Positions 1-20,000 of a stretch of DNA of 20,000 nt are shown in pieces (within the stretch, counting starts at the first letter, position 1; each line of letters starts with the position of its first letter). The notes under the pieces were generated by a model, which saw nothing but the letters and a program-made list of their open reading frames with translations, had not been told where the DNA came from and did no database searches. The stretch lies in the IMG/VR virus record IMGVR_UViG_3300017747_004058, one strand, 5' to 3'. Both the position numbers and the translations under genes were made by a program. The stretch is from an uncultured virus (IMG/VR IMGVR_UViG_3300017747_004058) (taxonomy: Duplodnaviria > Heunggongvirae > Uroviricota > Caudoviricetes).

Positions 1-1
1 A

Positions 2-547
2 ATCTCCGCAGAGCCAAAGCACATGCAGGCGGCAGTAATTAAGCCGAAAGATCCAGCATTCGCCGGCCAGTTGCCACATGTAGAGCTTTTCCTTTAGTAT
101 CCCTTCACCATCGCGGGAGTACCCGCCTTTGGTGTTGTAGGCGCTCTTTACCGTGGTCTTGAACTCTTCAATAAGAGTGCCGCCAGCAGCCAATGGGCTA
201 TTGTGCGTGAAGCCATCCGGGGTGCATATAATCCCTCCGCGGCGGCCTTCACCGGGCTGGTGGAGCATGTCAGGGAATAGCCTAACCACCCAGTCCTCCC
301 AGGCGAGACCGAACGCCATACGGAGCCGCTGGGCGCTCTTTTGAAGCATTTGCTGTTCATTCTCCTCGCCAGTGTATTCGTCCCAGGAGTCTTCCAGGTC
401 CATGAGGCCGCTGGCGGTTAGAATGTGCCGTATTACGCCACTAAGGTGTATTCCTGGCGTTCGTGGCTGAGTCTTGGTCTCCCTGGGCGGCCGGCGCATG
501 TCGGCGTCGTCCAGCATGACTATTTGGCGGCTCAGGAGAGTGGGCAT
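2..547 (-). CDS. PD-(D/E)xK-family (Cas4/RecB/lambda-exonuclease-like) phage nuclease, truncated at the window edge
   Basis: Not in the ORF track; translated by hand from ATG 547: MPTLLSRQIV...PGIHLSG...RMAFGLAWE...ICTPDG...IEEFKTT...YMWQLAGEC. Has the PD..ExK catalytic pattern and a downstream Q motif. The frame stays open to the edge. Confidence 0.75.
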   Translation of the reverse strand, partial: MPTLLSRQIVMLDDADMRRPPRETKTQPRTPGIHLSGVIRHILTASGLMDLEDSWDEYTGEENEQQMLQKSAQRLRMAFGLAWEDWVVRLFPDMLHQPGEGRRGGIICTPDGFTHNSPLAAGGTLIEEFKTTVKSAYNTKGGYSRDGEGILKEKLYMWQLAGECWIFRLNYCRLHVLWLCGD

Positions 548-567
548 AGGGGAGTTTGTTTGCGGCC

Positions 568-601
568 AAATAAAAGAACCGGGGGTTTGCAGTCCCCCCG
601 G
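568..601 (-). terminator. Rho-independent terminator after the SSB-like gene
   Basis: Minus strand CCGGGGG-gactgcaaa-CCCCCGG followed by TTCTTTTATTT, about 30 nt after the stop at 632. Confidence 0.85.
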
Positions 602-631
602 CGATTCCCAGGGCACTAAGGGCGTTCCCCC

Positions 632-1708
632 CTAGTCCTTGTCGAACTTCACCACGATATCGCTGGCGTCGTCGCCCTCGATTTCGTCCACGGCCACACT
701 GCCGGCGGCCCATTTCTTGAGTCCGGTAATGCCCGTGTACTCGGCCATGACTTGAGCCTGTTCGTCGGCGGTCAGGCTTCCTGCGCCAAGTGCTCCCGCG
801 AGCTTCTTGCGCAGCGCCTTAAAGGTCAGGGTCTCGCCTGCATTCTCGCCGGCAATGGCCTCCAGTGACGCATGCAGCGCCTTGGTGGCGTCGAATGGGG
901 TCTTGGCGGCCTTGGTTGCCTTGTCACCCTTGGCTTTGGCCGTGGACTCCGTAGTTTCCTTGGCCTCGCCTCCTTTGGCCTTCTTATCCTTCTTCTTGTC
1001 GGCGCTGGCAAGGGGACGAATCACCTTGTCCACGATCTTGTACGGCCCCATGCTGTCTTTGGGGCGGTTCTCACGGGACACGTTGTCCACCATGCGATAG
1101 GGCTCGTCGTCCTTTTTAGTCGGCACAGCGAGCTTGCTCACCAAGTGGAGCACGGCACCGGTCCAGTCCGGGGCCCAGGAGCGGTCGATGATGTCCGGCC
1201 GCACGTTGTCCGTCCGGCGCAAGGATTCCAGCAGCATCATGTAGGCCGTGGCCGGGTGGAACTCGAATTCGTCGGTCGTAACGTCCAGGGTGTTCCCTTC
1301 ATCTCCTACGTCACTGCCAATGACTTCCGGTTCCATGTCGTCGGGGCCGGTTCCCTTGGCCACGCGTACGAACACCTCGCCGTGTTTGTTGGTGAGATTT
1401 CCCAGGCCGTACGAGATCTCTTCAATGATCTCGTTGTCGTCGGCGTCGTGGAGAGGTTCCAGGGACTCCGCATTCAGCATGCGGCACTTGAGCACCAGGG
1501 CGATTGTCGGGCCCTTTTCTACGCCGGCTGAGTTGACCGCCGGCTTTTCCACGAAGGTCTTCTTGCCGTCTTCGTCCACTTCCTGCACGCGCTGAGTGCG
1601 AGCAATGACACGGTAAACGGCATCCAGCACTTCCACCACGCCCTCGCGGAAACCAGCGCTGCCGCCGGTATCCTTGGCGCGGTGAGCAAGCATTTTAGTT
1701 GCTTTCAT
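632..1708 (-). CDS. Phage protein, probable ssDNA-binding/annealing protein
   Basis: 358 aa. Beta-rich-looking N-terminal region, Lys/Ala linker, acidic C-terminus (DEIEGDDASD). Has its own promoter and terminator and sits between helicase and exonuclease genes. Function inferred from context only. Confidence 0.45.
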   Translation of the reverse strand: MKATKMLAHRAKDTGGSAGFREGVVEVLDAVYRVIARTQRVQEVDEDGKKTFVEKPAVNSAGVEKGPTIALVLKCRMLNAESLEPLHDADDNEIIEEISYGLGNLTNKHGEVFVRVAKGTGPDDMEPEVIGSDVGDEGNTLDVTTDEFEFHPATAYMMLLESLRRTDNVRPDIIDRSWAPDWTGAVLHLVSKLAVPTKKDDEPYRMVDNVSRENRPKDSMGPYKIVDKVIRPLASADKKKDKKAKGGEAKETTESTAKAKGDKATKAAKTPFDATKALHASLEAIAGENAGETLTFKALRKKLAGALGAGSLTADEQAQVMAEYTGITGLKKWAAGSVAVDEIEGDDASDIVVKFDKD

Positions 1709-1766
1709 TGACTTTTTCCTTTTCCTTTTCCTTGGGTTTATTGGGGTTTTTTACCCCCGCTTGTGA

Positions 1767-1796
1767 ATAATAGCAGTAGGTTAGGTTTAATTGCAA
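1767..1796 (-). promoter_or_regulatory. Sigma70-type promoter for the SSB-like gene
   Basis: Minus strand TTGCAA-N18-TATTAT with an extended -10 TG; purine-rich leader (AAGGAAAAGG) before ATG 1708. Confidence 0.65.
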
Positions 1797-1800
1797 CCTA
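1782..1800. promoter_or_regulatory. Operator family A, copy 1 (TAGGTTTA-ATT-GCAACCTA)
   Basis: Imperfect copy of the 19-bp dyad at 10755 and 18074; overlaps the -35 box. Confidence 0.6.
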
Positions 1801-1846
1801 AGTGGTTCACACTGCTGGGAAATGAGAGATTGAGAACTTGACCAGC

Positions 1847-2014
1847 TTAATACTCGCAGTCGTCGTGACATTTCTGCGAGCAGTAGGTCTGGTATGCCGC
1901 CCGCCAACCCTTAAAGGGTAGGCCGCCCCAGTACCACTTGCCGCAGCTAATGCACGGCTGCCAAGGGAACCAGGAGAGAGAGTAGTGAAAGCGGTAGCGT
2001 TGTTCTAGGGTCAT
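1847..2014 (-). CDS. Small zinc-finger-like protein (55 aa)
   Basis: Translated by hand: MTLEQRYRFHYSLSWFPWQPCISCGKWYWGGLPFKGWRAAYQTYCSQKCHDDCEY. CxxC...CSxxC pattern; packed tightly into the operon. Confidence 0.65.
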   Translation of the reverse strand: MTLEQRYRFHYSLSWFPWQPCISCGKWYWGGLPFKGWRAAYQTYCSQKCHDDCEY

Positions 2015-2020
2015 GGTTAG

Positions 2021-2092
2021 TTACTTCATCTTTGCGAACAACCAAAGCAGTAAAAACCCAAAGAAGATCATGAATACAGTCCAGGGTTCCAT
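2021..2092 (-). CDS. Tiny membrane peptide (23 aa)
   Basis: MEPWTVFMIFFGFLLLWLFAKMK; ATG overlaps the helicase stop (TAATG coupling). Confidence 0.5.
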   Translation of the reverse strand: MEPWTVFMIFFGFLLLWLFAKMK

Positions 2093-3735
2093 TAAACAGT
2101 CTCCTTCTTTTCTGGTGCGCGTTCGGGCAGCGCGGGCAGCTTGGTGATTAAGGTATAGCTGAACCAGTCCGGTGCACTCGCCCTAGCCATTTTATAGAAC
2201 CAGTCAAAGTCATCATCGACAACAAAGGTTTCGCACCGGTCCATAGGAAACCGCATGCCACGTCCGCACATTTGGACGATCTCCTGCATGGTGGCATAGG
2301 TTAAGTACCCAGGGTCTCGTTCGGCACGGGCTTTGTTCACTTTGTCCATGCGCTTGAAGGGCACCTTGGCGATGATTTGGTATTCACATTCGCGGCCGGG
2401 GAAGTTCCAGCCGGTCGTAAAGCTGGGTGACACTAATACGGCGGGCTCTGATGCGGCCCTAAATGCCTCCGCAATCATTACGCTTGTGGGAGAGCCGGCT
2501 TCGGTCGTATTCACGTGGAATAGCGCGCTGTGCCGGCTATTCTCCACTAGGTACTGCTGCCGCTTATAGGAGCTGGTGTGAATGATCCCCTTGCGGTCCA
2601 GGCGGGAGTCTATGATTTTGTCAATCACGCTCACCCAGTTTTTTAACCCGGCGTCAGTGATCCGTTTCCCGCTCATAGAAGCCCCAGGGATGCGGTACAC
2701 GGGCGAGCGCTCCTTGGGGAAGACTCTGGGCCATTCCTTGAATGAGTATGATCCTGGTTTAAGGCCCAATAAACCCATGGACTTGCGCCGTAAAGTGGCG
2801 CTGAGCATGAACACCCTGGGCACGTTCATAAACAACCTGCTCTCGGCTCGCATTCCCGGCCAGACAGAATCAAAGGTGAATTTCCGGTGCCCATATTCCC
2901 CATGGGATTCGCATATCCAATTCGCCGGGTCCATGGATTGCATACTTTCGAACGCCTCGCACAGGCTCTCTAGCCGGCGCACCAGCTCCTTTACATAGGG
3001 GGCTCGGCTGCGCTTGTAGCGCTTTACTTGCTCGGCTCTCATGGAGTCCGCGGCGACGAGATTGCTCTTGGCAATCTCTACCCAGTCCATTAAAGAGTCG
3101 TTAAGGGTCACTCGCGAACTCAGCACACCCAGGCTCGTGATATTGGCCTCGTGAATCTCCACATGCATGGAGCCCGCTAGTTGCTCAAAGCTGGTGTCGG
3201 CCTCGTCCATGATTAGCAGGCCAAAGGGATTGCTCACTACTCCCCCCTCACCCAGGCATAAGCCGGGACTATTGGGCATGGAATTGAGCCGTAACCAGTA
3301 GGCGTAGTTAGTCACTACGATGTCGGCATTGCGGGCGGCGTCACGGGCAGAGTCATATAAACAGGTGGGTTCGCCAAAGTGGGGGCAGCCCTCTAGGCCG
3401 CCCGCTTTACACGTATGAGAACCAGGAACGCTAATGCAGGTGTAGTTTGCCTTCCCAGTCACGCTGACCAGGAGGTTATTAAAGTACTTAGTGTACTCCT
3501 CCTGCTGCGCCTTAGTGGCGACCAGGATAGCAACCCGCTGCTTGGTGCGGCGCACATGCTGCACAGCTAGGGCGGCGCAAATAGCCGTCTTGCCAGCGCC
3601 AGTGGGCACGCATGCGCCTGCTACTCGACATGGGGCAGTATTTAAGAACTCCATGACTTCCGTTTGCACTTCGCGGAACTCAGGGAAGTGCTTGGGGTCC
3701 AGGCCCAGGCTAGCGGGAGTGAGTAGTTGAGTCAT
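2092..3735 (-). CDS. DinG/XPD/YoaA-family SF2 helicase with Fe-S cluster
   Basis: Q motif FREVQ, Walker A PTGAGKT, four Cys (YTC..TC..GC..CLY), VVTNY, DEAD, LSAT, TGWNFPG, AKVPF, motif VI QMCGRGMR. Confidence 0.92.
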   Translation of the reverse strand: MTQLLTPASLGLDPKHFPEFREVQTEVMEFLNTAPCRVAGACVPTGAGKTAICAALAVQHVRRTKQRVAILVATKAQQEEYTKYFNNLLVSVTGKANYTCISVPGSHTCKAGGLEGCPHFGEPTCLYDSARDAARNADIVVTNYAYWLRLNSMPNSPGLCLGEGGVVSNPFGLLIMDEADTSFEQLAGSMHVEIHEANITSLGVLSSRVTLNDSLMDWVEIAKSNLVAADSMRAEQVKRYKRSRAPYVKELVRRLESLCEAFESMQSMDPANWICESHGEYGHRKFTFDSVWPGMRAESRLFMNVPRVFMLSATLRRKSMGLLGLKPGSYSFKEWPRVFPKERSPVYRIPGASMSGKRITDAGLKNWVSVIDKIIDSRLDRKGIIHTSSYKRQQYLVENSRHSALFHVNTTEAGSPTSVMIAEAFRAASEPAVLVSPSFTTGWNFPGRECEYQIIAKVPFKRMDKVNKARAERDPGYLTYATMQEIVQMCGRGMRFPMDRCETFVVDDDFDWFYKMARASAPDWFSYTLITKLPALPERAPEKKETV

Positions 3736-3873
3736 TTAGTGATTCACAATGTACTTAATCGCAGCCGCGCCGACCGCCAGAATAACAAGCAGTTTGAGCA
3801 GACTCAGGACAGCGCGGATGCGGTTTGCTATTTGTTGCTCTCGGGCTTGTTGTTGAATCCAGGTTTCGCTCAT
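3736..3873 (-). CDS. Small single-pass membrane protein (45 aa)
   Basis: Translated by hand: MSETWIQQQAREQQIANRIRAVLSLLKLLVILAVGAAAIKYIVNH. ATGA overlap upstream; abuts the helicase ATG. Confidence 0.65.
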   Translation of the reverse strand: MSETWIQQQAREQQIANRIRAVLSLLKLLVILAVGAAAIKYIVNH

Positions 3874-5063
3874 GTTGTTAACTTTCCTTTCCATCCCTTG
3901 CTTACGCATTCCCAGGTGTGAGTACTTAGCAGCACGATCAGCTTCCCGGTGCCATCTTTCTCGGTGACCAGGACATCGTGCAGCTCCATGTCCTCTACGG
4001 CTCGCCTAAGCACCGCGGGCGCAACCTTTACCCGTGCCTTAAGGTCGTCCAGCATGACACCGCCCTTGGGGGTTACCTTGCCCGCATGAACGGCGAGCAG
4101 GATCACCAATCGTAGCCTTGGCATGCTATCTAATGCCACCTTACTTAGCACTTCCCAGGTTTGCTTGGGGTTCGCGCCAATAATCACCAAGCCCGCGTAA
4201 ATTTGGCATAGCTGCCGGCCCAGGCGATTAGGCGTCTCGGTCTCCACCATGCCGGAAACCACATTCCCTTGCTGGGGGTCCCTGGGGACGCCGCTTCTGC
4301 CCCTGGCCGCTAAATCTGCCATCCAGGCGACTCTGGCTTGCACGGCTAGAGAGATCTCCGGCCTCCTATGCTGGCTTGGCTCTCCGAGAAACCCTATTCC
4401 CAGTTCCTCGTAAAAAGTCTTTACCTTGGCTTGCAGGTCCTCTCGCCAGCCGCGATGGCCAGAATTATCTATGGCGCGTAGGCTCTTAAGCAGGGTGTCG
4501 CTCACGATACTCCTACACATTACCCAGCGCTCACCCATTTGGGCACTTAATTGGGCGTACTGGTCAATCTGGCTAGTGACGCCGCCAAAGCAGGCAAGTT
4601 TTCCTTCCCAGGACAATTGTTGGCCACCATCGCTACCTACTGGCCGGGTCCAGCGACCGTCAGCAGCACGGCGTAGGGTAGTCATGATTTCGTCCCGCTT
4701 GGCTGGCTGCGCTTGGACCACATCGGTGAAGTCGCCGAACAATAGGGCCCCATGGGACCCCACCAAACGCAGTAAGCCGCCGTTGGCCTGTTTGCCCTTT
4801 TCTGCGCTAGGAGTGCCGCTAAGGAATGCCGCGGCTCCCTGTGGTGCGTCCACTGCATGCACATGGGGGACGGCTAGTAATAGGTTAAGCAGTTCAGTTT
4901 TCCCATCACCGGGCGGCCCAACGAGCATCAGCCATACGGGGTCACCGTCTATCATGTTGGCGGCCAAAGTACCCAGTAGGGCCATCAGGCTCACCGGATG
5001 GGGGAGGAACAACACTCCCCTGATCTCGCTTAATAGTCTGTTCAGGGGAGTGTCGGTACGCAT
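3870..5063 (-). CDS. AAA+ P-loop ATPase, MCM-like phage helicase domain with C-terminal winged helix
   Basis: Walker A GPPGDGKT, GGLL..G.LLFGDF (Walker B), LRRAADG, Arg-finger-like GERW, sensor-like PNRL, wHTH-like LDDLKARVKVAPAVLRRAVEDM. Confidence 0.7.
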   Translation of the reverse strand: MRTDTPLNRLLSEIRGVLFLPHPVSLMALLGTLAANMIDGDPVWLMLVGPPGDGKTELLNLLLAVPHVHAVDAPQGAAAFLSGTPSAEKGKQANGGLLRLVGSHGALLFGDFTDVVQAQPAKRDEIMTTLRRAADGRWTRPVGSDGGQQLSWEGKLACFGGVTSQIDQYAQLSAQMGERWVMCRSIVSDTLLKSLRAIDNSGHRGWREDLQAKVKTFYEELGIGFLGEPSQHRRPEISLAVQARVAWMADLAARGRSGVPRDPQQGNVVSGMVETETPNRLGRQLCQIYAGLVIIGANPKQTWEVLSKVALDSMPRLRLVILLAVHAGKVTPKGGVMLDDLKARVKVAPAVLRRAVEDMELHDVLVTEKDGTGKLIVLLSTHTWECVSKGWKGKLTT

Positions 5064-5075
5064 GGACGAATGGGC

Positions 5076-6356
5076 CTACTTGCTCTTGGCGGTCTTAGCG
5101 GGCTTGGGCGCTTTTACGGGCTCGGCAGCCGGTTCCTTGGGGGCCTTACCCTTGGCAGCCTTGGACTCGGCAGTAGGGGCGGACGCGGCAGCCTTGGCAG
5201 CCTTAACTGGCTTCTCGGGCTTGGGCTGGGGCTCTTTGGCTTCCTTCTCCTTGGCCTTCTCTTCCTTGGCCGCCAAATCACCATCGACGCCAGACAGCTT
5301 AATGGCGTCCACCACCTTGTCCCACTGGTTGGCCAGCTTTTTGTCCGTGAGCAACCCGTCCGCATTGAGCAATAGCGCAGTCATGAACCGGCGTGCCAAA
5401 CCCTTCTCTGGCCCGCTCAGATCGCTATCGGCGAATTCCTGCAAGGTTTCCATGATTTCCTTGCGGTTCTTTTTCACCTGGACGATTTCGTTTTCGTCCT
5501 TGGTTTCATTGGCGGCGCGAATGGCCTTGGTGACCGCGGGGGCCTCGATCTTGTCCGGCAGGGTACTGGTGTCGGAAAGCTTTGCCTTTTTAGCCTTGGG
5601 CTCTTTGGTGTACTCCCCGTTGATGGACTCCCCGTCTCCAGTCATGCCGGAAACCTTCAGCCCTTGTCCCTGTCCCTTGCCCTTCTTGGCATTCTCCTCG
5701 TGCTGGATGTCGGCGGCGTGCTCCAACACCTGGGCCTGTTCACCCTTATTCACTTTGGTGAGTTCCAGGGCGATCTGAGTAGTAATCTTACCGGCCCGCA
5801 ACTGCTGCTTTACGGCATCACTGAGCGCATACACGCGGTCGGCAATACTCACTCGCGGCTGATCGATGCCCAGGGTCTTGACCACCTTCTTGGTCCCCTG
5901 TTCACCTTCCCAGCCGTGCTTGATGCGCAAAGCGTTAACGATTTCGCTCAGTTCGTAGTCGTTATACCCCTTGCGCGGGTAGTTGCTCTGAAATGCCAGT
6001 CGCAGCAAGCGGGCGTCGTCGGCACTGGTGATATCCTGATTGACCTGCACACGAACGGGCGTTAGCGCTTGGGCCTTTCTGGTGCGCTCCTCGTTGATCT
6101 GGGTAATGGCGCGGAACCGCCGGCGGCCGTCGTAGACAAAGTATGAAACCTTGCCGTTCTCGCCCTTAACGCCATAGACACTCACGGGATGGAGCTGGCC
6201 GTCGAGCGCGATACTGGCGGCGAGCTGGTCGATTTTCTTGGACTCCTCGCTTTCGTCTCCGGCGGGCCGGATGATGTCGAACTGGGGGTCAATGGTGAGT
6301 TCATAGGCTGGGAGTTCGAGTTCGGGCCAGCCGGGAGTGCCGGTGTCAGTTTTCAT
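5076..6356 (-). CDS. ParB/Spo0J/KorB-family protein with Lys/Ala/Pro-rich tail
   Basis: IDQLAASIALDGQLHPV, Arg patch DGRRRFRA, SNYPRKGYN (equivalent of ENLQR), HTH KKVVKTLGIDQPRVS followed by LSDAVKQQLRAGKITTQIALEL. Confidence 0.88.
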   Translation of the reverse strand: MKTDTGTPGWPELELPAYELTIDPQFDIIRPAGDESEESKKIDQLAASIALDGQLHPVSVYGVKGENGKVSYFVYDGRRRFRAITQINEERTRKAQALTPVRVQVNQDITSADDARLLRLAFQSNYPRKGYNDYELSEIVNALRIKHGWEGEQGTKKVVKTLGIDQPRVSIADRVYALSDAVKQQLRAGKITTQIALELTKVNKGEQAQVLEHAADIQHEENAKKGKGQGQGLKVSGMTGDGESINGEYTKEPKAKKAKLSDTSTLPDKIEAPAVTKAIRAANETKDENEIVQVKKNRKEIMETLQEFADSDLSGPEKGLARRFMTALLLNADGLLTDKKLANQWDKVVDAIKLSGVDGDLAAKEEKAKEKEAKEPQPKPEKPVKAAKAAASAPTAESKAAKGKAPKEPAAEPVKAPKPAKTAKSK

Positions 6357-6422
6357 GAGAGTGTTCCTTTTCTTTGGGGGTGGTTTATGGTTTCATTGAG
6401 CGATTTTCGCTCGGGATTTTAG

Positions 6423-6638
6423 TTACGGTTTCATTGTAACAGAGTCGGGCCGAAAGTCGGGCCGGATGTCAGGGTGAACCATGCACGATCTTTGGAGTCG
6501 GGCATGGCTCTGCTGCAATTCCATGAGGTCGCTCTGCACGTGCTCAAGGCTAATGAGTGAGTAGATTACGACCAGCGCAGCCACAGCCGTGCAGCATGCC
6601 GGGAACACGCGATTGAAGTGATCATAGATATTTACCAT
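6423..6638 (-). CDS. Small membrane-anchored hypothetical protein
   Basis: 71 aa, one hydrophobic segment then a short coiled-coil-like stretch; overlaps the upstream stop. Confidence 0.6.
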   Translation of the reverse strand: MVNIYDHFNRVFPACCTAVAALVVIYSLISLEHVQSDLMELQQSHARLQRSCMVHPDIRPDFRPDSVTMKP

Positions 6639-8314
6639 GGGGGTTGATTCCTTCCGGCCTGTTCATGCTCCCAGGCGGCTTGCTGTTCGGCAGCGCATGC
6701 GTCTTGCTGTGCTTGGGCTTCGTTAGCCTGTTCTTGATCGCGCTCTACCTGGTCCGGCTCCTTAAACAAGCGTTCCAGGGGCTTGGGCACCGTTTCCACG
6801 AAATAAAGACTCTTTCGGGCGCGGGTAATCCCCACATAGAGCGCGTGCAGTTCTTGCTCCACCTGCCACTCCTGCACGGCTCTAGGGTGCGGCATAAGAT
6901 CCCCACGGATAACGAACACATGGTCCGCTTCCAGGCCCTTGACCTTAAAGACCGTTCCAAGTACGATGGCGTCCTTATGCGGAGAGAACATGTCCCTTAG
7001 TGCACTTAGAGCCATGCTCACGTTGGCCGTGCACTTGGCTAGGCTCTCAATGCAGTTGTGCCGGTCTACGGCGCTTGCTGCTCGTTGGCTGGTTTGTCCT
7101 GGGCGTAGGAGTGCCTCATACTTGGCTACTGCGGCATTGGTGAATTCTCGCGATAGGCGCACGACTTCCAGCATGTCCGCGGGCCGATTCAGGTCTCTTA
7201 ATTGCTGCACGTAGCTGCGAATGAGCCGTGCAATGTTGTCCCCCAGGTCTCGTCCCAGCATGCACACACGTTTATTTTTCCGCATGAGCTTGTAGGCCGT
7301 GCTCACCAGTGGGGCATTAGTGCGGGCCACGATCATGGAGCCGGACGGGAATTCCAGCGGCAAATGCGCCACCTTCTCCATGCTCCCCATAGGCGCTCCC
7401 GGCAATGCCTTAAAACTGGGCACCAATACCTGTGCGCACCGAGCGACCTCTTGGCTACACCGGCGGGAGACAGTGAGCGGGTATTCTTTGGCCCCCAAAC
7501 TTATTAAGCTCCCGCGCATAATGCTAAATGCGTCATTAAGCGCTCCTCGGAACCCATAGATCGCTTGGTAGGGGTCGCCCACCACGTACAGCACGTTGCA
7601 GCGCTTAGATGCTAGGATCTGCCCCACAGCGTTAAGATCTTGCATCTCGTCCACGGCGAGAATGTCCGGCCGGGAGTCGGGGCGAAACTCCAGGCCCATA
7701 ATCACTGGCAGCCAGCACATGTCGTCGAAGTCAATACCTTGCGCGATCTCGTCCGGGTCGCACATGGCGTTAAGGAGTGCTATAGCCAGCTCCACACTCT
7801 TGTCCAGGTCCGCACCATCCAGCTCGATATCGTGATGGTCCACAAGCTCCTTAAGGTACTCGGGCGTGGCTTGGGCATACTGCTTGGCGATGCCGCATAT
7901 GCGCACCGCGGCACTCTTCACGTCCTGCATGTGGGAGTCAAAGCGCGTGCTCACCATGCGCCAGATGCGCCCATTGCCGGTCCACACTTTTAGTCTCCCA
8001 AAGTGCTCCTCTAGGAGCTGCTTGCCCATGGAGTGCAAAGTCACGGCAGTAAGGTACTTCCCTGCCTTGGCCTGCATCTCCTCCTGGTTCGCCTTCCCAA
8101 AGCTGGTGTACTCCAGCTTGAGGCCCGTGTTCCGCAGCCTATAGGCGATCTCGGCAATCGTAGTGCTTTTCCCTGTTCCGGCGAGCGCATTGACCACAAT
8201 AGACCGCATGGGGGCGCTAATCACTCCGGCGAAGATGGCTTCCTGTTCCGCGCTACCGGTAATGGGCGCATAGGCAGGTGGGATGGGTTTATTGGTTCTG
8301 GTTCTTGGTTTCAT
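6632..8314 (-). CDS. UvrD/Rep-family SF1 helicase
   Basis: ALAGTGKST, DFDDM, VDEMQD, VGDPYQAIYGFRGA, SRRC, ARTN, TVFKVKGLEAD, YVGITRAR. Confidence 0.95.
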   Translation of the reverse strand: MKPRTRTNKPIPPAYAPITGSAEQEAIFAGVISAPMRSIVVNALAGTGKSTTIAEIAYRLRNTGLKLEYTSFGKANQEEMQAKAGKYLTAVTLHSMGKQLLEEHFGRLKVWTGNGRIWRMVSTRFDSHMQDVKSAAVRICGIAKQYAQATPEYLKELVDHHDIELDGADLDKSVELAIALLNAMCDPDEIAQGIDFDDMCWLPVIMGLEFRPDSRPDILAVDEMQDLNAVGQILASKRCNVLYVVGDPYQAIYGFRGALNDAFSIMRGSLISLGAKEYPLTVSRRCSQEVARCAQVLVPSFKALPGAPMGSMEKVAHLPLEFPSGSMIVARTNAPLVSTAYKLMRKNKRVCMLGRDLGDNIARLIRSYVQQLRDLNRPADMLEVVRLSREFTNAAVAKYEALLRPGQTSQRAASAVDRHNCIESLAKCTANVSMALSALRDMFSPHKDAIVLGTVFKVKGLEADHVFVIRGDLMPHPRAVQEWQVEQELHALYVGITRARKSLYFVETVPKPLERLFKEPDQVERDQEQANEAQAQQDACAAEQQAAWEHEQAGRNQPPW

Positions 8315-8543
8315 CTGGCTGTGTCCTCGTTTCCATGATTGCTTTGCATAAGTCCTGGTGATCGCCCGAGCAGAATCCGGTCTGACCTACCAGATTAAAA
8401 TGCTGGAGTAAGAAGGGATTGTTCTTCCAGTCCCCAGGGTAGTCATCCTTTAGTGTCTTAGCCGCGTGGCGCAGTGCAACCATCCACACACTAAGTTCTT
8501 TCGCGGACAACTCAAAAGTGAGCGTCTGGCTGTTAAGCTTCAT
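8289..8543 (-). CDS. Hypothetical protein (84 aa)
   Basis: Start reassigned to ATG 8543 (MKLNSQ...), preceded by AAGGA. Confidence 0.6.
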   Translation of the reverse strand: MKLNSQTLTFELSAKELSVWMVALRHAAKTLKDDYPGDWKNNPFLLQHFNLVGQTGFCSGDHQDLCKAIMETRTQPDETKNQNQ

Positions 8544-8733
8544 TGGGTTCCTTTTCCTTAGCTTCTTCTCTCTCGGTCCTAAGCATGTAACTCGCTTGGT
8601 CAGCCAACACACTAGCCAGCGCCGCGAACACTTCCCCATAGGTTAGGTCATGCTTCTCACATATCTTAGTGGTGGCTTCCAGGAATTCAATCTTAGCCAG
8701 TTGCAGGATCATTGCTCGCGGCGGGCGTGTCAT
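8533..8733 (-). CDS. Hypothetical protein (66 aa)
   Basis: ATGA-coupled to the upstream gene. Confidence 0.65.
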   Translation of the reverse strand: MTRPPRAMILQLAKIEFLEATTKICEKHDLTYGEVFAALASVLADQASYMLRTEREEAKEKEPNEA

Positions 8734-9623
8734 TCAGCCTCGTTTCTCATTCCGGCCGCATGCAAATACTTATCCAGCCAAGATAACCCGCCGGCACCAG
8801 CATTGCGCATGGCCAAGTACTCCAGCACTCTTGCCGCCCGCCGTTCATTATGTGCGGCAAAGCTCAGCGCCGCCCACCATTGCCACTTGCACGGCACGCA
8901 CAGCACATGATTAGGCCCCAAATACTCCTTAACCTTAATGAACCGGGGCTTATCGCTGGGCCGCAGCCGATACATGAAAATGTCCCCAGGTGCAAGGAGC
9001 ACTTCCGCAGCCAGCATTGCGCCTACCCAGGGGGTAGCGTGCGTGATGGGCTCGCTGACGGGCCGCACTAGCACCTTAAGCTCCCCATAGGCATACAGAC
9101 TCTCCAGGCCCATGGGCGGGGCATACAGGTGCAGAGTGCCGGCTGCCTTATGCTGTTCGTAAGTACTCGGCGCTGGAAGCTTGGGGAGCTTAGCAGGAAC
9201 ATAGGTACTTGGTTGCTGTTTACCCCCAGCTTTCTCCAATGCGTCCTCTAGCGATTGCTTAGACGGTCGCCAAGAGAAGTCACCAGCGGGCACACTCAAT
9301 GGTTCGGGCGCATGAACCGCTAACCAGTCCTTATACTCCTGGTCCATAACTTCCTCTTCGCTCGGCGCATGAGTAAATATATGATCAACGAGTCTCTGCT
9401 CGGTCTCCTGGTAATTAAACAGGGGACTCATGACCACGAGCATTTCGTATCGGGCTGCCGCTGGAACCGCACTTACGCCCTTGATTCGCTGGGCAAGTTC
9501 AATGATCGGCCGGGTGAGCAAGAAGTTCGCCCGTACAATGAAGTGCGTACTCTCGTGTTCGTCGCGCTCCAGGGCGATCTTGATCCAGGGCTTGTTGGGG
9601 GAGTTAAACTCTTTCACGGGCAT
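8730..9623 (-). CDS. Hypothetical protein (297 aa)
   Basis: Long ORF with AAGGA RBS; Pro-rich central linker; no motif recognised. Confidence 0.75.
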   Translation of the reverse strand: MPVKEFNSPNKPWIKIALERDEHESTHFIVRANFLLTRPIIELAQRIKGVSAVPAAARYEMLVVMSPLFNYQETEQRLVDHIFTHAPSEEEVMDQEYKDWLAVHAPEPLSVPAGDFSWRPSKQSLEDALEKAGGKQQPSTYVPAKLPKLPAPSTYEQHKAAGTLHLYAPPMGLESLYAYGELKVLVRPVSEPITHATPWVGAMLAAEVLLAPGDIFMYRLRPSDKPRFIKVKEYLGPNHVLCVPCKWQWWAALSFAAHNERRAARVLEYLAMRNAGAGGLSWLDKYLHAAGMRNEAE

Positions 9624-9669
9624 GTCCTTTGTTCCTTAATCTTCTCTAGTCCGGTAACGGCCTGAGCCT

Positions 9670-9879
9670 TCAACTATACTTTGCCAGTTGCGCTTCTAAT
9701 GTCGTGAACTGAAAGGCCAGTGTTCCAGCCCACAAGTACTTGGAATAAGTACCTGTCGAAGGGAAAGGATCACCCACTGGATAGTGAGTGATCCGAACGC
9801 CGCATTGATCTACTGCCGAGAACGGGCCTTTAGCGTTTCGTCGCAGACGAACCTCTTCAGTTGGACGAAGTAGCAACAT
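9670..9879 (-). CDS. Hypothetical protein (69 aa)
   Basis: Starts directly after the upstream stop. Confidence 0.55.
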   Translation of the reverse strand: MLLLRPTEEVRLRRNAKGPFSAVDQCGVRITHYPVGDPFPSTGTYSKYLWAGTLAFQFTTLEAQLAKYS

Positions 9880-10194
9880 CTACTGCGGACCCCCGGCACA
9901 TGGGAACGTGCCCAGACTTTCCTTGGCTTGCTCCTGGTTCTGCTCCTTTGCCTGCTCCTCCGGCGCATTAATATACGCCATGATCGCAGCGTGGTTATGC
10001 TTAATGCCCAACTCCTTGGTCGTCGCACGCATCGCCGGACCGGTTATGTCTACCCGCTTGCCTTCGGCCAGGGAGTTAACAATCAGTGTAGCCACCACGG
10101 GCGCGCGATCTGGGGACCAGTTATACTCGCCGGCTTGCGCGTAATTGGTTAGGTGCTTTTCGTACACCATGTGAAGCTTTTTAAGATTAGACAT
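9880..10194 (-). CDS. Hypothetical protein (104 aa)
   Basis: GGGAG RBS; operon packing. Confidence 0.7.
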   Translation of the reverse strand: MSNLKKLHMVYEKHLTNYAQAGEYNWSPDRAPVVATLIVNSLAEGKRVDITGPAMRATTKELGIKHNHAAIMAYINAPEEQAKEQNQEQAKESLGTFPCAGGPQ

Positions 10195-10204
10195 TGAGTC
10201 TCCC

Positions 10205-10429
10205 TTAGATCCCTTTCAGTGCTTTTTCCAGCAACCCCTTGGCCACGCGTACCAAGTCCTTGGCGGCGTCTTCCCGGTCCTTAAAGTGCGCACCCTTATA
10301 GACCGCATACCCAGGCATGCCGGTTTTATACCCGCGGCTCCCGTCCCAGGAAATGCTCAGCGCCATCCAGCCGCCCAAACGCTCTTTCCAGACTTGTCCG
10401 GCCATGGTGTGCTCGGTGATTTTGCTCAT
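10205..10429 (-). CDS. Hypothetical protein (74 aa)
   Basis: AAGGAG RBS; ATGA overlap. Confidence 0.7.
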   Translation of the reverse strand: MSKITEHTMAGQVWKERLGGWMALSISWDGSRGYKTGMPGYAVYKGAHFKDREDAAKDLVRVAKGLLEKALKGI

Positions 10430-10755
10430 CGCAATCCCATCTCCTTTGCTCGTGCGGTCAATTGCTCATCAGTGGGTCCAATGCGCTGCCGCACGTTCTC
10501 GTCTAGCTTAATCGCTATGCCCACCATGGTGTGCATGTCATCCTGGTGCGGCATCCCGCGATCCAGCACGGCCCCATGAAATGCCTTGAACCCTTCATAG
10601 TCATCGAACAACAGGTTCACACGGCCGTACTTAAGCCCCCGAGCCGTCCTGAGATCCCCGATATTCTTATGGTGCTTAATCTCTTTGGAGAGCAGTTCAG
10701 CTTCAGCCTTGGTGATCTGGATGCTTGTGAATAACGCGCTTGATGTGCTCGGCAT
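10426..10755 (-). CDS. Hypothetical protein (109 aa), first gene of the replication block, probably leaderless
   Basis: No SD; ATG is 6 nt after a TATATT -10 box. Confidence 0.7.
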   Translation of the reverse strand: MPSTSSALFTSIQITKAEAELLSKEIKHHKNIGDLRTARGLKYGRVNLLFDDYEGFKAFHGAVLDRGMPHQDDMHTMVGIAIKLDENVRQRIGPTDEQLTARAKEMGLR

Positions 10756-10792
10756 AGGTTTAATATAAACCTAAACACCCTCCCCGTGTCAA
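10755..10792 (-). promoter_or_regulatory. Sigma70-type promoter overlapped by operator family A, copy 2 (perfect dyad 10755-10773)
   Basis: Minus strand TTGACA-N19-TATATT-AAACCT-ATG with an AT-rich upstream tract; plus strand TAGGTTTA-ATA-TAAACCTA. Confidence 0.65.
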
Positions 10793-11140
10793 GCGAAATC
10801 GCAAAATAAATTTCCCCTTGGGCGGACTCCATGCACTCAAAGTAAACCTAAAGAGTCTTTCCCGGCCTCCCAGCGCCTCATTCTCCTCTCTTCCCGGCCC
10901 ACCCAAACCACGCCAAAACACCCCCCTGCACTCTAACCCGGTTAGCGTTCAACCCCCCAAAAACGGCAGGTTTCAATTGCCGGATTATTATAAACACTTA
11001 AATCACGCGGCACCCGAAAACATCATATTCATTGGAGTTTTGCCAAATTTCCAGCACCCCAAATCTTAAGCTTTTTTCATGTTTAGAGATTTTTTTCCTA
11101 GCAAAACTCCAAAACAAAGGACTTATTCTTTGCTCTTTAA

Positions 11141-11251
11141 TATTGGTATTCCTTGCACATATGTAGGCCCCCCATTAAGGGAAGCTGGGATTTTGCCCCT
11201 AACCATGCTCCACCCCCTGTGACCCCTACATATGTGGAAGGAATCCCGATA
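11141..11251. repeat. 27-bp imperfect inverted repeat with 57-bp spacer in an AT-rich non-coding region
   Basis: TATTGGTATTCCTTGCACATATGTAGG (11141-11167) versus CCTACATATGTGGAAGGAATCCCGATA (11225-11251), 24/27 complementary. Each arm contains the palindrome ACATATGT. Confidence 0.85.
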
Positions 11252-11355
11252 CTTAAATTTCCCACATTTTATTGCTCGAAATCGCAATCACCGTCCTGAA
11301 ACCTTGTATTTTGCGTGCACTGCCTGGAACTATCTCATTGATTCCATTAGTAGGC

Positions 11356-11384
11356 TGGTCTTTTTTGCTAAACTCTGGTATACT
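11356..11384 (+). promoter_or_regulatory. Extended -10 promoter for the ORF at 11440
   Basis: TGGTATACT at 11376-11384; weak -35 (TGGTCT) at 17-nt spacing. Confidence 0.5.
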
Positions 11385-11439
11385 AATTCAGGTATTGAAA
11401 CCTAGCCGATCTGGCAAATAAATATGCAAAGGACTGAAA

Positions 11440-11955
11440 ATGAAAGACTTACAAGTAAACCTAAGAACTTGGGAATTCATCGAGCCGGCCAAGCGCAAAA
11501 AGCTCAAAGTCGGCCGAGTGGTGAACCAGTACCAACTTTTGGAAATCATGAAAGAAGCCAAGGACCCGCAGTTCGTGAATCCGCGTTCGCCTTCGAGCGT
11601 GTTTGCAACCGGAAAGCTGCGAGTGCGGTGTCTTTTGTGCGGCAAGGAGCGCATGATCCCGCGATGCAAGTTCATGCCCACGAATCCTGGCCAGTCCTAC
11701 TATGCGTGCTGCCAGCGCCGGCCGCGCAAAGATCCCAACAAGCTCATGGGCCGGCCGCTGAGCATTGGCGTGATTGGCAAGCAGTTCGGCTCACTTCGGG
11801 CGGTCACCTGGGAGCCCAAAGTTGGCTGGGAGTGTGAATGCGTTTGTGGGCGTGTTTGCAAAGGGATTAAAACTTTCCGGCTGACCCGCGGGCTGGTGCG
11901 CTGTCCTGAGTGCGGGGCCGGGTCGGGTCCGGGCGCGGAGGGGGTGATGCCCTAG
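11440..11955 (+). CDS. Cys-rich protein with two zinc-binding modules of the type found in phage HNH/AP2 proteins
   Basis: IGKQFGSLRAV..WECECVCG..L.RG..CPEC plus a degenerate N-terminal copy (VGRVVNQYQLL..VRCLLCG..ACC). AAGGA RBS; no HNH motif seen. Confidence 0.7.
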   Translation: MKDLQVNLRTWEFIEPAKRKKLKVGRVVNQYQLLEIMKEAKDPQFVNPRSPSSVFATGKLRVRCLLCGKERMIPRCKFMPTNPGQSYYACCQRRPRKDPNKLMGRPLSIGVIGKQFGSLRAVTWEPKVGWECECVCGRVCKGIKTFRLTRGLVRCPECGAGSGPGAEGVMP

Positions 11956-12117
11956 TGTGCGTATCGGCCGGCCGCTTCGCCTTTTGTTCGCCCTGGTGCT
12001 GGGGTGTAGGGCGTCTGGGGGTGTTTTGGCGTTGGGTGTGTACGCGTAGAATGGCCCACAGTGAAGCGCTAATAGGTCTAGAAACTGCCGGTGGGAATTT
12101 CTGGGGCTAGTGGGCGC

Positions 12118-12153
12118 AAAAAATACCGGGCGCCTTATAGGGGCTGCCCGGTA
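12118..12153 (-). terminator. Rho-independent terminator of the leftward small-gene operon
   Basis: Minus strand TACCGGGC...GCCCGGTA stem followed by TTTTTT. Confidence 0.8.
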
Positions 12154-12196
12154 GGGGTTTTAGGGATTGGTTTTGGTGGGCTGGGCCTGGGGTGTT

Positions 12197-12568
12197 TTAC
12201 TCGTCGTCGTCTTGGTCCCAATTGGCCCATTGGATAGCGCTGCCGCGTCGGCTGAACCATATGTCTACATGCGATATCCGGTCAAAGCATACTGGGTGCT
12301 GGCTAATCGTGCGAGCTAACCTGCGGGCGCGGTGTTCGTCTCGGGTGCGGTCGTACGCGATTACCTCCAGGGCACCGTTTATGCGTTCGTCGCAGTCTCG
12401 ACATTGAAACGCTATTAGGCCAGCTCTTAGGGCGTCGTTCTTGCTCTGGAATCCCATGTTTAGCGCGTGGTGGGTATGGTGCTGTCCTGGGGGCGTGAAG
12501 ATTATGCGGCCATTGCGGGTCATGAATCCACATAGGTATTCCGGGGGATAAAAGGTTTTTAGCGTCAT
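12197..12568 (-). CDS. Hypothetical protein (123 aa)
   Basis: Last ORF before the terminator; His cluster and a CxxC. Confidence 0.65.
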   Translation of the reverse strand: MTLKTFYPPEYLCGFMTRNGRIIFTPPGQHHTHHALNMGFQSKNDALRAGLIAFQCRDCDERINGALEVIAYDRTRDEHRARRLARTISQHPVCFDRISHVDIWFSRRGSAIQWANWDQDDDE

Positions 12569-12574
12569 GGGGAC

Positions 12575-12778
12575 CTAGGGGCGGACTGCTTTCCAGTCGG
12601 TGTGGTGCTTTTCCCGCTGGTCTTGGAGCTGTATAGTTTTCAGCATGGCGGCGCGGCTGGGGAATTCCTTAAAGGTGACGTCAAAATTTAGGCCGCTGTT
12701 TTCTCGGCGTGCGGTGCGGTCTGGGTGCCTGGGTGTGTGGGTTTGAGCTGCTGCGAAACTGAGGGTGTAGGTTTCCAT
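12575..12778 (-). CDS. Hypothetical protein (67 aa)
   Basis: Start reassigned to ATG 12778 (METYTL...) with SD AGGAG at 12795-12791. The track's GTG start lies inside the ribozyme. Confidence 0.65.
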   Translation of the reverse strand: METYTLSFAAAQTHTPRHPDRTARRENSGLNFDVTFKEFPSRAAMLKTIQLQDQREKHHTDWKAVRP

Positions 12779-12797
12779 GGGGTGCGGGTTCTCCTGA

Positions 12798-12863
12798 TAC
12801 CGCGACACCCAAAGAGTGTTTAACTTCTTGGGTGTTTCGTCCTAACGGACTCGTCAGGCGGTA
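12798..12863 (-). ncRNA. Type I hammerhead ribozyme
   Basis: UACCGC-CUGACGA-GUCC(GUUA)GGAC-GAAA-CACCCAA(GAAGUUAAACACUCU)UUGGGUG-UC^GCGGUA. All core nucleotides present, stems I/II/III pair, GUC triplet. Predicted cut between 12804 and 12803. Confidence 0.95.
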
Positions 12864-13129
12864 GGGGTGGGGGCGGGTTCCTGGCTGGGTTTGTCGTCTT
12901 CCTGATCCTGCTCAATTAACGGGTCTGGGTCGTCGGGTTCGTCTTCCTCTCCGTTTTGGCCGTCTTGTTCTAGCAGGTCTTTTACGGTCATGCCTTCTAG
13001 GTCTTGGTTTCCATCGACGTCGAAACCTAACAGGCGTTCCAGGTCACTTAAGCTGTCCCAATACGTGTGTTGGAATTGGGCGCATAGGTCTAACTGCTTT
13101 TGGGCGTCGGCGCGTTCTTGGGTGGTCAT
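12854..13129 (-). CDS. Highly acidic small protein (91 aa)
   Basis: Start reassigned to ATG 13129 (MTTQER...), AAGGAG RBS, ATGA overlap. About 26 D/E versus 5 K/R. Confidence 0.75.
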   Translation of the reverse strand: MTTQERADAQKQLDLCAQFQHTYWDSLSDLERLLGFDVDGNQDLEGMTVKDLLEQDGQNGEEDEPDDPDPLIEQDQEDDKPSQEPAPTPTA

Positions 13130-13545
13130 GGTTTGGTATTCTCCTTGGGGGTTGGGTTGTTTGGGTTGTTTGGGTTGGTTGGGGGGTTCGTGGCCTTGGG
13201 GTATAGGTCCGCCGGAGCTGGTCCCAACATGCCTAGCACTTGCTGGGCGATCTCGGCTAGTTCGGGCGTCATGTGTTCTAGTGCTTCCCGAACTAAATAT
13301 TCCAACTGGTTCGCGTGGGCGAATAGCACTGCATTCCGCGCGTAATAGGGATCGCGTTTCCGGGTTCCTGGGTCGGTTAGGTACACCATGGCAAGCGCTG
13401 CCCACGTTCCAGGGCGTAACAGGCGTGCGGGACTGGTTTCGTTGCTGAGCGTTAATGGTGCGGGCATGCCTAGCGCGTGCCAATAGTCGCGTGTGCGTTG
13501 TTCTTCTTCGCTCAATGGGCACGGTGGGTCTGGTTGGCGTGGCAT
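13126..13545 (-). CDS. Hypothetical protein (139 aa) with N/P-rich tail
   Basis: Operon packing; AGGA upstream. Confidence 0.65.
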   Translation of the reverse strand: MPRQPDPPCPLSEEEQRTRDYWHALGMPAPLTLSNETSPARLLRPGTWAALAMVYLTDPGTRKRDPYYARNAVLFAHANQLEYLVREALEHMTPELAEIAQQVLGMLGPAPADLYPKATNPPTNPNNPNNPTPKENTKP

Positions 13546-13548
13546 GGG

Positions 13549-13761
13549 TTATAGGTTCCTTGTGATGACTGCTTGCTTGTATTCCTTGGCGCGTTTGCCC
13601 TGCATGGGAATAAAGCAACAATCTATAGCCCGGTCGGCGATGTAGCGGCGGAGTTCGTGACCGTCCCATTGTTCGGGCATGTCTGGGACCTTGGCGAGAA
13701 TATCTCGCTTAAGGGTGGTCATTAGTTCGTTAATAAATCGGCGCTTTTCTTGCTGGGTCAT
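13549..13761 (-). CDS. Hypothetical protein (70 aa)
   Basis: TAATG coupling with the upstream gene. Confidence 0.7.
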   Translation of the reverse strand: MTQQEKRRFINELMTTLKRDILAKVPDMPEQWDGHELRRYIADRAIDCCFIPMQGKRAKEYKQAVITRNL

Positions 13762-14060
13762 TAGCCTACCCTCATGGCGCGCTTAAGGATTTCCAGGGCG
13801 GCGCGGGCTTTGGTCATGCTGGCGTCAACCTTGGCGCGGTAGGCTTCCCATTCTTCCACGCCTCCTAGGTCTTCGGGGGCGTGGGGGTCGTCCTGGTAGT
13901 TGTCCCAGTCGTCGCGGGCGCGATTATAGGCGTCTTGTAATGCTTCCATATGCTGGGGGGTAAGCTTAGCGGCCCATAGGCTGCGGGCTTTGGTATCTGG
14001 TTTGGGGGGCTTGGGCGTCTTGGGTGCCTTGGCCTTGCTGGTCTTCTTGGGTGCTGTCAC
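13761..14060 (-). CDS. Hypothetical protein (99 aa) with K/P-rich N-terminus
   Basis: GTG start with TAAGGAG RBS. Confidence 0.75.
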   Translation of the reverse strand: MTAPKKTSKAKAPKTPKPPKPDTKARSLWAAKLTPQHMEALQDAYNRARDDWDNYQDDPHAPEDLGGVEEWEAYRAKVDASMTKARAALEILKRAMRVG

Positions 14061-14107
14061 TGGGTTCTCCTTAAAGGGTCTTTACTGGGGTCTTTAACTG
14101 CTGGGTA

Positions 14108-14176
14108 CTGCTCGCTTCCTGGGATGGCGCGGGGATATGCGGGGCGAACCTACGCGCCATCCTGGGAAGCTAGCAG
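14108..14176 (-). other. Intergenic long hairpin H1 (candidate RNA processing site)
   Basis: CUGCUAGCUUCCCAGGAUGGCGCG...CGCGCCAUCCCAGGAAGCGAGCAG; about 24-bp stem with a CA/CA internal loop. Confidence 0.75.
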
Positions 14177-14178
14177 GG

Positions 14179-15150
14179 CTAGCAGCTAGCGGGGTCGGCG
14201 GTGGGGTCTGGCTCGGGCTCGTGCGCGGGCATGCTGGCCAGTTGTTCGCGTAGCCAGTTAACCTCGCTCATGGGGATGTGATGGCACCCAATAACTACCT
14301 TTTCGGGCGTAACGGCTAGCAGGTCATAGATGCCGATCTTCTCGCCCGTACGCTCGCCTGTTTGGCCCTGGGCGTTCAGGCGGTCCAATAGGCGCAAACC
14401 ACGGGTAACGGTTTTTAGGTCCATCATTACTCCCCAACTGGTTAACACGCAGTCTCTTGAATTGCCGATACGCAAAACTACGGGGTACCAATGCGCGCGT
14501 TCGGGTAGGTGGGCTTCTCCGCGTTTCCATGCTTGGAGCTGGGCTATAGCCTTGTGCATGTATTCCTGGTTTTCGGCCATTGCACGTAATCGAGCGGCTT
14601 CCCGAATCTGGCTAGCCTGGGCGCGGTCGCGCGCGCGTAATTGGGCTAGCTGTTCATCGTTCACGCATGCGCGTGCTTTGATCTCCTCCACCTGTTCCGG
14701 GGTGCCGAATGCTTCACAGTACCTGACGGCGCTGGTGATAGCCTTCTCTAGTTCTCGTTGTGCCTTGGCAATGCTGGGGCGTCGTTTGGGGGCGTCGGCT
14801 AGCGTGTGCTGAGCGCTGATGACATCCTCGCGCAGACTGGCGATGTTTTGCTCATGGGCGCCTGTCGCTAGCAGGGGCCACGGGGCATAGAACACGGGGA
14901 CATTACCGGGAATGGCCATACGTACTAAATGCAGGTGCTTAGCCGTAGTGTTGCCATACGTGCGCGTGGTCATAATCACGCAATCTTCGCCCTGATTGGT
15001 CCTGGCATGGCTGGCTATGGGGAAGTGGCTCCCATAGCTGTAAATGGTGCCGTCTCGGAAGTAAAAATTGTTCTGGGCGTTGCGGGCGTGGTCTTGCTCC
15101 CTGTGCATCCATAAATGGGCAATCTGGCGAGTGTCGTGAACGTATTTCAT
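14179..15150 (-). CDS. Phage hypothetical protein (323 aa)
   Basis: AAGGAG RBS. IYSYGSHFPIA, YGNTTAKH and IGCHHIP resemble, from memory, a recurrent uncharacterised phage family. Confidence 0.8.
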   Translation of the reverse strand: MKYVHDTRQIAHLWMHREQDHARNAQNNFYFRDGTIYSYGSHFPIASHARTNQGEDCVIMTTRTYGNTTAKHLHLVRMAIPGNVPVFYAPWPLLATGAHEQNIASLREDVISAQHTLADAPKRRPSIAKAQRELEKAITSAVRYCEAFGTPEQVEEIKARACVNDEQLAQLRARDRAQASQIREAARLRAMAENQEYMHKAIAQLQAWKRGEAHLPERAHWYPVVLRIGNSRDCVLTSWGVMMDLKTVTRGLRLLDRLNAQGQTGERTGEKIGIYDLLAVTPEKVVIGCHHIPMSEVNWLREQLASMPAHEPEPDPTADPASC

Positions 15151-15172
15151 GCGATGGTCTCCTTTGGGGGTT

Positions 15173-15403
15173 CTACTGGTCTTGGTCGTTGTCCTGGTCG
15201 GTCCTGGGGTCGTCGGGGTCTGGTCCTAGTTCTGGCCAGAGCTGGGCGCGGACTGCTTTCAGCGCGTTCCATACTGAGCTGTTCTCGGTTCCTGCATCGA
15301 CTGCATAGGCGTGCAAGTGCTCATACATGCTCGCCATAATGGTGCGCGTCTTAGCCTTGTCCTGGGGGTCTATGATGTGTCCGCAGTTAATGCAAACGTT
15401 CAT
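15173..15403 (-). CDS. Hypothetical protein (76 aa) with CxxC and acidic tail
   Basis: Start reassigned to ATG 15403; its AAGGAG RBS lies in the 3' arm of hairpin H2. Confidence 0.7.
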   Translation of the reverse strand: MNVCINCGHIIDPQDKAKTRTIMASMYEHLHAYAVDAGTENSSVWNALKAVRAQLWPELGPDPDDPRTDQDNDQDQ

Positions 15404-15408
15404 GGGTG

Positions 15409-15473
15409 CTGCTCCTTTTCCTGGGTGGTCGAACAATGCCTAAACACTGCTCGGCCACCTGGGAAACTAGCAG
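15409..15473 (-). other. Intergenic long hairpin H2, related to H1
   Basis: CUGCUAGUUUCCCAGGUGGCCGAGCAGUG(UUUAGG)CAUUGUUCGACCACCCAGGAAAAGGAGCAG; same base and CA/CA loop as H1, different upper stem. Confidence 0.75.
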
Positions 15474-15652
15474 CGGGTACTAAACCCCAATGGCATTCCA
15501 ACCGGCAAGCGCAAACCGGCCCCTGCACAAAGGCGCTTAAGCTCCTCCATGCGGGCGCTAAATGGCATGTCGCCAAAGTAGGCTTGCTCCTGGGCGCGCT
15601 GATGATCGCGGTTCCGCGCTGACTGTTCAATGCTGGTCAGTTGGTAATTCAT
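15467..15652 (-). CDS. Hypothetical protein (61 aa)
   Basis: GAAGGA RBS; stop codon inside the base of H2. Confidence 0.6.
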   Translation of the reverse strand: MNYQLTSIEQSARNRDHQRAQEQAYFGDMPFSARMEELKRLCAGAGLRLPVGMPLGFSTRC

Positions 15653-15724
15653 AGGTCTATGTCCTTCTGGGCCGCGATAGTTTCACGGATTAGGCTGCGG
15701 CAAGTGTCCGTCCGTGTGAGCTGC

Positions 15725-15790
15725 ACTAGGCTAAACTCTCGGGGCGCTGGGGGGTGTAGAGCCTCCAGCGTCCTAAGTGGCTGGCCTAGT
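15725..15790 (-). other. Intergenic long imperfect hairpin H3
   Basis: ACUAGGCCA...AGGACGCUGGAGG(CUCUACAC)CCCCCAGCGCCCC...UAGCCUAGU; starts at the upstream stop. A second stem CACGGA/UCCGUG follows at 15684-15716. Confidence 0.6.
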
Positions 15791-16175
15791 CGTCAAGGTT
15801 GCACTGGTCCGTGGTCCACCCCTGCCATGAAAAGCCGTAAAAATTGGCCCATGTCTGCAAGGTGCTGGCGCTGCCTTGTTCGTTTAACTTCTCCTGCACG
15901 TACCGGTATCCGTCATCGGTTAGCGGGTTCTCTAAGAACGTCCCACAGTCGGCGCAGTGCTGCGGCGTGTCAGCCTCTCCGCTGCTGGTGTCCTTTTGCG
16001 GGTAGTCGTCGCTATCTTCGGGCGCGGTCCAATCATGAAGCGGGCAATCTTTTTTGTGATTTCCTGCGACATCTGAGAACCAGTCAGTAGAGCAAGTACA
16101 GGTGGGGTGTATTGCTCTCATGATCTCCTCGGCGCAGTCGTCGCAATACATCTCGGCTTGGTAGGCATAGGGCAT
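15786..16175 (-). CDS. Acidic Cys-rich (zinc-binding) phage hypothetical protein (129 aa)
   Basis: YCDDC, CTC..H..C, HCADCG; AGGAG RBS. Confidence 0.8.
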   Translation of the reverse strand: MPYAYQAEMYCDDCAEEIMRAIHPTCTCSTDWFSDVAGNHKKDCPLHDWTAPEDSDDYPQKDTSSGEADTPQHCADCGTFLENPLTDDGYRYVQEKLNEQGSASTLQTWANFYGFSWQGWTTDQCNLDD

Positions 16176-16177
16176 GG

Positions 16178-16453
16178 TTAATAGTCTCCTTGGGGGTTGG
16201 GGTCTTGGGTGTCTTGGTCCTGGGCGTCTTCAGCTTCGGCCCATGCGATAGCGTTCTGTGCTAGTTCCTGCTCCTTGGCTGCGATCTGACGGGCCAGCGA
16301 ATCGCCACTATAGGCGTATGCTTTGCGGGCGAAATTACGCTGGGCTAGCAGGGCGGTGTACTCGCGCATAAGGCGGGCTCTCACTGAGCGATAGTTTACG
16401 GCGCTGGGGTCGTGGTTTGCTGGTGTGGGGGGCACGGCGTAACGGTCAATCAT
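16178..16453 (-). CDS. Hypothetical protein (91 aa), helical with acidic tail
   Basis: GGGAG RBS; operon packing. Confidence 0.75.
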   Translation of the reverse strand: MIDRYAVPPTPANHDPSAVNYRSVRARLMREYTALLAQRNFARKAYAYSGDSLARQIAAKEQELAQNAIAWAEAEDAQDQDTQDPNPQGDY

Positions 16454-16457
16454 GGCG

Positions 16458-17060
16458 CTAGTACTCCCTTAAGAGTTCGTCAAGGCGGGCCAGCTCTGCC
16501 GGGGTGAATATGTGCGACATTTGGCGGTACTGCGCGTTACAGGCTTCCCAGATTGCGTGGGCTTTCCGTGAGTCGGGCTCATAGCCAAAGTCACCACACC
16601 ACGACTCGTAATCCTCCGGTCGGGTGCGTTCAATGCAGGCGCTAATATCGGTCACGTTGGGGGTTGCCTTGCCTTTTAGGGCGGGCATTGTCCAACTATT
16701 GGCACGGGTTCGATTTGCGCCATGCTTGGCCAATAGCGCGTCCTGGCGGTTGCTCTCTCCCATGCGCGCGTTAATGGAGATAAGCCAATTCCGCTCGGCG
16801 TTGTGCATGCTGTCCCAATACTGGAAGCTTTCACACTTGCTCGTGTTTTGGGTGCGTGTGAGGGTCAATCTATACTCGTCTCCGTGAATGTGGTTCCTGC
16901 GGGGGAATCCCATAAAGGGTTTGCTCTTATCCTCACAAAAGGGCGGGCATGATGGGCCGATGTGCTGGATGTGGCAGACTACGCCGATGGTCTCTAGGTA
17001 GTCTTTCACGGGGTCGGGCTTGGAGGCTGGTTTGTTGTTGCTGGTAGTCATGGGGGTCAT
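16458..17060 (-). CDS. Phage hypothetical protein (200 aa)
   Basis: C-terminal YESWCGDFGYEPDSRKA..IWEAC resembles, from memory, a recurrent phage family of unknown function. Confidence 0.8.
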   Translation of the reverse strand: MTPMTTSNNKPASKPDPVKDYLETIGVVCHIQHIGPSCPPFCEDKSKPFMGFPRRNHIHGDEYRLTLTRTQNTSKCESFQYWDSMHNAERNWLISINARMGESNRQDALLAKHGANRTRANSWTMPALKGKATPNVTDISACIERTRPEDYESWCGDFGYEPDSRKAHAIWEACNAQYRQMSHIFTPAELARLDELLREY

Positions 17061-17069
17061 GGGGTGCGC

Positions 17070-17306
17070 CTATTTAACCCTTAAGAGTCCCATCAATAGC
17101 AGTTCTTCAAGGCCATAAACTTTAGCCTGTCCACATGAGTCGCACACATAGCGGCGGGCGTCGGGCTCCACATAGTCGGCGCTGTCTCCGCATGCCAGAC
17201 AGAATCCCTCATTATCGGGTAGTCCGTTGCGGTCCAGCGTCTTAGCGCTAATCACAGGGCGGAATTGGCTGATGCCTTTCCGGGTGGTGTACTTTTCTTT
17301 GGTCAT
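17070..17306 (-). CDS. Zinc-ribbon phage protein (78 aa), first gene of the leftward operon
   Basis: GFCLACG...VEPDARRYVCDSCG..VYG; AAGGAG RBS. Confidence 0.8.
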   Translation of the reverse strand: MTKEKYTTRKGISQFRPVISAKTLDRNGLPDNEGFCLACGDSADYVEPDARRYVCDSCGQAKVYGLEELLLMGLLRVK

Positions 17307-17324
17307 TGGGTGGCTTGTCTCCTT

Positions 17325-17337
17325 TAAAGAGTCTTTA
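17325..17337. promoter_or_regulatory. Operator family B, perfect copy (TAAAGAGTCTTTA)
   Basis: 6-1-6 dyad abutting the RBS. One-mismatch copies at 3091, 4411, 6804, 10849 and 14072; two-mismatch copy at 12810. Confidence 0.7.
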
Positions 17338-17357
17338 GAAACGGTTCGGGCACTTGG

Positions 17358-17386
17358 GTAGACTGTGCGCTATAGGTGAAAGTTTC
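17358..17386 (-). promoter_or_regulatory. Candidate ECF/sigmaE-type promoter for the leftward operon
   Basis: Minus strand GAAACTT-N16-GTCTAC with an A-rich upstream tract. Confidence 0.45.
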
Positions 17387-17407
17387 AGGGATTTTTAGTT
17401 TATTTTC

Positions 17408-17497
17408 TGAACAGTGTTTATTAACTGTTGGCCTGGCTAAGAACGCTAAACGGTGTTCATAAAAAGATGCCGGCCGTTAGTTTATGAACGGTGTTCA
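17408..17497. repeat. Operator family C: three TRAAC-RGT-GTTYA dyads
   Basis: TGAACAGTGTTTA 17408, TAAACGGTGTTCA 17447, TGAACGGTGTTCA 17485; periods 39 and 38 bp. Confidence 0.8.
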
Positions 17498-17548
17498 GTT
17501 TGTGTGCTTTTGGCTGGTCCTTATACGCATGAGAGAATAGGGGGACGT

Positions 17549-17830
17549 ATGCGAATAGCAGAGGTTGCGGTGTTGCTCTCACGCCATCCTAATCACTTGG
17601 TGCGCTGGGTGCGGGCGCTGCGCATTGGGCATAAACGTTTGAGGCGCAACCATGGGCCAACAGGTCGCCACGCTTGCCTGGACCTCTCACAGGCTGATGT
17701 AGACCTCCTGCGGCGGGCATTAGCAGGTGAGCTGGGGACGTTGGCACAACTAGAGAGACTGTCTACCCTGGCAAACGGGGATCTGGTGCCGTCTGCGCCT
17801 TGGAAGTCTGCGCGGTGGCATGGTCGTTAG
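17549..17830 (+). CDS. MerR/Xis/Nu1-like winged HTH DNA-binding protein (93 aa)
   Basis: Start reassigned to ATG 17549 (AGGGGG RBS). MRIAEVAVLLSRHPNHLVRW...LSQADVDLLRR fits the MerR-like HTH pattern. Confidence 0.65.
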   Translation: MRIAEVAVLLSRHPNHLVRWVRALRIGHKRLRRNHGPTGRHACLDLSQADVDLLRRALAGELGTLAQLERLSTLANGDLVPSAPWKSARWHGR

Positions 17831-18056
17831 TGGTGCACGCTAACAACTGACTGCGTGCAGGTGCCCTGCGGCGTCCGTGCTGTGGGGTCTGCGTGCACTC
17901 CTGGTACGCTGGCCGGGGGGAGGTTTTCCGGACCCCGGCTAAGGTTCCCCCGTGCGGATCGCTGCTTTATATGCCACGCACACTGCTATTTATAGGGGGT
18001 TCTTCTTTTGCCGCCGGCACCCCTTTGCCTTTTCCCACTCCCAGAAAAATAAATAT

Positions 18057-18092
18057 TTGCGCCCGTGGGTTGATTGGTTTAATATAAACCTA
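18057..18092 (+). promoter_or_regulatory. Sigma70-type leaderless promoter overlapped by operator family A, copy 3 (18074-18092)
   Basis: AAAAATAAATAT-TTGCGC-N17-TAATAT-AAACCT-ATG; dyad TTGGTTTA-ATA-TAAACCTA. Confidence 0.65.
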
Positions 18093-18529
18093 TGGCCATT
18101 GGACCCACTGCCGCAAATGACGTGAACGACTCCCAAGATCCCCTACCGCGCGACATTTGCGACCTTGAGACCCCGCATTATGAACAGGAAATTGTCCTAC
18201 GATATAGGACTAAAACCGGCGGGCCTCGTGAGTTGGGTAGCACTGTTATCACGCACAATATGACCATCTCGGACGGGCAAGTGCGGCACTGGGAATACCG
18301 GGCACAGTCTCCGCAGGCATTATGTTCTGTACTGGATCTCATTAGCGTGGAGATCCGGCCGGCATTAGTACTCGCGTGGCGGGTTGAAGGCGCGGGCACT
18401 TTTTACTGGCTGAACCATGACAATTGGACCAGGGACGTTTGGGTGGCGGCGCGGTTTAACCAGGAAGAGGAAATGAAGCCCGTATGTGCGGTGCTGAATC
18501 GGCCGGGGCTGGTGGCAGTAAAGATATGA
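18092..18529 (+). CDS. Hypothetical protein (145 aa), probably leaderless
   Basis: No SD; ATG 6 nt after the -10 box; coupled to the next gene. Confidence 0.65.
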   Translation: MAIGPTAANDVNDSQDPLPRDICDLETPHYEQEIVLRYRTKTGGPRELGSTVITHNMTISDGQVRHWEYRAQSPQALCSVLDLISVEIRPALVLAWRVEGAGTFYWLNHDNWTRDVWVAARFNQEEEMKPVCAVLNRPGLVAVKI

Positions 18530-19059
18530 ACGCTATGGGTACTGCGGGTATGCCAGGACTCGTTTGGAAGCTCACCTTTTCCAGCGGGGCAGTTGAATAC
18601 GTGGAGACTGCCGAGCAGGCGTTACTCATGGTCGCGATAACCGACAATGGCAAGCTAATGAGAGCCCAGCGAATACCGGTCGGCAATATACGCGGGAAAC
18701 GGAACGATCCCAGGCCCCCAGGCGCTACGTGGCTGCTTACTTTTCGGGCTGGCGATGGTCCGGAGGTCGCTGTGACGATCCCGCCAGTTCGGTATGGTGA
18801 GCCTCAGTTGTTCCGGCAAACGCATGAGACGCTTTCGGCCTATCACGTTGGACAAGCCGTTCGCGATTTGGAACAAGCCAAGTTGGCCGCCGAAGGCCGG
18901 GACGCCGAAGCGCTTGAGGAGATTCTGGTCTGGCTCCGGCTTAGTCGGAAATGCCTGAAAGAGCGGCTGGACGCTTGGGCCAAGGCGGAAGCCGAAAAGA
19001 CGGTGCGGACGCATTGGAATGAGCGGATCGCGGCGGAGACCGGGAAGGCCAATGGCTGA
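18526..19059 (+). CDS. Hypothetical protein (177 aa)
   Basis: Start reassigned to the ATGA overlap at 18526. Confidence 0.65.
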   Translation: MNAMGTAGMPGLVWKLTFSSGAVEYVETAEQALLMVAITDNGKLMRAQRIPVGNIRGKRNDPRPPGATWLLTFRAGDGPEVAVTIPPVRYGEPQLFRQTHETLSAYHVGQAVRDLEQAKLAAEGRDAEALEEILVWLRLSRKCLKERLDAWAKAEAEKTVRTHWNERIAAETGKANG

Positions 19060-19231
19060 AATGACGTTTGAGCAAGGCATCGTATCGGCGTTCTGCTGGC
19101 AGAACCGGCTCCAGCCGCCCTGCTGGTCGGAATGCAGTATCAGGACTCACGATGACGCCCGGCGCTGGCTTTTCGAGCTTCGCCGGTGGGGCGTCCGGCC
19201 CGTCACGGAATGGATGGATGGCAATGCTTAA
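19052..19231 (+). CDS. Hypothetical protein (59 aa)
   Basis: MAEMTFEQ...; overlaps the upstream stop; GGAAGG RBS. Confidence 0.55.
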   Translation: MAEMTFEQGIVSAFCWQNRLQPPCWSECSIRTHDDARRWLFELRRWGVRPVTEWMDGNA

Positions 19232-19267
19232 GACCCGCCGCAAGCCGGGCACAAGAAAGGTTTGGCA

Positions 19268-19678
19268 ATGAGAACTTATACGGTCGAGACGATCAGGTCA
19301 GGGCAACCACGCCCCTACGCGGACAGCGAATACGAGTGCCGAATCACCGTGAAGGAGCGGGCCGAATGGGGGCCACAGAAAGGCCAGATGGTGCCCTGGG
19401 TGCTGTACGGGGATGTCGAAGCCCGCATCAAGCAGGAAGAGCAGGACCGCGCCCAGAAGCGGCTCATTGGTGGCGAAATGCCCGATGCGATGCGCAAGCG
19501 CCAAGCTGACTGGGCCAAAACGATCGTCCGCACGCTTTTCCATGAGTTCCGCGAGAAGGATGACGCCGACGGCCGGACGGGAATGGCGGCCTACTTCTAC
19601 CCGACGCTCAAGTGGCTTCGGATCGATGCTACCAACGGACAGATTACGGCGTTCATCGTTGCGCCGTACACCGACTAA
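19268..19678 (+). CDS. Hypothetical protein (136 aa)
   Basis: ATG 19268 with GAAAGG RBS. Confidence 0.75.
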   Translation: MRTYTVETIRSGQPRPYADSEYECRITVKERAEWGPQKGQMVPWVLYGDVEARIKQEEQDRAQKRLIGGEMPDAMRKRQADWAKTIVRTLFHEFREKDDADGRTGMAAYFYPTLKWLRIDATNGQITAFIVAPYTD

Positions 19679-19881
19679 TGACCCGCCGCCTGACCCGCCG
19701 GAAACTGCTGGCCATCGAGACGGCCCTGGAAGTGTGCGAGCGCATGGGAAGCCGGAACTTCCGGTTCGCCGCCGAAAGCCTGCCGGAACCGTCGCCCACA
19801 CGGCTGCGCGACGTGACGGACGCGCTGGTGTGGGCACGCCAGGAGTTCGACGCCCGAGAGCAGGACCGGGAAGCAAATTGA
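19678..19881 (+). CDS. Hypothetical protein (67 aa)
   Basis: TAATG coupling; MTRRLTRRKLLAIE... Confidence 0.65.
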   Translation: MTRRLTRRKLLAIETALEVCERMGSRNFRFAAESLPEPSPTRLRDVTDALVWARQEFDAREQDREAN

Positions 19882-20000
19882 CTTTAGCCCCACGCGACCG
19901 CCGGATTCGTCATGCCTGAGTGGTTCGGTGAAGCAATCGCGGTAAAGGCTAAACAGGGGCGGCCCACCAGCCGCCCCGCTGTAAGAAGGAGATGACCATG

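Follow-up and report, generated by a model that had tools for sequence, protein, structure and literature searches.

The DNA considered here is a 20,000-nucleotide stretch from an uncultured virus of the Caudoviricetes (IMG/VR record IMGVR_UViG_3300017747_004058), referred to below as the window, and the part of interest is a junction within a long run of genes on its minus strand. The gene upstream of this junction encodes a 91-residue acidic orphan protein (12854..13129, minus strand; called gene P0001), which probably starts at the ATG at 13129, preceded by an AAGGAG; the open reading frame to which it belongs spans 12854..13669 on the minus strand, and ends at a TGA (12856-12854) that lies inside the core of a hammerhead ribozyme motif. 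The ribozyme is what occupies the 75-nt gap between this gene and the next, which is a called gene for a 67-residue protein (12575..12778, minus strand, ATG at 12778). This is followed in turn by a gene for a 123-residue orphan protein (12197..12568, minus strand), the last minus-strand gene before the block is ended by a convergent, HNH-like ORF of 171 residues on the plus strand (11440-11955; the match, to phrog_374, is a weak one with E 4.6e-4). The ribozyme is in the coding orientation of the gene run. Given this shared orientation, and given also that no promoter- or terminator-like site was found on the minus strand from 16300 to 12300, it can be inferred that a single transcript crosses the junction, and the ORF map fits the suggestion made in an earlier reading of the sequence alone (hereafter the sequence-only reading) that cleavage would release the last two genes, i.e. 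those for the 67- and 123-residue proteins that precede the convergent HNH-like gene.

In a search of 5.8 billion proteins the 91-residue protein matched itself only, and the 123-residue protein likewise matched itself only in the protein collection. The C-terminal half of the former is very acidic, with runs of Asp and Glu. Among small phage proteins of strongly acidic character there are some that act as DNA mimics or counteract restriction, and it would be speculation to suppose that the 91-residue protein might be of this type. Hammerheads flanking ardA were described by Perreault et al. 2011 (PMC3088659). As for the 67-residue protein, it belongs to a conserved family of small proteins that has no assigned function, within which it has 8 homologues at 48-62% identity; the loci encoding family members number at least 46 (36 metagenome and 10 viral), the metagenomes being from soil, sediment and freshwater. 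An alignment of the family (A2) contains an invariant P-x-H-P-[ED]-R-T-A motif. No Pfam family was found for these proteins, and the one candidate considered, Pterin_4a, was rejected on the basis of a score of 17.8 bits (cut-off 26) seen in one of nine members.

Read directly from its letters, the minus strand from 12863 to 12798 (66 nt) is a complete type I hammerhead, the parts of which follow one another in the order UACCGC / CUGACGA / GUCC-GUUA-GGAC / GAA / ACACCCAAG-(13 nt)-UUUGGGUGU / C / GCGGUA. The first of these, the 5' strand of stem I (12858..12863), doubles as the codons for the final residues, (P)TA, of the upstream ORF, and it is followed immediately by the core residues C3-A9, CUGACGA (12851..12857), within which U4G5A6 (12856-12854) are, according to the ORF list, the UGA stop of the 91-residue ORF. 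Stem II consists of four pairs between GUCC and GGAC (12850-12847 with 12842-12839) and is closed by the loop GUUA (12846-12843), the A of which is at 12843. Beyond this lie the core residues G12 A13 A14 (GAA, 12836..12838) and then stem III, which from both the reading and the descriptor has nine pairs, including A15.1-U16.1 (12835-12827 with 12813-12805), and a 13-nt loop. C17 is at 12804, so that the position deduced from the hammerhead consensus for the cleavage site is between C17 12804 and G1.1 12803. The 3' strand of stem I, GCGGUA (12798..12803), is the 5' end of the predicted 3' product; next to it is an unpaired U1.7 at 12797, which faces C 12864 and is a candidate partner for the loop II A at 12843, and then, 2 nt past stem I and 8 nt past the predicted cut, comes an SD-like AGGAG (12791..12795) for the downstream gene. 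All of these features are on the minus strand.

The criteria used for accepting a hammerhead, which concern the core letters, the core-adjacent pairs and the exclusion of multiple mispairs from short stems, are those of the methods of Perreault et al. 2011 (PMC3088659). The core letters CUGACGA, GAA, A15.1-U16.1 and C17 are all present; the pairs C2.1-G1.1, G10.1-C11.1 and A15.1-U16.1 are formed, as parts of stems of 6, 4 and 9 contiguous pairs; and the topology is that of type I, both ends being on the open stem I while loops close stems II and III. On re-reading of the minus strand the letters and coordinates given by the sequence-only reading proved to be correct throughout, and with them its claim of a type I hammerhead with all core letters and three stems, its observation that the UGA at 12856-12854 serves both as the stop of the acidic ORF and as the UGA of the core, and the start that it predicted for the 3' product, GCGGUAUC-AGGAG.

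A generic descriptor was applied to both strands to look for type I and type III hammerheads, the minimum length being 4 bp for stem I, 2 bp for stem II and 3 bp for stem III. It has a single match in the window, namely the hammerhead at 12863-12798, and gave 15 matches in 1500 dinucleotide-preserving shuffles, or roughly 0.01 per window. With a strict descriptor (stems of at least 6, 4 and 6 bp), there were 0 matches in 1500 such shuffles. As regards folding energies, the hammerhead fold comes to -27.1 kcal/mol and the minimum free energy (MFE) to -27.5 kcal/mol, and this gap of 0.4 kcal/mol implies that the hammerhead fold is competitive even without tertiary contacts; the MFE z-score is -3.64. 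For a 191-nt precursor, the thermodynamic MFE structure is predicted to have the strands of stem I paired elsewhere. A separate local feature is a weak hairpin between GCGG, part of the stem I 3' strand, and CCGC at 12786-12783 (overall 12783-12803, minus strand), which has the SD in its loop and is predicted both in the precursor and in the 3' product.

The sequence-only reading had proposed a search with the Rfam hammerhead models as a check, and when this was run the curated thresholds were not reached: there were no matches at gathering score, and over the whole window neither a hammerhead nor any other ribozyme appeared at E <= 1. In a search restricted to 351 nt, the best matches were to RAGATH-1-hammerhead (RF03152; 23.2 bits as against a gathering score of 56.3, E 0.1), aligned to model positions 25-77 only with positions 1-24 unmatched, and to Hammerhead_3 (15.9 bits), while the type I model RF00163 (gathering score 34 bits) is absent from the list at E <= 10, in which clan overlap keeps only the best match. 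This failure carries little weight, because in a sensitivity control just two of 21 comparable phage type I copies (from 20 loci) reached the gathering score of RF00163. Compared with the type I hammerheads of RF00163 the element in the window has the same topology and the full core, and differs from them in its long stem III (9 bp with a 13-nt loop); as compared with RAGATH-1, which is the best Rfam match, it has no counterpart of the first 24 model positions, and its stem II is a normal 4-bp helix.

A much closer comparison is available from other viral contigs. These were scanned using as the pattern the core and stem II of the window, any letter being allowed at N7 and in the loop and 20 letters being fixed, which defines a survey of one stem II sequence only and which yielded at least 127 loci having the same core and stem II. 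The unique sites among the matches listed number 121, of which 73 are of type I (this figure including the window), 40 are of type III and 8 are unclassified. Of the 72 other type I copies among the matches listed, 61 have a stem I of 6 bp and 63 have a downstream ORF of at least 40 codons, the start codon of which lies 20-50 nt past the cut in 52 of the 63 cases (median 31 nt, the corresponding figure for the window being 26 nt); 37 copies among the matches listed have an SD-like motif. From the 64 unique non-window type I copies among the matches listed, 56 were aligned (alignment A1), the remaining 8 being dropped for having spans outside 52-66 nt. Within these 56 aligned copies the pairing of stem I amounts to 98.2% and each of its six pairs varies on both sides, although the copies had been selected for having four or more stem I pairs, a bias from which only the fifth and sixth pairs are exempt; slid controls were about 30% paired. 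A covariance model (R1) built from the same 56 copies, with the window left out, finds as its sole site in the window 12865-12795, at 49.4 bits and E 3.6e-11, a score that is inflated because 20 of the letters are those of the search pattern that was itself taken from the window. The window has what characterises this large phage family, namely a 6-bp stem I, GUCC/GGAC with GUUA, and a complementary A and U, and its layout too is that of the family, with the upstream stop at the core UGA and an ATG 26 nt past the cut.

The proteins encoded on either side of these hammerheads are very diverse, falling (among the matches listed) into 48 clusters for 65 downstream proteins and 53 clusters for 60 upstream proteins, and comparison with PHROGs brought out no functional theme downstream of the 72 hammerheads among the matches listed, most of the assignments being "unknown function", with a few matches to RNA polymerase and MazG-like proteins. 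In three of 20 hammerhead-bearing viral loci a Twister-P5 motif exceeding its Rfam gathering score was seen no more than about 1.3 kb away from the hammerhead (L063:2571-2627, plus strand; L030:1199-1253, minus strand; and L047:1390-1444, minus strand); the co-occurrence of hammerhead and Twister-P5 in phage gene blocks is known.

The survey also bears on a tertiary contact that the sequence-only reading had proposed for the window, where the fourth position of loop II is A (12843) and N1.7 is U (12797). According to the account in PMC11875169 of the work of O'Rourke et al. 2015, an unpaired U that lies 7 nt past the cut contacts position 4 of a loop II that reads GUGA or GUUA. The two bases are present here, and the proposal is backed both by its agreement with that account and by covariation in the 56 aligned copies: among the matches listed, the combination of loop II position 4 with N1.7 is A and U in 22 copies, G and C in 14, U and A in 11, and something else in 9, so that the two positions (columns 23 and 64 of A1) are complementary in 47 of the 56, and for the unique copies with a 6-bp stem I, the window included, the corresponding figure among the matches listed is 52 of 54. 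Such counts must be read with the reservation that the lineages are fewer than the copies, because many of the G:C copies share one and the same stem I sequence. Covariation among A:U, G:C and U:A would not be expected from a fixed A-U Hoogsteen pair alone, and to judge from these sequences the interaction between loop II and N1.7 in those phage type I hammerheads whose stem I has 6 bp looks like a single tertiary pair of Watson-Crick type rather than a fixed A-U Hoogsteen pair. The minimal fast hammerheads of O'Rourke et al. 2015 (again as described in PMC11875169) have in common with the window a 6-bp stem I, an unpaired U1.7 and GUUA on a 4-bp stem II, but those constructs are engineered and trans-acting, whereas the window contains a natural element acting in cis.

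As to the history of the ribozyme at this particular junction, a canonical hammerhead was found, on either strand, in none of the 46 loci that encode relatives of the 67-residue protein, and in most of these relatives the gene follows at -4 to 54 nt behind the upstream ORF. A blastn search of 12150-14100 against phage and plasmid records gave no match, and no relatives among the viral contigs were reached by way of the 91-, 123- and 323-residue proteins. Three freshwater DNA metagenome runs, from three studies and perhaps including the source sample, contain contigs that show no difference from the window over the parts they cover and accordingly gave no variants, and no RNA run was listed among the sequencing runs in which the stretch occurs. 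With an orphan upstream protein and a hammerhead in 0 of the 46 loci, true orthologues provide no covariation, and the check suggested by the sequence-only reading, whether related phages conserve the stop/core overlap, has no orthologous copies to which it could be applied. Since the 91- and 123-residue proteins are without homologues in the collection and none of the 67-residue loci carries a hammerhead, the ribozyme is a sporadic acquisition of this lineage. That agrees with the remark of Perreault et al. 2011 (PMC3088659) that the genes flanked by such elements are not constant. The idea that the ribozyme takes the place of a promoter present in the relatives was rejected, promoter-like sites having been found ahead of the homologous gene in 3 of 38 unique relatives, as compared with 28 of 620 control windows.

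The sequence-only reading had singled out as a special feature the sharing of one UGA between the upstream stop codon and the ribozyme core, and here the family tells against it. For the 72 other type I copies among the matches listed, the upstream ORF was assigned as whichever stop-to-stop frame was longest among those having 50 or more codons and terminating between -150 and +60 relative to C3 (a crude form of gene calling, applied to loci of which about a third have only 300 nt of flank), and on this rule the upstream stop is the core UGA itself in 14 copies, lies 1-13 nt 5' of C3 (within the stem I 5' strand or next to it) in 30, lies more than 13 nt upstream of C3 in 11 and lies downstream of the core UGA in 4, the remaining 13 having no qualifying upstream ORF. 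The 14 core-UGA cases form 12 groups by similarity of their flanking proteins (again among the matches listed). Put another way, where an upstream ORF could be assigned its stop is at -13 to +1 in 44 of 59 copies among the matches listed, and overlap between stop and hammerhead is therefore common, not special, in the gene-junction ribozymes of this phage family. It is proposed that stop and core come to share a UGA because genes are tightly packed around an element that always contains one. Among the papers searched, none was found that discusses stop codons inside phage hammerheads, and the term "stop codon" occurs 0 times in the main text of Perreault et al. 2011 (PMC3088659). The stop in the window (minus strand) has the context UGA-C. 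In E. coli, UGA-C is a leaky stop context. There is also an in-frame UAG three codons past the UGA (CGA GUC CGU UAG; 12842-12853, minus strand), inside stem II and loop II, as a result of which read-through would add just three residues.

The reading that we prefer, to which a probability of roughly 0.8 may be attached on the sequence evidence described so far, is that this is a functional type I hammerhead between two minus-strand genes, and that it cuts itself between C12804 and G12803. On transcription of the gene block, the RNA would fold as a three-way junction and self-cleave at this point. The 5' product would then carry the complete 91-residue ORF with its UGA, the stop being 50 nt before a structured end, which would come directly after stems II and III and, by the general chemistry of hammerheads, should bear a 2',3'-cyclic phosphate. 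The 3' product would begin with a 5'-OH, would have the SD (AGGAG, 8 nt in) within a leader of 13 nt, and would comprise the last two genes. Thereafter the two pieces would presumably decay and be translated independently of one another, and sharing of the stop with the core would at most delay folding while a ribosome was terminating. Processing of long phage transcripts into gene-length mRNAs by such elements was proposed by Perreault et al. 2011 (PMC3088659), and an independent fate for the cut pieces is the role put forward both there and in a review (PMC6765202).

A more elaborate view would have cleavage gated by translation: a ribosome terminating at the core UGA would lie over the core together with the 5' side of stem I and some of stem II, so that folding and cutting could occur only if the upstream ORF were not being translated, and whether the last two genes were released would depend on upstream translation. 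The geometry on which this depends is real enough, since U4G5A6 is itself the stop codon and the final codons of the ORF supply a strand of stem I, and the same or nearly the same overlap recurs in 44 of the 59 assignable copies among the matches listed (14 at the core UGA, in 12 contexts, and 30 at up to 13 nt upstream); in addition, the weak hairpin predicted between GCGG (12803-12800) and the downstream CCGC could sequester the 3' strand of stem I if its 5' partner were occupied. However, the offsets of the stops are spread (from -13 to +1 and in some cases further, with 11 copies among the matches listed at more than 13 nt upstream), which looks like packing rather than a fixed register. 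Natural hammerheads are fast and their cleavage is irreversible, which means that ribosome-free seconds should suffice for it and that gating would amount to a delay, not a switch. For these reasons gating of this kind is considered unlikely, and, given that the overlap recurs in 44 of 59 copies among the matches listed, any such effect would be one belonging to the whole class.

Similarly improbable is that cleavage activates translation, with the intact junction hindering the 30S subunit until the cut and the release of stem I switch on the 67-residue gene. Such a role would suit the position of the SD, 2 nt past stem I and 8 nt past the cut, and the fact that the start codon in this family is typically 20-50 nt past the cut (among the matches listed), but the SD is outside the ribozyme and its predicted probability of being unpaired averages 0.8 in the 191-nt precursor and the 3' product alike; masking of the SD by secondary structure was not seen in the predicted folds either before or after cleavage. 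Finally, that the motif is a chance match or an inactive, decayed relic is very improbable indeed: the Rfam thresholds are unmet, no conserved orthologous copies of the ribozyme were found, and the loose descriptor does match shuffled sequence, at about 0.01 per window, a rate to be set against the very many windows read, but against this the core is intact, the stems are of 6, 4 and 9 bp with 0 strict matches in 1500 shuffles, the stem I length, tertiary pair, stem II, orientation and start distance are all typical of the family, and 19 of 21 comparable phage copies also fall short of the gathering score of the Rfam type I model.

Returning to the preferred reading of a self-cutting junction element, it is clear where this belongs among known systems. 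Hammerheads flanking single genes or short gene blocks in phages and prophages have been known since 2011, when gene-flanking prophage examples were shown to cleave in vitro (Perreault et al. 2011, PMC3088659), and type I hammerheads are listed by De la Pena's group as DNA-encoded motifs of bacteria and phages (PMC13725137); the one in the window is a further example. It has in common with those described by Perreault et al. 2011 (PMC3088659) the canonical core, a position between phage genes on the same strand, and variable neighbours. The same paper describes an archaeal-virus example situated 13 nt before a start codon, and reports a mapped 5' end within 3 nt of the cleavage site of that archaeal-virus hammerhead; it also highlights clusters of hammerheads, whereas there is one hammerhead only in the 20-kb window. 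What prokaryotic and phage hammerheads do is called an open question in two reviews (PMC6155905, PMC6765202).

Being a single locus, the junction described here gives a known class one more well-formed member, this one from a freshwater phage. The wider value of the analysis lies in the tally that accompanies it, according to which, for 44 of 59 comparable copies among the matches listed, a ribosome terminating at the upstream stop would be positioned over the ribozyme. It could be, although the idea must be rated as more doubtful even than gating at this one junction, that placement of the stop in stem I or the core has been selected across the junction hammerheads of phages, the terminating ribosome holding the ribozyme unfolded. 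If that were true, cleavage and the fate of the downstream cistron would report on translation of the upstream one, and a stop codon and a ribozyme would between them make up a sensor that needs no protein.
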